Positions 1 to 64,000 of a DNA stretch of 64,000 bases are shown here, one piece after another. The stretch covers positions 15,968 through 79,967 of IMG/VR virus record IMGVR_UViG_3300026292_000006, one strand, 5' to 3'. Positions within the stretch are counted from its first letter, which is position 1, and every line of letters starts with the position of its first letter. The notes beneath the pieces were generated by a model. The model ran no database searches, was not told where the DNA came from, and saw only the letters and a list, made by a program, of their open reading frames with translations. Both the position numbers and the translations under genes were made by a program. The stretch comes from a virus.

Positions 1-831
1 GTCATATGCATAGGGTCCATAGATGGGAAATCCATCAAATGCTATCCCTACTATCTTAGAATGACCGTCTGGGTGACGAATATTGTTACCATTAAACTGA
101 GTTGACCCATAATAATCGTTATATGCTGCCATACTAGAGTTAGATTTCCAGCATGATAAGAAATCTGAGTCATGATAATGATACATTCCTTGCTCTTGTG
201 TCTTACCACCGCAAGTATCTTCACCAAAATTGATAAAACTCTGAGCAGATATACCAGCAGATACCCAATTGAATCCAGCTGGAGGGTTACCGTTAGGACC
301 AGCAGATGGATTGAATATAGGTACACCATTACCAGATATACCAATAGCACCTAATGGTGTAGCATCACGACCATTTCTCTGATCATGATATGTGTATGTA
401 CCATTAGCACCAGTGTTGGTGTCTGCCATTATAATATCAATTCTACTATCAGTTGCTAACCAAAATTCTCCGTCAATAGAAGTAAATGTAGTCCCTCTAA
501 AAATATACTTTCTTTTTATATCTCCAAAATTAAAACAAACTTCATCACCAGGTTGGATGTTAGGTTGCACACCAGTGAAATTGTTAAGATCTGTGACACT
601 GATATTAATGCTTCTAATAAACCCATCTTGAGTCCAAGTGTTGTCATCGAAGACCCTAGAGGTACCAAATGTACCACCACGATATAAGAAGCTATGATCC
701 CAATCATGTGTAACAATGGTATTTGCATTATTATCATTAGGGAACGTACCGCTATTCACGGGAGACGGAAGACAATCCGAGCTCACCGAGAGTTGTTGGG
801 TACCTTGATTAATTGTTGCGGTAGCAGCCAT
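1..831 (-). CDS. YHYH-domain virion-associated protein (partial, 3' end beyond the window; not in the ORF track)
   Basis: Open frame from ATG at 831 to the edge: MAATATINQGTQQL...LGAIGISGNGVPIFNP...GMYHYHDSDF...HSKIVGIAFDGFPIYGPYAYD. These are the YHYH-family motifs. Late promoter TAAATA lies just upstream. Confidence 0.85.
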   Translation of the reverse strand, partial: MAATATINQGTQQLSVSSDCLPSPVNSGTFPNDNNANTIVTHDWDHSFLYRGGTFGTSRVFDDNTWTQDGFIRSINISVTDLNNFTGVQPNIQPGDEVCFNFGDIKRKYIFRGTTFTSIDGEFWLATDSRIDIIMADTNTGANGTYTYHDQRNGRDATPLGAIGISGNGVPIFNPSAGPNGNPPAGFNWVSAGISAQSFINFGEDTCGGKTQEQGMYHYHDSDFLSCWKSNSSMAAYNDYYGSTQFNGNNIRHPDGHSKIVGIAFDGFPIYGPYAYD

Positions 832-836
832 AGTCT

Positions 837-842
837 TATTTA
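837..842 (-). promoter_or_regulatory. T4-like late promoter (CTAAATA)
   Basis: TAAATA 5 nt upstream of the ATG at 831, overlapping the stop codon of the giant gene. Confidence 0.6.
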
Positions 843-3800
843 GATGTCATCAAAGATTTGTGTTGGACTGAAGTTGGAGATTACAGTTGCACCAGTCTGG
901 ACTGTTAGGACAGCAGATAGTGAGTAAACTGGGGTTGCACCAGATGCTGTGATAGCGACTCTGTATTCATCACCATCATCATTTTGTGCGGTATTACCTG
1001 TGTTATAAGTTGCTTGGTTAGCACCAATAATGTTGCTCCATGTTTGTGTGCCATACTCTTTCTTCTGCCACTGATAATTCATTGTCTCATCGTTAGTTAC
1101 AGTAGAAACAACTGTGAATCCAGCAGTCTGACCTTGGTTAACAGTTACGTTAACTGGGTCTGTAGCGATTGCGATTGTGCCAGGAGTAACTCCACCACCC
1201 TCTTGTCCTTCTGGACCTTCGCCAGCGAGAACGTCAAATCCACCGTTGATAGGACTACCAATAGGAGGTGTCCAATCGTCTGGGACTTCGTTATCAATTG
1301 CAACAACAGGAGACTGGTAACCAGTACCAGCAGTCTTAACATCAACACGAGATACACCCATAAGTGCCTTCAAGCGAGCATCAAATCCAGAGGAGGAGAT
1401 AACGTCAACGTTAGGACGTGAGGTGTAACCATCACCAGGATTGGTTAGTACTGCGTTAGTAAGTTGACCAGATGTTATGTTAGCAAGAGCAGCAGCATTT
1501 CTACCCTTAACAGATCCAGTGTATTCAAATGTGATTAAGGAGTTAGAAGACTCAATTAGAGCAACTTCTCTGGAGAATTCTTCACCCTCTATATCGAGGT
1601 TATCACCAGCTTCGATTGGTGGGACAACAGTTGCTGCGATAACGTCTGCGTCACTACCAATGTATGAGAAACCAACGAATGTTGCACCGAATCTTGGGAC
1701 TTCAGCGAAGATGATACGTGAACCAACAATCTCGTATGCGATACCTGGTTCCTGAATAATACCGTTGAGTGAAACGATAATATTATTCTCAGGACGGATG
1801 ACGTTAGAGGAAACACCCTCAGTCAATGTCAAGGAGTAGAATAGACCTTGACGCTTGAGGTTGAAGGAAGATCTCAATGAGTCAAACTCGAAGGAGATGT
1901 CATCTAACTGACGTAGTTTACCAACATAGTAACCGATGTATTGTGAACCAATTACAGGTGGCTCAGTAAACTGAATCTTATCAGAGAATGCAACGTATGC
2001 ATTAGTTGCACCTGGAGGTTGTAGAATACCATTAACAAATGCGAGTAAGTGACCAGCAGGGTCTGGGAAGTATGCTTCACCATTAGCAACAGTAAGGTCA
2101 AATGTAGTTTGGACTCCATCGAATCCTCTGAAGTACCTATTAACACGACCTTCAAGTGTGCGAGCAGATGAAACGGCACCACCCCATCCATCATCAGAGA
2201 TGATACTCATATTATCTACGAATTCACCAACTGCATCTTCTACCCAAATAGTAGCAGTAATACCTTGTTGCTCGATAGCAACAACCTTAGCGTAAGATGA
2301 GAAATCAGTAGTTGTGTAACTAGAAACACCAGCATAGATTGATGGGAAGTTAGACCCAACAACCAACTTACCAATGTTATTATTGGGGTCAGTTATCTCA
2401 GAGATAGGAGCACCAATTCCAACTGGAACTAGATTACCAATCCAAAGTTTGTGAATACCATTATCAGGGTCATTAGTATACTTGGTTACAGTTGCATGGA
2501 ATCCTGGATTCTTCTCTGTTGTACCTTGTAGGAGGATAACCTCATCACCAACGTTGAATGTGTCATTAACACCAGTATCAATAATAGCAGTGCCAAGGTT
2601 TAATTCGTAAACTGCACGACCGTGGACAAACTGGTTAAGTTGAATCTGTGTTCCACTGATACCCTTAACATCTAAGATGTAAGAAGTAACACTACCGTAA
2701 ATAACGTCTCCAGGAACCCATGGATCCTTAATTGTTTCAACGTCAATTGTGATACGACCACCAGTGTTACCAGTTAGACTACCAGACTTATTAGCAAATT
2801 CAGAGATATAACCCTCAACAGAAGAATCTCTATCGAAGAACCAGTCACCCTGATTAAAGCTTCCCATCTTAAGATTTGTGAAGAAGCGATCTGATGAACT
2901 GTCAACAGTAGCAGTAGTGCCACTTGTAGTACCTTCAAGGACATCATTCTGGTTAATTGCTCCTGAGATTGTATGAATCTTCAAGAAGGATGTGCCTGTC
3001 TCACTAACTGCACCTGCTTGTAATACAAATCCTTTATTGGTTACTGCACCCTGAACCACAACCTCTTCACCGTTAGTGAATGTCTGATAAACAGAGTTAT
3101 TTTGTGACTGATTAGAAGTTACAAAGTGAGTAAAGATTTGTCTGATGTTTGCTGCATTCATTGTGATAGCAGATATCTCAGCAGAAGCATCAGATGTGCC
3201 TCCGAAGATAACATCAGCAGGGTTGAATCCACCTTGAATTGGAGTTACAGATGGGTCTGATGGATATGTAGGAGCAGTTCTATTAATACCACTACGTCTT
3301 TCAACAGCAAATATTTGAGCACCTGAGTTAGAAGTATCTAACTGGAAGGTTCTGAAACGTCCATCATGAATTGGTGATACACCAATCTCAAACCACTCAG
3401 CAGTAGCAGTCAAGCAATAGAAGTATGGTTGAGTTGCTAATCCTTGTAAGGATGTCTGAGATGCAGGGATGTAACTTAGTATGTCACCACGTCTAAAGTT
3501 GTTAGCACGATTGATACGGACTCTATATTCTGCTCTTTCAAATCCAACTTCAACTTCTGGAGTTAGTAGGACAAGTGCAGGGTCTGTATTCCAATCCTTA
3601 CCTACTTCATACTTGTTGCTTAGGTTAACAACGTCAGTAGATGAGATGAATTGGATTCTTGCTTCAGTAGCAAATGTAGATCTTTCAAGAGCAAATTCAA
3701 TTGGGTTGAGTGAAGAGTCAACCATAAATTCAACAGCTTCCTGATTCCACTCGAATCTATCGGTTGGAATGTATACATCATAGTTTGCCCATACAGCATC

Positions 3801-6800
3801 AGATGTATGGAGATACATTACAGACTTGATATACTCACGAATGCGAGTTAAGCAATACAAGATGTGAGATCTAGTTGTTGTTGGGAATGCAATAAATGTG
3901 CCTTCTCCATCAAACCATCCTTGAGATAGTTTAAATGCACCAGCATTACCACCAGTTACCAAGTCATATCTAACTGCCTTAAGGACATCGAGTGCGAAGT
4001 CAATAGTTAAGTTAGTAGTTGGATACTGTTGTTGTGTCTCAGTGAATGCTCTCTGTGATATAGATTGAGTGTTAAAGAGTAAGACATTAGCAACACGCTT
4101 CTGGTTAACCATTCCAGCACCAAGAGTATGAGTCATGATGTCGAATAAAGTCTCAGTTGCAGATGTGCAATCGTAACAAGTACCTGCTTGATATACTGTA
4201 TTTCCGTTGTATGGGAATGTCTTAGTTACACTAGCAGTTAAGTAGTTAACATTATTCTCTGCTGCCTCTCTAATAGTATTGATAAAGATATCAGTTAGGG
4301 TGCTAAGAGCAGATGCAGATTCTGGGCAAGTTTGATTCCAGTTACCAACTTGTCCTGATCCACCATTATTAGCATCCCAAGTAACAGACAAGTCTCTAAC
4401 AACAACATCAGGTGTATACTTGATAGGCCAACAGATTGGCATCTGATATGCACGTCCATTAACTATACCAGGATTCTGAATACCATCAGTAACAAACTGA
4501 ATTAGAGAAGTAATTTCACTTTCAACATTAGATGATTCTGTACCTGTATAGTTGTAATCAACAAGTCTTCCTCTCCAGTATTCTAGTTTTGTGCTAACTG
4601 GGTAAGCCCATGAGTTAACAGCAGTAATAGGTAAGACTCTATCATCTGCATAGTCAGTTGCACGTGGATAATAATGATTAGTTGCATTCTGGTCACTTGT
4701 GCAAGTGAATACAATTGACCTAGGAGCAAGAGTAATATTGTCATTCTGAGTCAATGTATGACCAACAACAGTAAGTGTTAGGTCACCTGTTACAGGATTA
4801 TAGTAACCATCTGTAGGTGTTAGTTGTACTCCACTATCAACAACAGTGATAGCATTTGAAGCACCAGATACCCATGTGTGTCTGTAGTCACCACCCTTGA
4901 TAACAGCACCGTTGATAGCAGATACAAATGTATGTGCATAACGGTTACCAACTCCACCAATACCAACGTTAATTGTAATAGTACCAGTCTGTTTCTTAAC
5001 TCCACCAGTCTTAGCAGCCACGAAGGTATGGTCAGACTTATCAGGAGATTTACCCATGAATAAGTCGAATGTAGTTGCAGTGCAATTGCTGACTGCTAAC
5101 CATTCATCGCTACCAGGATCAGTTGCTCTTGGATATGCATGGATAGACTCATTGTCATCTCTATCACATGTCATATGAATTGCACCATCTTCCAACCAGA
5201 CATAAGTATTTGCTTTCTCAATACCATTTGAAGTAGCAGATACAAACTTATGGTCGTAGTTACCACCACCAATCAATACTCCAGGTATTGCACTGACAAA
5301 TGTATGTGCATACTGATTATTTGCAGCAGCAACACCAACGTCTAATGTAATCCAACCATTCTGTCTGTGGACACATCCTGCAACAGCAGAATCAAATGTA
5401 TGAGTAAAGTCACCACCAACCTTAACAGCACCAGAGGTTGCAGATACAAATCTATGCTCTCCGAGGTAAGTAGCAGCACCAACATCGATAGTAATTTCAG
5501 AATCCTTCCAATGAATACCATCAGTAACAGCACTTACAAAGGTGTGTGTATATTGACCACCACCTGATACAGCACCAACTGATGTACCACCAGCCCAGTT
5601 GTGGACTGAAGTATTAGAAGACTTACCAATGTTAATGGTAATAGTATGACCAGTTACAGAATGAATAGGAAGTGCAGTGTCATAATATGGATCCTTCTTA
5701 TGAGTAATTCCGTTAGCAGATGCAGTTTGGAATGTGTGAGCAGTTACGTTAGTTGAAGGAATAGTATCCAATACAACTACGTCAAATGTATTAGTAGTTA
5801 CGTCACGAATCTGAATCCACTTACCGCTAATTGGGTCACTGCTACGTGGATAAGTATGGTCACTACCATTACTATCCTGCATACATCTGAATGTCAGTGA
5901 ATTATCAGCAATCTTAATCCAATCATTTTCATTGTATCCATGACTTGCAACAGTCAGTCTCAAACGACCTGTATTTGGATTGTAATCAGCAGCAGTAACT
6001 GTAGACTGAGTAACTCCAGCAGCACGAGGATATGTATGAGTAGTAGAGAAGTTGTCCTGAGCACACTTGAATGATAATCCATCATCAACAAGTTTGACGG
6101 AAGATGTTGCTCTATGAAGACCATTAGCAACTGCACTTGAGAATACATGAGTATGCTGACCACCACTGATTACACAGTTTTGTGCAGATGCAGTGAGGAC
6201 AAAGTTATGTGCAGTAGTATCTGTAATAGCACCCTGTCCACCGTTAACGTTGAGTGTTATGGTTGTGCCAGTTACAGCAGTGATTGTTATTGCAGTGTCA
6301 TAAACATAGTCACTACCACCAGTACCAGTTGCAGCTGATCCAGCAGCACGAGGATATGTCTTCTGAGTTGTGTTACCGTCACCATTGTAATCACAAGTGA
6401 ATACTAAGGAATCTGCGACGAGTTTAACACTCTCATTAACCTGTAGATGATGGTCACCGATTGTCAAGACCAAATCACCACTTGTAGGACTGTAAGTAGC
6501 GTTAGTTACACTGAATGTTTCTTGAGGAGTGTTACCAACATATACATCAAATGTATTGGTTGTTATATTCTCAACATCTACCCAAAGGTCTGCTAGTGGG
6601 TCACTAGGACGTGGGTATGTTTTGTTAGAAATATTACCATCCATTCCACAGTTGAAGCTGATGCTATCAGGTGTGAAATGTACTCTGTCACCAATTACAA
6701 AACCGTGGTCTGGGACTGTAACAGTCATCATACCAGTTACAGCATCATAAGTTGCACCTGTAATAGTATGTGCAGAAGCAGACCTGAATGGATGAGGACC

Positions 6801-9800
6801 TATATCCAGAGTCATTAGACCAGTGGTAGGCTCATAAGTTGCATCACTTACGTTGTAAGGTGCAAGAGGAGTTGCTCCAACATTTACATCAAAGTTATTA
6901 CCAGATACGTTGGAAATCTCAAGATACTTGTTAGATGCAGGGTCAGTGCTACGTGGATATGAGTGCTGAGTAGCATGTCCATCCATATCACAAGTGAAGA
7001 TAATGGAGTTATCTGCTAACTTAATCATATCCCCATTACTGAATGGGTTGTTAGCAACAGTCAGTGTTAATACACCAGTAGTTGCAACGAATGATGCAGC
7101 AGTTGCAGTATACTTAGCATCTCCAGTATTCTCAATTACGATTGAATGGTCATATGCTCTGTCACGCTTTTGCTTAATGCTACTACCTACAGCAGACTGG
7201 AAGGCATGTGTATAAGCACCACCAGACTTGAATGCTGCACGTTTGATAGCACCCTTATGAGCACGGATAAATGTATGAGCAGAAGTATTAGTAGAAGGAG
7301 TCTTATCGAGAACCTTAACACGGAATGTGTCAGTAGTTACGTTATCGATAGTTAACCATGTGCCAGATGAATAATCTGTAGGACGTGGATATACATGCTC
7401 AGTAGCATGTGAATCCTTATTACATGTAAAGACTAAACTGTAATCCTCAAACTTAATTGCTTCACCGTTTGCCATACCATGATTCTCAACGGTAACAGTC
7501 ATAAATCCTGTTGTGCCATTGTAAGAAATAGCAGTAGGTGTTACACCAGCATGCTTAATGAATGTATGAGCAGTTGTGTTGGTAGAAGGAGCACTACTTA
7601 AGATATTGAAGGAGATGCTACCTTGCTCAACAGCAGTAACTGTTACTGGAGTATTATATGCAGGGTCAGAAGTCCTTGGATATGCATGTAAAGTCTGATG
7701 ATTATCTTGAGCACAAGTGAATACAAATCCTTCCTTAGCAATCCAAATCTTCTCACCAACCTCAACGTTATGAGGTCCTGTGATGACCTTCATCACACCT
7801 GTAGATGGGTTGTAATCAACATCTTGTGGGTCGTAACCTATGAATGGAGTCTTACCAACATTCACATCGAATGTATCAGTTGTTACATTCTTAAGTTTTA
7901 ACCACTTACCAGATACAGGGTCAGAGGAGCGAGGATATGTATGGTCAGATGTATTACCATCAAAGTCGCAACGGAAGGTTAATCCATTATCATCAATCTT
8001 GATTAATGATCCATCATCAAGACCATGACCTGCAACAGTAAGAGTTAGATAACCAGTATCTCCATTATAAGAAGCATTGGTTGCAGTATGAGTATCAATA
8101 GTTGTGCGAGGATATGTATGGTTGCTACCGAAGCTGTCCTGAGCACATGTAAATGTTAGAGAACCATCTGCTAACTTGATATTCTGACCAGACTTAAGGT
8201 TATGAGCACCAATGTTAAGCTTTAACTTACCAGTATTAGGATCGTAATCTGCATCATTAACATTCTTAGTAGTATTAGCAGTTGTGCCAACGTTAATTCT
8301 AATAGTGTTAGCATCAACAACACTCAATTCTCTCCACTGTCTGCTAACTGGGTCAGATCCACGTGGATATGCTTTAGCAGATGAGTTACCATCCATTGTG
8401 CAAGTGAAGAGGATTGAATCATCCTCAATCATTATCTTGTCACCAGCAGAGAAACTATGACCAGTAATTGTTAGGTCAAGGTTACCGTTAGATGGTGTAT
8501 AAGATGCACCTGTTGGAGTATGGTGTGTTACACCATTGCTGATAATCTTAAGAGACTCCTTATATGCAGGGTCAGTTACACGAGGATAAGTATGCTCAGT
8601 AGCATTACCATCCATTGAGCATGTAAATGTTAATCCATCAGTAGCAAGTGAAACAGTATCATTTGCCTTCATAAAGGTTGCAAGAAGGACACTGTTTGTA
8701 GCAGCAGACTTAAATGTATGAGCAGTTGTGTTAGTAGATGGAGTGTTATTTAATACTTTAACATCAAATGTATCGTTAGTTCTAGCTAAGACTTTCAACC
8801 ATCTATCGTTAGCTGGGTCAGTCTTTCTAGGATAAGAGTGATAAGAAGCACCACTATCTTGCTGACATGTGAATGTGACAGCACCCTCATGAAGTTTGAC
8901 ATAGTTACCAATATGAATTCCATGATCTGCAGAAGTGATAGTCATCACACCTGTTGATGGATTATATGCAGCATCAGTAGGAGTGAGGTGAGTAGCAGAT
9001 ACAAACTTATGGTTATAATCACCACCTGTGTGGATTGCACCAGAGTTAGCACTTACAAATGCATGAGCATAGTTACCACCAGCAATCACTGGAGTTAATC
9101 CAGCAGTACCAACGAAGATATGTTGTGTCTGGTTAGAAGACTTACCAACGTTAACACGAATCTTACCAGTCTGATGGTGAATACCATTAGCATCAGCAGA
9201 TACAAATGTATGATTGTATACATCATTAACACCAGATATACCAACGTTAACATCTATAGTAGTTGCCTGAGCATTAGAAACTGTTAACCACTGGTCAAAT
9301 GTTGGGTCAGTGACACGTGGATATGTGTGGTTAGTAGCGTTGTTATCCTTATCACATTTCAGTGTAATAGAATGAGGAGCAATCTTAATTCTGTCTCCAT
9401 TAGACACACCATGAGATGCACCAAGAGTAATGGTCATTACACCTGTAGTTGGGATGTAATTTACATTAGTTGCTGTCTTTCTCTCACGAGTTACATCTTC
9501 AACCTTGATTGAATTCTGATAATATGGGTCAGCACCAGCAGTGATTGCTAAATCACCAGAGTAGTTAGAACCAGATGCTCTAGGATATGTGTGGTTACTA
9601 CCATGTCCATCCTGAGCACAAGTAAAGATTAGAGAATCATCGTCAATTCTGATTGAATCACCATCTCTCCATACAGCGTATGTGTGGACAGAAGATGCAG
9701 CAGCAGACTGGAATACGTGAGTTGTTACGTTAGTAGAAGGTACGTCAAATAAGACTTTAACATCAAATGTATTCGTTGTTACATTCTCAATAGGAATCCA

Positions 9801-12800
9801 CTGACCAGATACAGGGTCAGTATTACGTGGATATGGATGATCTGATGATTGACCATCTTGGTCGCAACGGAAGGTTACTGCATTATCATCAAGTTTAACT
9901 CTATCACCTTCAAGTAAACCATGACCATTAATAGTCAGAGTCATGATACCTGTTGTTGGGTTGTAACCAGCGTTAGTTGGAGTTAGAGCATTTTCAGCAA
10001 CGAATGAATGGACGTGGTTTCCACCAGTCTGCACACATCCACTAGCAGCAGATACAAATGTATGCTCAGTTGTATTAGAAGAAATACCAACCATCAATGT
10101 AACTGTGCCATCAGGTCTCTCAACACCAGAAGACTTAGCAGATACAAATGTATGAGTAGAAGTGTCTTGAGACTTACCTACATGGACATCAAATGTATTT
10201 TGATTAACATTAGAAATAGGTAACCACTCATGATGAGATGGGTCAGACATTCTAGGATATGCATGGTTGGTAGCATTACCATCCTTAGCACATGTAAATG
10301 TAATGGACTCAGGATCCATCTTAATCTTATCATTTGCTTTCCAGATACCACCTTGAGAACCTGAGCTGAAGGTGTGGACTGTATCGTTAGTAATTGCATT
10401 ATGTCCGAAGAAACGTCCAGTTGTGATATCAAAGTAATCACCTGTTACGTTATGGACAGTTACCCACTTACCGCTAATTGGGTCAGTGCTACGTGGATAG
10501 GTATGAGTTGTAGAATTATCATCCTTCTCACATCTCCAAGTAACAGCACCATCTGTAAGCATGATTTTGTCTCCATCATGCAATCCATGACCTTGGACAA
10601 ACAGGGTCATGACACTGGTTGTTACATCATAACTTCCATCAGTAGCAGTCATAGTAGATGGAGCAGTAAACCCATGATTAGGTACTGTCAATGTCATTAT
10701 ACCCAACTGTGGGTTATAAGCTGCTGTAGTTACTGTATGGAGAGATGTGCCAACTGAATGGACTGGAGTAGGTTTGTTATAAACTGGGTCAGCACCACTA
10801 TTAAGAGTGTAGTTAGAACCAGATGCTCTAGGATATGTGTGGTTAGTAGCATGGTCATCCTGAGCACAAGTAAATGTTAGAGAGTTAGTTTGTACTTTAA
10901 CTGCATCACCACCCTTGATGATGTTTCCTCTATGAATACTATTAGCAACAGCACTCTGGAATACATGAGTAGTTGTGTTTGTGCAAGGGACATTCTCTAG
11001 GACTTGAATACTGAAGTTAGTATTAGTGCAATTAAATACCTGAATCCACTTACCTGAAACAGGGTCAGTAGAGCGAGGATATGCATGGTCACTTGCTTGA
11101 CCATCTTGGTCGCAACGGAATACTACTGCATTATCAGAAATCTTAATGTAGTCACCATCTGAGAGGTAGTGAGTACCAGAAGTGATAGTCATCACACCAG
11201 TTGCTGTATCAAATGTAGCACCTGTAGGTGTAATGCCAGTCTCAGGAATGAAGGTATGAGCAGACTGGTTAGTAGATGGGACAGAATTCAATACTTGGAC
11301 ATCAAATGTATCCTTAGTAACGTTAGTAACATCTAACCACTGAGTTGCAGCAGGGTCACCAACACGAGGGTAACGGTGCTCACTAAACCCACCGTCAAGG
11401 GTGCAATTGAAGTTGATAGAATTCTTAGCAATCATAACTCTATCACCATTGCTGAATCCGTGGTCAACAATAGTAAGAGTCATAATACCCGTAGTTGGGT
11501 TATATGCAGCACTTGTATTATGATGTGTCTCAGGACCTTTCAACCAGTTGTTGCCCAGAGTCATCTTCATCAAACCTGTAGTAGGTGTGAAGTCAACAGC
11601 AGAAGGAGTTAAATTAACGCTAGTTGACATACCAACGTTAACATTAAATGTATTTGTTGTAGATCCAGTTACAGGTAACCATTGTCCAGCAACAGGGTCT
11701 GTAAGTCTTGGATATGAGTGCTCAGTTGCATTACCATCCATGTCACATGTAAAGGTCAAGCTGTTAGGCTTAATCTTAACCATGTCACCATTACCAATAT
11801 TATGTCCATTAGATGTGATGGTCATAATACCAGTAAGAGGATTATACTGAGCATTACTTACTGGATATCTGCTACGTCCACGTAAATCATGATTACCAAT
11901 ATGTAATACTAAGTCACCTGATAGAGGATCGTAATCTGCATCTGTTGGTGTGAAATTAACCTGAGGTGTAGTACCAACATTAAGAGTAATACTATTAGAA
12001 GTTGTGCCAGTAATTGCAATAGGCTCATTATGTACTGGGTCAGTTATCCTAGGATATGGGTGAATGGACTTATAGTTGTCCATTGCACATGTGAAGTTAA
12101 GAGAGTAAGGTGTAATCTTAACGTGTGTACCAGTGCTTAATTGGTGAGCACCAATAGTAAGAGTCAACTCACCAGTTGCTGAATTATAAGAAGCACCTGA
12201 TGGTGTGAAATGTTTGATAGGAGACTCACCGATATTAACCTCGAATGAATCCTCAGTAGCATTCTCTACTGCCAACCACTTACCACTTGCAGGGTCAGTA
12301 GACCTTGGATATACGTGGTTAGTATAATGGTTATCCATGTCACATGTGAATGTCATGGAGTTATCCTGAATCAGGATCTGGTCACCATTACCGAATCCAT
12401 GCTTAGAAGCATGAATCTTAAGCATACCTGTTTTAGCGGTAAACTCAGCATCAGTTGCTACATGGTTAGTTGCCTCAACAAAGTTATGGTCACCAACATC
12501 AAGCATTAATTCTCCAGTTGCTTGGTCGTAGGTAGCATTAGAGACATCATATTCTCTCTTAGCAGTTTGACCAACTTGGACTTTAAAAGTATTGAGTGTT
12601 ACTTCTTCAATTGCTAACCACTGGTCGCCAGCTGGATCCTTCTCTCTAGGATATCCATGATTAGACCCATGATTGTCCTGAGAGCATGTGAATACTAAAG
12701 ATCCAGTATGAATCTTAACTTGGTCACCAGTACTGAATCCATGTCCAGGAATAGTTACTTCAAGAATACCACTGTCAGGGTCATAGTCAGCATCAGTTGC

Positions 12801-15800
12801 AGTATGAGTTGTAGAATCAGCGAAGTTATGACTTGGTACTGTAACTGTCATTACACCCGAATGTGGGTTGTATGCAGCATCAGTAGGAGTGAATGGTAGA
12901 ACTCCAACATCAATAATATCTACTGCTGTATTACCAACAGGGTCACCAGAGCGAGGATATGAATGATTAGTAGCATTACCATCTTGTGTGCAACTAAAGA
13001 TTAAGGAATTAGTCTTAAGTTGAATCTTAGTATTATTAGTAAAGTCATGTGAACCAACATTCAATACTAGGTCACCAGTGCTTGCATCGTAATCAGCATG
13101 TGATACATCGTATGCAATCTTAGGTGTAGGTCCGACATTAACAACGAATGTATTAGTCTGTACTGGCTCTCCGTTTGGACGTGAGCTGGTAGTAACACCG
13201 AATCCAGCATAATCTGCATCAGCAAAGATACCACTACCACCAGTTAAACCAGTGTTAGTCTGACCAGGTGTAGTTGCTTCACCAACAGGGGTGCCATCAA
13301 TCCACATCTTAACACGTCCTGGACCAGTACCGATGTCACCACCAACACGAATCTCAAATGATATTTCGTGGTCACCACCATCAAAGTAAGATGTTAGATT
13401 ACTAATTTGTAGGTCAAGCATTGCAAGACCAGTATCTGATGTATAAGAAGCACCACCAGAATATGAATTTGTTGCAGTACCTGCACGAAGTCTTAGATAT
13501 GTGCCACTGTCTCTGATACCTAACCAAACACCAGAAGTTGCACTACCTGCTTCAAACAATGTGCAATCTACAGGAGAGGAACTTGGAAGTGTAGTTACAA
13601 GACGGAATACAGCATCTTCATCAGGTGTAATACCAATACTACTATCTGAAGTGGAAATATTAGATTCACCGAAACTAAAGTCTCTAGTTAGGCTATTATT
13701 CATAGTGGTTGTAATACCACCACCTCCACCACCAGCACCTTGTCCAGTACCAGCTGGGTTAGAGATAAACAGTCTGTTAGTAGGCTTAGGTGTTGCGTCG
13801 TAGAATCTTTGATTTACTGAGTGACCAGCATTATTAGTAATAATCTGATCCTTCATCGCACGGATTGCATATTCTTTTGCCTTATTAACAATCCATACAG
13901 ACTCAGTTGCCTGAGATGTTACGTGTAGTAAGTTACCACCAGAGTTAACATAGAATTCTGTACCATACTGTAGGTAGTTGTTTCCACCATACTTAAGGTT
14001 GAATACCATTGCACGGAGGATATCAGTTACGTCATGGACGCAGTTGATAGGACCACCAGGAATGTTTAACGACGGGAATTGTTTAGTGCCTTCTGCAACC
14101 GCTTGTTCAGCAATATAGCGTATGTTTCCATCAATAGCATCTCCACAAAGTTTATAAACTTCTTCTCTAGGATTCTGCTCATAAGTTTCTACAGGTTTGA
14201 ATTCTGGGTTACCCTCATCATGGTAGTCTCTACCTAATGCATTACGCATTACAAGAGCACACATATCACGAAGTAGTTTAACTACAGTGATAGATGCTTC
14301 CCATTCACCTTCGATATGCTTAAGTGAGTTATCCTCTGTTTCGATATACAATGCAGCAGCATCGTATGTTTTCTCGTTACAGTCATACTGTATATCATGA
14401 CTGATAGAATCAATCATGTCAAGTACGTCATCCTCACAGTTAACAGCCCCGCCAGGAATGTTGAGTCCTTCAAACTTAGAAAGGTCATTCATGACTCCAA
14501 CAACTTCTTTAGCAATGACGTGCTTGTTACGTTGAATCATTTCAACAGCATCAAGGAATCTGTCATTTTGTGAGCGAGTTGCATAAGGGAATCCTTCATC
14601 CTCAATTACAATTGTGTCATCTCTATATGCAGTATTAGTTGTGTATAGTGGTGAATAGTAATCCTCCTGAACTTGAGCAGGAACTCCAAACTCAGCAGCA
14701 ACTTCACCTGGAGATAGAAGAAGGTTATTAAGTGCCTTCATGCAAAGCATCTTGGCAAACTCAATAGCGTCAAGCATAGGATTAATCTCATGCTCAACAT
14801 GTAAAATGTTCTGGTTGGAATCTAGGTAGTTATCGATGACATGTTGTGTCTGATAAGTACCACCTGTGCAAAGGTCATTAATTACAGCTGGGAGAATATG
14901 GTCTTTAATATCTCTCTCACAATATGGTTGACCATATCCAGGCATTTCAAGGAAATCATAATTAGTAGAATTGATTGTCTGCTGATACTTGTTCTGAATA
15001 TACTCAGCAGTTTCTTCTGCAATATAATCTCTATTCTTCCAGATCAAGACACCTGAATCTCTAAACCTAACATCGTTAGGAGCAACAACTTCAAGTAAAT
15101 CTCTACCTAATGCTTTAATATAATCCTGTACCGCAGTAGATGCAGGTGTAGAGAAGTTATTAGGTACTCTTAATTTACTTGTGTATGTACCAGCAAGATC
15201 TGAGCTTGTAGTTGTCAAGACTGTGATACAAAGGTCAACAACTTTATCCCATGTATACAATGCTTGAAGCACTTCTTCCTGAATGTGATCTAACTTACCT
15301 GAAGCAGTTAGATAAGTCCTTGCAGTATAAAGGGTATGATAGTTTCCACCTTCATGAAGGTCTTTAATGATAGCACCTAAGATGTAATCTTTAGTGTCTC
15401 TAATACATGTATTGGTACCACCGTAGAAATTAGAAGCAGGATCGTCACCTCTAATTGTAAAGTCACTAAACGTAGCCTTCATCATACCAACTGCTTCTTC
15501 AGCAATCCAAGGACCATTAAGGTCAAGGATATCTGCACAGTTTCTATATTCTTGACGACCTAAGTCAACATCTTCAATAATGATATCACGCTCATCATAA
15601 TCAACTTTCTTAGCAGTAGCAGAAGAAGTATTCTGTCCAGTGTAAGTTGCATATACAGAAGTTGTAGATACAATAAATGGTGCTTCACCATCTAATCCTA
15701 GGACAATATTAAGTTCGTTAGGATCAAATTGATTAGAAGGTGTAAATCCAGAAGAGTGGTCAGCAACACCTTTCTTAACGTAGAAGTTATCAATATGTCC

Positions 15801-18800
15801 AGTCCATCCACTTAAAGTCTGGAATGACATTCCAAGCCAGAATGGTGCATATTGGTAATCATTATTATCAGTCCAGTTAGCACCAACTTGAGCACCGTTA
15901 ACATATGCCTGAGTAACGTTAGATGATCTAACAATCTCAATATGATACCAAGTACCAGTTGTAGTGAATACGTTAGTAGAAGAGATACCTAAAGTTGTGC
16001 CATTATAAACTTTTAATTGTTGTCCATCAAAACGGACATTAAGTCCAGAGTTAACATCAAGACGACGTAAATCAAACAGATATTGAGTACCAACGTTAAC
16101 TCCTGGTCTAAACCAACCAGAGATAGTAAAGTCACCTGTACCGAAGTTATAATCGTAACTATCAGCAGCAGCGATATATCCAGATGTAGGAATGTATATT
16201 GACTTAGTTCCTGTCAATTCTGGTTTCTTAACAATCACAGACTGTGTTACAGCACCTTGGACTGTTAAGGTAGAATTGGTAATAATTTCATTTAACTGGA
16301 AGTTTCCAGTGATACCTGAGGTAAATATCCACTTAAGACCAGAGTTAGCACCAATAGAAGTAGCACTAGCACCAGATGTTACACCTTTAATTACATCACC
16401 AGTAGCAAACAATCCAGTGGACTTATCCTTATATGCAAGTTTTGTAGTTCTTACAGTCTCACCATCTTGGAATGTACCATCTGTGATGCTTGCAAGTGCA
16501 TTAACATTGGTAAGGTTACCAGCAGTCATTGCAGTAGTTGCAATACCAGCTAAGGTGTCAATATAGGTCTTAACGTTTGCACAGTTAGCAATATCCTGAT
16601 TATTACCTGTACCGTAGTTTGCATCGTAACGATGTGCAGGAGCAGTACCACCAGAGTAAGTAGTTGGGTCATTTAAGTTATATCCAATACCACTTAAATC
16701 CTTCCAATACATCAAGTTATTGATAGCACGTTTCGCCAATTCTGCTGCTTGTGTGAAAGCATGAACTGCTTCTGCTTCTTCACCAACAATACCGTTAGTT
16801 AGAGGCACACCAGCGTCATCGAAGAATTTCTTAGTGAATTCAACAATATTAAAGTTACCACCAGATCCAAGGTCGTTAGCAAGAGCATCAATCATATAAC
16901 CAAGGTCACGACGACACTTCTCTTGGTGAGGTGAATATGTGCCTTCTGTTTCATCAGGCAATTCACCAAGGTTACCATTAGTAAGAGTAGTCTCTACAAT
17001 ATTCCATAAAGTAGTAACTGCTGCTTGGACATCAGAGCAATTGTTAGCATCGGTATTTGAAGCATTACTACCGTTTGTACCGTAATCATCGCCAGGTGAA
17101 GGGTCAGCAGTAATAGTAGTGTCTTGATATGCAGTCCAAGAGTCACCAGAGTTTACAGCACTGATTGTTCCTGAATACTGGTTAGCAAGAGCAGCATTCA
17201 TTCTATCAGTCGCTTTTTCGTAAGCAAACTTAGTTTCTGCACTTTGGCCATTGATGTATGTGAAGGTGCCATTTACATCGAAGTACTGCTGACAGAACTT
17301 ACGAGTATAGCGGTTACCACCTGCATACATGTCAATTGCTAATGCATCAACGAAATATTCAATATCTCTCTTACATTTTGCATCTGAAGGAATAGAAGAG
17401 CTAGGATACTGCGTCTTCATATCATCAAATGCCATTCCAGCAATCATTGCTTTATTCTTCTGAATTAAGCGATATGCGTCTTTAAATCTACTCCAGTTGT
17501 TAGTAATAACATCTGAAGGGAAATAATAGTCAGGATAGTCAATTGCAATGCTTGCTTCGGCAAAATCGATGATTTCTTGCTTATTATTAGCAACGTTACG
17601 TTTTGCGTCTAAAAATCTGTTTCCAGCGATTCCGTGGAATGTAGAAACGGGGTTTCCATAATCTACGTCTTTAGAAACGATTCTATCGCCAACTTCGATA
17701 TTTCCGTTAGCAAGATTGGTATAAGTGATTTCTGTAGTTCTTACTTCTTCAAAATCAAGGAAATCAGCGTTAATACGCTCTTCATCATTATAAAGCTCTG
17801 TAGGAGTAATAGAAGACTGTGAAATGTCATCTAGGATAACATTTGGATTTTCAAGACTTACAAGACGCTCAAACAGTAATCCGAAGAAAGTAGACCCTCT
17901 ATTAATGATTAATTCGTCAACAACCTCAGAAGTGATAGGATCAACGTATGGAGAGATAAATGTAATCTGTCCAGCAATCTTAGAAGATGCAGAGTAGATA
18001 TACTCGTTAAGTTTAAGATCAAAGATACCAGTCTCAAATTTAGCAGTACCTGAAGTCTTAGAAACAACTAGACGGTCATTTACAACACCATCGACAACGT
18101 TAGTCTCTTCAATGATAGCAGTGTCACCTTCAAGGTTAGTAACACTTTCACCGAATCTAAAGATAGTTTCAGTGTTAACTAGAGTTACAGATTCAACTAG
18201 AGCAGAGAAGATTTCACCTCTTACAATTTCTTCGTTAAGTTGGAAGGTACCAGGACCGACATTAATAACATCAATATGATTCAATCCTGAATCAATTACA
18301 GTACCAAAAGCATCAGAGAATACACCTTGGACTGTTTGTCCTAAAGTTGGGAAAATACCGTAGTTAGATCCACCACCAGAAGTGTAAAGTGCAATTCTGT
18401 AGATAGGTGTAGGAGTAACTCCTAAGATTCTATAGTTAACTTTAGATGCTGGTTTAGGTGGCTCAGAGAATACTAAGTTAGGACCAACAACTTGATAAGA
18501 TTCACCAGGTGCCTGAATAACACCGTTAAGTGTAATCATCAACTGATTCTGTTGGACAATTACTTGCTCACCTTCAACAGTAATTGGGAATTGCTTGTCT
18601 ATACCATTAAACTGTGGTGAAATATCATCTAATTTCTTAACAATAGAAGTTAAGATTTCCTCAGAAGATGTCAAACGCTTCTTACGGAAGAGAACCTCGG
18701 TATTGTTGTAATCAGTATAGATTGGTTGTGCAGCACCAAATGATGTGATTTGGTTTACATTACTATAGTTGTTAATGTTAACCTGTTTAGTAAACTCAGT

Positions 18801-21800
18801 ACCAATCTTACGTCCAGATACGTCCTTACCACCAGTCAGTTGTAACTGACCAAACATGTTGAAACCTGCTGGGTGGTTATTCTCAAGGACTTGAGTTTTC
18901 CACTCAGTAATTGGTGTTTCAGACTTAACAACATAAGAGAAATTCTGATAGAAGAAACTATCTTGAATCTTCTGGACAATCTCAGATGGTTTACCAATAT
19001 CATCGATGAATCTACCTGGAGTTTCAGTTAGAGAACCAATATTCAATACACCACGAGCAATACTCAAGTTATCGATAATACCAGATGCTTTAGAGATAAT
19101 ACCAGTTACCTTTTCACCTGCTTTCCAATCACCAGTATAATCAACAATCTTAAGAATCTTAGGACCTATTTGCCAACCAGTATTTGTAGAAACAATACCT
19201 GTAGCAGTAGAAGTTTCAACAGTAGATCCTTGGAATACTTCTTCACCTTCAAGGAATCTGGAGGTTTCTACAACAGCAGTTGCTTTACCACCAAATACTT
19301 CAGTAAGAAGTGTCTGACGACCTTCACCTTGAGTTAGGAAGGTAATATAATCACCAGCTTGTGCTGATTGTAAAGTAAGACCAAATCTTATCTGGTCAGA
19401 TTCAAGACCTGCTGCTTCACCAGCAATAGCATAGTAAACCTGTCCTTCAACCAAACTGGTTAAACCTGCGGTACTTGGTTTTGGTAATTCACCAACTGTA
19501 GTACCAATTGTATCTGCCCTAAACTGAACTTCGGCACCAGTTGTAATACCGTGCGGGAAGTTAAATTGTAGATAATTAAGGTCTAAGTTAACAACGTAGT
19601 TAAATTCTGATTTAAGAGTAACAGTTGGTTCAGAAGAGTAACCAGAACCAGGATTCTTAATGATAATCTCATTAAGACGATTATTCTTAACAACTGCTTC
19701 AGCAGAAGCACCAGATCCACCACCACCTGTGATTACAACAGCAGGAGTTGAAGTATATCCAGAACCTGGATTTGTGATAGTAATCTGACTTAGAATTGAA
19801 GTATTAAAGAGTTGTAAGTTAACAGGGAATGTAATCTCTGGTTTTAGAGTATAGTCATGAGAATAACCGAAACCAAATTCATTATTCTTCAGTCTCTTAA
19901 TCTTACCAATATTAGTACCTGTTAAGAATACAGATGCACCTGTGCCTTCTTCTGGAATAACAACATTAACTGCACCACCAGAACCTGCTAACTGACTACC
20001 CAATATACCAGGAATAGCATCAATATCAATAGATGCAGTTGTATATCCTTTACCTGGGTCAGTTACAGCAACGTTGGTTAGTGTGCCAGATCCAACAGTA
20101 TCATCAACTTCAACGGTAACAGTACACTTAGCACCTTCACCATCTCCAGCGATAGGGACATCATAGTAAACACCTGGAGCATATTCAGTACCACCAGAGG
20201 TAATAACAACCTTCTCAATCTGTCTGAATGATGCAATGTCACTAATGATAGGTAACTTCTGATAGAAACCACCAGCAGATACCAGTTTAATACTATTGAT
20301 AGGTCCAACTGCTCTTAGAGAAGTAGTTGAATAATAGGAATATGGATTATCAAATTCGTCGTTAATTATTTCAGCTGATTGTCTCTCTGGCTCTTTAAGT
20401 AGAGGGAATTTGAATTCAGTATCACTTACAATCTCAGAGATTGCAAAGGTACCATCGAAAGGAGTTGTGATAACATCGATGAATGAATTCTCCCCAACAG
20501 GTGAATTAGCACCAACCCTAGATGGGTCAAAGTAGTAAGAGATATTAGTTACATCACCCAATACAGAGAATTTAACGAATGGGTAAGATCCACCACCAGA
20601 AGGAACACCAGGAGTACCAGACCTTTCAATGTTATTGAAAGAGTATTCTAGTTTATACTGGTTATCTTGAGAGAATGATAGGTAATATCCGAAGTTAGTT
20701 GTATCAGAGATATCAAAGACATACTGATGACTTCTAGTAAATTCTAATGTAGGATGCTTCGCATATATGTTAATGTTACTAATAGCATTAGCATTAAATG
20801 CAGGATCATCTAGTGCAACTTCTCTAATACCAAATGTAAATTCTCTAGTGCCAATTACTTGGTCAACAAAGAAACTACCATTGAATTGTAAACCTTGGAA
20901 TCCTTCAGTGAATAGAATATCACCTACTTTAAATCCATGAGCACTATTTGATGTGCAATAGATTTGATTAGTTCTGGCCGTTGCTGTGCGTATGAGGTCT
21001 TTTTCCAGACGAGCAGTAACAGTTATCTTCTTAACTGATGCAAACCCAGAGATAACAACACTCTTCTCATCTTCAGCAACAGTAACGTTACCAGAGTTAA
21101 GACTTACAACGTCTTCTGGAATATAAGTTGATCCAGGATGAATCTCTTGAATTTGGACTGAATAATTATTACCTTGGTCATAAGGAAGATGTCTTGTATA
21201 AGTGGCAATGGATTCGCTAGTAGAAACGTGACTCCAAGTTACACCACCATCTGATGCATCTCCAGTATCATGAACAGGTGGTGTAGTGCCAGCAACTCCA
21301 GCACCACCCGATGCAACGGTATAAACGTTTAGTTTATGCCAAACTTTTTGTCCTTCAACATATAGAAGACCACTATCCCATTCAGGCATATCCATGCCAA
21401 GATACTGAGGACGTGGATAAGGATGCTGAGTTAAATCAATAGTAAACTTACCTGCATCATCAATGAATGCCCAGTTGATTACGCCATCACTCTGGACACC
21501 AGCAGTATGTTCTGGAGTAATAGTACCAGAAGTACCAGCACCTTGTGCTTCGTAAATCTTCTTATCACTGTATACTCTATCACCCTGAGCATATGCTGTA
21601 CCTGCTGCCCAAGGAGATTCAGGCTCTTCAGTATTGAAATATGTACCAGCAATCTGGTTAACATCACCAACATCAGTCCTATAACGGTCTGTGTTATTGA
21701 ATGTACCGTAAATCTTACCAACTTTATACTTGGTGCCAACACCAGGATTTAATAGAGTTCCTGTTGGAACTTCTACAATGGTGCCATATGCTTGAGTTAC

Positions 21801-24800
21801 ACCAGCTGTGTTGAATTGTTGGATAATAGAACCCTTAGTCAACTTAATATCTTGACTGAAGGTAAACTCCATTACATTATCAATCTTCTGATACAATGCA
21901 TCACGCATGTAGAACTTACTGATTACATCAGCAGTAATGAGTAACTTCTTACCTTGTGGTGAAGGAATAGTAGAAGTCTTAGATGCATATTGATATTGTT
22001 TCTGCGTTAATGTGTATGTGCCAGGAATATAAGTGGAAGGTGCCTGAGACATATCCAATATCTGAAGACCACCAGGACCTGCTTCCCATAATGTAATAGC
22101 ACCAGCACTGAGAGCAACCCATGTAGTTTGAGTTGAAATATCAGTTAGAGCAAAATTAGTATACTTATCAATTCCAGTAGCAGTATATGATCCACGACGA
22201 CTGTGAAGTCTATCAAACTTAACTAAAGCAATATCAGAATCAGATGTGGTTACTGGAAGTTGGTCAGAAGGCATTGTATATGCAGCAGTAGCATATGGTG
22301 CCTTATCATCAACTACAAGGTCATCAATCCAACCAATGAATGAGTTACCAGCTACAGGTCCAGAATACTTACCAGCAATGGTCATATCCTGTAAACTAAT
22401 ATCAGATGTGCTCTGATAACTTACTTGTTGGTTACCATTAATGAATACTTCATAACGGTATAAACCAAGTGACTCTTCTCTCTTCTGGAAGGTTACATGA
22501 CACCAAGCAGCACCTGCAAATGCAGTCCAGTTAGTAGCAGAGGTAGAAACTGCAACCTCAACACTATTAACGTATAATACCCATTTCTCGAAGTTTGCAC
22601 TATTTGAATCTCCATCAAGCTCAACTTGAATAGAATCTCCAGCAATAGGAGTTAAATCAAAGAATATTGGTTTGGTATTCTGTGCAGACTGTTGTGCAGT
22701 TGCTAGAGAGAACCAACCTTGGAAAGACCACTCAGGATTTTGAAGATTATAACCTGAAAGTTTAATTGGGCAAACTGCACTTAGTTTTAGTGCGGAAGTA
22801 CCAAATCTGTAGAATGATGTATCTAATGATGCATCAGGTACAGAATAAATGTTGAATGTTGCTGTATTCTGCTTAGTGTTATCAAAGTCAATATCACCAG
22901 CAGTATCAAAACGATATGATGCTAATTGGTCAGATTGCTTACGATTAAGAGTAACAATGCAATCACCAGAGTTATCAACAACATGGTCTTTTGCTTGCCA
23001 ACCAATGTTGACTGTATCATCAACTTTAGTTTCTGAGATAATACTACCATCATACTTCATGTAATGGATGATAGAATAACGCTGATTCTGACTCTCTACT
23101 ACATCACTGATAAGAGTATAGTTGCCAAATACGTCAACACTAATACCAGCATGATTGATTGAATCAATACTACCAGAAACAGTAACAGTCTTAGTCCATT
23201 CCCATTGAGTATTAGCAGTTGCTAATGGGAATTTATTAATTTGAATGCTGTCAAACTTAGCAGCACCATTATCATAGATGTCCCAAATAAGGACAACATC
23301 TTGATATTCGTCAATAACGAAACGTGGATTTCTTACATATCCACCAGTAACAGGGACTTGACGAATCCAACTAATTTCAATGTTTGCACCATCATAATAG
23401 AAGACACCAAATAATACATCATTATTTTCTTTGTTGACACCGACAAACATAAAGTTGTCATCAGATATCCACTGAATTTGATGTAATTCCTCATCACCAT
23501 CCTCAGATGCAATCTTACGTTTCTCAACTAAGTCTCCATCCAAGTCACACTGGATAACCCACATATCATTAGGATCTGGTGAGTTAGAATCAGTATAACC
23601 TGCAAGGTAGATATTCTTATCTTGGTCTAAGCAGATAGAAGTTACCCAATCTCTACGGGTGCTACCAGAGATACCTGCAATTGCTTTCTGCCATTTGAGG
23701 ATACCATCAGGAGCATTAGCATTATTAAATCCAGACTCATATAGACCCATCCAAACATCAGGATTGAATGTAGCATTGTTGGGGTCATAATAATGTCCTG
23801 TGACATATATCATGTCATTCTCAAGACTTGAATCAAGATGCATTCTTGCAAATTCAAGTTTCTTCTGACCTACGTTTTGAGGTATTAGAGTCCTTTCCCA
23901 AATGAGCTGACCTAGGTCATCAAACTTGGCAAGGAATGCTGCCATATCACCATCAGTCTCAGTGATACTACCGCAAATATAGGTATATCGGTCAGGTGAT
24001 TGAATTGTATGATGTACATTAATTGTACCAGTTGCCTCATGGTATTCAGACAACCAATAACGAGTCTTTTTAAATTGCTGTGGATGTGATACTCTGATTT
24101 GAGGAGGATTATCTTCATCATAACCATTACCAGAGTTAATGATATTGACAGTTTCAACTTGACCTGTCATCTCACGTCTAATCTCTAGTTGAGCATCCTG
24201 TCCTTGAGGAGTGATAACCTCAAATGTTGGTGGAATATCTTCAACGTATCCACTACCTTCCTGAAGGACGTTAATTCTTTCAACACCTGCTACAACCTTA
24301 ACACGGTAGACTTTATTGGTGTTATCAATGACAGGACGTGAGTTAACAATAACTTCATCTTGTTGACGAAGCTCATGTCCCTCTGATGTAGTAATATGAC
24401 CATAGGGACGGTCACCAATCATCTCCTTATTATAAGAAACGATTTGTTGACCCTTAACAGATTCAATAAGTGCAGATGCACCAAAACCACCAGTACCTTC
24501 GTTATCGAAGAATACGGTGTCATTTACCTGATAAGATTCACCTGGATTCTCAACTACGAATCCGTCGATTTGAGCGTTTTCAAATTGGGTGGTTGTTTCA
24601 ACTTCGATGTCAACTCTGGATTCCGTTGATACAGAAGGAAAGTAATCGTATATCTGTAGCGTTGCCTCCTCCGACATTTCAAGAATTTCTTGTTGCTCAT
24701 CAGCATCAATAATTCCATCATTATTGGAGTCTTGAATTTCAAAGATTAAAGGATATCCTTCTATCTCAGTAGTAAGGACATCTGCTTCTTGGTTAGGTTG

Positions 24801-27800
24801 ACGGTCAACATCAATGTCAACTTCAGCAAATGGGTCTCTATAACGGACAACACCTGATGGGATATTCTCCTGAGTTGCAACTTGAGAGAAGTTCCAATCA
24901 TCTGGTAGTGAGTTAAACTGAGGACCCATAATATATGGGAATTGTGCTATACCTGCGTCACTACTGTCGATAGTGATAAAGTAGGCATATGTGCCCTCTG
25001 GATACTCAGGTGTTTTACAGAATCTACCGTTGTAATTGTCAAGGTCACCAGACTGGAAATCGTAATAATAGTCAGCAACAAACTGACCAGCAGGATAGGT
25101 ACTAAGTGATGGACCATCTATACGAGCAGGGTTAGGATTAGTTGTTTCATCATATACAACATTAGTCTTTAACTTATATGAGGTACGCATCCTTCTGATA
25201 CCACTATTCTGGTCAGTAGGATCGATATATCCATAAGGACCATAAATTGGGTTACCATCATAAGCCCAACCTATAATAGGAGAGTGCTTATAGTTGGATG
25301 CTAATTCTTGGAATTGTTGTGTAACAGGATTGAGGAATACGTTATCTCCAACAACATATCTCAATTCTTTAGGATCTGATAAGTGAGCATACTCACCACC
25401 AAACTGGTTGTTATATCCAGTGAATACATAACCACTTGCTATGTCATAATTGTCAGCAAGGTCAAATTCTAGGTTTCTATTCCACTGATATACAGTAGGT
25501 GTAAATGACGCTAATTGACCCACTGCTTCGAGTCTAACGGTGGTCATTCCTTGTGTATACCCAATACCCTTGTTGGTAATAGTTACACCTAATACACGAC
25601 CTTTATCTTCTCCGATTGTGCCGATAGTTGCTCTAGCAATAGCACCAAATCCATCACCATTAATAATGACATTAGGAGCAGTTGTATAAGAATTACCAGA
25701 GTTAATAATAGCGATAGATACGATTCTACCGTTAATAACGATTGGTTGTGCTAAAGCATTCTCACCAGAGTTAACTCTAACAGAAGGTAGAGAAGTATAT
25801 CCTGTACCTGGATTAATAATACTGATGCTAGAAATAGCACCTCTAACGTTTGCAGTTGCTTCTGCTCCAGTACCTCCACCACCTGTGATAGAAACACTAG
25901 GTTGTGATGTATAACCAGATCCTGGTTGCTCAACTAGAATTCTTGTTACTCTACCACCAGTAATAACTGCTTGAGCAGTAGCACCGATACCACCACCTCC
26001 AACAATGGATACTAGAGGTGATTCTGTGTAACCAGTACCTTCAGCAGTTACATCGAAACTTTGAAGACTACCATTAACTATAACTTCAGCAACAGCACCA
26101 GATCCACCACCACCTGTAATTTCAAGGTTTGGTTTAGCACCAGCGTCATATCCTTCACCTACTTCATCTACACTGATATTAGTGATAGGTCCAAACTGGA
26201 CATACTCTTTAGACTTGTAAGACCAGATAGAAACACCATTAACCCAAGCACCAATTGAGGTACCTGCTGCAACGTCTTTACGTTCGGAAATAGTCTGTAC
26301 AAGTCGTGGGAAACGAAGAAGTTTCCTTTGGTTACCAGGAATAAGTGCAGATCCTGTAAAAGGTCCTATTTTGTAGTTTGGAAGACCAGATGCTGCAACA
26401 TAAACGTATTCATCGTTAAAGAAGGAATTTTGGATGTTAGTAGTGAATTCACTAACAACTTTGTTGATTGAAGTAACAGTTGACTTACCTCTATTCAAAT
26501 CAACGGAAAGTAGGATATTTCCTTGAGGAATAATCTCTGTAGGAGTTGCAATCTCATATGAGAAGGAATATGCGTCCAAACGAGATGTAACGACAAATGT
26601 GCCATTATAAACAACTGGGTTTGCACCATAGATGGTTACAGTGTCTTCAACGAGTAATCCATGTGGATTATCGCAAACAATAGTCGCAGTTTGGTTATTA
26701 ACTCCTCCTGGGGTTACAGATGCAACTTGGATGAGTTTTTTAACGTTATATAACCAAGAACTCAATCTTTGGTCTTCTGCGGTCGATCCAAGGTTTGCAA
26801 CCTTCAATTTATCGCCTTTTAGGTAATAACTACCCGTATTATCCAATACAGTCGTTCCAGCTTCGGCAATACCCAAAATACGCAATTTACACTCTTGTGC
26901 AGTGCCTCTATTGGTATAAACGAAAATATCCGAGTAAATAATCGTACCAGGATCCCAATCTTCGACAAGTCCGTTTTTAGAGCGAGTACACTCGATAAAT
27001 TGGTTTAAAGACTTCTCTTTATACTGAACTTGCTCATCATCGTTAAGAATGATGGTACCATTCCTCTCAGGCCATCCAATAGTCGAGTCAACGGTAATAA
27101 TCTGCCCTGTAGTCGTTAATGGCTCTACAAGTTTGGTTTTGTAAGGAATTACGAAGGATCCTTCCAAAGTTTCTTCGGAAATCGCTAATTCGTAGATAAC
27201 ATCAGTACCTTCGATGATTGTGATGACATTTTCAATCAGAGCACTTGCATCTTTGACATTATTGTCTACTGGGTCGGTATATTGATTAACTTCAGAGTCA
27301 ATTAGGTTTGAAGGGTCTCCAGAAATCAATTCTGCCCTTAAAACGGTATCTACAACCCAAGTAGCGTGAGATGGACTAATAATCTCATCTTTTGGATAGT
27401 AAATATCGACTTCTTCACCAAATAGGATTTTAAAGAGGTATTGAGTCGCTAATTTAGTACCTTTTGAGATATAGAAGTCAGTAATATTCTTAATTACCTG
27501 AACTGGGTCAATTGACGTAAAATCAATGTCAATAGTCGGTAAATACTGTCTCCTAAACTTATCGAAGACTTCTTTGATGAATAAAGAGTCTAAATTGACA
27601 ACTGTCTGTCCACTATTATGATTTGACTGCCTTAGAGCAGCTTCACCAGCATAAATCTCGTTATGGAGGTTATCATAAGCAACAGGACCTGAAACTCCTC
27701 TAGAACACTCCAAGAAAGCACTAGGAGCATATCCTATACCCTCTTCTAGGATATCAAAACCAGTAACTTGGTCAAATCCTACATCTACCGATGCTCTTGC

Positions 27801-29582
27801 CTTCTGAGGTTCAGCAATGTAGATTTTAGGTGGGAATTCAGTCGAATATCCAGTACCAAAGTTGGTAATGTTGATATCAGTGATTTCACCGTTAAAAATG
27901 GTGGCAGCAGCAGTAGCACCAGTACCGCCTACAGGTACACCGTAAGCATCCTTGCGATCATCAACAATATAGACAGATGGAGCATCAGTATAACCCTGAC
28001 CACCTGTTAACATCTCAATATTAGTAACAGAACCAGATGCAACAGTCACATCAAGGACTTGAGCACCAATTGGGTCGATTATCTGGACTCTAGGGACGGA
28101 AGTATAACCTTTACCACGATTAACTACGTTAATCTCATATAGTTGACCATCTTGGTTAATTTTTGCTATTGCTTGAGCATTGATACCGTCACCAGGTGCT
28201 GGATCAATGTAAACAGTTGGTGGATTACTATATCCGAGACCCATCTCGGTAACACCGATGCTACCGATGTTAACTCTACCCTCACTATCGATAGTAGGTG
28301 CTGAAATCTTCGCTCCACCTGGATTCTGGAAAGAAATCGCAGGAATAAAGTCATAACCACTACCACTATTAGTAATAGTGATAGAATCAATCATACCAGT
28401 GGTGTCGTCAACGGTAAGCGACAGCTTCGCAGGTGTCCCGTTGGAGTTTGTAGGGGGAGCACACACTGGAACGGGTGGATTATATGAGGTATAACCTTGA
28501 CCACCGTCAATAAGGGTTATATCCTTAATTCCACCAATCAAAGACCTTGCTGTAGCACCACCACCGCTAGTTGATAGGATAGTTACCTTAGGGTTGAAGT
28601 CAATACGATATTTGCTACCACCTTCCTTGGGAATTAGTGCTGTAATCTGCCCTGAGTCGTCCACAGAAGCGATTGCAGAGGCACCTGACCCATATTGGGG
28701 TGCGATATACTCTACAGAGCGAATATGGATAGAATCAGCAGCACCAATAGGATTATTGAAGACAACTCTGTCTTGGAAAACAGTATAATCAGTATATGGC
28801 TCCTGAAGACGATTATTCTTCTTAATAATCAATCCAATTTCAGAAGTTGGAGTATATGGTTGTGTATTTACTCGTAATGGATAATTTTTAGTATTCTGCC
28901 ACTCTTCATAAGGAATAGCATCTGTAGTTTGGACTACTTGATCAGAATAACCAATCAAATAGGTAAGTTGAGTAAATTGACTATCGTCTGCACCTGTCCT
29001 CATTCTAGGAGGCTCAGTAAAACGAATATTTGACCCTTCTATGAAATAATCAACATTAGGCACCTTCATGTCATTGTAAGTAATGACAATTAAGTGTTCA
29101 GCAGAAGGTGGAGCAACAGGAGTACCTAAGAATGATAATGGGAAGATGGTTTCAGTGCCATCAAACAAATCAAAGGGGTTTTCTAGTTGTTGCTTCTTCT
29201 TATTAAACTGACTAAACGAAATACCTGGAGTAATAATGACATCAGGACCACGAGTCACGTCTTCGTAGTAAATGACCTCATTATCAATCATTATTGACCC
29301 ATTTCTGGGTTGGAATCCATCAATTCCCTCTACTTCAATCTTTTTATCATAGACACCAATATCCTTCAGCAGTTTAGTACTACTAGACAACTCCGTTGAG
29401 CTATACTGGTCAAGATCTAGGTATCCTAAAAGGTTGTTTAGGATATCATACGGTCTACCCGTTTTTTCTTGAGACTTGTAATACTCAAACAAGAAATTGA
29501 CAAGTTGTCTGTCTTCCTGCCGAATGAAATCGGGTAGTTGGTATTCTACCCTATCCGATACGTTAATATTCTTCGTAGGCAT
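840..29582 (-). CDS. gp7: Giant (9580 aa) baseplate wedge initiator / structural protein, cyanophage gp7-like, with many appended adhesion modules
   Basis: Directly follows gp25-gp6. N-terminus QLPDFIRQED..FLFEYYKSQE, internal IKNITDFYISKGT..YLFKILFGEEV.IYYPKD and IQDSFFYQNFSYVVKS...HPAGF are T4-like wedge motifs. Also many GxGYxxxP repeats, a split YHYH domain, a beta-propeller, LamG, CBM-like, helical and His/Cys repeats, and a C-terminal Ig-like domain. Confidence 0.8.
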   Translation of the reverse strand: MPTKNINVSDRVEYQLPDFIRQEDRQLVNFLFEYYKSQEKTGRPYDILNNLLGYLDLDQYSSTELSSSTKLLKDIGVYDKKIEVEGIDGFQPRNGSIMIDNEVIYYEDVTRGPDVIITPGISFSQFNKKKQQLENPFDLFDGTETIFPLSFLGTPVAPPSAEHLIVITYNDMKVPNVDYFIEGSNIRFTEPPRMRTGADDSQFTQLTYLIGYSDQVVQTTDAIPYEEWQNTKNYPLRVNTQPYTPTSEIGLIIKKNNRLQEPYTDYTVFQDRVVFNNPIGAADSIHIRSVEYIAPQYGSGASAIASVDDSGQITALIPKEGGSKYRIDFNPKVTILSTSGGGATARSLIGGIKDITLIDGGQGYTSYNPPVPVCAPPTNSNGTPAKLSLTVDDTTGMIDSITITNSGSGYDFIPAISFQNPGGAKISAPTIDSEGRVNIGSIGVTEMGLGYSNPPTVYIDPAPGDGINAQAIAKINQDGQLYEINVVNRGKGYTSVPRVQIIDPIGAQVLDVTVASGSVTNIEMLTGGQGYTDAPSVYIVDDRKDAYGVPVGGTGATAAATIFNGEITDINITNFGTGYSTEFPPKIYIAEPQKARASVDVGFDQVTGFDILEEGIGYAPSAFLECSRGVSGPVAYDNLHNEIYAGEAALRQSNHNSGQTVVNLDSLFIKEVFDKFRRQYLPTIDIDFTSIDPVQVIKNITDFYISKGTKLATQYLFKILFGEEVDIYYPKDEIISPSHATWVVDTVLRAELISGDPSNLIDSEVNQYTDPVDNNVKDASALIENVITIIEGTDVIYELAISEETLEGSFVIPYKTKLVEPLTTTGQIITVDSTIGWPERNGTIILNDDEQVQYKEKSLNQFIECTRSKNGLVEDWDPGTIIYSDIFVYTNRGTAQECKLRILGIAEAGTTVLDNTGSYYLKGDKLKVANLGSTAEDQRLSSWLYNVKKLIQVASVTPGGVNNQTATIVCDNPHGLLVEDTVTIYGANPVVYNGTFVVTSRLDAYSFSYEIATPTEIIPQGNILLSVDLNRGKSTVTSINKVVSEFTTNIQNSFFNDEYVYVAASGLPNYKIGPFTGSALIPGNQRKLLRFPRLVQTISERKDVAAGTSIGAWVNGVSIWSYKSKEYVQFGPITNISVDEVGEGYDAGAKPNLEITGGGGSGAVAEVIVNGSLQSFDVTAEGTGYTESPLVSIVGGGGIGATAQAVITGGRVTRILVEQPGSGYTSQPSVSITGGGGTGAEATANVRGAISSISIINPGTGYTSLPSVRVNSGENALAQPIVINGRIVSIAIINSGNSYTTAPNVIINGDGFGAIARATIGTIGEDKGRVLGVTITNKGIGYTQGMTTVRLEAVGQLASFTPTVYQWNRNLEFDLADNYDIASGYVFTGYNNQFGGEYAHLSDPKELRYVVGDNVFLNPVTQQFQELASNYKHSPIIGWAYDGNPIYGPYGYIDPTDQNSGIRRMRTSYKLKTNVVYDETTNPNPARIDGPSLSTYPAGQFVADYYYDFQSGDLDNYNGRFCKTPEYPEGTYAYFITIDSSDAGIAQFPYIMGPQFNSLPDDWNFSQVATQENIPSGVVRYRDPFAEVDIDVDRQPNQEADVLTTEIEGYPLIFEIQDSNNDGIIDADEQQEILEMSEEATLQIYDYFPSVSTESRVDIEVETTTQFENAQIDGFVVENPGESYQVNDTVFFDNEGTGGFGASALIESVKGQQIVSYNKEMIGDRPYGHITTSEGHELRQQDEVIVNSRPVIDNTNKVYRVKVVAGVERINVLQEGSGYVEDIPPTFEVITPQGQDAQLEIRREMTGQVETVNIINSGNGYDEDNPPQIRVSHPQQFKKTRYWLSEYHEATGTINVHHTIQSPDRYTYICGSITETDGDMAAFLAKFDDLGQLIWERTLIPQNVGQKKLEFARMHLDSSLENDMIYVTGHYYDPNNATFNPDVWMGLYESGFNNANAPDGILKWQKAIAGISGSTRRDWVTSICLDQDKNIYLAGYTDSNSPDPNDMWVIQCDLDGDLVEKRKIASEDGDEELHQIQWISDDNFMFVGVNKENNDVLFGVFYYDGANIEISWIRQVPVTGGYVRNPRFVIDEYQDVVLIWDIYDNGAAKFDSIQINKFPLATANTQWEWTKTVTVSGSIDSINHAGISVDVFGNYTLISDVVESQNQRYSIIHYMKYDGSIISETKVDDTVNIGWQAKDHVVDNSGDCIVTLNRKQSDQLASYRFDTAGDIDFDNTKQNTATFNIYSVPDASLDTSFYRFGTSALKLSAVCPIKLSGYNLQNPEWSFQGWFSLATAQQSAQNTKPIFFDLTPIAGDSIQVELDGDSNSANFEKWVLYVNSVEVAVSTSATNWTAFAGAAWCHVTFQKREESLGLYRYEVFINGNQQVSYQSTSDISLQDMTIAGKYSGPVAGNSFIGWIDDLVVDDKAPYATAAYTMPSDQLPVTTSDSDIALVKFDRLHSRRGSYTATGIDKYTNFALTDISTQTTWVALSAGAITLWEAGPGGLQILDMSQAPSTYIPGTYTLTQKQYQYASKTSTIPSPQGKKLLITADVISKFYMRDALYQKIDNVMEFTFSQDIKLTKGSIIQQFNTAGVTQAYGTIVEVPTGTLLNPGVGTKYKVGKIYGTFNNTDRYRTDVGDVNQIAGTYFNTEEPESPWAAGTAYAQGDRVYSDKKIYEAQGAGTSGTITPEHTAGVQSDGVINWAFIDDAGKFTIDLTQHPYPRPQYLGMDMPEWDSGLLYVEGQKVWHKLNVYTVASGGAGVAGTTPPVHDTGDASDGGVTWSHVSTSESIATYTRHLPYDQGNNYSVQIQEIHPGSTYIPEDVVSLNSGNVTVAEDEKSVVISGFASVKKITVTARLEKDLIRTATARTNQIYCTSNSAHGFKVGDILFTEGFQGLQFNGSFFVDQVIGTREFTFGIREVALDDPAFNANAISNINIYAKHPTLEFTRSHQYVFDISDTTNFGYYLSFSQDNQYKLEYSFNNIERSGTPGVPSGGGSYPFVKFSVLGDVTNISYYFDPSRVGANSPVGENSFIDVITTPFDGTFAISEIVSDTEFKFPLLKEPERQSAEIINDEFDNPYSYYSTTSLRAVGPINSIKLVSAGGFYQKLPIISDIASFRQIEKVVITSGGTEYAPGVYYDVPIAGDGEGAKCTVTVEVDDTVGSGTLTNVAVTDPGKGYTTASIDIDAIPGILGSQLAGSGGAVNVVIPEEGTGASVFLTGTNIGKIKRLKNNEFGFGYSHDYTLKPEITFPVNLQLFNTSILSQITITNPGSGYTSTPAVVITGGGGSGASAEAVVKNNRLNEIIIKNPGSGYSSEPTVTLKSEFNYVVNLDLNYLQFNFPHGITTGAEVQFRADTIGTTVGELPKPSTAGLTSLVEGQVYYAIAGEAAGLESDQIRFGLTLQSAQAGDYITFLTQGEGRQTLLTEVFGGKATAVVETSRFLEGEEVFQGSTVETSTATGIVSTNTGWQIGPKILKIVDYTGDWKAGEKVTGIISKASGIIDNLSIARGVLNIGSLTETPGRFIDDIGKPSEIVQKIQDSFFYQNFSYVVKSETPITEWKTQVLENNHPAGFNMFGQLQLTGGKDVSGRKIGTEFTKQVNINNYSNVNQITSFGAAQPIYTDYNNTEVLFRKKRLTSSEEILTSIVKKLDDISPQFNGIDKQFPITVEGEQVIVQQNQLMITLNGVIQAPGESYQVVGPNLVFSEPPKPASKVNYRILGVTPTPIYRIALYTSGGGSNYGIFPTLGQTVQGVFSDAFGTVIDSGLNHIDVINVGPGTFQLNEEIVRGEIFSALVESVTLVNTETIFRFGESVTNLEGDTAIIEETNVVDGVVNDRLVVSKTSGTAKFETGIFDLKLNEYIYSASSKIAGQITFISPYVDPITSEVVDELIINRGSTFFGLLFERLVSLENPNVILDDISQSSITPTELYNDEERINADFLDFEEVRTTEITYTNLANGNIEVGDRIVSKDVDYGNPVSTFHGIAGNRFLDAKRNVANNKQEIIDFAEASIAIDYPDYYFPSDVITNNWSRFKDAYRLIQKNKAMIAGMAFDDMKTQYPSSSIPSDAKCKRDIEYFVDALAIDMYAGGNRYTRKFCQQYFDVNGTFTYINGQSAETKFAYEKATDRMNAALANQYSGTISAVNSGDSWTAYQDTTITADPSPGDDYGTNGSNASNTDANNCSDVQAAVTTLWNIVETTLTNGNLGELPDETEGTYSPHQEKCRRDLGYMIDALANDLGSGGNFNIVEFTKKFFDDAGVPLTNGIVGEEAEAVHAFTQAAELAKRAINNLMYWKDLSGIGYNLNDPTTYSGGTAPAHRYDANYGTGNNQDIANCANVKTYIDTLAGIATTAMTAGNLTNVNALASITDGTFQDGETVRTTKLAYKDKSTGLFATGDVIKGVTSGASATSIGANSGLKWIFTSGITGNFQLNEIITNSTLTVQGAVTQSVIVKKPELTGTKSIYIPTSGYIAAADSYDYNFGTGDFTISGWFRPGVNVGTQYLFDLRRLDVNSGLNVRFDGQQLKVYNGTTLGISSTNVFTTTGTWYHIEIVRSSNVTQAYVNGAQVGANWTDNNDYQYAPFWLGMSFQTLSGWTGHIDNFYVKKGVADHSSGFTPSNQFDPNELNIVLGLDGEAPFIVSTTSVYATYTGQNTSSATAKKVDYDERDIIIEDVDLGRQEYRNCADILDLNGPWIAEEAVGMMKATFSDFTIRGDDPASNFYGGTNTCIRDTKDYILGAIIKDLHEGGNYHTLYTARTYLTASGKLDHIQEEVLQALYTWDKVVDLCITVLTTTSSDLAGTYTSKLRVPNNFSTPASTAVQDYIKALGRDLLEVVAPNDVRFRDSGVLIWKNRDYIAEETAEYIQNKYQQTINSTNYDFLEMPGYGQPYCERDIKDHILPAVINDLCTGGTYQTQHVIDNYLDSNQNILHVEHEINPMLDAIEFAKMLCMKALNNLLLSPGEVAAEFGVPAQVQEDYYSPLYTTNTAYRDDTIVIEDEGFPYATRSQNDRFLDAVEMIQRNKHVIAKEVVGVMNDLSKFEGLNIPGGAVNCEDDVLDMIDSISHDIQYDCNEKTYDAAALYIETEDNSLKHIEGEWEASITVVKLLRDMCALVMRNALGRDYHDEGNPEFKPVETYEQNPREEVYKLCGDAIDGNIRYIAEQAVAEGTKQFPSLNIPGGPINCVHDVTDILRAMVFNLKYGGNNYLQYGTEFYVNSGGNLLHVTSQATESVWIVNKAKEYAIRAMKDQIITNNAGHSVNQRFYDATPKPTNRLFISNPAGTGQGAGGGGGGITTTMNNSLTRDFSFGESNISTSDSSIGITPDEDAVFRLVTTLPSSSPVDCTLFEAGSATSGVWLGIRDSGTYLRLRAGTATNSYSGGASYTSDTGLAMLDLQISNLTSYFDGGDHEISFEIRVGGDIGTGPGRVKMWIDGTPVGEATTPGQTNTGLTGGSGIFADADYAGFGVTTSSRPNGEPVQTNTFVVNVGPTPKIAYDVSHADYDASTGDLVLNVGSHDFTNNTKIQLKTNSLIFSCTQDGNATNHSYPRSGDPVGNTAVDIIDVGVLPFTPTDAAYNPHSGVMTVTVPSHNFADSTTHTATDADYDPDSGILEVTIPGHGFSTGDQVKIHTGSLVFTCSQDNHGSNHGYPREKDPAGDQWLAIEEVTLNTFKVQVGQTAKREYDVSNATYDQATGELMLDVGDHNFVEATNHVATDAEFTAKTGMLKIHASKHGFGNGDQILIQDNSMTFTCDMDNHYTNHVYPRSTDPASGKWLAVENATEDSFEVNIGESPIKHFTPSGASYNSATGELTLTIGAHQLSTGTHVKITPYSLNFTCAMDNYKSIHPYPRITDPVHNEPIAITGTTSNSITLNVGTTPQVNFTPTDADYDPLSGDLVLHIGNHDLRGRSRYPVSNAQYNPLTGIMTITSNGHNIGNGDMVKIKPNSLTFTCDMDGNATEHSYPRLTDPVAGQWLPVTGSTTNTFNVNVGMSTSVNLTPSAVDFTPTTGLMKMTLGNNWLKGPETHHNTSAAYNPTTGIMTLTIVDHGFSNGDRVMIAKNSINFNCTLDGGFSEHRYPRVGDPAATQWLDVTNVTKDTFDVQVLNSVPSTNQSAHTFIPETGITPTGATFDTATGVMTITSGTHYLSDGDYIKISDNAVVFRCDQDGQASDHAYPRSTDPVSGKWIQVFNCTNTNFSIQVLENVPCTNTTTHVFQSAVANSIHRGNIIKGGDAVKVQTNSLTFTCAQDDHATNHTYPRASGSNYTLNSGADPVYNKPTPVHSVGTSLHTVTTAAYNPQLGIMTLTVPNHGFTAPSTMTATDGSYDVTTSVMTLFVQGHGLHDGDKIMLTDGAVTWRCEKDDNSTTHTYPRSTDPISGKWVTVHNVTGDYFDITTGRFFGHNAITNDTVHTFSSGSQGGIWKANDKIKMDPESITFTCAKDGNATNHAYPRMSDPSHHEWLPISNVNQNTFDVHVGKSQDTSTHTFVSAKSSGVERPDGTVTLMVGISSNTTEHTFVSAASGCVQTGGNHVHSFVAENALTPTNAGYNPTTGIMTLTINGHGLLEGDRVKLDDNAVTFRCDQDGQSSDHPYPRNTDPVSGQWIPIENVTTNTFDVKVLFDVPSTNVTTHVFQSAAASSVHTYAVWRDGDSIRIDDDSLIFTCAQDGHGSNHTYPRASGSNYSGDLAITAGADPYYQNSIKVEDVTRERKTATNVNYIPTTGVMTITLGASHGVSNGDRIKIAPHSITLKCDKDNNATNHTYPRVTDPTFDQWLTVSNAQATTIDVNVGISGVNDVYNHTFVSADANGIHHQTGKIRVNVGKSSNQTQHIFVGTAGLTPVIAGGNYAHAFVSANSGAIHTGGDYNHKFVSATHLTPTDAAYNPSTGVMTITSADHGIHIGNYVKLHEGAVTFTCQQDSGASYHSYPRKTDPANDRWLKVLARTNDTFDVKVLNNTPSTNTTAHTFKSAATNSVLLATFMKANDTVSLATDGLTFTCSMDGNATEHTYPRVTDPAYKESLKIISNGVTHHTPTGASYTPSNGNLDLTITGHSFSAGDKIMIEDDSILFTCTMDGNSSAKAYPRGSDPVSRQWRELSVVDANTIRINVGTTANTTKNVNDADYDPNTGKLKLNIGAHNLKSGQNIKLADGSLTFTCAQDSFGSNHTYPRTTIDTHTATNASYNGDTGYLTLTVAGHGLDDGSLIKIDDNGLTFRCDFDGNTSDHTYPRSSDPVSGKWLKLKNVTTDTFDVNVGKTPFIGYDPQDVDYNPSTGVMKVITGPHNVEVGEKIWIAKEGFVFTCAQDNHQTLHAYPRTSDPAYNTPVTVTAVEQGSISFNILSSAPSTNTTAHTFIKHAGVTPTAISYNGTTGFMTVTVENHGMANGEAIKFEDYSLVFTCNKDSHATEHVYPRPTDYSSGTWLTIDNVTTDTFRVKVLDKTPSTNTSAHTFIRAHKGAIKRAAFKSGGAYTHAFQSAVGSSIKQKRDRAYDHSIVIENTGDAKYTATAASFVATTGVLTLTVANNPFSNGDMIKLADNSIIFTCDMDGHATQHSYPRSTDPASNKYLEISNVSGNNFDVNVGATPLAPYNVSDATYEPTTGLMTLDIGPHPFRSASAHTITGATYDAVTGMMTVTVPDHGFVIGDRVHFTPDSISFNCGMDGNISNKTYPRPSDPLADLWVDVENITTNTFDVYVGNTPQETFSVTNATYSPTSGDLVLTIGDHHLQVNESVKLVADSLVFTCDYNGDGNTTQKTYPRAAGSAATGTGGSDYVYDTAITITAVTGTTITLNVNGGQGAITDTTAHNFVLTASAQNCVISGGQHTHVFSSAVANGLHRATSSVKLVDDGLSFKCAQDNFSTTHTYPRAAGVTQSTVTAADYNPNTGRLRLTVASHGYNENDWIKIADNSLTFRCMQDSNGSDHTYPRSSDPISGKWIQIRDVTTNTFDVVVLDTIPSTNVTAHTFQTASANGITHKKDPYYDTALPIHSVTGHTITINIGKSSNTSVHNWAGGTSVGAVSGGGQYTHTFVSAVTDGIHWKDSEITIDVGAATYLGEHRFVSATSGAVKVGGDFTHTFDSAVAGCVHRQNGWITLDVGVAAANNQYAHTFVSAIPGVLIGGGNYDHKFVSATSNGIEKANTYVWLEDGAIHMTCDRDDNESIHAYPRATDPGSDEWLAVSNCTATTFDLFMGKSPDKSDHTFVAAKTGGVKKQTGTITINVGIGGVGNRYAHTFVSAINGAVIKGGDYRHTWVSGASNAITVVDSGVQLTPTDGYYNPVTGDLTLTVVGHTLTQNDNITLAPRSIVFTCTSDQNATNHYYPRATDYADDRVLPITAVNSWAYPVSTKLEYWRGRLVDYNYTGTESSNVESEITSLIQFVTDGIQNPGIVNGRAYQMPICWPIKYTPDVVVRDLSVTWDANNGGSGQVGNWNQTCPESASALSTLTDIFINTIREAAENNVNYLTASVTKTFPYNGNTVYQAGTCYDCTSATETLFDIMTHTLGAGMVNQKRVANVLLFNTQSISQRAFTETQQQYPTTNLTIDFALDVLKAVRYDLVTGGNAGAFKLSQGWFDGEGTFIAFPTTTRSHILYCLTRIREYIKSVMYLHTSDAVWANYDVYIPTDRFEWNQEAVEFMVDSSLNPIEFALERSTFATEARIQFISSTDVVNLSNKYEVGKDWNTDPALVLLTPEVEVGFERAEYRVRINRANNFRRGDILSYIPASQTSLQGLATQPYFYCLTATAEWFEIGVSPIHDGRFRTFQLDTSNSGAQIFAVERRSGINRTAPTYPSDPSVTPIQGGFNPADVIFGGTSDASAEISAITMNAANIRQIFTHFVTSNQSQNNSVYQTFTNGEEVVVQGAVTNKGFVLQAGAVSETGTSFLKIHTISGAINQNDVLEGTTSGTTATVDSSSDRFFTNLKMGSFNQGDWFFDRDSSVEGYISEFANKSGSLTGNTGGRITIDVETIKDPWVPGDVIYGSVTSYILDVKGISGTQIQLNQFVHGRAVYELNLGTAIIDTGVNDTFNVGDEVILLQGTTEKNPGFHATVTKYTNDPDNGIHKLWIGNLVPVGIGAPISEITDPNNNIGKLVVGSNFPSIYAGVSSYTTTDFSSYAKVVAIEQQGITATIWVEDAVGEFVDNMSIISDDGWGGAVSSARTLEGRVNRYFRGFDGVQTTFDLTVANGEAYFPDPAGHLLAFVNGILQPPGATNAYVAFSDKIQFTEPPVIGSQYIGYYVGKLRQLDDISFEFDSLRSSFNLKRQGLFYSLTLTEGVSSNVIRPENNIIVSLNGIIQEPGIAYEIVGSRIIFAEVPRFGATFVGFSYIGSDADVIAATVVPPIEAGDNLDIEGEEFSREVALIESSNSLITFEYTGSVKGRNAAALANITSGQLTNAVLTNPGDGYTSRPNVDVISSSGFDARLKALMGVSRVDVKTAGTGYQSPVVAIDNEVPDDWTPPIGSPINGGFDVLAGEGPEGQEGGGVTPGTIAIATDPVNVTVNQGQTAGFTVVSTVTNDETMNYQWQKKEYGTQTWSNIIGANQATYNTGNTAQNDDGDEYRVAITASGATPVYSLSAVLTVQTGATVISNFSPTQIFDDI
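890..1180 (-). other. C-terminal Ig-like domain of the giant protein
   Basis: PVNVTVNQGQTAGFTV...YQWQKK...DDGDEYRVAI...SAVLTV is an I-set-like pattern. Confidence 0.7.
4615..13160 (-). repeat. About 27 copies of a ~100-aa His/Cys domain (AxYxPxTG..H / FTCxxD..HxYPRxxDP / FxVxVG / HxFxSA), nested inside one another
   Basis: Hand count in the translation gives 27 opening motifs, 27 YPR motifs and 27 closing HxF/HxW motifs. Confidence 0.85.
13850..17620 (-). repeat. Six helical repeats with motif CxRD..(hydrophobic)..D(L/M)xxGGN, with a LamG domain inserted at about 15760-16220
   Basis: KCKRDIEYFVDALAIDMYAGGN, KCRRDLGYMIDALANDLGSGGN, TCIRDTKDYILGAIIKDLHEGGN, YCERDIKDHILPAVINDLCTGGT, NCEDDVLDMIDSISHDIQYDCN, NCVHDVTDILRAMVFNLKYGGN. 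Confidence 0.8.
21230..24060 (-). other. Beta-propeller, LamG/concanavalin-like domain and two CBM-like modules within the giant protein
   Basis: Blades such as FLAKFDDLGQLIWER and DQDKNIYLAGYT; LamG-like WCHVTF..FING..FIGWIDDL; CBM-like WAAGTAYAQGDRV and WDSGLLYVEGQKVW. Confidence 0.6.
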
Positions 29583-29587
29583 CTATC

Positions 29588-31666
29588 TTAGAAACAAGAT
29601 TCGCTGACTGGATACGTGAATGCATCCGTTGGATAATCAATGATATTTATACCCCCAATGTTACCGTAATTGTAACCATTAAAGTTGTTAGGATCGAAGT
29701 TGGGGATTGACACATCGTTGATTGTGTAGTCAATTGGATTGACTGTTGGGTTAAAGATTGAGGGGTCAACACCTGGTGGGATTGTAAGTGATCCACCAGC
29801 TGGAAGTACCTGAATAGGTAATCTGGTAGTGCCATCAGGGGTGCCCTGAATAGCAATAGGTCCGACACAGACCTGACCTGTTTTATAATCAACTGTTCCG
29901 ACAGCTGGATTGAGGATTACCTCAGTCTCATCTCTCTTCGTCACTAGAATCAAGTTTCCTTTACCGTCATCTCTAATATTTACTGCAACTAATACAACAT
30001 TGTCAGTATTAGTTGAAATTACTGGACTACTTATCTGAGCATTTGTAGATCCGTCAGAAAGTGTCAAATTAACGAGGTCTTCAGTGTAACCAGTGGCATA
30101 AAAAGTACCAGATTTGACTACAGCGAAGGATGGAGCACAAGCATCGCCATCTTTATCACCTGCAAGGTCAGATGGGTCAAAAAGTGGGTTTCCAAAGTCT
30201 AAGCATTGGGTAAATACGTTACCAAAGGTGAATTTATCGAGATTTTGACCTAAAGTCATCTGAGTAACGTTACCTGATATAGCAGTATCACTACTATCAA
30301 TCATAGAACCGAATTTAGACCCATCTAAGCGATTTCCAAATCTATTATTCTGTTGAGTAGTGTTAAATTGGTCAATTGCCTGTAAAACCTTAGTTGCGAG
30401 TTGAGCACCAGTCAAAGATGTCTCTCCACCATTGTAGTAAATGTAAGATTTCGGAATAAGGTAGAAACTTGTTGGGTCAATGATGACTGGCTCGATAGAA
30501 GCAACAGAATACTTCTTCAAATCGTTTTTAATCCTTGCCTTTGTACTAGCATTGAGTTTATTTCCCGTTTTTGGTCTAATTGCAATGTAAACCTTACCAT
30601 ATATGGGTGGAGATAGTTTCTCACCACCATAAGCGGTCACAGATGCTGCCTGAGGGTAGATTTCAGATACTATATGCTCATAGTCATTCTCAGTAACTGC
30701 TCTATTCTGGGTTGCATACGCTCTAGGTGCTCTAAACTTGACTGATAGACCAGTTTCACGCTCTTCACCGTCTTGAGAAGCGTCTTTAGTATGAATAGAG
30801 ATGCCAGCAGGGGCAATTACCCTTCCATCAGAGTCAATTATGTTGCCGATGTAGTCAAAATTACGACATCCGTTAGCTTCAACACCATAAGTGGTAACAT
30901 AGTTGATTGTGATGAATTCTCCATCAATCAATTTACGTCCTAAGACCCCATCTCCGAATAAAAGACGGTATCTAAGGTCATCTGTCTCCTCCAAATAGTA
31001 AATTCTGGAGGTTGCATTCAATGCTGTAGCATTTGATACCAAATTATAGGTATCAGTCTCTGAAGATTGAGCATTTGGACTGATATCTACGGTCAAAAGA
31101 CCTGTATCAACGTTTTCAGCAGGGATAACGAATTCTTGTTTCTTAGTATAGTCCACTGTATAGTGGAATGACATCAAATTACCTTGATATACCAAGACAT
31201 TATCGAAAGTTGCTAGTCCAGTAGAGGTATCTACAGGGACTTTAATGTCCTGAAGCACTGCAAAGGTAAAATTATCACTATCATTCTCTGCAACAAAGAC
31301 ATCACCCTTCTGAAGAGTAGCAAATTCGGGGAATGTAGTACCATTTAAGGCAGTAGTTGTCTGAGCAATGATTTTAAGACACGCCCTAGGTGCCTTAATT
31401 GACCTTGGGGTGTAGTTTAACTGCTTTGCAATCCTTACAATGTTATCTCTAACAGTAGCAGTCTCTAAAAATGCCTCATTTAATGCCATATTAGCATTGA
31501 AGGCAGTGTAATAAGTGTTATAAGCGAGGATGTCAATCAAATAAGACGCAGAGCTTCCCTCAAAATCATAATCTGTAAACTCTTTTCGAGTCCTAAGATA
31601 GGATTTGATGGATTCTTTGATTTCAAAGAAGTCTAGCGACGTTAATTGTGATGGAATAGCTGACAT
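29588..31666 (-). CDS. gp6: Baseplate wedge subunit gp6
   Basis: LDFFEIKESIKSYLR..FTDYDFEGS..LIDILAYNTYY..NEAFLETA; FGDGVLG; QNRAVTENDY. Confidence 0.95.
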   Translation of the reverse strand: MSAIPSQLTSLDFFEIKESIKSYLRTRKEFTDYDFEGSSASYLIDILAYNTYYTAFNANMALNEAFLETATVRDNIVRIAKQLNYTPRSIKAPRACLKIIAQTTTALNGTTFPEFATLQKGDVFVAENDSDNFTFAVLQDIKVPVDTSTGLATFDNVLVYQGNLMSFHYTVDYTKKQEFVIPAENVDTGLLTVDISPNAQSSETDTYNLVSNATALNATSRIYYLEETDDLRYRLLFGDGVLGRKLIDGEFITINYVTTYGVEANGCRNFDYIGNIIDSDGRVIAPAGISIHTKDASQDGEERETGLSVKFRAPRAYATQNRAVTENDYEHIVSEIYPQAASVTAYGGEKLSPPIYGKVYIAIRPKTGNKLNASTKARIKNDLKKYSVASIEPVIIDPTSFYLIPKSYIYYNGGETSLTGAQLATKVLQAIDQFNTTQQNNRFGNRLDGSKFGSMIDSSDTAISGNVTQMTLGQNLDKFTFGNVFTQCLDFGNPLFDPSDLAGDKDGDACAPSFAVVKSGTFYATGYTEDLVNLTLSDGSTNAQISSPVISTNTDNVVLVAVNIRDDGKGNLILVTKRDETEVILNPAVGTVDYKTGQVCVGPIAIQGTPDGTTRLPIQVLPAGGSLTIPPGVDPSIFNPTVNPIDYTINDVSIPNFDPNNFNGYNYGNIGGINIIDYPTDAFTYPVSESCF

Positions 31667-31667
31667 T

Positions 31668-32081
31668 TTACGCTCTTTCTAGTAGAAAGTCTACTGTTTG
31701 TGTTTGGGACTCACCTACAATCGTATAGTCAATAGAAACGAATGCTGCATTCGTATCTGATTCATCTCGAATATTTACATTAGTAACCTCAATTCGTGGT
31801 TCTAGTCTTTGGAGACAATTCATTATCTCTCCTTTGATGGAATCCACTGAGAATGGATCCCATGGTTCGAATAATAGTGCTTTGACACGAGATCCGATAT
31901 TCTGCTGAAATGGTCTCTCTCCAAATTCGGTAAGAATTAGATTACGCACCGATTGCTTTATAGCATTTACATTTTTTACCACGCCAATATCTCCAGTCGA
32001 AGGGTTAGCATTAAAGGATATTGCTAAGTCTTTGAATCCTCTGGAGACATATTTTTCAGATCTGAATCTGTATGATGGCAT
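31668..32081 (-). CDS. gp25: Baseplate wedge subunit gp25
   Basis: AIKQSVRNLILTEFGERPFQQNIGS..LLFEP..LEPRI; located upstream of gp6. Confidence 0.95.
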   Translation of the reverse strand: MPSYRFRSEKYVSRGFKDLAISFNANPSTGDIGVVKNVNAIKQSVRNLILTEFGERPFQQNIGSRVKALLFEPWDPFSVDSIKGEIMNCLQRLEPRIEVTNVNIRDESDTNAAFVSIDYTIVGESQTQTVDFLLERA

Positions 32082-32179
32082 TCTTGTAATTTGCTATGAA
32101 AATATTTATCACATCTAGGGTCGGTTATTAACACCATACCTTGATCTATAACAAATTGGGCAATATCTACTCTTACCAT
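32024..32179 (-). CDS. Small hypothetical protein (MVRVDIAQFVIDQGMVLITDPRCDKYF...)
   Basis: ATG at 32179 follows a TAAATA; the ORF track starts further upstream at an alternative codon. Confidence 0.5.
   Translation of the reverse strand: MVRVDIAQFVIDQGMVLITDPRCDKYFHSKLQECHHTDSDLKNMSPEDSKT
32103..32108 (-). promoter_or_regulatory. T4-like late promoter upstream of gp25
   Basis: ATAAATA about 20 nt before the gp25 ATG. Confidence 0.55.
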
Positions 32180-32189
32180 TTTATTTAGC

Positions 32190-32339
32190 TCACTTTCCTT
32201 GACCTTTGTATGCTTTCTTCTTGCCATTCCTAGAAGTTGCTGCATATTTGGTGTTTGCACTCCTCCCTTGACGAGTTTTCTTCGGGTTAGGAATCACATA
32301 TGACCCAGTACCCCATGCTCCAGTTGTTGATTTTGCCAT
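32190..32339 (-). CDS. Small basic 49-aa protein typical of the PAAR-gp25 interval of T4-like phages (not in the ORF track)
   Basis: MAKSTTGAWGTGSYVIPNPKKTRQGRSANTKYAATSRNGKKKAYKGQGK. Confidence 0.75.
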   Translation of the reverse strand: MAKSTTGAWGTGSYVIPNPKKTRQGRSANTKYAATSRNGKKKAYKGQGK

Positions 32340-32354
32340 AATTAAATTAATTTA

Positions 32355-32888
32355 CTAAGATGCTAACACAGTTGGGTGCCCCCAGGCAACCACTGATGAA
32401 CAAGGGTAACTAAATCCAGGGAATCCCACCCCTAGTGGATCCAGAATCCTTGCAATTGGTCTCTTGAGTGCAAAAACGGTTATCGTTGTTGCCATCAAAG
32501 TCCTTATATGTCCAATACCACCCATGTCTTCTATAGTTAGGATAGAACACGGAATGGGTGTGGGAATAGGACACATCGCTTTACCGCACGGACAAATGTA
32601 TACTACTATATTTGTACACACAGAAATGTGCGGAATGAACGTATCTCCCATCAAACTGATAGGAATCCCATTCACAAGCACAGTCGCCCGCAATGGGGTG
32701 ATTGGCATCATGGGAATGAGAGGCATCGGAGGCCACCAACACGTGAAATTCTTAATAGTAATACTATAAGGTATTGGTGGAGTACCACATGCCTGTACAG
32801 AGTGGACAGTAGAAGGCAAGCAGAGTCCATGACCACTACAAGGTAGTCCGTTAAGGGATGATACTGGTCGTAGGAAACCGTATGCCAT
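32355..32888 (-). CDS. gp5.4: PAAR-repeat baseplate spike tip protein (gp5.4-like), Cys/Pro-rich
   Basis: CSGHG, TVLVNGIPISLMGD..H, TVFALKRPIARILDP, C..VAWGHPTV; lies next to gp25. Confidence 0.75.
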   Translation of the reverse strand: MAYGFLRPVSSLNGLPCSGHGLCLPSTVHSVQACGTPPIPYSITIKNFTCWWPPMPLIPMMPITPLRATVLVNGIPISLMGDTFIPHISVCTNIVVYICPCGKAMCPIPTPIPCSILTIEDMGGIGHIRTLMATTITVFALKRPIARILDPLGVGFPGFSYPCSSVVAWGHPTVLAS

Positions 32889-35800
32889 TACTTAAAGTCC
32901 TCATTCAGTGTAGTACCGTCAGTCCAAGAGTCTTGCTCACTACATTCATCGAAATATGGATTACCATAATTCCGTATAGCTCTATCTAGTGCTTCAATAC
33001 TACCTGTTAGATTATTCCGCACAGTCATTGTACCATTATAGGGTCCCAGTAGCATTCTTGCATTGGTACCACTACCACTAATACGGTTAGGGTTAACCGC
33101 AATTGACGCATCCATACATTTGTCTAGTGCAGCACATGAATCAAAGAGCTCTGATGTCTGACACCATGTGTTTCCTGCTAGACCGTTTCCGTTACTATCA
33201 TATCCACAGTACACATCTAACGGTCCGTCTGCTGCATTCACACCACGTACGTAACTGTCCCAACACTCGTTAGGTGGTATAGTCCCATTAGTGGGTGTAG
33301 CAACGGTAATTGCTGTATAGTCCACACTGTGAGGTGTGCCAGCTGGGTCACCTGCTGTGGGATGTCCCAACCATGTCTGTACCGCAGCACTACTACTGAT
33401 ATTGGTACCCGCCCATATCTGCAATTGCTCTAATTCTGTAAACCCTGCACGGTTATAGTCCCAAGTATTCTCATCTAATCCCACAGGTACGAATATAATG
33501 TCCGCACTATTGTTAGGGTCACGGTAACATCTTCCCTTAATAGAGCCTCGCTTGCAATTCCACATGCGTTTACCTGCATTATTTGGTGCGTCTCTGCGTT
33601 GCATCATAAAAGGTTTGGGTAAAGTCTTCATATAATCCATAAAGTTACCGCCTTGAGATCCAGTAACCTTACCTTCACACTCAATAGACACTCTATATGA
33701 CGCAAGGTCGTCGTGAGATGCACAGTATTTGTAAGGTAACCACCCAAATGCCTTCTGCTCACCGTCATCACCCACGTCAAGATACGCACATGGGATGTCA
33801 AACCACCTCTGAATGTTGTAAAGTTTGGGTTGACCCGACTTAATACACCTATCCTTACCGAAAGGACCGTATAAGTGCGACTGATTCTCAACATATTGGT
33901 CAGTCTGCTGTGCAGCTTGCTGTGCGAAAGGCATTACTTCCTTCTCAAACTGTGCAATTCCTGGATTTAAAGAGCTCACTACCTCAAATTGCTCCCTACC
34001 AGGTAGTGATGATGCGACTTGACCTACACCAGGACCTATTTCGATACACCCAGCAGGTAGATTCATACAGTATGAGGTAGTATCATCTATTAATTCTGCT
34101 GCACGGATGTAACTATCAGGCACATCTACTGCTCTACCCGACTTAATAAGCTCAAATGATGAGTCAATATACTGTCTATTGCTTCCTTCCTCTTCCATTC
34201 CTTGCACACCACCCTCTATACCACCTCCAATACCGTCGGTTAACTCTTTACCTGTGTCACCAAATGCCTGTGGGTCGGGTGCTCCGTCCTCTTTTTGTAG
34301 ATCCCACTTGATATGCTCAGGTTCAACTACCATTATCTTAGGTAAATCTGCCTGTGAATACCCTGCACCACCATCTACTACCCTTACTGCCTTGATTACA
34401 CCTAGTGCATTCAACTCAGCTATCTCTAGGGTTGCTTTACGCATCTTCAAACGGTCTTTATTCTTATCCTGAGGGAGTGGAATTGCACCTGTATGGACAC
34501 CAAAGGTCGATTGGGTGTCTCTAACTTGATCATGGACGGTCTGAGAGGACTCTGGTGTCTTAAATGTCTTCTTCCAGTCCTCATCCATAGAGACTGAATC
34601 ACCCATAAACTTAGCAGTATCGTTAGGAGAGAAGTCTTCCATCTCTCTAGGGTGGACTATAGAGATTGTAGGTTGGACAAAACCCCTACCACCATTAATA
34701 ATATTGACCGCAGCGACACTTCCATCGTTATCTATGACTGCTTCTAGCTTTGCTTCATCTAATGTCCTAAACGGAATGAGTGCTTTTGGGTTTATTTGGA
34801 CTTTCCAGTAAGAAACCTTCTTGGGAAATTCATATACACCAGTAAAAGCGACCTTATTTGCTATTCCGTAACCTGCTAACACCTCAATTTCACCACCATC
34901 ACTACTTGTAAACGCTTGTTGGTAAGTAAAATCCTGTCCAACCGCACCAAATTGAGTAAATTCCATTACTCCGCACTTCAATTGGTCTCCAAAATAGTAA
35001 ACTGAGACAATATCCCACCCATTTATCTGGTCTCCGCTATTCCAATCACCAGTACGGGTAGTATAACGGAAGAAAATACGCTTACTTTCGGTGTCAATAG
35101 TGAAAAATGACTCCTTTACACCGACTGAGCTCTGGTCTGAGATGGTAATACGGGATTTTGTAGTCTCCCATGAGTCTTCACGTATCTCATAGAAGTGAGA
35201 ATGGTAGGTCCACACTGGAGCACACTGTGGACAACCCTCTGGGTCAGTGGTATTAGGGCAACACTTAGCATTACTGATGATATACTGTGAGGAAAATATA
35301 GGTCCATTCCACGGATACGACGTATCATACAGATAATAGAGGAATTGTGAGTCATAGGAGTCCTCAAAACCGAGGAATCTAGGCACTGCTGCCTTAACAG
35401 CACCGCTTAAACCATATGACCACTCGAAAAATGCATCATTTGATAGTGCTTCTACGTTATCTGGGTTACCCCAACCGTTAACACAGGGTGGTCCTTCAAC
35501 ATTATTACCACTACTGTCACGCATCTGACGATACATGAACTCAGACCATCCACCATCAGCTTCATCATAGTCCTGTTGAGCATCATTAGTATAGGCATAC
35601 CAACCAGACTTATTAATACACTGCCCAGTAGGACCTTTCTTACCAATATCAATGACTGTTTTGTTGGGTTGGTCTGGTATATCAGTCTTAAATACCCAAG
35701 CAAGGATACCCAGATATGAATATTCCTTGTCTAAAGCGTTTAGAGGGGCAACTGGTGAGTTGTCAGCGAGGTTTACTTCCTCACTTGGGTCTATACAATA

Positions 35801-36460
35801 GAAATGATCTGGGTCAGGATGCAAATATTCGTATAAAGGGACTGGTGTTTCGCCTGGACCACAGTATGCTTGAGCATGTGCCTCTGTAGCAAACCCATAT
35901 CCTAGTAAATTACACTCCTCATACTTGTTTCTACCACAACCTGTGCCATTTAATCCAGTAGGAACGTTACTACCAGCACATAGTTGGGTATCATCAGGCC
36001 AATAAGAATACCATTGCTTGATAGGTACAGCATTCTCTACTGCCTTTTTACTTAACCAAAAGACAGGGGCACCACTTCTAGGCTCTTTATTATATCCACT
36101 CGCTGCTTTCTTCCAAGATTCATTCTCGCAACCCATATCCTGTCTTTGTATCTCAGGAGTATTGGTATACTTGTGGTCGTCCTTAGACCCTCTGTAATGC
36201 CTGTATATGGCAGTCCTAGAAGCACCTAGGATAGTTGGGTCATCATCGCCTAGGTAATGAACTATATCCTTACCCAATGGCATACTTCCTGGACCATGAC
36301 CCTCGAAAGTAATATTATAGTCTTGTCCAGTACCTACCCCAGGGTAGTCTCCATGTGAACGATAGTCTCCGTTAGGTGGACGCTTAAACGTCTGCACAAA
36401 GTTACCATTCTCAGTAGGGTTGGGAAAACTTCTACCAGTCTCCTGGACGTATGCGGGCAT
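32888..36460 (-). CDS. Large virion structural protein (1190 aa)
   Basis: Long ORF coupled to PAAR. It has YRHY..DHKYT / PLYEY..DHFY repeats, GxG(F/Y)xxP modules and many Cys. Confidence 0.7.
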   Translation of the reverse strand: MPAYVQETGRSFPNPTENGNFVQTFKRPPNGDYRSHGDYPGVGTGQDYNITFEGHGPGSMPLGKDIVHYLGDDDPTILGASRTAIYRHYRGSKDDHKYTNTPEIQRQDMGCENESWKKAASGYNKEPRSGAPVFWLSKKAVENAVPIKQWYSYWPDDTQLCAGSNVPTGLNGTGCGRNKYEECNLLGYGFATEAHAQAYCGPGETPVPLYEYLHPDPDHFYCIDPSEEVNLADNSPVAPLNALDKEYSYLGILAWVFKTDIPDQPNKTVIDIGKKGPTGQCINKSGWYAYTNDAQQDYDEADGGWSEFMYRQMRDSSGNNVEGPPCVNGWGNPDNVEALSNDAFFEWSYGLSGAVKAAVPRFLGFEDSYDSQFLYYLYDTSYPWNGPIFSSQYIISNAKCCPNTTDPEGCPQCAPVWTYHSHFYEIREDSWETTKSRITISDQSSVGVKESFFTIDTESKRIFFRYTTRTGDWNSGDQINGWDIVSVYYFGDQLKCGVMEFTQFGAVGQDFTYQQAFTSSDGGEIEVLAGYGIANKVAFTGVYEFPKKVSYWKVQINPKALIPFRTLDEAKLEAVIDNDGSVAAVNIINGGRGFVQPTISIVHPREMEDFSPNDTAKFMGDSVSMDEDWKKTFKTPESSQTVHDQVRDTQSTFGVHTGAIPLPQDKNKDRLKMRKATLEIAELNALGVIKAVRVVDGGAGYSQADLPKIMVVEPEHIKWDLQKEDGAPDPQAFGDTGKELTDGIGGGIEGGVQGMEEEGSNRQYIDSSFELIKSGRAVDVPDSYIRAAELIDDTTSYCMNLPAGCIEIGPGVGQVASSLPGREQFEVVSSLNPGIAQFEKEVMPFAQQAAQQTDQYVENQSHLYGPFGKDRCIKSGQPKLYNIQRWFDIPCAYLDVGDDGEQKAFGWLPYKYCASHDDLASYRVSIECEGKVTGSQGGNFMDYMKTLPKPFMMQRRDAPNNAGKRMWNCKRGSIKGRCYRDPNNSADIIFVPVGLDENTWDYNRAGFTELEQLQIWAGTNISSSAAVQTWLGHPTAGDPAGTPHSVDYTAITVATPTNGTIPPNECWDSYVRGVNAADGPLDVYCGYDSNGNGLAGNTWCQTSELFDSCAALDKCMDASIAVNPNRISGSGTNARMLLGPYNGTMTVRNNLTGSIEALDRAIRNYGNPYFDECSEQDSWTDGTTLNEDFK

Positions 36461-36748
36461 CTATTGGGACTTCTCTTCTAAGGTATTTAGTCTCTCAAAC
36501 AGATTATCCAGCAATTGCTTTAGGTTAGAATATTGGTCGTCACCTGGAATTTTATACTTAATCATATCAGCACCAGGAGGAGGGATTTTTTGCAACGCCA
36601 ATTCCAGGAACTCTACTCTCTTAGTAAGAGTCTTAATTGCTTCTGATTGTTTTTGAAATGCCCAGTTAATGAATTCTGCATCGCTCTCAAACTGAGGTAT
36701 CTCTGGTTCTATTGTTTCGGTTACGTCACCATGCACGTATTTTCCCAT
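36461..36748 (-). CDS. Hypothetical protein (coiled-coil)
   Basis: 95-aa ORF abutting the next gene. Confidence 0.75.
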   Translation of the reverse strand: MGKYVHGDVTETIEPEIPQFESDAEFINWAFQKQSEAIKTLTKRVEFLELALQKIPPPGADMIKYKIPGDDQYSNLKQLLDNLFERLNTLEEKSQ

Positions 36749-36776
36749 AATGCCACTCGCTATTTTTTTCCAGACG

Positions 36777-36845
36777 CTAATTTTTTATAAGACTAATAAT
36801 GTTAATAATCACTAATAGCGTTAAACAAATCTGATTGTATCTCAT
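36777..36845 (-). CDS. 22-aa hydrophobic micro-protein MRYNQICLTLLVIINIISLIKN (not in the ORF track)
   Basis: ATG overlaps the TGA of the upstream gene (ATGA coupling) and the ORF fills the gap. Confidence 0.5.
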   Translation of the reverse strand: MRYNQICLTLLVIINIISLIKN

Positions 36846-37030
36846 TCATTCACACGGGATAAACAAAGAGACCCATCTGTCTCCTCTGTATATTCTAACA
36901 CATCACCAACTTCCCAGTCAAACTCTGAAAGTAATTCGTCAGGTAATTGTAGATATATCTCACCATATTCATCCTCATGTATTTCTAAGGTGTATCTTTT
37001 AGACATAATAGTTACATTTTCTTCACTCAT
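36842..37030 (-). CDS. AbrB/MazE/SpoVT-family DNA-binding protein
   Basis: LQLPDELLSEFDWEVGDVLEY swapped-hairpin motif. Confidence 0.7.
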   Translation of the reverse strand: MSEENVTIMSKRYTLEIHEDEYGEIYLQLPDELLSEFDWEVGDVLEYTEETDGSLCLSRVNE

Positions 37031-37035
37031 CTGCT

Positions 37036-37521
37036 TTATGTAGTGCTCTCACGAATTACACCTACACAAGATGTCTGATATAACATACAAGAAGGATGTG
37101 TAAGGTCATCTATTCTACTTTCCTCTTGCCATACCTGATGAAGAATAAACTTATTACCAAGATACATTGCACCATGATTGGGTGACCTATCCTTCAGTTT
37201 CACTGAGTAACCACCTCCCAATGCCTCGCTGTATATCTTATAGAGGAGTAGGTCATTCTTCTGTATAACTGAGAAGTCTAATGGCTCACCCCACTGAGGT
37301 TTTGTAATCCATACCCCATTCTCTTCTGCTACCGCCTCATCCTTGAAAGACGTATACAGTCCTGCGAAACTCTTCAAGTCCCTGTCCAATTCCATCTTGA
37401 CATACTTCTGTATAACCTCGTAGCACCCTGGATAACGTCTACCAGGCCACGGGCGACCTATCAAGTCTTTATACTTTTCTTCTAGGTCTTGTTTTTCTTT
37501 CAACCTCTGGGGACTCGACAT
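37036..37521 (-). CDS. NlpC/P60-like cysteine peptidase
   Basis: LIGRPW..GCYEVI (catalytic Cys), DLLLY, HGAMYLG..ILH. Confidence 0.7.
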   Translation of the reverse strand: MSSPQRLKEKQDLEEKYKDLIGRPWPGRRYPGCYEVIQKYVKMELDRDLKSFAGLYTSFKDEAVAEENGVWITKPQWGEPLDFSVIQKNDLLLYKIYSEALGGGYSVKLKDRSPNHGAMYLGNKFILHQVWQEESRIDDLTHPSCMLYQTSCVGVIRESTT

Positions 37522-37592
37522 ACTGGGGGAATTTTTTTACTGGGAAATATTTTTCTATCGGCAGGATACTGTTGTAGGTTAACGATAGGGAA

Positions 37593-37637
37593 GTTATTAA
37601 TATAGGGACGGAAATAACTGTCCCTATATGTTATTAA
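37593..37637. repeat. Inverted repeat ATATAGGGAC/GTCCCTATAT flanked by GTTATTAA direct repeats
   Basis: 10-bp perfect stem in the intergenic gap between the early and structural regions. Confidence 0.6.
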
Positions 37638-37659
37638 CTGTTATGCTACTATGTATTAA

Positions 37660-37851
37660 TTACTCCACATATTGCACATCATAACATAACCCTTCCGCTA
37701 TGTAATAATCACATAATTGTTGATACTGTAACAGGGTATCATTTAACCCCGTATCTATCAACAACTGTGCCATTTCGATTGTATCATTTAGTCCTAGTAA
37801 TCCTTTATCGTAATTATCAAGAATAGATGCAATCTTTCCTGGAATTGTCAT
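37660..37851 (-). CDS. Hypothetical protein
   Basis: 63-aa ORF coupled to the upstream stop codon. Confidence 0.7.
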   Translation of the reverse strand: MTIPGKIASILDNYDKGLLGLNDTIEMAQLLIDTGLNDTLLQYQQLCDYYIAEGLCYDVQYVE

Positions 37852-38024
37852 TAGTTTCCCTCCGTTAATCGTGTTGCATCAAGTAATGCTAACTTCTCAG
37901 ATTTAAAGGGTCCATACTTACTACAATTAGGGTAATTATACGACCAAAAGTGTTTCCTACCTCTTTCCCACAGTTTAACATCTACAGGGGGAAATTGTGA
38001 TTGAATTGTTGTTACTTTAGTCAT
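37851..38024 (-). CDS. Hypothetical protein (..YGPFKSEKLAL..)
   Basis: Likely start ATG at 38024; GPFxS motif common in small phage proteins. Confidence 0.65.
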   Translation of the reverse strand: MTKVTTIQSQFPPVDVKLWERGRKHFWSYNYPNCSKYGPFKSEKLALLDATRLTEGN

Positions 38025-38094
38025 AGCAATAAAGGGCAAGAAAGGGCAAAGAATAGGGGGGCGATTAGGGGCATGTAGTTAACACATAGTGTGG

Positions 38095-38196
38095 TTAATC
38101 CTCATTGATTGTTTCATCTGTGGTGGTGTAATCGTCCTCGAATAACATATCATCAACCCAATCAGATTGCAAGGGGTTGTAGTTAGTTTCGTCCAC
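38095..38196 (-). CDS. Small acidic hypothetical protein
   Basis: GTG start, DETNYNPLQSDWVDDMLFEDDY. Confidence 0.4.
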   Translation of the reverse strand: MDETNYNPLQSDWVDDMLFEDDYTTTDETINED

Positions 38197-38377
38197 TGTG
38201 ATTGTCCTCCGTATGTGTTTTAAACTGTGTGCGGGGTTTGTTATACTTTTCCACAGGACTTGTGGAATCGTTAACATTTTGTTGCTTGTAATTAGACTTC
38301 GATTGTTTACGTTTTTCCCTTAAAGATTTCGCTTTATGTGATGAATAAGGGTCATTACGTTTGTAAGTCCTTCCCAT
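38183..38377 (-). CDS. Small basic hypothetical protein
   Basis: MGRTYKRND...KSLREKRKQ; sigma70 promoter directly upstream. Confidence 0.7.
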   Translation of the reverse strand: MGRTYKRNDPYSSHKAKSLREKRKQSKSNYKQQNVNDSTSPVEKYNKPRTQFKTHTEDNHSGRN

Positions 38378-38398
38378 TGGAATTGTGCTAACAATGTA

Positions 38399-38427
38399 AT
38401 AATAACCGAAAACGATTGCAATGTCAA
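38399..38427 (-). promoter_or_regulatory. Sigma70-type promoter TTGACA-N17-TATTAT
   Basis: Perfect -35 box and spacing, 21 nt upstream of the ATG at 38377. Confidence 0.75.
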
Positions 38428-38462
38428 GGTATTAGTGGGTTTTGACATATTTCGTTAGGTTG

Positions 38463-38491
38463 TTGACAAAAAAATCTCGGTATGTTACGCT
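38463..38491 (+). promoter_or_regulatory. Divergent sigma70-type promoter TTGACA-N17-TACGCT with an extended TG
   Basis: Perfect -35 box, 17-nt spacer; no plus-strand gene downstream. Confidence 0.45.
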
Positions 38492-38667
38492 CTTAGATAA
38501 CACTAACTAGAGTCTATATTACAGTCTTTAAATAACACTCTAATACATTTATTTGCATATTTAAAATATACACTATTTTCCACAAGTATGTCCGCTAATT
38601 GTGAATTACCTGTGGAAAACTTCATTGAATTGTTGTTAATTAGTGAATGAATTAGCATTGTTTGTTA

Positions 38668-38997
38668 TTACCTCATATACAAATATCCACCTGCCCAATC
38701 ACATTTAGCGAAGCAATCGTTAGGGTTAGTTAATAAGTTATATCTTACATGTTTAGCAGGTTTGTTATAACTTGCTGCTTTATATACATCACCATTCTTT
38801 ACATCTACAAAGCAATGTACTGAATTATCAAATGTTAATTTGTAATACTTTCTTCCCTTGCTTACTTTACATTTAATCTCTCTACTTCCATATGCATTCT
38901 TATAACTATCATCTACACAATTTGCAAGAATATATACATTTTCTTCTATAGTCTGTGTGTCATTAATGTTAGAAACGATTGTTGATAATTTGGGCAT
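38668..38997 (-). CDS. Conserved phage early protein (GRKYYK..SVHCFVD..GDVYKAAS..PAKHVRY family)
   Basis: Motif recognised from phage early regions; function unknown. Confidence 0.8.
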   Translation of the reverse strand: MPKLSTIVSNINDTQTIEENVYILANCVDDSYKNAYGSREIKCKVSKGRKYYKLTFDNSVHCFVDVKNGDVYKAASYNKPAKHVRYNLLTNPNDCFAKCDWAGGYLYMR

Positions 38998-39055
38998 AGT
39001 TGTTAGTTAATAAAAAAAATAGCGTGGGTAGTTGTTAATTAAGGGGAGATATTGT

Positions 39056-39178
39056 TTAATCGTTGAGTATACTTAATTTCCTGGATCTTGGGGCATTGTA
39101 TACACTTTGGGGTTGTAATTTGATTGGATTAGTGTTAATTACTGTCTGATAGATTCTCAGCAATGTATCACTATTCAT
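39056..39178 (-). CDS. 40-aa hypothetical protein MNSDTLLRIYQTVIN... (not in the ORF track)
   Basis: Open frame filling the gap. Confidence 0.4.
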   Translation of the reverse strand: MNSDTLLRIYQTVINTNPIKLQPQSVYNAPRSRKLSILND

Positions 39179-39253
39179 TGTATCCTTAGTTGTTAGTGAA
39201 AGCATTGAAATTAACCTCGTAATGTGTTATTTAGTAGTGATACCAGTAGGTAT

Positions 39254-39280
39254 AAAGAAAGAGGGGAGATTATCCCCTCT
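39254..39280 (-). terminator. Rho-independent terminator
   Basis: AGAGGGGA-TAATC-TCCCCTCT-TTCTTT after the 36-aa ORF. Confidence 0.7.
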
Positions 39281-39289
39281 AAGTGTCAT

Positions 39290-39400
39290 TTATGATGCTG
39301 ATAGGTAAGCATCAATTACTGCTAGTAATTCGTTGCCTGATTGACATTTAGCGAGATCTTCAGATAGAAAACGCAAAGCAACATTCACTGAGTTTGACAT
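39290..39400 (-). CDS. 36-aa hypothetical protein MSNSVNVALRFLSEDLAKCQSGNELLAVIDAYLSAS (not in the ORF track)
   Basis: Clean ORF between a structured leader and a terminator. Confidence 0.65.
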   Translation of the reverse strand: MSNSVNVALRFLSEDLAKCQSGNELLAVIDAYLSAS

Positions 39401-39464
39401 AATTAAGGCAACAAATAAAGGACGTTGAATAACAGTTTAGCGTCATGTTTAGGACGATTGAGTG

Positions 39465-39785
39465 TTAGTCTAACTCAACATTCATACCTGAGAAAAATGG
39501 CATTGTGCCCATTTTGTTTCCACTTAGATACCATGTCCAGTCTTTTTGAAACACTCGGCAACCGTAAGAAACCTCGTCTAGCAATGCATTTAGACGTGAT
39601 TTAGTTGTATTTGATTGCCATCCACCGTCAAAGATTTGCACAAATGTGTCACCCACTCTAGCAATTAGATTGCCATGTAAGTATACATTAGCAATGCGAT
39701 CTTCCCAAGTCACTTGTGTATTTGCTTTCGAGAAGTTTGTGTTACTTCTGATTGCTGAATTCATTTGTGATTCGATTTTACGCAT
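39465..39785 (-). CDS. Conserved cyanophage early protein (MRKIESQMN..VYLHGNLIA..GGWQSNTTKSRLNAL)
   Basis: True start is probably ATG 39785, downstream of the early promoter motif. Confidence 0.8.
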   Translation of the reverse strand: MRKIESQMNSAIRSNTNFSKANTQVTWEDRIANVYLHGNLIARVGDTFVQIFDGGWQSNTTKSRLNALLDEVSYGCRVFQKDWTWYLSGNKMGTMPFFSGMNVELD

Positions 39786-39842
39786 GTTTGAAAAGAGTTG
39801 TTTGTAAGAATGAAAATCGGTTGGTTTCCCTCCGATGTCTTT

Positions 39843-39900
39843 ATTATAGTGCATTTCCGTGTCCTGTGCGGGAATAGTGGACACTTTGCGGACTAGCACA
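39843..39900 (-). promoter_or_regulatory. Bipartite early promoter motif, copy 1
   Basis: GTGCTAGT-N5-AAGTGTCCAC-N28-TATAAT. Confidence 0.7.
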
Positions 39901-41113
39901 CCGCATGCGTGTGTGTGCCATCTATGAATATATCATTAACTATTCTTTCGATTCTTTTATAACACTTAGTGCCATAAGATTTGTGAATAGGAATAACACA
40001 ATAACCAGTGGATTTGCGATACAAACTAACATTGCCAGCAGGAAGATTGCCTTCTTTAATGTTAATGGAATCTTGCTTATTAAGTCTAATAACTCTACCA
40101 ATACTTTGTGCCATTTCGATGACGTTAAGGTTTCGCAAGAATAAAGTATGAGTGAGTCCACTAACATTAATGCCTTCTGATAAAATCGAGTAATGAAATA
40201 TGACGAATTTCTTGTTATCGTCTTCACCCCATTGTTTGAGAGTTTCAAAGAATGTCGTGCGATTGACTTTAGTTTTGTTAACATAAGCACCAAATTTACT
40301 TGTAATGTGTAATACTTCATACCCACGAGTTTCTAACTCTTTGAGTAGAGAAGTATGTCCTAACATGTTATTTAAAATCCTGGAAGATGGGACACTAATT
40401 AACACTTTAGGTGTATCAGTTGTTGTTATTGAATCAATGTAATTTTCAACTGTTAATGCATGATGGACATATGCATTTACCTTATTAAAATGTGTATTAA
40501 CCTCAAATGGCACTATAGTTGGTGGTAGAATACTTCCATTGTTAATTAACTCTGGAGCAGGCACATTCTCAATAATATTACCATAAACTCCACTGTTATT
40601 CATCCCTCTATGATGTTTATAACTCACTCTAGGTGTTGCTGTAAAGTAATAACAACGTGATGCAATTTGACTTGCTGCTGCTACACTAATAAAGAAAGAT
40701 TTACATGTTGAGTTATGTGCTTCATCGAAATATATGTTATCAATGTTAATACCACTCTCAATGATTTGCTTCAAAGAGTGATAAGTTGTAAACAGTAATT
40801 TGCTTCCTTCGTTGTTACTAACCCACTCTTCAATCTCATGTGGTTTAGTAGAACTATCGTAAGAAGTGCGTCCGCTATGTATATGAAATATATTAATATT
40901 ATCGTCTAATTGTTGTATAAAATCATCACATAATTGCTGTGCTAATAGTATACGAGGTGCAACAATTACAGTGGTGTTGTTATCAAGATTTGCCTTGCAA
41001 TCTTGAATCATAATGAAAGTTTTACCACCACCAGTAGGCACTACAATTTGACCTTTATTAGAGGTTTTCATTGATTCAAGTGCTCTTGCTTGATGTGGTC
41101 TTAACTTAATCAT
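39893..41113 (-). CDS. SF2 DEAH-box helicase (ResIII/UvsW-like)
   Basis: LRPHQ, PTGGGKT, FDEAH, FTATP, LSEGINV, QSIGRVIR. Confidence 0.9.
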   Translation of the reverse strand: MIKLRPHQARALESMKTSNKGQIVVPTGGGKTFIMIQDCKANLDNNTTVIVAPRILLAQQLCDDFIQQLDDNINIFHIHSGRTSYDSSTKPHEIEEWVSNNEGSKLLFTTYHSLKQIIESGINIDNIYFDEAHNSTCKSFFISVAAASQIASRCYYFTATPRVSYKHHRGMNNSGVYGNIIENVPAPELINNGSILPPTIVPFEVNTHFNKVNAYVHHALTVENYIDSITTTDTPKVLISVPSSRILNNMLGHTSLLKELETRGYEVLHITSKFGAYVNKTKVNRTTFFETLKQWGEDDNKKFVIFHYSILSEGINVSGLTHTLFLRNLNVIEMAQSIGRVIRLNKQDSINIKEGNLPAGNVSLYRKSTGYCVIPIHKSYGTKCYKRIERIVNDIFIDGTHTHAVC

Positions 41114-41297
41114 TATTAAATGGAATAAATGGGTTAATAGTAACATTATAACCTATTACATCAGCATTTACACCACATTCATACCAGTTTACAGATTGGA
41201 TGTGCTCTTGAATTGCTTCACATAATTGCACTGGATTTGGTGCATTCTCTTTGTTGCATTTAATTCTACATTCAAAGATAAACTCTTGATTATTCAT
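41106..41297 (-). CDS. Hypothetical protein
   Basis: 63-aa ORF in an overlapping chain. Confidence 0.65.
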   Translation of the reverse strand: MNNQEFIFECRIKCNKENAPNPVQLCEAIQEHIQSVNWYECGVNADVIGYNVTINPFIPFNND

Positions 41298-41511
41298 AAT
41301 TTGAGTCCTCTGGTTTAATGTTTATTTGAAATGAAAAACTACCGTAGTCATCAAATAGACCACAATTAGAAATAGTATCAAATACAATTTCTGATACTGT
41401 TTGTAAATCCTCTGGTAGGATGTTGCCATTTAGATTAATAGTGCCATCATCATTGTAGTTGATTTCACCATTGAATCCTTCGGGCATTAAATCGTTAGCA
41501 TTAGTTGGCAT
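41290..41511 (-). CDS. Hypothetical protein
   Basis: 73-aa ORF in an overlapping chain. Confidence 0.65.
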   Translation of the reverse strand: MPTNANDLMPEGFNGEINYNDDGTINLNGNILPEDLQTVSEIVFDTISNCGLFDDYGSFSFQINIKPEDSNYE

Positions 41512-41513
41512 GA

Positions 41514-41690
41514 TTAGGCAATTTCAAATGATTGTGTTTTGTCCCATAAGTCAATGTAATCTGTTAACCAGTCACGTTGCTCTATGGTGAGTTGTTGATA
41601 GTAACCATGTAGTAAATCATCAGCACTTAGAAACTCTAAGTCTTGTGATTTACACCATGTTTCTAATAGGTCGGAGAGTGAGTTTAGCAT
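41514..41690 (-). CDS. 58-aa hypothetical protein MLNSLSDLLETWCKSQDLEFLSADDLL... (not in the ORF track)
   Basis: Fills the gap exactly. Confidence 0.7.
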   Translation of the reverse strand: MLNSLSDLLETWCKSQDLEFLSADDLLHGYYQQLTIEQRDWLTDYIDLWDKTQSFEIA

Positions 41691-41705
41691 GATAATTAAT
41701 AAGAA

Positions 41706-41882
41706 TTAAGCGAATAAAGGTCTCATGTAATCTTTGAATTCTTCTCTCATACTGTCTGCAAGTATGCGAAGTTGATTCTCATTTGAGTTGTTGCCACTTG
41801 CAACCAATTCATCGTAACATGCCTGAGATATGCCTTTATCTGTTAGGTCATATTCGTGAAGTGAAACATGCTTGAAAAACAT
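41706..41882 (-). CDS. 58-aa hypothetical protein MFFKHVSLHEYDLTDKGISQACYDEL... (not in the ORF track)
   Basis: First ORF after early promoter copy 2. Confidence 0.7.
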   Translation of the reverse strand: MFFKHVSLHEYDLTDKGISQACYDELVASGNNSNENQLRILADSMREEFKDYMRPLFA

Positions 41883-41916
41883 AATTAAAAAGTCCTTGTG
41901 AATTGCTTATACATCT

Positions 41917-41975
41917 ATTATAACCATAAAAAACACCCTACGGTCGGTAGGGTGTGCCACTTTGTCAAGTGGTTT
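41917..41975 (-). promoter_or_regulatory. Bipartite early promoter motif, copy 2, with an embedded terminator hairpin
   Basis: AAACCACT-N5-AAGTGGCACA-N30-TATAAT; hairpin ACACCCTAC/GTAGGGTGT-TTTTT. Confidence 0.7.
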
Positions 41976-42273
41976 GGTTGAAATGTGTGTTGTAGGAATT
42001 CTTACAATATGTTACAACTTGCTGTGCATAGGGTTGTAACTTCTTAATGTCATCAATTAGTGCATTGATTTCATAAGTGTGAATTTCCCATCTTAATTTG
42101 AAGTCTGATTTATAGTCTTCAAATTTCAACAGTGTAGATGGTCTCACTGTTTCAGTAATCACAACTTCTAAAGGTTTTGTTGATGTTGGATTTACTGGAC
42201 TTGCTTTCTTTGCAGTTGGTTTACGAGTCCTTCTCTTGCGAGTGGTTGTCGTAGATGCTGCTCTAGTTGGCAT
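41965..42273 (-). CDS. Hypothetical protein with a basic N-terminus
   Basis: 102 aa, RKRRTRKPTAKK. Confidence 0.75.
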   Translation of the reverse strand: MPTRAASTTTTRKRRTRKPTAKKASPVNPTSTKPLEVVITETVRPSTLLKFEDYKSDFKLRWEIHTYEINALIDDIKKLQPYAQQVVTYCKNSYNTHFNQTT

Positions 42274-42292
42274 GTAGTCTGTTGTAAAGGAC

Positions 42293-42398
42293 GAGAGGAA
42301 ACAAAACGCACCTTGAATGCTTAAGTTCGATTTAAAAGCGTTTTCTGGTGTGGTATCCGCTACCTTGAAAGTCTTAAATCGAGGTGGTTTGTTTCCCC
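42293..42398 (-). ncRNA. Structured ~105-nt 5' leader or small RNA
   Basis: GGGGAAACAAA/TTTGTTTCCTC and TCGATTTAAGA/TTTTAAATCGA 11-bp stems; begins at the predicted +1. Confidence 0.55.
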
Positions 42399-42404
42399 AC
42401 TATC

Positions 42405-42462
42405 AATATACATGAAAAAACCCCCATTTGGGGGTTTAGTGGTCACTTTGTGGATTGTCCAC
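42405..42462 (-). promoter_or_regulatory. Bipartite early promoter motif, copy 3, with an embedded terminator hairpin
   Basis: TGGACAAT-N5-AAGTGACCAC-N28-TATATT; hairpin AAACCCCCA/TGGGGGTTT-TTT. Confidence 0.7.
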
Positions 42463-42470
42463 TGATTGTT

Positions 42471-42725
42471 TCAATTCATTACGAAATCAAAGTCATTTAT
42501 TAAAATGTCTCTGACTCTCTCTCTGTCTAGTGAATCACCATCACCCCAAGTATAAAAAGATCCTGCGGATGCTTTCATTAATCTATCGTTATACACTTTG
42601 CATGCTTGATAGATTTCACCCTTAGTGACCATCCTATTATCCTTAACAAGTGGATATAGGACATCATCAGGACATCCGTAGAATGAGAAAACGTAATCGA
42701 TGAATTGCTTTAATACTGGATTCAT
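42471..42725 (-). CDS. Hypothetical early protein (FIDYVFSFYG..LYP..GDSLDRERVRDI)
   Basis: 84-aa ORF after promoter copy 4. Confidence 0.8.
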   Translation of the reverse strand: MNPVLKQFIDYVFSFYGCPDDVLYPLVKDNRMVTKGEIYQACKVYNDRLMKASAGSFYTWGDGDSLDRERVRDILINDFDFVMN

Positions 42726-42750
42726 TTAGAGTTTTTGTGTTGTTATCTCT

Positions 42751-42808
42751 ATTATAAAGGATATTCTAAGGTAATATTATTATCTTGTGCCACTAATTCA
42801 ACTGGTTT
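42751..42808 (-). promoter_or_regulatory. Bipartite early promoter motif, copy 4
   Basis: AAACCAGT-N5-TAGTGGCACA-N29-TATAAT. Confidence 0.65.
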
Positions 42809-43175
42809 TATTAATCTCGTCTTGTGCTGCTAGAATGCGTTGTGTTACCTCTTCATTAATATATCCTTCAATAAATATCTTACATTCTGCTAGTGTGTCA
42901 TATGTGTCTATTCTTTCATATGTCCACAATGTCTTATTTTGAAATTTATACAAATGCTTATTATCTACTCTAGTTTGATAATACCTTTTCATACCTTCTA
43001 TATTATTTAATTTACAAGGTAGTCTTTGATTTAACTCAAATTTAGTATTATTTTCAGTAATAGTATATGCTGGAAGTTGTATACTATCCACAACAATGTT
43101 ATCATCACTAATGAATATATTTTCGTGATGATAACTAAATTCGTTGTTAATAACAGTGCTAGTTATTGATGCCAT
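42798..43175 (-). CDS. Hypothetical protein (paralogue of the adjacent gene)
   Basis: 125 aa; YDTLAECKIFI motif. Confidence 0.75.
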   Translation of the reverse strand: MASITSTVINNEFSYHHENIFISDDNIVVDSIQLPAYTITENNTKFELNQRLPCKLNNIEGMKRYYQTRVDNKHLYKFQNKTLWTYERIDTYDTLAECKIFIEGYINEEVTQRILAAQDEINKTS

Positions 43176-43482
43176 GAGTTAACATTATTTGTGTGTCTAA
43201 TCTATTAATATGCTCAAATATCCATTGCTTTGCATCTGCTACTGTATCAAATTCACTAACTTGAGCATAATCCCATTTATCAATATTATTATATTTAATA
43301 CGATGTCTTTGTGATACTTTATAAGTGGTATTATCTTTATTTGTAATAACAAATGCTGATAATCTCTTGTCACCATCCCATATGCTGTCATATGTAATGA
43401 ATACATCTTCAACATATCCTGATACATGATTTCTCCGTTGAGAATCACATATATCTAATAATTGTAATGTATTCATTGACAT
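43159..43482 (-). CDS. Hypothetical protein (paralogue of the adjacent gene)
   Basis: 107 aa; FDTVADAKQWI motif. Confidence 0.75.
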   Translation of the reverse strand: MSMNTLQLLDICDSQRRNHVSGYVEDVFITYDSIWDGDKRLSAFVITNKDNTTYKVSQRHRIKYNNIDKWDYAQVSEFDTVADAKQWIFEHINRLDTQIMLTHGINN

Positions 43483-43655
43483 AATTCTTCAAAACGTCTT
43501 TGTGCTTCCTCTGCTATTACTGGTAAATAACCTCTTTCACTAGATTGGTCTAGTGCATCTAATTGGTCAAATGTTAGACCATGCTCTTTAGCAAAATCAG
43601 TCCATGCTTCATCATAGCATGTTTCAAGTAGTGTTTCATGATGTAGTGATGACAT
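43473..43655 (-). CDS. Hypothetical protein (MSSLHHETLLETCYDEAW...ArrRFEELCQ type)
   Basis: 60-aa ORF of a type common in cyanophage early regions. Confidence 0.75.
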   Translation of the reverse strand: MSSLHHETLLETCYDEAWTDFAKEHGLTFDQLDALDQSSERGYLPVIAEEAQRRFEELCQ

Positions 43656-43659
43656 TTAA

Positions 43660-43872
43660 TTAATCTCCAAGAATAGTGTGATTGTAACCCATACGAGATG
43701 CAACTTTGTTGTATACATCATTAACAATATAATCCTCTATATTGTTGGATAATCCGTATTCATTATCCTTTGAGTATTTTTGGACATTTTCAGACATGTT
43801 ATCATATTTATCTTTAACATATCCGAATAATGCCATAAACTCTGCATTTTCAAATGTAATAGTAACTGACAT
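43660..43872 (-). CDS. Hypothetical protein
   Basis: 70-aa ORF in a tight chain. Confidence 0.7.
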   Translation of the reverse strand: MSVTITFENAEFMALFGYVKDKYDNMSENVQKYSKDNEYGLSNNIEDYIVNDVYNKVASRMGYNHTILGD

Positions 43873-44280
43873 TTAATTACCTCTGTCAATTACTTTATCC
43901 CACACTGCTGAAAACTGGTCATGTGTGGTATCACCATCCTCTACGAGTCTGGTATCGATATCCAGTGCTGCTGCACTGCTGAAGACTTGAGCAATCAAGT
44001 CAAAATCTTCTTTGGTGAGTGTGTTTGAAGTCATTTTAAGGTTGAATTGCTTTGACTCTTCTATTATATCCGAAAATCGACCGTATGGTGACCAAGGTGG
44101 ACACTTTGGAAACCGTCTCATTATTTCTGCTTCAACCTTCACCAGTAAATCGTGGTCATTCTCATTCCATAAGCACCCCTTAGGGACGTTACAGTCCCCT
44201 CTTTCCTCATAAGGTTTATACATCCTCTTGATGCTTAACCATCCTCTGATTGCCTTTAATTGGTCTTTGTTGAGATCCAC
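43873..44280 (-). CDS. Hypothetical protein; probable GTG start at 44280 and internal ATG start at 44034
   Basis: ORF spans an internal early promoter. Confidence 0.6.
   Translation of the reverse strand: MDLNKDQLKAIRGWLSIKRMYKPYEERGDCNVPKGCLWNENDHDLLVKVEAEIMRRFPKCPPWSPYGRFSDIIEESKQFNLKMTSNTLTKEDFDLIAQVFSSAAALDIDTRLVEDGDTTHDQFSAVWDKVIDRGN
44063..44119 (-). promoter_or_regulatory. Bipartite early promoter motif, copy 5 (intragenic)
   Basis: GAGACGGT-N5-AAGTGTCCAC-N28-TATAAT. Confidence 0.7.
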
Positions 44281-44281
44281 A

Positions 44282-44521
44282 TTATAATCGGTTGCCTTTA
44301 GGTATTTTACCACCACTGAAGTATGCATGCAACTTTGTTGCCTTCTCACTATATTTGTTGTGAAATCTTACATACTCTTGTAATTCTTGTTGAAATTCAG
44401 TATAAATTTGCTCTGGTGATGCATCCGAGGTCATATAATCTGCAATTAAATCTTTAATTGTATTTCTACGATTGAATGCGATTGTATCACCTTCATTTAG
44501 TTTATATTTGTGAAATTGCAT
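44282..44521 (-). CDS. Hypothetical helical protein
   Basis: 79 aa; resembles 45902..46237. Confidence 0.7.
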   Translation of the reverse strand: MQFHKYKLNEGDTIAFNRRNTIKDLIADYMTSDASPEQIYTEFQQELQEYVRFHNKYSEKATKLHAYFSGGKIPKGNRL

Positions 44522-45159
44522 TAGTTACTAGGTGTAATGTTTGCTGTTAATGTAATTCTCTCATTCTTAGGGTTAGTATCATAACCATGAGTCAAATTAG
44601 CAGGAAATATAATAATATCACCTTCATTAATTTCAAATGTTGCTTCAGTCATATTATATGGTGTTAACTCTGTGCTATCAATTTGAATGATAGGATAATG
44701 TGCTGAAGCAATATTACGTCTCCATTTAATATAACTATGGTCTTCCTTATTGTAGTTAATAAAATAACACAAACTAAACAAACAGTTACTAACTTCATGT
44801 GGTGCATAAATTGCACCTTCAGATGCTAACTCAAGGTAACTATCATTAATTGAGAAATTAGACTTATACTTCATACTATTATTATTATGCTTATCAACTG
44901 CATCTATAATAGTTCTGTGTAACTCAGGGATTGCATTTACACATTCATTATTATTACCTACTTGCACAACATTATGACAAATAGATTCTCTACCATGTTT
45001 TTCAAGTATCTTACTTTCATTCATCCATAATAGAATTTGCTCTTTCAATTCTTTATGATTAGGACATGTATATTTCGTTACTGGTGTAGGAAATAGTCCA
45101 TAAGTTTCATGTTGAATCTTATCAAGTAGTGTATCAGATAGTGGGTGATTGTTATTCAT
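44521..45159 (-). CDS. Putative 2OG-Fe(II) oxygenase (TIGR02466-like) with an atypical H-E-V metal motif
   Basis: LFPTPV, PHEVSN..S..YF, EGDIIIFPANLTH, RITLTAN. Confidence 0.8.
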   Translation of the reverse strand: MNNNHPLSDTLLDKIQHETYGLFPTPVTKYTCPNHKELKEQILLWMNESKILEKHGRESICHNVVQVGNNNECVNAIPELHRTIIDAVDKHNNNSMKYKSNFSINDSYLELASEGAIYAPHEVSNCLFSLCYFINYNKEDHSYIKWRRNIASAHYPIIQIDSTELTPYNMTEATFEINEGDIIIFPANLTHGYDTNPKNERITLTANITPSN

Positions 45160-45764
45160 GTCAGTGGTGTAATAAATGGTGAGTATAACTCTTGAATTGG
45201 TTTTAATGGATAAACTGCACCTAAACTAACTCTATATCCTTCGGTTGGTGCTTCACCTCTATGATATTCTGCACTATTAAATATTACCATCCTTCCTTCC
45301 TTAAATGATATTCTTTCAACATCATTGCCCTCTTCATTAACAATAACTGTATCCCCACTATTTCCATGTGCCATGTATATAATTGTGAGATAATCTTTAC
45401 TATCAGCATCGCAATGGTTACATCCATTTTGTCCTGGTAATTGTCCATTAAGTAATATTCTGTGGCAATGATTTATGTTTAATTCTTTACATATATCATT
45501 GTAAATACATCTATTAAAATAATCAACAAACCAATAGTATGGTAAATCTTGGAACTTGTCATCCAAGTATAACATAGTACCAAAGAATCGTGCTTTATCA
45601 AAATCAGCATAAGGTGAGTTAGTATACTTTACAGGCATACTCTCAGTGTCCTTAGATACTATGTCAACTAACCAAGGTGGAAAGTAATCATCAATAACTT
45701 TAACTAATTCGTTAGTCACTTGCTCTCCATTGTTTATAGGAATTACGTTGTGCATCTTGTGCAT
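45156..45764 (-). CDS. 2OG-Fe(II) oxygenase (prolyl-hydroxylase-like)
   Basis: HCD, GRMVIFNS..YHRG, RVS. Confidence 0.85.
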   Translation of the reverse strand: MHKMHNVIPINNGEQVTNELVKVIDDYFPPWLVDIVSKDTESMPVKYTNSPYADFDKARFFGTMLYLDDKFQDLPYYWFVDYFNRCIYNDICKELNINHCHRILLNGQLPGQNGCNHCDADSKDYLTIIYMAHGNSGDTVIVNEEGNDVERISFKEGRMVIFNSAEYHRGEAPTEGYRVSLGAVYPLKPIQELYSPFITPLT

Positions 45765-45920
45765 CCTTGAGTATCTTCTTTAGATCCTCACATGCTTCAA
45801 TTCTCTCACTTATATTGTCATTTAATGCATCAGCATTACCTGCAATTTGATTGGTTAATTCAATAACCTTTTGAAGTGCCTTTGCTGCCTCTTCTCCCTT
45901 CTTAGTAGGATCCTGTGCCA
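45712..45920 (-). CDS. Hypothetical coiled-coil protein
   Basis: Probable start MAQDPTKK. Confidence 0.55.
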
Positions 45921-46237
45921 TGATTAAATTTCTCTGTGATAAACGTCTTATCATATTTGGGGGCACCAACGAGCAATGAATGGGCATCTTTGAGCACTTT
46001 TAAGCGTGACTCGTGATGTGTTTCCAAATCATTTAGTGCTGTCTTCACTGCATCAACAAACTCACCTGCTGTGAGAGTTTGTGACTCAACATACTCTTCC
46101 AATACATCTTTAACTGCTGCTACACAACAATTAATATCTGCTCTGTGGTCTGCTAGTGACTTGCTAGTCTCTTCATTTAGTGGTGAAGTTTGGTATGATG
46201 CTGCACTATCTTGTAGTGTCTCACTGCTGTAGGTCAT
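45902..46237 (-). CDS. Hypothetical helical protein
   Basis: 111 aa. Confidence 0.7.
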   Translation of the reverse strand: MTYSSETLQDSAASYQTSPLNEETSKSLADHRADINCCVAAVKDVLEEYVESQTLTAGEFVDAVKTALNDLETHHESRLKVLKDAHSLLVGAPKYDKTFITEKFNHGTGSY

Positions 46238-46437
46238 AGTTCTTTATACTCCCAATTTGGGTCATCTTTTACATTAATCCAAAACCAAAAGTCTGGATTG
46301 TCTGGTGCTGATAGAAATATCTTATCAGACCTCTTGTGCTCTAAGGTAACAATATTTCTACTGTTTAAGTAGGTTGAAAACGTTAGTTTACTCTGCTTAG
46401 ATATAGGTGTAACCCATACCTTACGTCTTAATGTCAT
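46234..46437 (-). CDS. Hypothetical protein (VTPISK..FWFWIN..DDPNW)
   Basis: 67 aa, coupled overlaps. Confidence 0.75.
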   Translation of the reverse strand: MTLRRKVWVTPISKQSKLTFSTYLNSRNIVTLEHKRSDKIFLSAPDNPDFWFWINVKDDPNWEYKEL

Positions 46438-47272
46438 TTAATCTAGTAAGTAGATTGTCTTGAAGTGGTGCAACTCTATCTTTACACATATCATAATATG
46501 TATCATCAATTTCAAATCCAATGAAGTGTCTGTTTTCTTCTATTGATATTTGTGCTGTTGTGCCACTACCCATGAATGGATCCAATACTACATCACCTTC
46601 ATTTGTCCATGTTTGAATGTGACCTCTTGCCAATTCTTCTGGCATCGTAGCAGGATGTTTATAGGCATTCTTATTTGATTGTCCAAATCCTCCACTGTTG
46701 TTAATTCTCCAGATATTATTACGAGCACCAAACTCTCGTATGGGATTCGTCTTCTTATCTCTTACAACTAACTTACCATCTTTACCACGTCCTCTTGCAT
46801 TACCCCATGATGTAACACCTGCCCACTTATTTGGTTTATCACAAATAATATTAGTAGTCTTTGGTTTACCCTTAGATAATATAAAACAATATTCAAATGC
46901 TTGACTATATCTAACAGACTTAGGACCACTAGCAAATGCTATACCAGTCTTCTCATATATCATTGTATCATGTAATCTCAAACCACATACATCTTTAAAA
47001 TGTAATGCTTGTCTGAATGATGTGCCTGACTCACTACCATTTATAGTAGCATCATTAACATTCCACATAATAACACCACCAGGTTTTAGGACTCTCTCCA
47101 GTTGTGCTGCAACTGAATAGAATATATCCATTGACCATTTACTGCTATCATTATATGTCCTAAGGTCATCATATGGTGGTGATGTCACAACCAAATCGAC
47201 CGACTCCTCATCCATTTGTTGCATACCTGCAACACAATTTACATGATATGTTTTATCTAACTCTAATCCCAT
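46421..47272 (-). CDS. DNA N4-cytosine/N6-adenine methyltransferase (beta class)
   Basis: VDLVVTSPPY, HPATMP, VLDPFMGSGTT, FIGFEI. Confidence 0.93.
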   Translation of the reverse strand: MGLELDKTYHVNCVAGMQQMDEESVDLVVTSPPYDDLRTYNDSSKWSMDIFYSVAAQLERVLKPGGVIMWNVNDATINGSESGTSFRQALHFKDVCGLRLHDTMIYEKTGIAFASGPKSVRYSQAFEYCFILSKGKPKTTNIICDKPNKWAGVTSWGNARGRGKDGKLVVRDKKTNPIREFGARNNIWRINNSGGFGQSNKNAYKHPATMPEELARGHIQTWTNEGDVVLDPFMGSGTTAQISIEENRHFIGFEIDDTYYDMCKDRVAPLQDNLLTRLNDIKT

Positions 47273-47320
47273 GTACATTAAAAGAGGATACAAGTATTAT
47301 AAACTCATATCCTCCTATTG

Positions 47321-47914
47321 TCAAGCACTTATGTATGTGCGTGTTGGTAATGGTAGGAAGTGTAACTTCTTCTGTGCAGGTTTTACAATACCATACTGAG
47401 ATAGAATGCAATCCTCCTCACCTATCATTAACTCAAGTGTGCTGAATGAGTCCTTACGTCCCTTAGAAGACTTCCAAACATTTGATTCAGTCAAATCTGT
47501 GTCAATAACAACCATGCCGAAAGAATCGATTTGATTGTCCTTAAAGGTGTATTTGATTGACCATACAATATTGGTCTTTGCACCACCGAAGTGTGATGTC
47601 TTGTTACCTGTTGCAAATGATGCCTTAGACTCACCACCCATGAGTTTAAACTCTACTGGTGTGTCTCTGATAACATAATCATAACCTGATACTTCCTCAC
47701 GTCTTCCATCAATTTCAAGTTTCTCAATACCTGACTCAATTACTTCATTAACAATGTATTGAAATAACTTTGTGAAGTCTGCTGTATTCATCTGCTCTTT
47801 AATATCTTGAAGAGTCTTACCATAAATACGAAACTCATCCTTGATATAACGATTTACTTCTTTAATAGTAAATTCTGTGAGTCTATCTAGGTCTTGTGTT
47901 AATACTGTTGTCAT
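47321..47914 (-). CDS. Putative PD-(D/E)xK restriction-like endonuclease
   Basis: GYDYVIRDTPVEFK (D...E-x-K) preceded by a helix with Glu; flanked by two MTases. Confidence 0.5.
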   Translation of the reverse strand: MTTVLTQDLDRLTEFTIKEVNRYIKDEFRIYGKTLQDIKEQMNTADFTKLFQYIVNEVIESGIEKLEIDGRREEVSGYDYVIRDTPVEFKLMGGESKASFATGNKTSHFGGAKTNIVWSIKYTFKDNQIDSFGMVVIDTDLTESNVWKSSKGRKDSFSTLELMIGEEDCILSQYGIVKPAQKKLHFLPLPTRTYISA

Positions 47915-48155
47915 TTGTAGATGTATTTGTTTGACTCTTTAATAATACATCATTTTCTACGCCACACAACGCATCGTGTGACACTTCCTTAACTGGCACA
48001 CTGCCCCAATGTCGAATCACCCCTGATATAATAAAACAATTAGTAATAAGATAACTGATAAAGATAAGAGATCGAATAATGACCACATAATTATCATACT
48101 CTTTCGTTGTTTCATCATTAAAACTGCCTAAACTATACTTCCAAATTCTCCACAT
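47883..48155 (-). CDS. Small membrane protein (MWRIWKYSLG..D.. IRSLIF..TNCFIISGVIRHW)
   Basis: One hydrophobic segment; a type frequent in marine T4-like phages. Confidence 0.7.
   Translation of the reverse strand: MWRIWKYSLGSFNDETTKEYDNYVVIIRSLIFISYLITNCFIISGVIRHWGSVPVKEVSHDALCGVENDVLLKSQTNTSTNDNSINTRPR
47942..48000 (-). promoter_or_regulatory. Bipartite early promoter motif, copy 6 (upstream of the putative nuclease)
   Basis: GTGCCAGT-N5-AAGTGTCACA-N29-TATTAT. Confidence 0.7.
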
Positions 48156-49066
48156 AATAATCCTAATCTTTGCCTCATAATATTTTGATAATCACTATTT
48201 AATTCACAACCAATATAATTACGTCCTAACTCTTTTGCCACCATTGCTGTTGTGCCACTACCCATAAATGGGTCAATGATGATATCACCCTTCTCACTAC
48301 CTGCCATGATGCAAGGTTTAATTAACTCAGGTGGATATACTGCAAAATGTGCTCCCTTATATCCTTTAGTTGTTACTTTCCATACTGATCTCTTGTTTCT
48401 TTTATCATACACCATTTTACGAGGACGTGTGAGTCCACTGAATGTGTTATCAGTATCTTTAGTATTATCCATATTAATGGGTGTGTTGCCACCCCATCGC
48501 TCACCTACTGCCTTCTCTTTAATTGCTTCGTGGTCATAATAATAGTTTTTACTCTTACTCAATAAAAAGATATACTCATGTGATTTAGTGCATCTATCTC
48601 TCACTGATTCTGGCATTGGATTTGGTTTATGCCAAATAATATCTTGTCTCAAATACCATCCATCTGCTCTCAGGGCAAATGCGAGCATCCAAGGGATTCC
48701 AATTAAATCCTTACTCTTATAACCTTTTAATTTATTACCTCTTAATGGTGTGCTCTGTGGTAGATCCTGTCTAGTCTTTGCTACTGATTGCTTAGGATAA
48801 TTACCATCAGACCTATAATTATAATATGAGTCACCAATATTAACCCATAAGGTGCCATCATCAGTTAAATTATCTCTGACCAGTCTGAATACATCCACCA
48901 TTTCTTTGATGTATTCCTCTGGTGACTGCTCTTGTCCAATTTGCTCATCCTTACCACCATAGTCTCTAAGACCATAATAAGGTGGTGATGTGACACACAT
49001 CCGTGCCTTCTCATCAAATTGAGTCAGTGTCTTCCTACAGTCACCAAATAATATTGTATCTCTCAA
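48128..49066 (-). CDS. DNA N4-cytosine/N6-adenine methyltransferase (beta class)
   Basis: CVTSPPYYGLRDY, WHKPNPMPES, HFAVYP, IDPFMGSGTT. Confidence 0.95.
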   Translation of the reverse strand: MRDTILFGDCRKTLTQFDEKARMCVTSPPYYGLRDYGGKDEQIGQEQSPEEYIKEMVDVFRLVRDNLTDDGTLWVNIGDSYYNYRSDGNYPKQSVAKTRQDLPQSTPLRGNKLKGYKSKDLIGIPWMLAFALRADGWYLRQDIIWHKPNPMPESVRDRCTKSHEYIFLLSKSKNYYYDHEAIKEKAVGERWGGNTPINMDNTKDTDNTFSGLTRPRKMVYDKRNKRSVWKVTTKGYKGAHFAVYPPELIKPCIMAGSEKGDIIIDPFMGSGTTAMVAKELGRNYIGCELNSDYQNIMRQRLGLLCGEFGSIV

Positions 49067-49335
49067 TCTTTTTTAGGATAGGTTATATCATATTCTATCA
49101 CTATCTTTTTACTTTGTCTACCCACTGAGTTACTTGTTTCAAGATATGTATACTCACCCTTCATTAATGCTTGCATAATATTCTTATCTAATCCACATAA
49201 GAATTCAGCATTATCTATTGCTGCTTTAACTGACTCCAGACCATCAGGTTTCTTATCCTTAGTGAAACCATTGAGATCTGTTTGTTTAGCACTCTCTAAT
49301 GCCTTGTCAATATCTAAATGAAATTCGTCACTCAT
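49063..49335 (-). CDS. Hypothetical protein
   Basis: 90 aa; SKKIVIEY C-terminus. Confidence 0.75.
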   Translation of the reverse strand: MSDEFHLDIDKALESAKQTDLNGFTKDKKPDGLESVKAAIDNAEFLCGLDKNIMQALMKGEYTYLETSNSVGRQSKKIVIEYDITYPKKD

Positions 49336-49511
49336 TGCTTTGTTGTATTGCTGCGTGTCCTATTAATAATGCTGATAAACTTATCACCAGCAAATGTACC
49401 ACCTAGACATACATCTATTTCATCACCATCTTTCCAGTTGGTCTCACCATTCATTTTGGTGTGTGTCATTGCTAATTGAATTTGATCAATTACCTTTTGT
49501 GTTAATCTCAT
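49332..49511 (-). CDS. 59-aa hypothetical protein MRLTQKVIDQIQLAMTHTKMNGETNWKDGDEIDVCLGG... (not in the ORF track)
   Basis: ATGA overlaps at both ends. Confidence 0.75.
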   Translation of the reverse strand: MRLTQKVIDQIQLAMTHTKMNGETNWKDGDEIDVCLGGTFAGDKFISIINRTRSNTTKQ

Positions 49512-49846
49512 TTCTTTTTACCTGTAATATCTGATGGTAAATCTTCATTACCAGGATGGTCATTTACCTTACCTTTATAACTCTTATGGTTATAAAAATG
49601 CTCATCCTCAATATACATATCTTCCCATTCGTGGGGATATACTAATACCACTGTCTCTCTATATCCATGCATTGAGTTAGGATCTTCCCAACGATTTGTG
49701 CTAACAGTAATATAATCATCACTTACAAATGTAATAAGACCTGCTTCACCGTCCTTAAGTTTAACCTTCATCCCTACCTTCAGAGATTTGAGTATATTTC
49801 TTAATTCCAATCTTACTGCCTCCGATAATAGAATAGGTATTGTCAT
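49508..49846 (-). CDS. Hypothetical protein (SH3-like VGMKVK..GLITFVSDDYIT)
   Basis: Probable start MTIPILL, coupled to the upstream stop. Confidence 0.7.
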   Translation of the reverse strand: MTIPILLSEAVRLELRNILKSLKVGMKVKLKDGEAGLITFVSDDYITVSTNRWEDPNSMHGYRETVVLVYPHEWEDMYIEDEHFYNHKSYKGKVNDHPGNEDLPSDITGKKK

Positions 49847-50463
49847 AATGTTAAATAGCAATCATCAAATCCAAATGCACCCTTGAGATAATAATTAAAT
49901 GCTAAACTATATCTCTTCTCATCACTATTATTAACATTAATAGTATGTGGTAGATGTGATGGGAATAATATAATCATTCCATCAACAGGTTGAATAACTG
50001 CTTCCCTCATATTATAGATGTTAGACTCTACAATATCAGGTAATACTGTCTGTGTCACATATGTTGGAAACATTGCAGGTACATGAAACAGTATCTCACC
50101 AGAATCAGGTGGTATTTTAAAATACATTACACCACTAAACATACTATTAGTATGTGAATGACCTGCACCTTGGTCTCCTTTATGGTGTATATTAATCCAT
50201 GATGATTGATGACACAATGTGTGTCTCTCCATACCAATACCTAACACTTTAGTTAGATAATGCCACAGATATTGTTCTGCTACTGATTTAATCTCAGGAT
50301 TAGAATTTAACCACTGAGTATTCTTTGACATGCCACCATTATTCTCTACATTATTAAGGAAATGATAATCAGTCCTCATAACATCAGACACCATTTGATC
50401 ATTAATATCAAACATGTCAATGTATACTGGTTGAGAGAATAAAGGTAATACTTGTCCAGTCAT
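49843..50463 (-). CDS. 2OG-Fe(II) oxygenase (TIGR02466-like)
   Basis: LFSQPV, SWIN, HSHTNS.FSGVMY, FPSHLPH, RYSLAFN. Confidence 0.9.
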   Translation of the reverse strand: MTGQVLPLFSQPVYIDMFDINDQMVSDVMRTDYHFLNNVENNGGMSKNTQWLNSNPEIKSVAEQYLWHYLTKVLGIGMERHTLCHQSSWINIHHKGDQGAGHSHTNSMFSGVMYFKIPPDSGEILFHVPAMFPTYVTQTVLPDIVESNIYNMREAVIQPVDGMIILFPSHLPHTINVNNSDEKRYSLAFNYYLKGAFGFDDCYLTL

Positions 50464-50693
50464 CGTAGATGTAATTTCTCAGCGATATGATATATTAAAT
50501 CATGTTGTTCCTTAGGTAGTTTACCTTCAGAATTATATGATTGTTTAGCATAAGTAAATAATGCTTTCTTAAGAAGATGTTTCTCCTTAGAGTTCAGTAA
50601 TGATGTTACTGGCATTGCAGTGGATGACATTTTATCCTTAGGATCAGTGTAGTCTATCATAGTTATACCCCATTTTGTCGCATCTGCAACCAA
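50460..50693 (-). CDS. Hypothetical protein
   Basis: Short ORF, LLKKALF..KLHL. Confidence 0.65.
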   Translation of the reverse strand: MVADATKWGITMIDYTDPKDKMSSTAMPVTSLLNSKEKHLLKKALFTYAKQSYNSEGKLPKEQHDLIYHIAEKLHLR

Positions 50694-51373
50694 ATCTTAC
50701 TGACTGTGTTGGGATCAAAACCTGCGATGCCTCGATCATGGACAGGTGGCATACCATTCATTTCATGCTCCACAAACAACTTCTGACGTGTTTCTGGATC
50801 CATGTATTTGTATGTAAGTATATATCTGTTGTGTTTATACTTGGGTGTTGGTGGTCTGCCTGTGTGTGGTATCCTCCCATCAAATATAACCACTCTACCT
50901 GGTCTTGGTTGACATAATCTCACTGCATCTAAATCATGGTTAAAGAATATAGTCTCCCCTCCCCACTGTGGATCCCACTGTGGATTCATGTATATTAATA
51001 CTGTCTGGTTATCCTCTACAAAATATGGTGCATCAACATGTATACCAGGATCATTTCCCTCTCTTAATACATTAATATAACTGCTGTATAAATTGGCACG
51101 AGGGGGCATTCCTGGGCAATTTTGTTCCAAATAATTGAGTATATCTAAGTAGATTGGATCCTCACTACCTGGTACACCTGCATGCTGAAACCACTCAGGG
51201 TCATCAATGGGTGTGAAGTTATGAAACTGGTGTGTCCAGTATAATCCTTGTTGATCTAACTCTGGTGACTGCTCAGTCGGTGGTGCATCAATACGTGTGA
51301 ATGTATAAGGAAGATGTACTATCTTCTCAAACATTTCCCATGATGTTAGTTTTGTATCGTATATTTTAATCAT
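50663..51373 (-). CDS. 2OG-Fe(II) oxygenase (prolyl-4-hydroxylase-like)
   Basis: HVD, YMNPQWDPQWGGET, PGRVVIFDG.IPH, RY. Confidence 0.9.
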   Translation of the reverse strand: MIKIYDTKLTSWEMFEKIVHLPYTFTRIDAPPTEQSPELDQQGLYWTHQFHNFTPIDDPEWFQHAGVPGSEDPIYLDILNYLEQNCPGMPPRANLYSSYINVLREGNDPGIHVDAPYFVEDNQTVLIYMNPQWDPQWGGETIFFNHDLDAVRLCQPRPGRVVIFDGRIPHTGRPPTPKYKHNRYILTYKYMDPETRQKLFVEHEMNGMPPVHDRGIAGFDPNTVSKIWLQMRQNGV

Positions 51374-51999
51374 GGGTTAAACTCATAGTGTCCCATTATA
51401 TTGATTGACATAATATATCTATCCTCATCACTGGCACTCTTCTCAGTCTTATGCTTCAACCATCCTGGAAAGAATAATACATCACCAGTCTTAACATCAA
51501 CAGGTGCGAAATCATAACCACTATCATAATAGTAATAGTTTAATGGTTCACCTTGCTTCTGTAATTCCATTGGATTCTTCATCAAGATCCGACCACTACC
51601 TTCTGGTACATGTAGATAGCATGATACTGCCACTTGTACATTTTGGTGATGATGCTCCTTAGTATATGCACCTCTAGGATGTCTATTGATCCATGACTGT
51701 GAAATATGTTTACCCTGTGGTGCTAATCTCCATCGCTCCCATATCTCATTGATACGTGGATATAAGAAATTATCTCTGAAGTCATGGAAATGATCCCAAT
51801 CATGTGGTGGATACATATTTGCCATCACAACTGTAGTGACACCACCATCCTTCTCTAAGGTATCAAATTTCTTTGCCTTAGTCATACTATCTGCCTGAGC
51901 AATATACTCATCCACCCTATCCTTTACAGCAGGGAAATTAAAATCATAGTTATCCTTGTAGATATATGGATGTGGATTAATTGGTTCAAGGTAACTCAT
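51370..51999 (-). CDS. 2OG-Fe(II) oxygenase (TIGR02466-like)
   Basis: SWIN, HHH, GDVLFFPGWLKH, RYIMSIN. Confidence 0.9.
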   Translation of the reverse strand: MSYLEPINPHPYIYKDNYDFNFPAVKDRVDEYIAQADSMTKAKKFDTLEKDGGVTTVVMANMYPPHDWDHFHDFRDNFLYPRINEIWERWRLAPQGKHISQSWINRHPRGAYTKEHHHQNVQVAVSCYLHVPEGSGRILMKNPMELQKQGEPLNYYYYDSGYDFAPVDVKTGDVLFFPGWLKHKTEKSASDEDRYIMSINIMGHYEFNP

Positions 52000-52708
52000 A
52001 ATACTTTCTGTCTATTCTCTTTAAGTGTGGTGTATCTTCCTCAGGGAAGAATATATCTTGCATGGGTATGCTCATACTTAATCGTTTAGTTAATGGTTGA
52101 GCATAGTGCCAGCACCTCGCTGGTATGTATAACATATCACCTGGTTTAAGCATAACATCAACTGCTATATCCATTTCCTCTTGTGGTATAGGACAAAAGT
52201 CCTCTTGTCCTATTAATTGACTACTCCTATTATTATACACTGTCCAGTGTGTCTGCCCATCTATTTGTAATATAAAATTCTGTGCTAAGTCCTCATGTAT
52301 TTTAAATGATTTACTACCACCCCATCCACAATATATGTGCATTGCTGCTATTACTCTGGGGAAATATTTCTCTACATCTGCAAGTATCTCCTGATTCTTC
52401 CTATGAATAAACTCTGCGTTGTTTACTATCATGGTGTGACCATCAGTAAACATATCCATTAGTATACTTTGCTCACAACATGGTGGGTCAGACCATAATC
52501 TCTTCCACCGTGGAAATTCTAATATACTATTATTATTCTTATTGATAAACTTTAAATCATAGAACCATGGGTTATTAATACAATGCTCTACATCCTTCCA
52601 AGTACAGTATATACTGGGATCATCAATAATACCCTTGAAATACTGTGGACTATCATCAGTACTCCATTGTTTATTTGCTATTAGATTCGTAAGCAGCGAA
52701 GAGATCAT
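51986..52708 (-). CDS. JmjC/cupin-4 (YcfD/ROX-like) protein hydroxylase
   Basis: SFKIHED..NFILQIDG..W, LKPGDMLYIPARCWHYA. Confidence 0.85.
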   Translation of the reverse strand: MISSLLTNLIANKQWSTDDSPQYFKGIIDDPSIYCTWKDVEHCINNPWFYDLKFINKNNNSILEFPRWKRLWSDPPCCEQSILMDMFTDGHTMIVNNAEFIHRKNQEILADVEKYFPRVIAAMHIYCGWGGSKSFKIHEDLAQNFILQIDGQTHWTVYNNRSSQLIGQEDFCPIPQEEMDIAVDVMLKPGDMLYIPARCWHYAQPLTKRLSMSIPMQDIFFPEEDTPHLKRIDRKYYELP

Positions 52709-53333
52709 AATCTGATTTGATATTAAAGTTTAATACTACCCTCCAAGGATTAGTAGTAGGATTAGATGAAGAATGATATTGGTGTCCATTAAAGAATACA
52801 AACTTATTTGCTTCAGGTTTCTCCCTGTGACCAATAGTATAGTCCTGAGTTCTACCTCTCATCCATCTATCCTCAATTGTACCATAAGCAGGATCATCAA
52901 ACTGATCAAAGAATACTGTTTCACCAGATGAGTCATGAAAATAAAATAGACCAGCATAATGATCCTCCTCACTATCTGTATGAGGTGCATTATGGTGATC
53001 TATACCATTATTTAATTGTAATGCTAATCTTAATCGAAATATCTTTACAGGGACATTAAACATACTCTCAACAGTATCTACCAGTCCATAAAAATAGGGT
53101 AAGTAAGGACTCTCTATACCCCCTTGATCTAATAAAAGATGAGTGAAACCACATGATTTCTGTCTATCTGGTATTTCTAATAGTTCTTGACTACCAAATT
53201 TAAAACCAGTGGTATCTATTGCAACATCCTCTGATAAGAAATACCAAGGGAATCCATTCATACCTGACACTAGGTCAAATAGACGAAATAGATATTTCTT
53301 TGGCAGTAGATTTCTCTCTCGGATAAATTCCAT
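52671..53333 (-). CDS. 2OG-Fe(II) oxygenase
   Basis: FPWY, PHTD, GETVFF, FNG..YHSS, RVVLNFN. Confidence 0.88.
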   Translation of the reverse strand: MEFIRERNLLPKKYLFRLFDLVSGMNGFPWYFLSEDVAIDTTGFKFGSQELLEIPDRQKSCGFTHLLLDQGGIESPYLPYFYGLVDTVESMFNVPVKIFRLRLALQLNNGIDHHNAPHTDSEEDHYAGLFYFHDSSGETVFFDQFDDPAYGTIEDRWMRGRTQDYTIGHREKPEANKFVFFNGHQYHSSSNPTTNPWRVVLNFNIKSDYDLFAAYESNSK

Positions 53334-53955
53334 AATAATGTTTTGAGTATGCTGAGATATTAAATGATATAGAGATACGTTCTTCGTCACTGCTACTCTT
53401 ATGTACCCTATGCATTAAATATGCAGGAAAGAATAATAGAGTATCATCCTGTGGATATACATCATACTCATCATCATTATATTCATTATGATGACCTCTA
53501 TTGAAATTAGCATTACAACCCCATGCCTCTTTCATATGAATCTTATCAAATGTATTCATAAATGTGATGTTACCTGAGCAACACTCTGGTACATGTAAAT
53601 AATATGCTCCAGATAATACAGCACCAGGATGTGTGTGTACTACGTTGTTGTCTCCTCTCTTATTAACATTAATCCAAAGGTTAGTCATCTTAAGACTATA
53701 ATCTTTGAATGACCACTCATCACATACTACATAAGCATGTCGTAAGATAGCATCTTTAATATCCTTTAAGGGATTAGTGTCACAGATATGCTCCATGAAA
53801 TCCCATGATTGCCATCCTCCTTCATTAGAGGATACTCTACCATTAGGATCTTCTTCCCTTACATATTTGATAAAATCTAATAGTGGTTGTTTCTCAACAC
53901 CAACCTTAGGGATTTCCCACAGGGGTGTCGGAAACAATAGTGTTGTCTTCATCAT
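53275..53955 (-). CDS. 2OG-Fe(II) oxygenase (TIGR02466-like)
   Basis: LFPTP, SNEGGWQS, WINVN, HTHPG.LSGAYY, FPAYLMH, RISISFN. Confidence 0.92.
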   Translation of the reverse strand: MMKTTLLFPTPLWEIPKVGVEKQPLLDFIKYVREEDPNGRVSSNEGGWQSWDFMEHICDTNPLKDIKDAILRHAYVVCDEWSFKDYSLKMTNLWINVNKRGDNNVVHTHPGAVLSGAYYLHVPECCSGNITFMNTFDKIHMKEAWGCNANFNRGHHNEYNDDEYDVYPQDDTLLFFPAYLMHRVHKSSSDEERISISFNISAYSKHYYGIYPREKSTAKEISISSI

Positions 53956-54340
53956 TAAATACGAAATCTCTATCTGTGCAATTAGGATCTACATGCTTCT
54001 TATACAATGCCATTGCTTCAATAGCACCAGTCAACTTATTAAGATGATCTTTCTTCTCTTGCAAGTCCTCTAGTGAAATACGAGTAATAGTACTTGTGTA
54101 GTGCATATTATCTAATGCTTCCTGCAACTTATTATACTCTTCCATAGTATTATGGTGTTGCTGTAGGAAATTCATAACAAGTTGATCGAAAGAAATCAAT
54201 TCACCCTCAGGTAGCGTTGTATCTTCATTCGACAACTCAATACCAGCAACTTCTTTAAGATCAACCTCAACTACTTCTTCAGTTGCCTGTTGTGCTCTGA
54301 TAGCAGGTGTGCTTGCTCTCTCGTTGGTAATGTCTGCCAT
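53906..54340 (-). CDS. Acidic coiled-coil hypothetical protein
   Basis: 144 aa, embedded in the enzyme operon. Confidence 0.75.
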   Translation of the reverse strand: MADITNERASTPAIRAQQATEEVVEVDLKEVAGIELSNEDTTLPEGELISFDQLVMNFLQQHHNTMEEYNKLQEALDNMHYTSTITRISLEDLQEKKDHLNKLTGAIEAMALYKKHVDPNCTDRDFVFNDEDNTIVSDTPVGNP

Positions 54341-55225
54341 TTAATTAAACCTCTTGATGTTTTTATTTAGTTTGAGAATTTTAGTGTTAGATTCAATTCT
54401 ATCTTTTAGGATATCAGTCTCAAGAAAATTCTTACGTCTTCGATATTCCATTATATCATTATTTTCTTGATCCCACTTGTTTTGTGTCTCCACTCTAACA
54501 TCCCATCCTTTCATTGTCAAGAAGTCTCGATGCACTGGTACCCACTGTGCTAATGGTGTACCTGCTTCTAATAGATACTCACCTGCTTCTACCTTATGCC
54601 AGAATAATTGTAGATTGATTTCATATGAGTATGATGGATCCGCAATGCCAGTAGGTACTGTGAATCTATCCTCCTCATAGTATGGGATAGGAATCTGCAT
54701 GAATACCACGTCAGGATGTGCTTGCACCCTCCAAGGCAACTCTAATTTAATAGTCCAGTCTAATACTGGTTTGGTGTGGTCAACAGTCTCACGCATGCCT
54801 ATGGTCTGCTCAGGGATATGTGCCTTGACATAATTCTGTCCATAATTAAATAATGCTTGTGACATCCACTGGAAATTAACACCAGTGCCATCTGTCTGAA
54901 TTAGAATATCGGCAGGTAAGGGCAAAATATAACCACTGTCCATTACTTTAGTAACAGCAGGACATGTGACACCATGAGTATAGTTTTGTGGTATCTTTTT
55001 CTGCTCACCCTTCATCTCTGTCTCTAGTCTATTCCACATCCGTGATGCTTTCAACCAAGGACACTTACGTTCCTCACTATTCCTAGCACCTTGATCTTTT
55101 AGTGCTTGTGTCCTCCATTTCCTATGTAATTTCCTAGCAGGGAACCATGGATGCAAGTCAGCAACACCAGCATCTACTGAGTACCACCTCACCCAAGGTT
55201 TCTTCTTTTTAAACAGATTAAACAT
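54341..55225 (-). CDS. Hypothetical protein with a probable dUTPase-like beta fold (TCPA..GYILP..D / PW / GTPLAQ.VP family)
   Basis: Motifs of a family I recall accompanying phage oxygenase clusters. Confidence 0.6.
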   Translation of the reverse strand: MFNLFKKKKPWVRWYSVDAGVADLHPWFPARKLHRKWRTQALKDQGARNSEERKCPWLKASRMWNRLETEMKGEQKKIPQNYTHGVTCPAVTKVMDSGYILPLPADILIQTDGTGVNFQWMSQALFNYGQNYVKAHIPEQTIGMRETVDHTKPVLDWTIKLELPWRVQAHPDVVFMQIPIPYYEEDRFTVPTGIADPSYSYEINLQLFWHKVEAGEYLLEAGTPLAQWVPVHRDFLTMKGWDVRVETQNKWDQENNDIMEYRRRKNFLETDILKDRIESNTKILKLNKNIKRFN

Positions 55226-56810
55226 AGATGTTATCTCTTAAGTATTCATAATGTGATGGTTGTGTTCTACACCACTCTAATAGTTTTTTCTTATCTGCTT
55301 GCCACATTTCATGACACTCATCTAAGTCTGGATGATTAGAACTACCAGCAAATGATGCACGTTCTTTATATAATTGCTCAGTGATTGGTCTCCATCCCAT
55401 ACCTGCTGCAATATACATCTGTCCAGTATATCCAGAGTTTTGGAATGCTCCACCATCAAGACTATCCAGTATTGCCCAGACCAGTTTCATTGCAATCGCA
55501 TCTGATTCAGCATAATGTCCTCCATGATCCATTTGCACATCTAAACAATCTCTCCAATACTGTGTATCAGTCCTTTGAGCAAGTGTATAATGCATAACAA
55601 TGAAATTCTTCATTGCTTCTATCATATTATTTGTGACAAAATTAAATGAATCTATATCTACACGGGAAATAAACCCGTGTCTCCTTGAGAGAGCATCACA
55701 TAATAGTATAGCAGATTCATGTGTAGTCATCAACCCTGTTGATTCTAATGGTTCCAAGAAACCATATGATAATCCTACTGCTACAACATTCTTAGTCCAT
55801 GCCTTCTCATGTTTACCATGCTTCATCTTAATGGGCGTGAAGTGGCATTTCTGGACATTCTCAGGTGAATATCTATCTGAAAGGTACCTCTTAAATTCTA
55901 GTAGTGCCTGACCATCATCAATATAATCACTAGAGTATACATAACCAGTACCAACTCTATTCCACAGTGGAATATTCCAACACCAACCATTATCATGTGC
56001 TACACAATCTGTGTAGGTCTCCATCTGTGTTGTTTTATCAGTGTATTCAATGTGTGTTGCTATTGCCCTGTCATTAAATAGTTTATCTTTAAATGAAATG
56101 AATGGAACTTCCATGTGTTGTTCCAATAGCAATGATTTAAACCCTGTGCAATCAACATACAAATCAGATTGAATACATGCACCCTCTTTAGTAATAACTG
56201 CTGAGATTTCACCGTTGGGTCTCTTCATTACCTGTTCAATGTCACCTTTAATATGATGGACACCATTAGGTATTGCTACATTATCTCTAAGATACTCACC
56301 AAATAGATCAGCATCAAAATGATATGCTGTATCATCATTGAATACAAAATTACCACAATTCTTATCATCATGGTCAGCAGGTAGTCTACATTCCTCTGCT
56401 AGAAATGTTTGATGATTACAATAACGTGCAAACTCACTTGGTGGATATAATTCCTCACCATACTGTGACTGTAACTCAAAGAATGTTACTGGTGTTCCTT
56501 TATAGTCATTAAACAAATCAAAATTACCAAAAGGATATTGAAATCTTTCTCCCTTACCTTCTCTAAAATTCTTAAATGCTATTGATGTTTTATATGTTGC
56601 ATTACATTTAGACATCCAATCCTTATCTTCTAGTCCCAACCTACGCAAGAACCTATTGAAATGTCCTAGTGTTGACTCTCCTACTCCAATTCTTTTTACT
56701 TTCTCTGATTCAATTAGTGCTATCTCATACTTACCTAAGGATGATAACAGTGCTGCTGTCATCCATCCTGAGGATCCACCACCAACAATAGTAATAGACT
56801 CAATTTGCAT
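55218..56810 (-). CDS. Flavin-dependent halogenase (tryptophan halogenase/PrnA-like)
   Basis: VGGGSSG, GVGEST, ATYK (catalytic Lys), FQYPFG, DCTGF, WCWNIP, FLEPLESTG. Confidence 0.92.
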   Translation of the reverse strand: MQIESITIVGGGSSGWMTAALLSSLGKYEIALIESEKVKRIGVGESTLGHFNRFLRRLGLEDKDWMSKCNATYKTSIAFKNFREGKGERFQYPFGNFDLFNDYKGTPVTFFELQSQYGEELYPPSEFARYCNHQTFLAEECRLPADHDDKNCGNFVFNDDTAYHFDADLFGEYLRDNVAIPNGVHHIKGDIEQVMKRPNGEISAVITKEGACIQSDLYVDCTGFKSLLLEQHMEVPFISFKDKLFNDRAIATHIEYTDKTTQMETYTDCVAHDNGWCWNIPLWNRVGTGYVYSSDYIDDGQALLEFKRYLSDRYSPENVQKCHFTPIKMKHGKHEKAWTKNVVAVGLSYGFLEPLESTGLMTTHESAILLCDALSRRHGFISRVDIDSFNFVTNNMIEAMKNFIVMHYTLAQRTDTQYWRDCLDVQMDHGGHYAESDAIAMKLVWAILDSLDGGAFQNSGYTGQMYIAAGMGWRPITEQLYKERASFAGSSNHPDLDECHEMWQADKKKLLEWCRTQPSHYEYLRDNIYV

Positions 56811-58248
56811 ACATACCTCTCTTATAATATTCCCAAGGTGTTGGTAAACTATCTATATCATCCCAAGGTGGGATTTCCATACGTTTAAATGACTCTGGTA
56901 CACTATCCCACATTTGAATAGTATTATCAATGACTGGATTGAATGGATTCCACCCATGTCCTGCCATTACACACCATAGTGAATCACCATGCTTCCAATT
57001 AATCTTATCATGTAAGTTGTGTGACTCTTCCATGAATGTTATCTGGGCATTTTTAAACATATTATCATATGGATATTTAATTTGTGACACTGCTCTCCAA
57101 TAAGGTGAGTCATTACGTTGTGTCAATGCATAATGTAATCCCACGAATGAAGCAAACCCATCGAAACTAAAGTTACAATGGTTATTAAATGTATCCTTCA
57201 TAAACTGTGTGACATGTGTCCTGTCTGCCATCACTCTACAAAAGTTTAGCAGAAATTCATGGACACTCAACAAACCATTAGACTCTAATGGTTCAATAAA
57301 ACCAGCAGATAATCCAATGGACACTACATTATCATGCCATATCTCTTTCTTACGTCCAGTCCTATACTTAATCTTACGGAACATTTTGTCAGAATATACT
57401 CCAACATCAGGTTCCACATTATCTGCTAAGTAATTTCTAAACTCTACTATTGCTTCTTCATCAGAGATATACTTGTCACAATAGTTATAACCAGTACCTA
57501 TCCTAGTGTATGTGGGTACATTCCACACCCATCCAGATGATAGGGCAGTACAATCAGTAACTGCTTTTAACTGATTCTCTTTATCTTGATATCCTATCCT
57601 AGTAACTACTGCACTATTATTTGGTAGGTAGTCACTATAATCTATCCACTCACTCTTATTATACAACGACTTGAACCCAGTGCAATCAAATACTATATCT
57701 GCCTTAGGTTTTCTCTTTAAATTTCTTCTAATATGCTTAACACCCCTTGGTTTAGCATAGTTATCCCTTAACCACTCAGCAAATAATACTGCATCAAAAT
57801 GAAATCCTGTTGATAGTTTATCAAACTCAGGATGATCTACTGGTATCTTACCTCTCTCTACTGCTTCTGCTGCTACCCAATAATCTCTAGCAAACTTATC
57901 ATTACCCCATCCTCTCTGATATCCTAGGTATAACCATTCATCAGGTGAACAAATATAAGACCTTGGCAATCCAAATGGATACTGCCAAGGTACATCGTTT
58001 TCTTTATGGAAATTATGAAATCTTACACTACATTTATATGTTGCATCACATGCTGGCATCCACTCCTCATCTACCAAACCGAGGAAGTTAGTCCAGATAC
58101 GAAAGAATTGTGTGGTTGATTCACCTACACCAACTGATGGAACATCAGGTGACTCGTACAAAGTAATATCCCATTCGGGATATGCCTTTATAAGGGTACT
58201 TGCAGTCATCCAACCAGCAGTACCGCCACCAACAATGACGATCTTCAT
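56800..58248 (-). CDS. Flavin-dependent halogenase (tryptophan halogenase/PrnA-like)
   Basis: VGGGTAG, GVGEST, ATYK, WQYPFG, DCTGF, WVWNVP, FIEPLESNG. Confidence 0.92.
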   Translation of the reverse strand: MKIVIVGGGTAGWMTASTLIKAYPEWDITLYESPDVPSVGVGESTTQFFRIWTNFLGLVDEEWMPACDATYKCSVRFHNFHKENDVPWQYPFGLPRSYICSPDEWLYLGYQRGWGNDKFARDYWVAAEAVERGKIPVDHPEFDKLSTGFHFDAVLFAEWLRDNYAKPRGVKHIRRNLKRKPKADIVFDCTGFKSLYNKSEWIDYSDYLPNNSAVVTRIGYQDKENQLKAVTDCTALSSGWVWNVPTYTRIGTGYNYCDKYISDEEAIVEFRNYLADNVEPDVGVYSDKMFRKIKYRTGRKKEIWHDNVVSIGLSAGFIEPLESNGLLSVHEFLLNFCRVMADRTHVTQFMKDTFNNHCNFSFDGFASFVGLHYALTQRNDSPYWRAVSQIKYPYDNMFKNAQITFMEESHNLHDKINWKHGDSLWCVMAGHGWNPFNPVIDNTIQMWDSVPESFKRMEIPPWDDIDSLPTPWEYYKRGMYAN

Positions 58249-58277
58249 AATGTAATCAAGTTGTAGATATTATAGGA

Positions 58278-58700
58278 TTATGGTGACCAGTTGTCAACCC
58301 ATGGATCCCATGATGCTCTACCCTCTAATTGAATTTTCTTAGGATCAGCGACAAACTCTGCGATAGTTCCAGGTGCTGCGATTGTTGATTTTACATTCGC
58401 AATGTGGTCTTTCCAAGTTGTTGTGCCATTGACTGCATCTTTATACTGCATGTCCATTTGTGCTCCGATATCACCGTAAGCATTCACTCGCTCAACTTCT
58501 TGCTTAAGTCTAAGATCCTCTGTGTCATCCCTATGAACTGGTACTCCATTAATCATAGAGTGCTCATAAGTCGTGTCATCAGGAACTTCGCACCACTTCA
58601 TTGACGCATCGTTTCCTTCATAGATATCAAACTTATCTGCTTCATCACAGATATCTGAAATCTGTCCAGTATCCTTTTGTACGATTGCCCATTTAGCCAT
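58278..58700 (-). CDS. Probable tail-fibre assembly/tip-associated protein
   Basis: R..AY..IG.QMDM.Y.D...WKDHI..VK motif; follows the Gly-rich genes. Confidence 0.6.
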   Translation of the reverse strand: MAKWAIVQKDTGQISDICDEADKFDIYEGNDASMKWCEVPDDTTYEHSMINGVPVHRDDTEDLRLKQEVERVNAYGDIGAQMDMQYKDAVNGTTTWKDHIANVKSTIAAPGTIAEFVADPKKIQLEGRASWDPWVDNWSP

Positions 58701-58723
58701 GATAGTTTAAAACTCCTTAATGT

Positions 58724-58729
58724 TATTTA
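58724..58729 (-). promoter_or_regulatory. T4-like late promoter
   Basis: ATAAATA followed by an AAGGAG RBS before the ATG at 58700. Confidence 0.65.
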
Positions 58730-59542
58730 TTAACCGTAGTATTCAAATACGACTACTACGCCTTCTCTGCCTCTAGCACCACGACCTCCGTGCTGGGCAC
58801 CGTTGCCACCTGCACCCCACGCTGCGTGAGATTGATGTCTATGGGCATAGTCTCTTTGACCATGACTAGATGGTTGCCCACCTCCCATATAGGAAGCACC
58901 TGACATATGGTTACCGTAAGAGTGGTGAGAACCATGTCCGTTACCACCTCCACCGTAAACATTCAAGTTACCACCTGAACCATTACCACCGATACCACCT
59001 GCATGCTGTTGCCTACAGTTAGCACCATAACCACCTGATGCAGAGCACCACCCACCAAATGATGAGGATCCTCCGTTACCACCACATCCAGAATAGTTGG
59101 ATCCACCACCTGGGTTACCAACTGTGACTGATACTGACGATGTATTAGTTACGTCAATAACTCTCTCTGAGGTACCACCAGCACCAGCAGATTCACAATA
59201 TCCTGAACCACCTCCACCAGCACCGACAACCTGAACCTTAATGGATTTAACTCCACTTGGTCGGTTCCATGTGCCATTGGAAGTCCAAACTTGCATTGAC
59301 CTAAATCCAGATGTACCACCTGATCCAGTGACCCATTGTAGGTTTGTACCATCTGTAGATAGGAATTTACCTGATTGTCCTGAAAAACTAGGAATAATAT
59401 GGTTAGAACTACCAGAAATACTACCGTTGATATTGATATCAACTACTTTTAGAGTGCTTCGTGCTGTAATAGAACCTGAGGAAAAATCAAATCCACCAAG
59501 TCCAGCAACGTCCCTAGCTCCAGATACTTTAATAACACTCAT
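58730..59542 (-). CDS. Glycine-rich tail/fibre tip protein, paralogue C
   Basis: QVWTSNGTW.RP.GVK.I.V..GAGGGG ... G..GVVVV.E.Y Gly-rich domain. Confidence 0.8.
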   Translation of the reverse strand: MSVIKVSGARDVAGLGGFDFSSGSITARSTLKVVDININGSISGSSNHIIPSFSGQSGKFLSTDGTNLQWVTGSGGTSGFRSMQVWTSNGTWNRPSGVKSIKVQVVGAGGGGSGYCESAGAGGTSERVIDVTNTSSVSVTVGNPGGGSNYSGCGGNGGSSSFGGWCSASGGYGANCRQQHAGGIGGNGSGGNLNVYGGGGNGHGSHHSYGNHMSGASYMGGGQPSSHGQRDYAHRHQSHAAWGAGGNGAQHGGRGARGREGVVVVFEYYG

Positions 59543-60348
59543 GAGTAGAACTCCTGCACGACTACAACTCCTTCACGACCTCTAGCACCTCGACCACCAT
59601 GCTGTGCTCCATTACCACCTGCTCCCCATGCAGCATGCGACTGATGCCTGTGAGCATAGTCTCTCTGTCCATGAGAGGATGGTTGACCACTACCATACAT
59701 CGAGGATCCACTGGTGTGATTAGCATAACAGTGGTGTGATCCGTGTCCAGATCCTCCTCCACCATATATGTTTAGGTTACCACCTGATCCATTACCACCA
59801 ATACCACCTGCATGTTGTTGTCTACAGTTGGCACCGTATCCTCCAGAAGCACTACAGTATCCTCCAAATGAAGAAGTACCACCGTTGCCTCCACAACCTG
59901 AGTAGTTTGAACCACCACCTGGGTTGCCGACTGTAACTGATACTGAAGATGTATTAGTTACGTCAATTACTCTTTCTGATGTACCACCTGCACCTGCTGA
60001 TTCCGCATAACCTGAACCACCACCTCCTGCTCCAGTAACAGTTACAATAATTGATTTTACACCCGTTGGTCTATTCCAAGTCCCGTTTGAAGTCCAGACT
60101 TGCATTGACCTAATGCCAGCACCACCTGCTGCTTCTGCCCATTCCAATGAAGTACCATTAGATTTAATATATCTACCAGCATTACCACCTTGGGCAGGTA
60201 TAATATAATTTGAGTCACCATATAACTCACCGTTGACCACTAGGTTAGATACCGTTAGTGTACCTACGGTCATGATACCACCACCGCCAAGGTTGAAACC
60301 CTTAGCACCAGTGAGATCCATTATAGATGATACTTTAATCTGTGACAT
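59539..60348 (-). CDS. Glycine-rich tail/fibre tip protein, paralogue B
   Basis: Same domain as its neighbours. Confidence 0.8.
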   Translation of the reverse strand: MSQIKVSSIMDLTGAKGFNLGGGGIMTVGTLTVSNLVVNGELYGDSNYIIPAQGGNAGRYIKSNGTSLEWAEAAGGAGIRSMQVWTSNGTWNRPTGVKSIIVTVTGAGGGGSGYAESAGAGGTSERVIDVTNTSSVSVTVGNPGGGSNYSGCGGNGGTSSFGGYCSASGGYGANCRQQHAGGIGGNGSGGNLNIYGGGGSGHGSHHCYANHTSGSSMYGSGQPSSHGQRDYAHRHQSHAAWGAGGNGAQHGGRGARGREGVVVVQEFYS

Positions 60349-60352
60349 GCTT

Positions 60353-60358
60353 TATTTA
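60353..60358 (-). promoter_or_regulatory. T4-like late promoter
   Basis: ATAAATA before the ATG at 60348. Confidence 0.55.
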
Positions 60359-61165
60359 TCCGTAGAACTCGTGAATTACGACTACTCCTTCACGTCCTCT
60401 AGCACCTCGGTTACCCTCTCTAGCTCCGTTTCCACCAGAACCCCATGCTGCATGAGATTGGTGATTGTGTCCATAGTTTCTTTGAACGTGTGACGCTGGT
60501 TGACCTCCACCCCAATATCCTCGTCCAGAGGAATGGTTACCATATGAGTGATAGGAACCGTGACCGTTTCCACCACCTCCATAAACGTTGAGGTTACCAC
60601 CTGATCCATTACCACCGATTCCACCTGCGTGTTGTTGACGACAGTTTGCTCCGTAGCCCCCACTGGCACTACAATACCCACCAAAACTTGATGAGTTACC
60701 GTTACCACCGCAACCAGAGTAATTAGATCCTCCACCTGGATTACCTACTGTGACTGAAACTGATGAAACATTAGTAACGTCCACCTGTCTCTGTGAGGTT
60801 CCACCAGAACCTCCAGATTCACAGAATCCAGATCCACCTCCACCTGCACCTGTTACAGTAACCATAATAGTTTTAACACCACTAGGTCTATACCAAGTAC
60901 CATTAGAAGTCCAAACTTGCATTGACCTAACACCAGCGTTTGTCGAAACCGCTTCCCATGTTAGGTTTGACCCATTAGTAGATAACATCTTGTTAGCGTT
61001 ACCCGATGGGTTCGGTATGAGATATGCAGATGATCCGCTGATATTACCATCAACTTTAAGGTTGGTAACGTTCAGAGTACCGTTAGCAGTAACACCACCT
61101 GATGACAGGGTGAAACCACCAATACCTCCTAAATCTTTGATAGCACCAACGTTTAACTGTGCCAT
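60356..61165 (-). CDS. Glycine-rich tail/fibre tip protein, paralogue A
   Basis: Same domain as its neighbours. Confidence 0.8.
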   Translation of the reverse strand: MAQLNVGAIKDLGGIGGFTLSSGGVTANGTLNVTNLKVDGNISGSSAYLIPNPSGNANKMLSTNGSNLTWEAVSTNAGVRSMQVWTSNGTWYRPSGVKTIMVTVTGAGGGGSGFCESGGSGGTSQRQVDVTNVSSVSVTVGNPGGGSNYSGCGGNGNSSSFGGYCSASGGYGANCRQQHAGGIGGNGSGGNLNVYGGGGNGHGSYHSYGNHSSGRGYWGGGQPASHVQRNYGHNHQSHAAWGSGGNGAREGNRGARGREGVVVIHEFYG

Positions 61166-61187
61166 AGTCTCATAACTCCTATGTTTT

Positions 61188-61195
61188 TATTTATA
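61188..61195 (-). promoter_or_regulatory. T4 late promoter TATAAATA
   Basis: Exact T4 consensus plus an AGGAG RBS before the ATG at 61165. Confidence 0.75.
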
Positions 61196-61198
61196 CGA

Positions 61199-61462
61199 TC
61201 AATTGGGATACCAGTCTACTATCTTATCTCTCAGATAGTTGATTCCCTGACGTTTGTGAAAGTCTGATGCAGCATACTTCAAATCTACGTCTTGATCTTC
61301 ATAATATGTTGTATTAGCACGGTACTGGTCTTGAGTTATAGTACCTGCCTTGAGTTTTTCTGCCTCCTCTACAATCTTTTTAGCATGAGCACAGTAGTCA
61401 GCACCCTTTTGAGAGTATGACTCCTTCTTTGCAAATTCGAGATAATTTTCGTATACACTCAT
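61199..61462 (-). CDS. Hypothetical protein
   Basis: Start MSVYENY overlaps the upstream TGA. Confidence 0.7.
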   Translation of the reverse strand: MSVYENYLEFAKKESYSQKGADYCAHAKKIVEEAEKLKAGTITQDQYRANTTYYEDQDVDLKYAASDFHKRQGINYLRDKIVDWYPN

Positions 61463-62256
61463 TTGACCCAAATCTCTGCTCTAATACTTCTATTTACACC
61501 AGTTGTGCTTTGGCAGCACCAGATATGATCACCTGCTGATGTACCTGCTCGATTGGTACCAATTCCACTTACTACATCATTAGATCCTGGACCTCCTTCA
61601 TTATTCCAACCAAATCCCCATCTCACTTCAGAAGAATGACCTCCTCCAGTGTAATAGAAACCATACCATTGGAATCCACCTTGTGCTGAGAATCCACTAC
61701 CTTGCCACATATTCTGACCTCTTGGGTTACCTGAGATCTGTGACTGTGACTGGAATCTTGATAAGCATGTCCTATTCTCTCCAGTCTTTCTCCAAGACCA
61801 TCCACTGCCATATCCAGAGGTTTGACCTCCAGTATTTAGGTCAGGGAATATTGCTAAGAATTCTGAAGCAGTGTAGTAATTGAACACATCAAATTTGGCA
61901 TCCTCATCATTTCTGTTGAGAGCACCAGTATTATATGTGTTAGTGTTAGACCAGTAACTACTACCCCAACTAAATCTACTACCTCTTGTGCATTTCCATG
62001 CTAACATCCAACCTCCACCACCTGCCCATGAGGATCCCATTTCACAATAGACTTCTCTGACACCAACAGTGGGTAAGTTGATATAATATACACCGCTAGA
62101 CCTTTGTCCAGCGTTATACATTTGTGCTGCTGAGGTTGCAGGATTGGATGCAGAACCTAGTGGTGCTCCACCACCAGCACCTCCACCACCAGAACCAGCG
62201 ATACGAGGTCCTGAGGATGTTGGTGTAAATTGTCCTGACATTCCAAACTTAGGCAT
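61459..62256 (-). CDS. Fibrinogen-C/intelectin-like domain virion protein
   Basis: GSASNPATSA, SGVYYI..EVYCEM..GGGWML. Confidence 0.7.
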   Translation of the reverse strand: MPKFGMSGQFTPTSSGPRIAGSGGGGAGGGAPLGSASNPATSAAQMYNAGQRSSGVYYINLPTVGVREVYCEMGSSWAGGGGWMLAWKCTRGSRFSWGSSYWSNTNTYNTGALNRNDEDAKFDVFNYYTASEFLAIFPDLNTGGQTSGYGSGWSWRKTGENRTCLSRFQSQSQISGNPRGQNMWQGSGFSAQGGFQWYGFYYTGGGHSSEVRWGFGWNNEGGPGSNDVVSGIGTNRAGTSAGDHIWCCQSTTGVNRSIRAEIWVK

Positions 62257-62267
62257 AATAAAATCCT

Positions 62268-63125
62268 CTAACTATAGTTTGCACCAGATCCCAAGACAGT
62301 ATAGGTTGTTGTAGTACCTGTCTGAGTCTTCTTAATAATGGCAAATGAAACTACACAAATCTCACCCCCAGAGTGAGATGGAGAGGATCCACCAACCCAG
62401 TTAATAGGTGCTGCTGTACCATTAATATTAAGTGAGGATGGTATTCCGTTACCACCTGCGTCTTCAATTATAGTTGTAAATCCATAACCAGCAGAGTCAG
62501 TAGGGACATTATTAAGACTCAATGTCCAGTTACCACCACCAGTTTTTGTTACCCAAATAGTATTATTATTATTGAAATCGTGTGTTATACTACCACTACT
62601 GGTTAAATATGTAATGCTTTCTTTAGTCTCAGAGTAATGTAAGAATCCTGTTGATGCAATATCTCCTACAATAATCTCTCCAACTTCCATGATGCTCATG
62701 TCATCACCACCAAGGATGACCCAGTTGGCACCGTTTTCTACCGTAACTGTATATCCGTTCGCAATCGTAATAGGACCTCCACTGAATCCGTTAGTGAATT
62801 CGACTCCTCCATTTGCTGATGGACCAATCGTGAGGTTTTCTCCAATCGTAGGACCGTTTGTCCTGATAATACTATTCTCACCAACTGAAGGACCACCTCC
62901 ACCTACATCTGTCCAACCTGGCACACCTTGAGCAGCATCCTGCTTATAGATTTGTGCCATGTCCTCCGTAGAGTTGTACACCAAAGTACCATAGGCAGGT
63001 GTGCCTAGAGCATTAATTTGAGTTTGATTTCTGTTGGGTAGATTGAGTTGCTCTGTGACCTGCAATGCCTCCATTATGGCACGAGTCGTGGCATCAATCT
63101 GATTACCAATTATTTTGGTGGACAT
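62268..63125 (-). CDS. Tail-fibre-associated structural protein
   Basis: GTLVYNST, NGFSGGPITIANGYTVTV, INWVGGSSP modules. Confidence 0.7.
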   Translation of the reverse strand: MSTKIIGNQIDATTRAIMEALQVTEQLNLPNRNQTQINALGTPAYGTLVYNSTEDMAQIYKQDAAQGVPGWTDVGGGGPSVGENSIIRTNGPTIGENLTIGPSANGGVEFTNGFSGGPITIANGYTVTVENGANWVILGGDDMSIMEVGEIIVGDIASTGFLHYSETKESITYLTSSGSITHDFNNNNTIWVTKTGGGNWTLSLNNVPTDSAGYGFTTIIEDAGGNGIPSSLNINGTAAPINWVGGSSPSHSGGEICVVSFAIIKKTQTGTTTTYTVLGSGANYS

Positions 63126-63144
63126 ATGGATCCCCGATTAATAC

Positions 63145-63150
63145 TATTTA
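63145..63150 (-). promoter_or_regulatory. T4-like late promoter
   Basis: CTAAATA overlapping the upstream stop codon. Confidence 0.55.
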
Positions 63151-63999
63151 GATAACGAGCTCACGTATCATAATATTATCTCCTGATTGAGGAGTAGTGC
63201 CAATGCTGAAATCTACAGCGTTAGCAGTCACGGTATAATCAACAGTAGGTCTCTGGCAAACACCATTTAAGAATACTAATACACTGTGTGAGTTATGACC
63301 AGGTGAGATAGCAAACGTTGTAGTTGCTCCATTACCTGAATACATGACTCCATTATTACTATTGTTGACACCTGTAGCAAGTGAATACTTGTCGGCACAA
63401 CCATACTTACCAGTTACATCAATATCACCAGTAATGTGGACATTACCAGCAATCTTCATTCTATTGTTTGCATCTGGTGCAATACCAATACCATAATGTG
63501 TAACACCAGCATATCTATTAGATTCTATAGGTGCTGTATCACTCAATCCAAACTTATACCATGTACCTGTGTCATATATCCATCCTATAAATGTACCTGG
63601 TGTCCAGTCAATGTTATATGCTATATCACCACTGTTAAATGCACCCCCTGCACTAACAGCAGGATTACCAGTACCATCATCCTCTGCGAGGAATTGGTTT
63701 CTCAAAACAGTACCATCATCGTTAGAGTAGGTCATGTTAAGAGTTTGGATTCTATCCTGTGATGTTAATTTCTTCTGGAAAGTAACAGGACCTGAGAATA
63801 CAGATTCCAACTGGTTAGATGCACCACCAATAACAGTTAATTTGTCAGTCAAGACAACTTCACTGAATGTTTCAATAGTGGTACCTTCTTCACCCAACAC
63901 ATTAAGTTGAGCAATATCTTCGTTAGTGATCTGACCTGTAACTGGGTTAATAACCTGGTTACCAACGAACAACTCACCATCACTGTTAACACCTGAGTA
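63148..63999 (-). CDS. C-terminal part of a long tail-fibre protein (5' end beyond the window)
   Basis: Frame open to the edge (YSGVNSDGELFVGNQ...); FSGPVTF, GNGATTTF..VFLNGVCQRP..DY modules. Confidence 0.8.
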   Translation of the reverse strand, partial: YSGVNSDGELFVGNQVINPVTGQITNEDIAQLNVLGEEGTTIETFSEVVLTDKLTVIGGASNQLESVFSGPVTFQKKLTSQDRIQTLNMTYSNDDGTVLRNQFLAEDDGTGNPAVSAGGAFNSGDIAYNIDWTPGTFIGWIYDTGTWYKFGLSDTAPIESNRYAGVTHYGIGIAPDANNRMKIAGNVHITGDIDVTGKYGCADKYSLATGVNNSNNGVMYSGNGATTTFAISPGHNSHSVLVFLNGVCQRPTVDYTVTANAVDFSIGTTPQSGDNIMIRELVI

Positions 64000-64000
64000 G

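Follow-up and report, generated by a model that had tools for sequence, protein, structure and literature searches.

The 64,000-nucleotide stretch of viral DNA analysed here (hereafter the window) encodes on its minus strand a predicted gp7-like baseplate/virion structural protein of a T4-like marine cyanophage. Its gene (P0001, 840..29582) is one open frame of 9,580 aa, and in residues 5472-8326 of the product 27 homologous small beta-barrels very probably form a tree made by recursive domain insertion. This nested array (4605..13169, minus strand, like all the elements mapped below) is built of units of about 100 aa, each with the parts A, B1, B2, C and D; 17 of them host other units, ten are leaves, and the nesting is 12 levels deep. 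The span that the initial annotation had given to the array, 4615-13160, corresponds to residues 5475-8323 and falls wholly within this frame.

The N-terminal 1,000 aa of the giant protein match phrog_701 ('virion structural protein', E 0) and phrog_2885 ('baseplate wedge subunit', 4.5e-116), and the Pfam family Baseplate_wedge reaches 26.2 bits, marginally below its cut-off of 27. The neighbouring genes, also on the minus strand, encode a gp6-like (29588..31666; phrog_219, E 8.7e-201) and a gp25-like (31668..32081; phrog_261, E 3.9e-52) baseplate wedge subunit. The order gp25-like, gp6-like and then directly the giant ORF is the position of the T4-type gp7 in the baseplate wedge cluster, and this place after gp25 and gp6 is shared with T4 gp7 and its cyanophage homologues. 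The gp7 of P-SSM4, annotated as 'baseplate wedge initiator', is 32% identical to the repeat region across 93% of the query. T4 gp7 is much shorter, with about 1,030 residues against 9,580, and the T4 baseplate contains several copies of it, six per baseplate. A near-identity DNA search of the phage collection returned no match, and Pfam found none in the flanks of the array (aa 5200-5480 and 8320-8700). That a LamG-like domain may host the whole array is an idea of ours, put forward as a candidate only.

The unit begins with A, a beta-hairpin ending in His-Gly, followed by B1, which ends in F-T-C ... H-x-Y-P-R, B2 (D-P ... W), C, a strand ending in V-x-V-G, and D, a strand with the motif H-x-F-x-S-A. 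HMMs of A and B, trained on five uninterrupted units, give 27 matches each to A and to B (B1) at 14-58 bits, with 26 of the 27 A matches scoring at least 25 bits. In an alignment of uninterrupted units, five are 41-59% identical to a sixth. Outside these matches, 27 C parts were located with a generic strand pattern and 27 D parts with H-x-[FW]. The 27 A, 27 B and 27 D parts originally counted are recovered in this way, together with 27 C parts. One Cys and three His, spread over A, B1 and D, are conserved per unit, and the F-T-C ... H-x-Y-P-R insert and the H-x-F closing strand are specific to the unit of this array.

When the 108 parts are given to a four-state stack parser, it makes 0 errors, leaves nothing unclosed and reaches a maximum depth of 12. 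This agrees with the fully closing stack of depth about 12 that had been proposed, and the automated parse, on whose balance the initial annotation had staked the nesting, is balanced (27/27/27/27). The error-free result is obtained under exactly one rotation, starting at A 8253, because the root unit is circularly permuted, as had been claimed for the outermost unit: its C lies at aa 5479, and its D (8235), A (8253) and B (8279) stand at the other end of the array. The chain thus enters at the root C part (13128..13169, aa 5472-5485), which only the valid rotation pairs with these three, and leaves after the B2 that ends the root D, A, B1 and B2 block of the parse (4605..4898, aa 8229-8326). 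The tree has six branch points, and its deepest leaf (10353..10658, aa 6309-6410), modelled as a closed small barrel, lies at level 12. The insertion points follow A (6 points), B (6, behind either YPR or B2) or C (9). The insertion sites first listed are found again, except that inside D, which does not occur among the array's parsed insertion points.

The closing fragments deserve attention, as they could be read otherwise. Two runs of closers had been placed at about 9000-9200 and 4870-5620, and the parse finds them at nt 8994-9182 (C-D, D, D; aa 6801-6863) and nt 4863-5699 (B2-C-D, D, C-D, D, C-D, D, B-C-D, C-D, D; aa 7962-8240). Both look like short tandem repeats, and DNA-level repeat families occur all over the array, as might be expected if it were a linear mosaic or solenoid. 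The parts A to D would then be independent small modules, each folding with whatever adjoins it in the chain; the D runs, for instance, would make up a separate sheet, and the equal counts would simply result from the way in which the repeats were copied. Nevertheless, no shuffled order of the fragments parses: the lowest number of errors in 40,000 shuffles is 8 (median 27), and in 1,500 shuffles in which rotation was permitted it is 11. Moreover, the type of each closer corresponds to what the open unit lacks, C-D if the break lies before C and D alone if it lies after C, which also argues against a mosaic. The D parts are all alike, as are the A parts, and sequence alone cannot assign a D to its unit; the pairing follows from the topology.

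The nested reading can also be confronted with the relatives of the array. The orthologue L078 is 78.5% identical across 2,921 aa and has 30 units. Its sole indel of at least 3 aa within the array is a block of 334 aa that the global alignment places exactly at the C/D junction of unit 7104 (5454..5477, aa 8036-8043), and this block is made up of three complete units, [leaf][A/leaf/BCD]. A comparison of orthologues for indels of whole subtrees had been suggested, and the difference found is such a balanced block; that the single large indel respects the bracket structure is a further argument against the linear mosaic, which we consider improbable. A second alternative is that the insertions ruined their hosts, so that the split fragments would be non-folding linkers between ten intact leaves. 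Only 10 of the 27 units are contiguous, which fits such decay, yet the split fragments are, if anything, better conserved with respect to L078 (A-only 85%, B-only 84%, D-only closers 89% and C-D closers 80% identity) than the intact leaves (78%). They also retain the invariant Cys, His and YPR residues and, as described below, are modelled confidently when their partners are present. A decayed array therefore seems hardly credible.

More distant relatives point to the same grammar. The unit was found in 368 phage records, all of them marine Synechococcus/Prochlorococcus phages and related marine viruses, and the arrays of related phages contain about 6 to 30 units. The count of A equals that of B in most of the 77 viral loci. 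Since the pattern-based C and D tokens misfire in divergent relatives and produce spurious parse errors, the balance was assessed there from the A and B HMM matches alone; 30 of the 39 distinct architectures are balanced and the remaining nine are off by one element. One relative, L001, parses perfectly with 12 units, and the 'C A B ... D A B' ends also occur in the orthologues L078, L016, L086 and L099. As for how the array grew, the DNA-level repeat families extend across all of it, the best pair lying 1,248 nt apart with 82% identity, and leaves 6115 and 6532 each have the other's B1 part as best match (70%). These sequence similarities would be compatible with a subtree having been copied into itself, a scenario that is just partly supported, because the remaining pairs expected under it do not match each other best.

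Structure prediction addresses whether interrupted units could fold. The first AlphaFold2 target was the two-level nest A / leaf / B-C-D (10125..10745, aa 6280-6486), which was modelled from a 30-row alignment of the same sub-architecture with a pLDDT of 89.8 and a pTM of 0.81. The outer A hairpin has a pLDDT of 91-94, and the order of the strands is equal in the inner and the outer unit. The complete model with its two barrels can be superposed on BFVD models made independently for other cyanophage proteins, with a TM of 0.83 and an rmsd of 3.3 over 221 columns in one case and a TM of 0.76/0.79 and an rmsd of 2.6 in another. The second target, aa 5987-6700 (714 aa), contains the closed subtree of unit 5990 (A / leaf leaf / B / [A / leaf / BCD] / C-D; 10035..11624, aa 5987-6516). 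Its model, made with 25 co-linear alignment rows, has a mean pLDDT of 75.9 and a pTM of 0.55, so the placement of the barrels relative to one another is uncertain. A richer alignment was discarded for this fold: MAFFT had piled nearly all leaf rows onto a single unit and distributed the two-level rows over wrong ones, with a risk of bias in the model.

In the 714-aa model, fragments whose partners are present are predicted with good confidence: A 5990 at 79-85, B 6224 at about 80 (with one loop block at 63), A 6281 at 86-93, BCD 6415 at about 83 and the C-D closer 6486 at 77-90. The D-only closer of unit 5904 (9990..10040, aa 6515-6531) serves as an orphan control, as the A-B-C parts of its barrel were left out; it is predicted as coil with a pLDDT of 45-60, whereas each D whose barrel is present forms a strand. 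This behaviour is contrary to what a mosaic of locally folding fragments would give. The B-only fragment 6640, modelled without its own A and C-D, likewise falls to 41-71, although part of it is covered by only 8-15 rows, which may account for some of the lost confidence. Overall, the two orphans lie at about 45-61 and the fragments with their partners at about 77-93. The contacts between split fragments are predicted on the basis of confidence values, strand patterns and the superposition of whole models, rather than of a contact map.

Another possibility is that the grammar is real and the barrels are completed by other copies of gp7 through strand or domain swapping, which would yield a cross-linked network. 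By analogy with T4, several gp7 copies would be expected per baseplate, and separated fragments may indeed associate. The A-only fragment of unit 5563 (12810..12905, aa 5560-5591) and the B-C-D that closes this unit in the parse about 2,500 residues downstream (4995..5249, aa 8112-8196) were submitted to complex prediction as separate chains, with alignments built in this analysis. They gave an ipSAE of 0.45 against 0.01 for the best of 3 controls, classed as 'weak support': 58 of 80 solved complexes pass the mark, as do 2 of 110 mismatched pairs, but passes at an ipSAE of 0.60 or less comprise just 7 of the 80 solved complexes and both of the mismatches. Contact agreement between the runs was at least 80% and the pLDDT of the partner at least 63. 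Nevertheless, swapping between chains would not call for the strict last-in-first-out order seen along the chain, which only closure within the molecule demands, and the single-chain models close with high confidence. Completion between chains appears about as improbable as a mosaic. Taken together, the two models with the orphan control, the balanced indel of L078, the conservation of the split fragments and the grammar of the divergent relatives suggest that the bracket grammar mirrors the real folding. The initial proposal, in which every domain is assembled from discontinuous segments and carries daughter domains on its loops, is supported by the same evidence and by the parse itself.

The fold of the unit, as modelled, is a small barrel that resembles those of Uba1 FCCH and of endosialidases, and the unit has no match among the Pfam families. 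The leaf model (model residues 28-138) superposes on the FCCH domain of Uba1 (4p22_B: Z 8.0, rmsd 2.4, 78 residues) and on the barrel of the phi92 endosialidase (4hiz_A: Z 6.9, rmsd 2.4, 77 residues, 20% identity), a Z of 7-8 being in the range common for unrelated small barrels. The matches listed for the leaf by VIA-align include FCCH, EF-Tu domain 2, FNR-type and phage barrels and no chain of the sandwich-barrel hybrid motif (SBHM), an absence from the list that does not amount to exclusion. The nearest named cluster of the ESM Atlas is a viral E1_FCCH cluster (0.92). At the sequence level, Pfam assigns the leaf alone to no family even at E 10, End_beta_barrel (PF12195) scores 17.5 bits, below the family's gathering cut-off of 35, and the best match of a leaf sequence profile among all PDB chains has an E of 1.4; Foldseek found nothing in the PDB at E 0.001 or better. 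E1_FCCH (PF16190) and End_beta_barrel are comparable to the array unit as small barrels that superpose on the modelled leaf and that also sit as insertions within host proteins, but the unit is a member of neither by sequence. The trimeric fibres of T4 gp37 and gp12 differ from it in their repeated His-x-His metal sites, the recurring motif of the array being H-x-[FW]. They form an intertwined fibre or beta-helix; single chains of the array are modelled as closed barrels.

If the barrels are as modelled, the construction of the tree can be imagined simply. The two ends of a unit would be adjacent, so that a whole unit or subtree could be inserted into a surface loop of another one, at a site that follows A, B1, B2 or C; the host would be completed later in the chain, hence the last-in-first-out order. 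With the rest of the protein entering at the root C and leaving after the root B2, the tree would hang by two adjacent connections. We infer an appendage at the baseplate rim that would be compact, tethered twice and resistant to proteases. If each baseplate has six copies of gp7, the number in T4, this would amount to 162 barrels per virion, and the appendage might act as a spacer or touch the surface of the host. The one Cys and three His of A, B1 and D may bind a putative metal that staples the discontinuous pieces together. The dendritic bush initially envisaged holds as far as branching is concerned, given the six branch points, but the tree is mostly a long trunk rather than a dense bush, and the multivalent capture proposed for it is a putative function. 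More speculatively, the array could be a self-similar 'dendrimer', a rigid tree of barrels stapled by metal, which enlarges itself when balanced subtrees are copied into its loops and serves as a putative tunable multivalent organ with which the cyanophage baseplate first touches the host surface, its size and shape (6-30 barrels) setting the reach or the host range; we hold this extended scenario to be doubtful.

Literature searches found no published description of a nested barrel array in phages. Recursive self-insertion is known from one well-studied case, Si3, and now also appears in a predicted protein of a virus particle, with a domain that matches no Pfam family. Relatives that differ by whole units at fixed loop sites offer a natural experiment on the limits of discontinuous domains and on the growth of such trees. 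The array is also an extreme test case for structure predictors and protein designers, and a concrete variable module, predicted for the baseplate, with which a role in adsorption can be probed in cyanophages.

Si3, located in the trigger loop of the cyanobacterial RNA polymerase beta' subunit (RpoC2), consists of eight SBHMs, four of them discontinuous, as seen in its crystal structure (PMC10895346). A 2026 survey of 2.7 million domains singled out its six-level recursive insertion as the most complex case (PMC13114784). This is the deepest published case that we found, in line with the earlier claim that no 12-deep self-nesting had been described. Like the array, Si3 is a block inserted in a host polypeptide, in which a small beta domain has been inserted into copies of itself and several domains are assembled from distant parts of the chain. 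Yet Si3 is made of SBHMs and belongs to a polymerase, whereas the array is probably of another fold and family (its top structural matches being FCCH, EF-Tu domain 2 and endosialidase-type barrels) and belongs to a predicted baseplate protein. The array further differs by its conserved set of Cys and His, its circularly permuted root and its variable number of units (about 6 to 30). With 27 units (30 in L078) against 8 and 12 levels against 6, it has roughly three times as many domains as Si3 and is twice as deep as the deepest published case found.

The window holds the baseplate module of a T4-like cyanomyovirus, in which a gp25-like gene (31668-32081, minus strand; phrog_261) and a gp6-like gene (29588-31666, minus strand; phrog_219, E 8.7e-201) are followed by a giant gp7-like ORF read as one open frame of 9,580 codons (840-29582, minus strand). 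A PAAR-motif-like protein (32355-32888; phrog_281) and a protein of 1,190 residues, part of which is baseplate-wedge-like (32888-36460; phrog_22792 and phrog_719), lie upstream of gp25. The first 1,000 residues of the giant protein match PHROGs described as 'virion structural protein' and 'baseplate wedge subunit', and Pfam adds a near-threshold Baseplate_wedge match, YHYH (residues 1395-1539), a beta-propeller repeat (1972-2000) and Laminin_G_3 (4467-4602). Immediately upstream of the array that interests us there is a long helical region. Inspected by eye, the translation also contains several runs of 'G-x-G-Y ... P-x-V' modules, and residues of about 5300-5470, directly before this array, resemble a jelly-roll lectin domain; Pfam reports nothing there.

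The array spans residues 5472-8326 and is made up of units of about 100 residues, each with the ordered parts A, B1, B2, C and D (residue i begins at nt 29582-3(i-1), so that nt 4615-13160 correspond to residues 5475-8323). An HMM built from five uninterrupted units ("leaves") has 36 matches in the giant protein, many of them partial, and their profile coordinates (A only, B only, B-C-D or C-D) agree with the parts delineated in the initial annotation. The counts that it proposed, 27 each of A, B and D, were also recovered. Separate part HMMs found exactly 27 A and 27 B1 (14-58 bits, with at least 25 bits for 26 of the 27 A parts), and the motif H-x-[FW] occurs 28 times outside the A and B matches; once the occurrence that falls on the Trp of a B2 part is set aside, 27 D parts remain. 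A generic pattern of alternating hydrophobic strand residues recovered 27 C parts; its two further hits are an overlap and a B2 strand.

The order of these parts was studied with a four-state stack parser in which A opens a unit, B requires an open A, C requires B, and D requires C and closes the unit. Parsed linearly, the array yields two errors and one open unit, all due to the outermost unit. Among the rotations of the 108 tokens, exactly one, starting at A 8253 (numbers after parts and units are residue positions), is free of errors and reaches a depth of 12; both the complete closure at a depth of about 12 and the circular permutation of the outermost unit, previously parsed by hand, are thus reproduced automatically. 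When the order of the 48 fragments was shuffled 40,000 times, the best score was 8 errors and the median 27; with rotation allowed (1,500 shuffles), the best score was 11. The resulting tree comprises 17 interrupted units ("hosts"), 10 leaves and six branch points. Its 21 insertion points fall after A (six), after B, either behind YPR or behind B2 (six), and after C (nine), as the initial annotation had described, and the insertions inside D that it also listed do not occur among them. The pairing of look-alike closers, the late fragments that finish hosts, with particular units follows from topology and not from sequence.

The two ends of a unit probably lie next to each other, which would allow a unit or a whole subtree to be inserted into a loop of another unit with neither fold broken. 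Repeated insertion would then generate a tree in which each non-leaf barrel is built from two to four separate chain segments and each daughter has two connections to its parent. In the circularly permuted root unit the chain would enter at C (residues 5472-5485, nt 13128-13169) and exit after B2, with D joined to A through a short linker (D-A-B1-B2, residues 8229-8326, nt 4605-4898). Given this entry and this exit, the whole 2,850-aa tree would itself be one insertion in the gp7 body.

Predicted structures argue for the proposed folding of units from discontinuous segments. The two-level nest A / leaf / B-C-D (residues 6280-6486) was modelled with AlphaFold2 from an alignment of 30 rows, all taken from related viral contigs and all showing this sub-architecture, and reached a pLDDT of 89.8 (91-94 in the outer A hairpin) and a pTM of 0.81, with identical strand order in the split outer and the contiguous inner unit. 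The two-barrel model as a whole also superposes with independent models in BFVD, made for other cyanophage proteins (TM 0.83 and 0.76/0.79). The leaf portion of the AlphaFold2 model is a small closed barrel and is best matched, structurally, by the FCCH domain of Uba1 (Z 8.0) and by the barrel of the phi92 endosialidase (Z 6.9, 20% identity), a likeness taken as one of fold class and not of family because Z values in that range are common. A second model (residues 5987-6700; 25 co-linear rows; pTM 0.55) covers a closed five-unit subtree, a complete leaf and, as an internal control, two orphans whose partners lie outside the construct: a D-only closer lacking its barrel and a B-only fragment lacking its A and C-D. 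Fragments with partners present were modelled well (pLDDT 79-85 for A 5990, about 80 for B 6224, 86-93 for A 6281, about 83 for B-C-D 6415 and 77-90 for the C-D closer 6486), and every D part with its barrel present came out as strand; the orphan D (6515-6531) was modelled as coil at 45-60. The orphan B (6640-6700), which is closely paralogous to B 6224 of the closed subtree, reached 41-71, a weaker control than that of D because part of it had thinner alignment cover. Finally, the most distant pair, the A-only fragment 5560-5591 and B-C-D 8112-8196, was submitted as separate chains to complex prediction. Its score was 0.45, whereas the best of three controls scored 0.01; at least 80% of contacts agree between runs, and partner pLDDT is at least 63. 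The tool rates this as 'weak support'. Of 80 solved complexes 58 reach its mark, as do 2 of 110 mismatched pairs; among those that reach it with a score of 0.60 or less are only 7 of the 80 solved complexes and both passing mismatches.

Several residues are nearly invariant among the units: a His in A (25/27), Cys (27/27), Asp (26/27) and His (24/27) in B1, and a His in D (27/27). Judging from this conservation, the His/Cys/Asp set could form a putative metal site, built from three separate parts of the unit, that clamps the segments together. As for function, the array may be a compact appendage at the periphery that resists proteases and perhaps makes contact with surfaces.

The unit was found by tblastn in 368 phage records, including gp7 of P-SSM4, which all belong to phages of marine Synechococcus or Prochlorococcus or to related marine viruses. 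Among array loci from 77 viral contigs, most proteins have as many A as B matches, with totals reaching 27, and one locus (L001) parses perfectly in spite of crude pattern tokens. Counting A-only against B-only fragments by HMM matches alone, 30 of 39 distinct architectures are balanced and the other nine are one element off. In other giant cyanophage proteins (L043, L046 and L067, and in part L036-L072), a nested module of four units (A-B-C, A-B-(C), A-B, A-B-C-D, then closers) is repeated in tandem four to six times, a super-repeat whose repeat unit is a small tree.

Over 2,921 residues, the orthologue on a metagenome contig (L078) shows 78.5% identity. Leaving aside an N-terminal overhang of 10 residues, which reflects where the sequences were cut, the sole indel of at least 3 residues is a 334-residue insertion in L078, placed precisely at the C/D junction of unit 7104. 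It consists of three complete units, [leaf][A / leaf / B-C-D], and the closing D there no longer has the contiguous form but the 'G-G-x-Y-x-H' form of D-only closers. This balanced block is the kind of whole-subtree indel anticipated among gp7 orthologues. The split fragments might also be regarded as decayed remnants of units, an explanation made very unlikely by their conservation relative to L078 (80-89%, against 78% for intact leaves). Two leaves that are tandem in the window (residues 6018-6215, nt 10938-11531) have as their counterpart, in a related but more distant group (L002-L010), a nested A-B-C [unit] D pair, the closing D strand having shifted from before to after the neighbouring unit; therefore, the D strand can precede or follow its neighbour. 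The best internal DNA repeat (9558-9663 and 10806-10911, 82% identical, offset 1,248 nt) spans the two 'YPRASGSNY' B fragments, and in the adjacent leaves 6115 and 6532 each B1 part has the other as its best match. Taken together, these sequence similarities hint that a subtree may have been copied into itself.

The unit matches no family in a Pfam search, and a literature search returned no published description of this array in phages. The initial annotation knew of no described 12-deep self-nesting, and the deepest precedent found has six levels (PMC13114784). That precedent, the closest one, is the insertion Si3 in the RNA polymerase of cyanobacteria. In its crystal structure there are eight SBHM domains, of which four are discontinuous (PMC10895346), and a 2026 survey of 2.7 million domains names it as its most complex case, with recursive insertion over six levels (PMC13114784). 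Both share the same kind of recursive-insertion architecture, known in Si3 from a crystal structure and in the array from sequence and predicted models. Nevertheless, the array differs from Si3 in being built from another domain, in its location in a virion protein and in its extent of 27 units and 12 levels.
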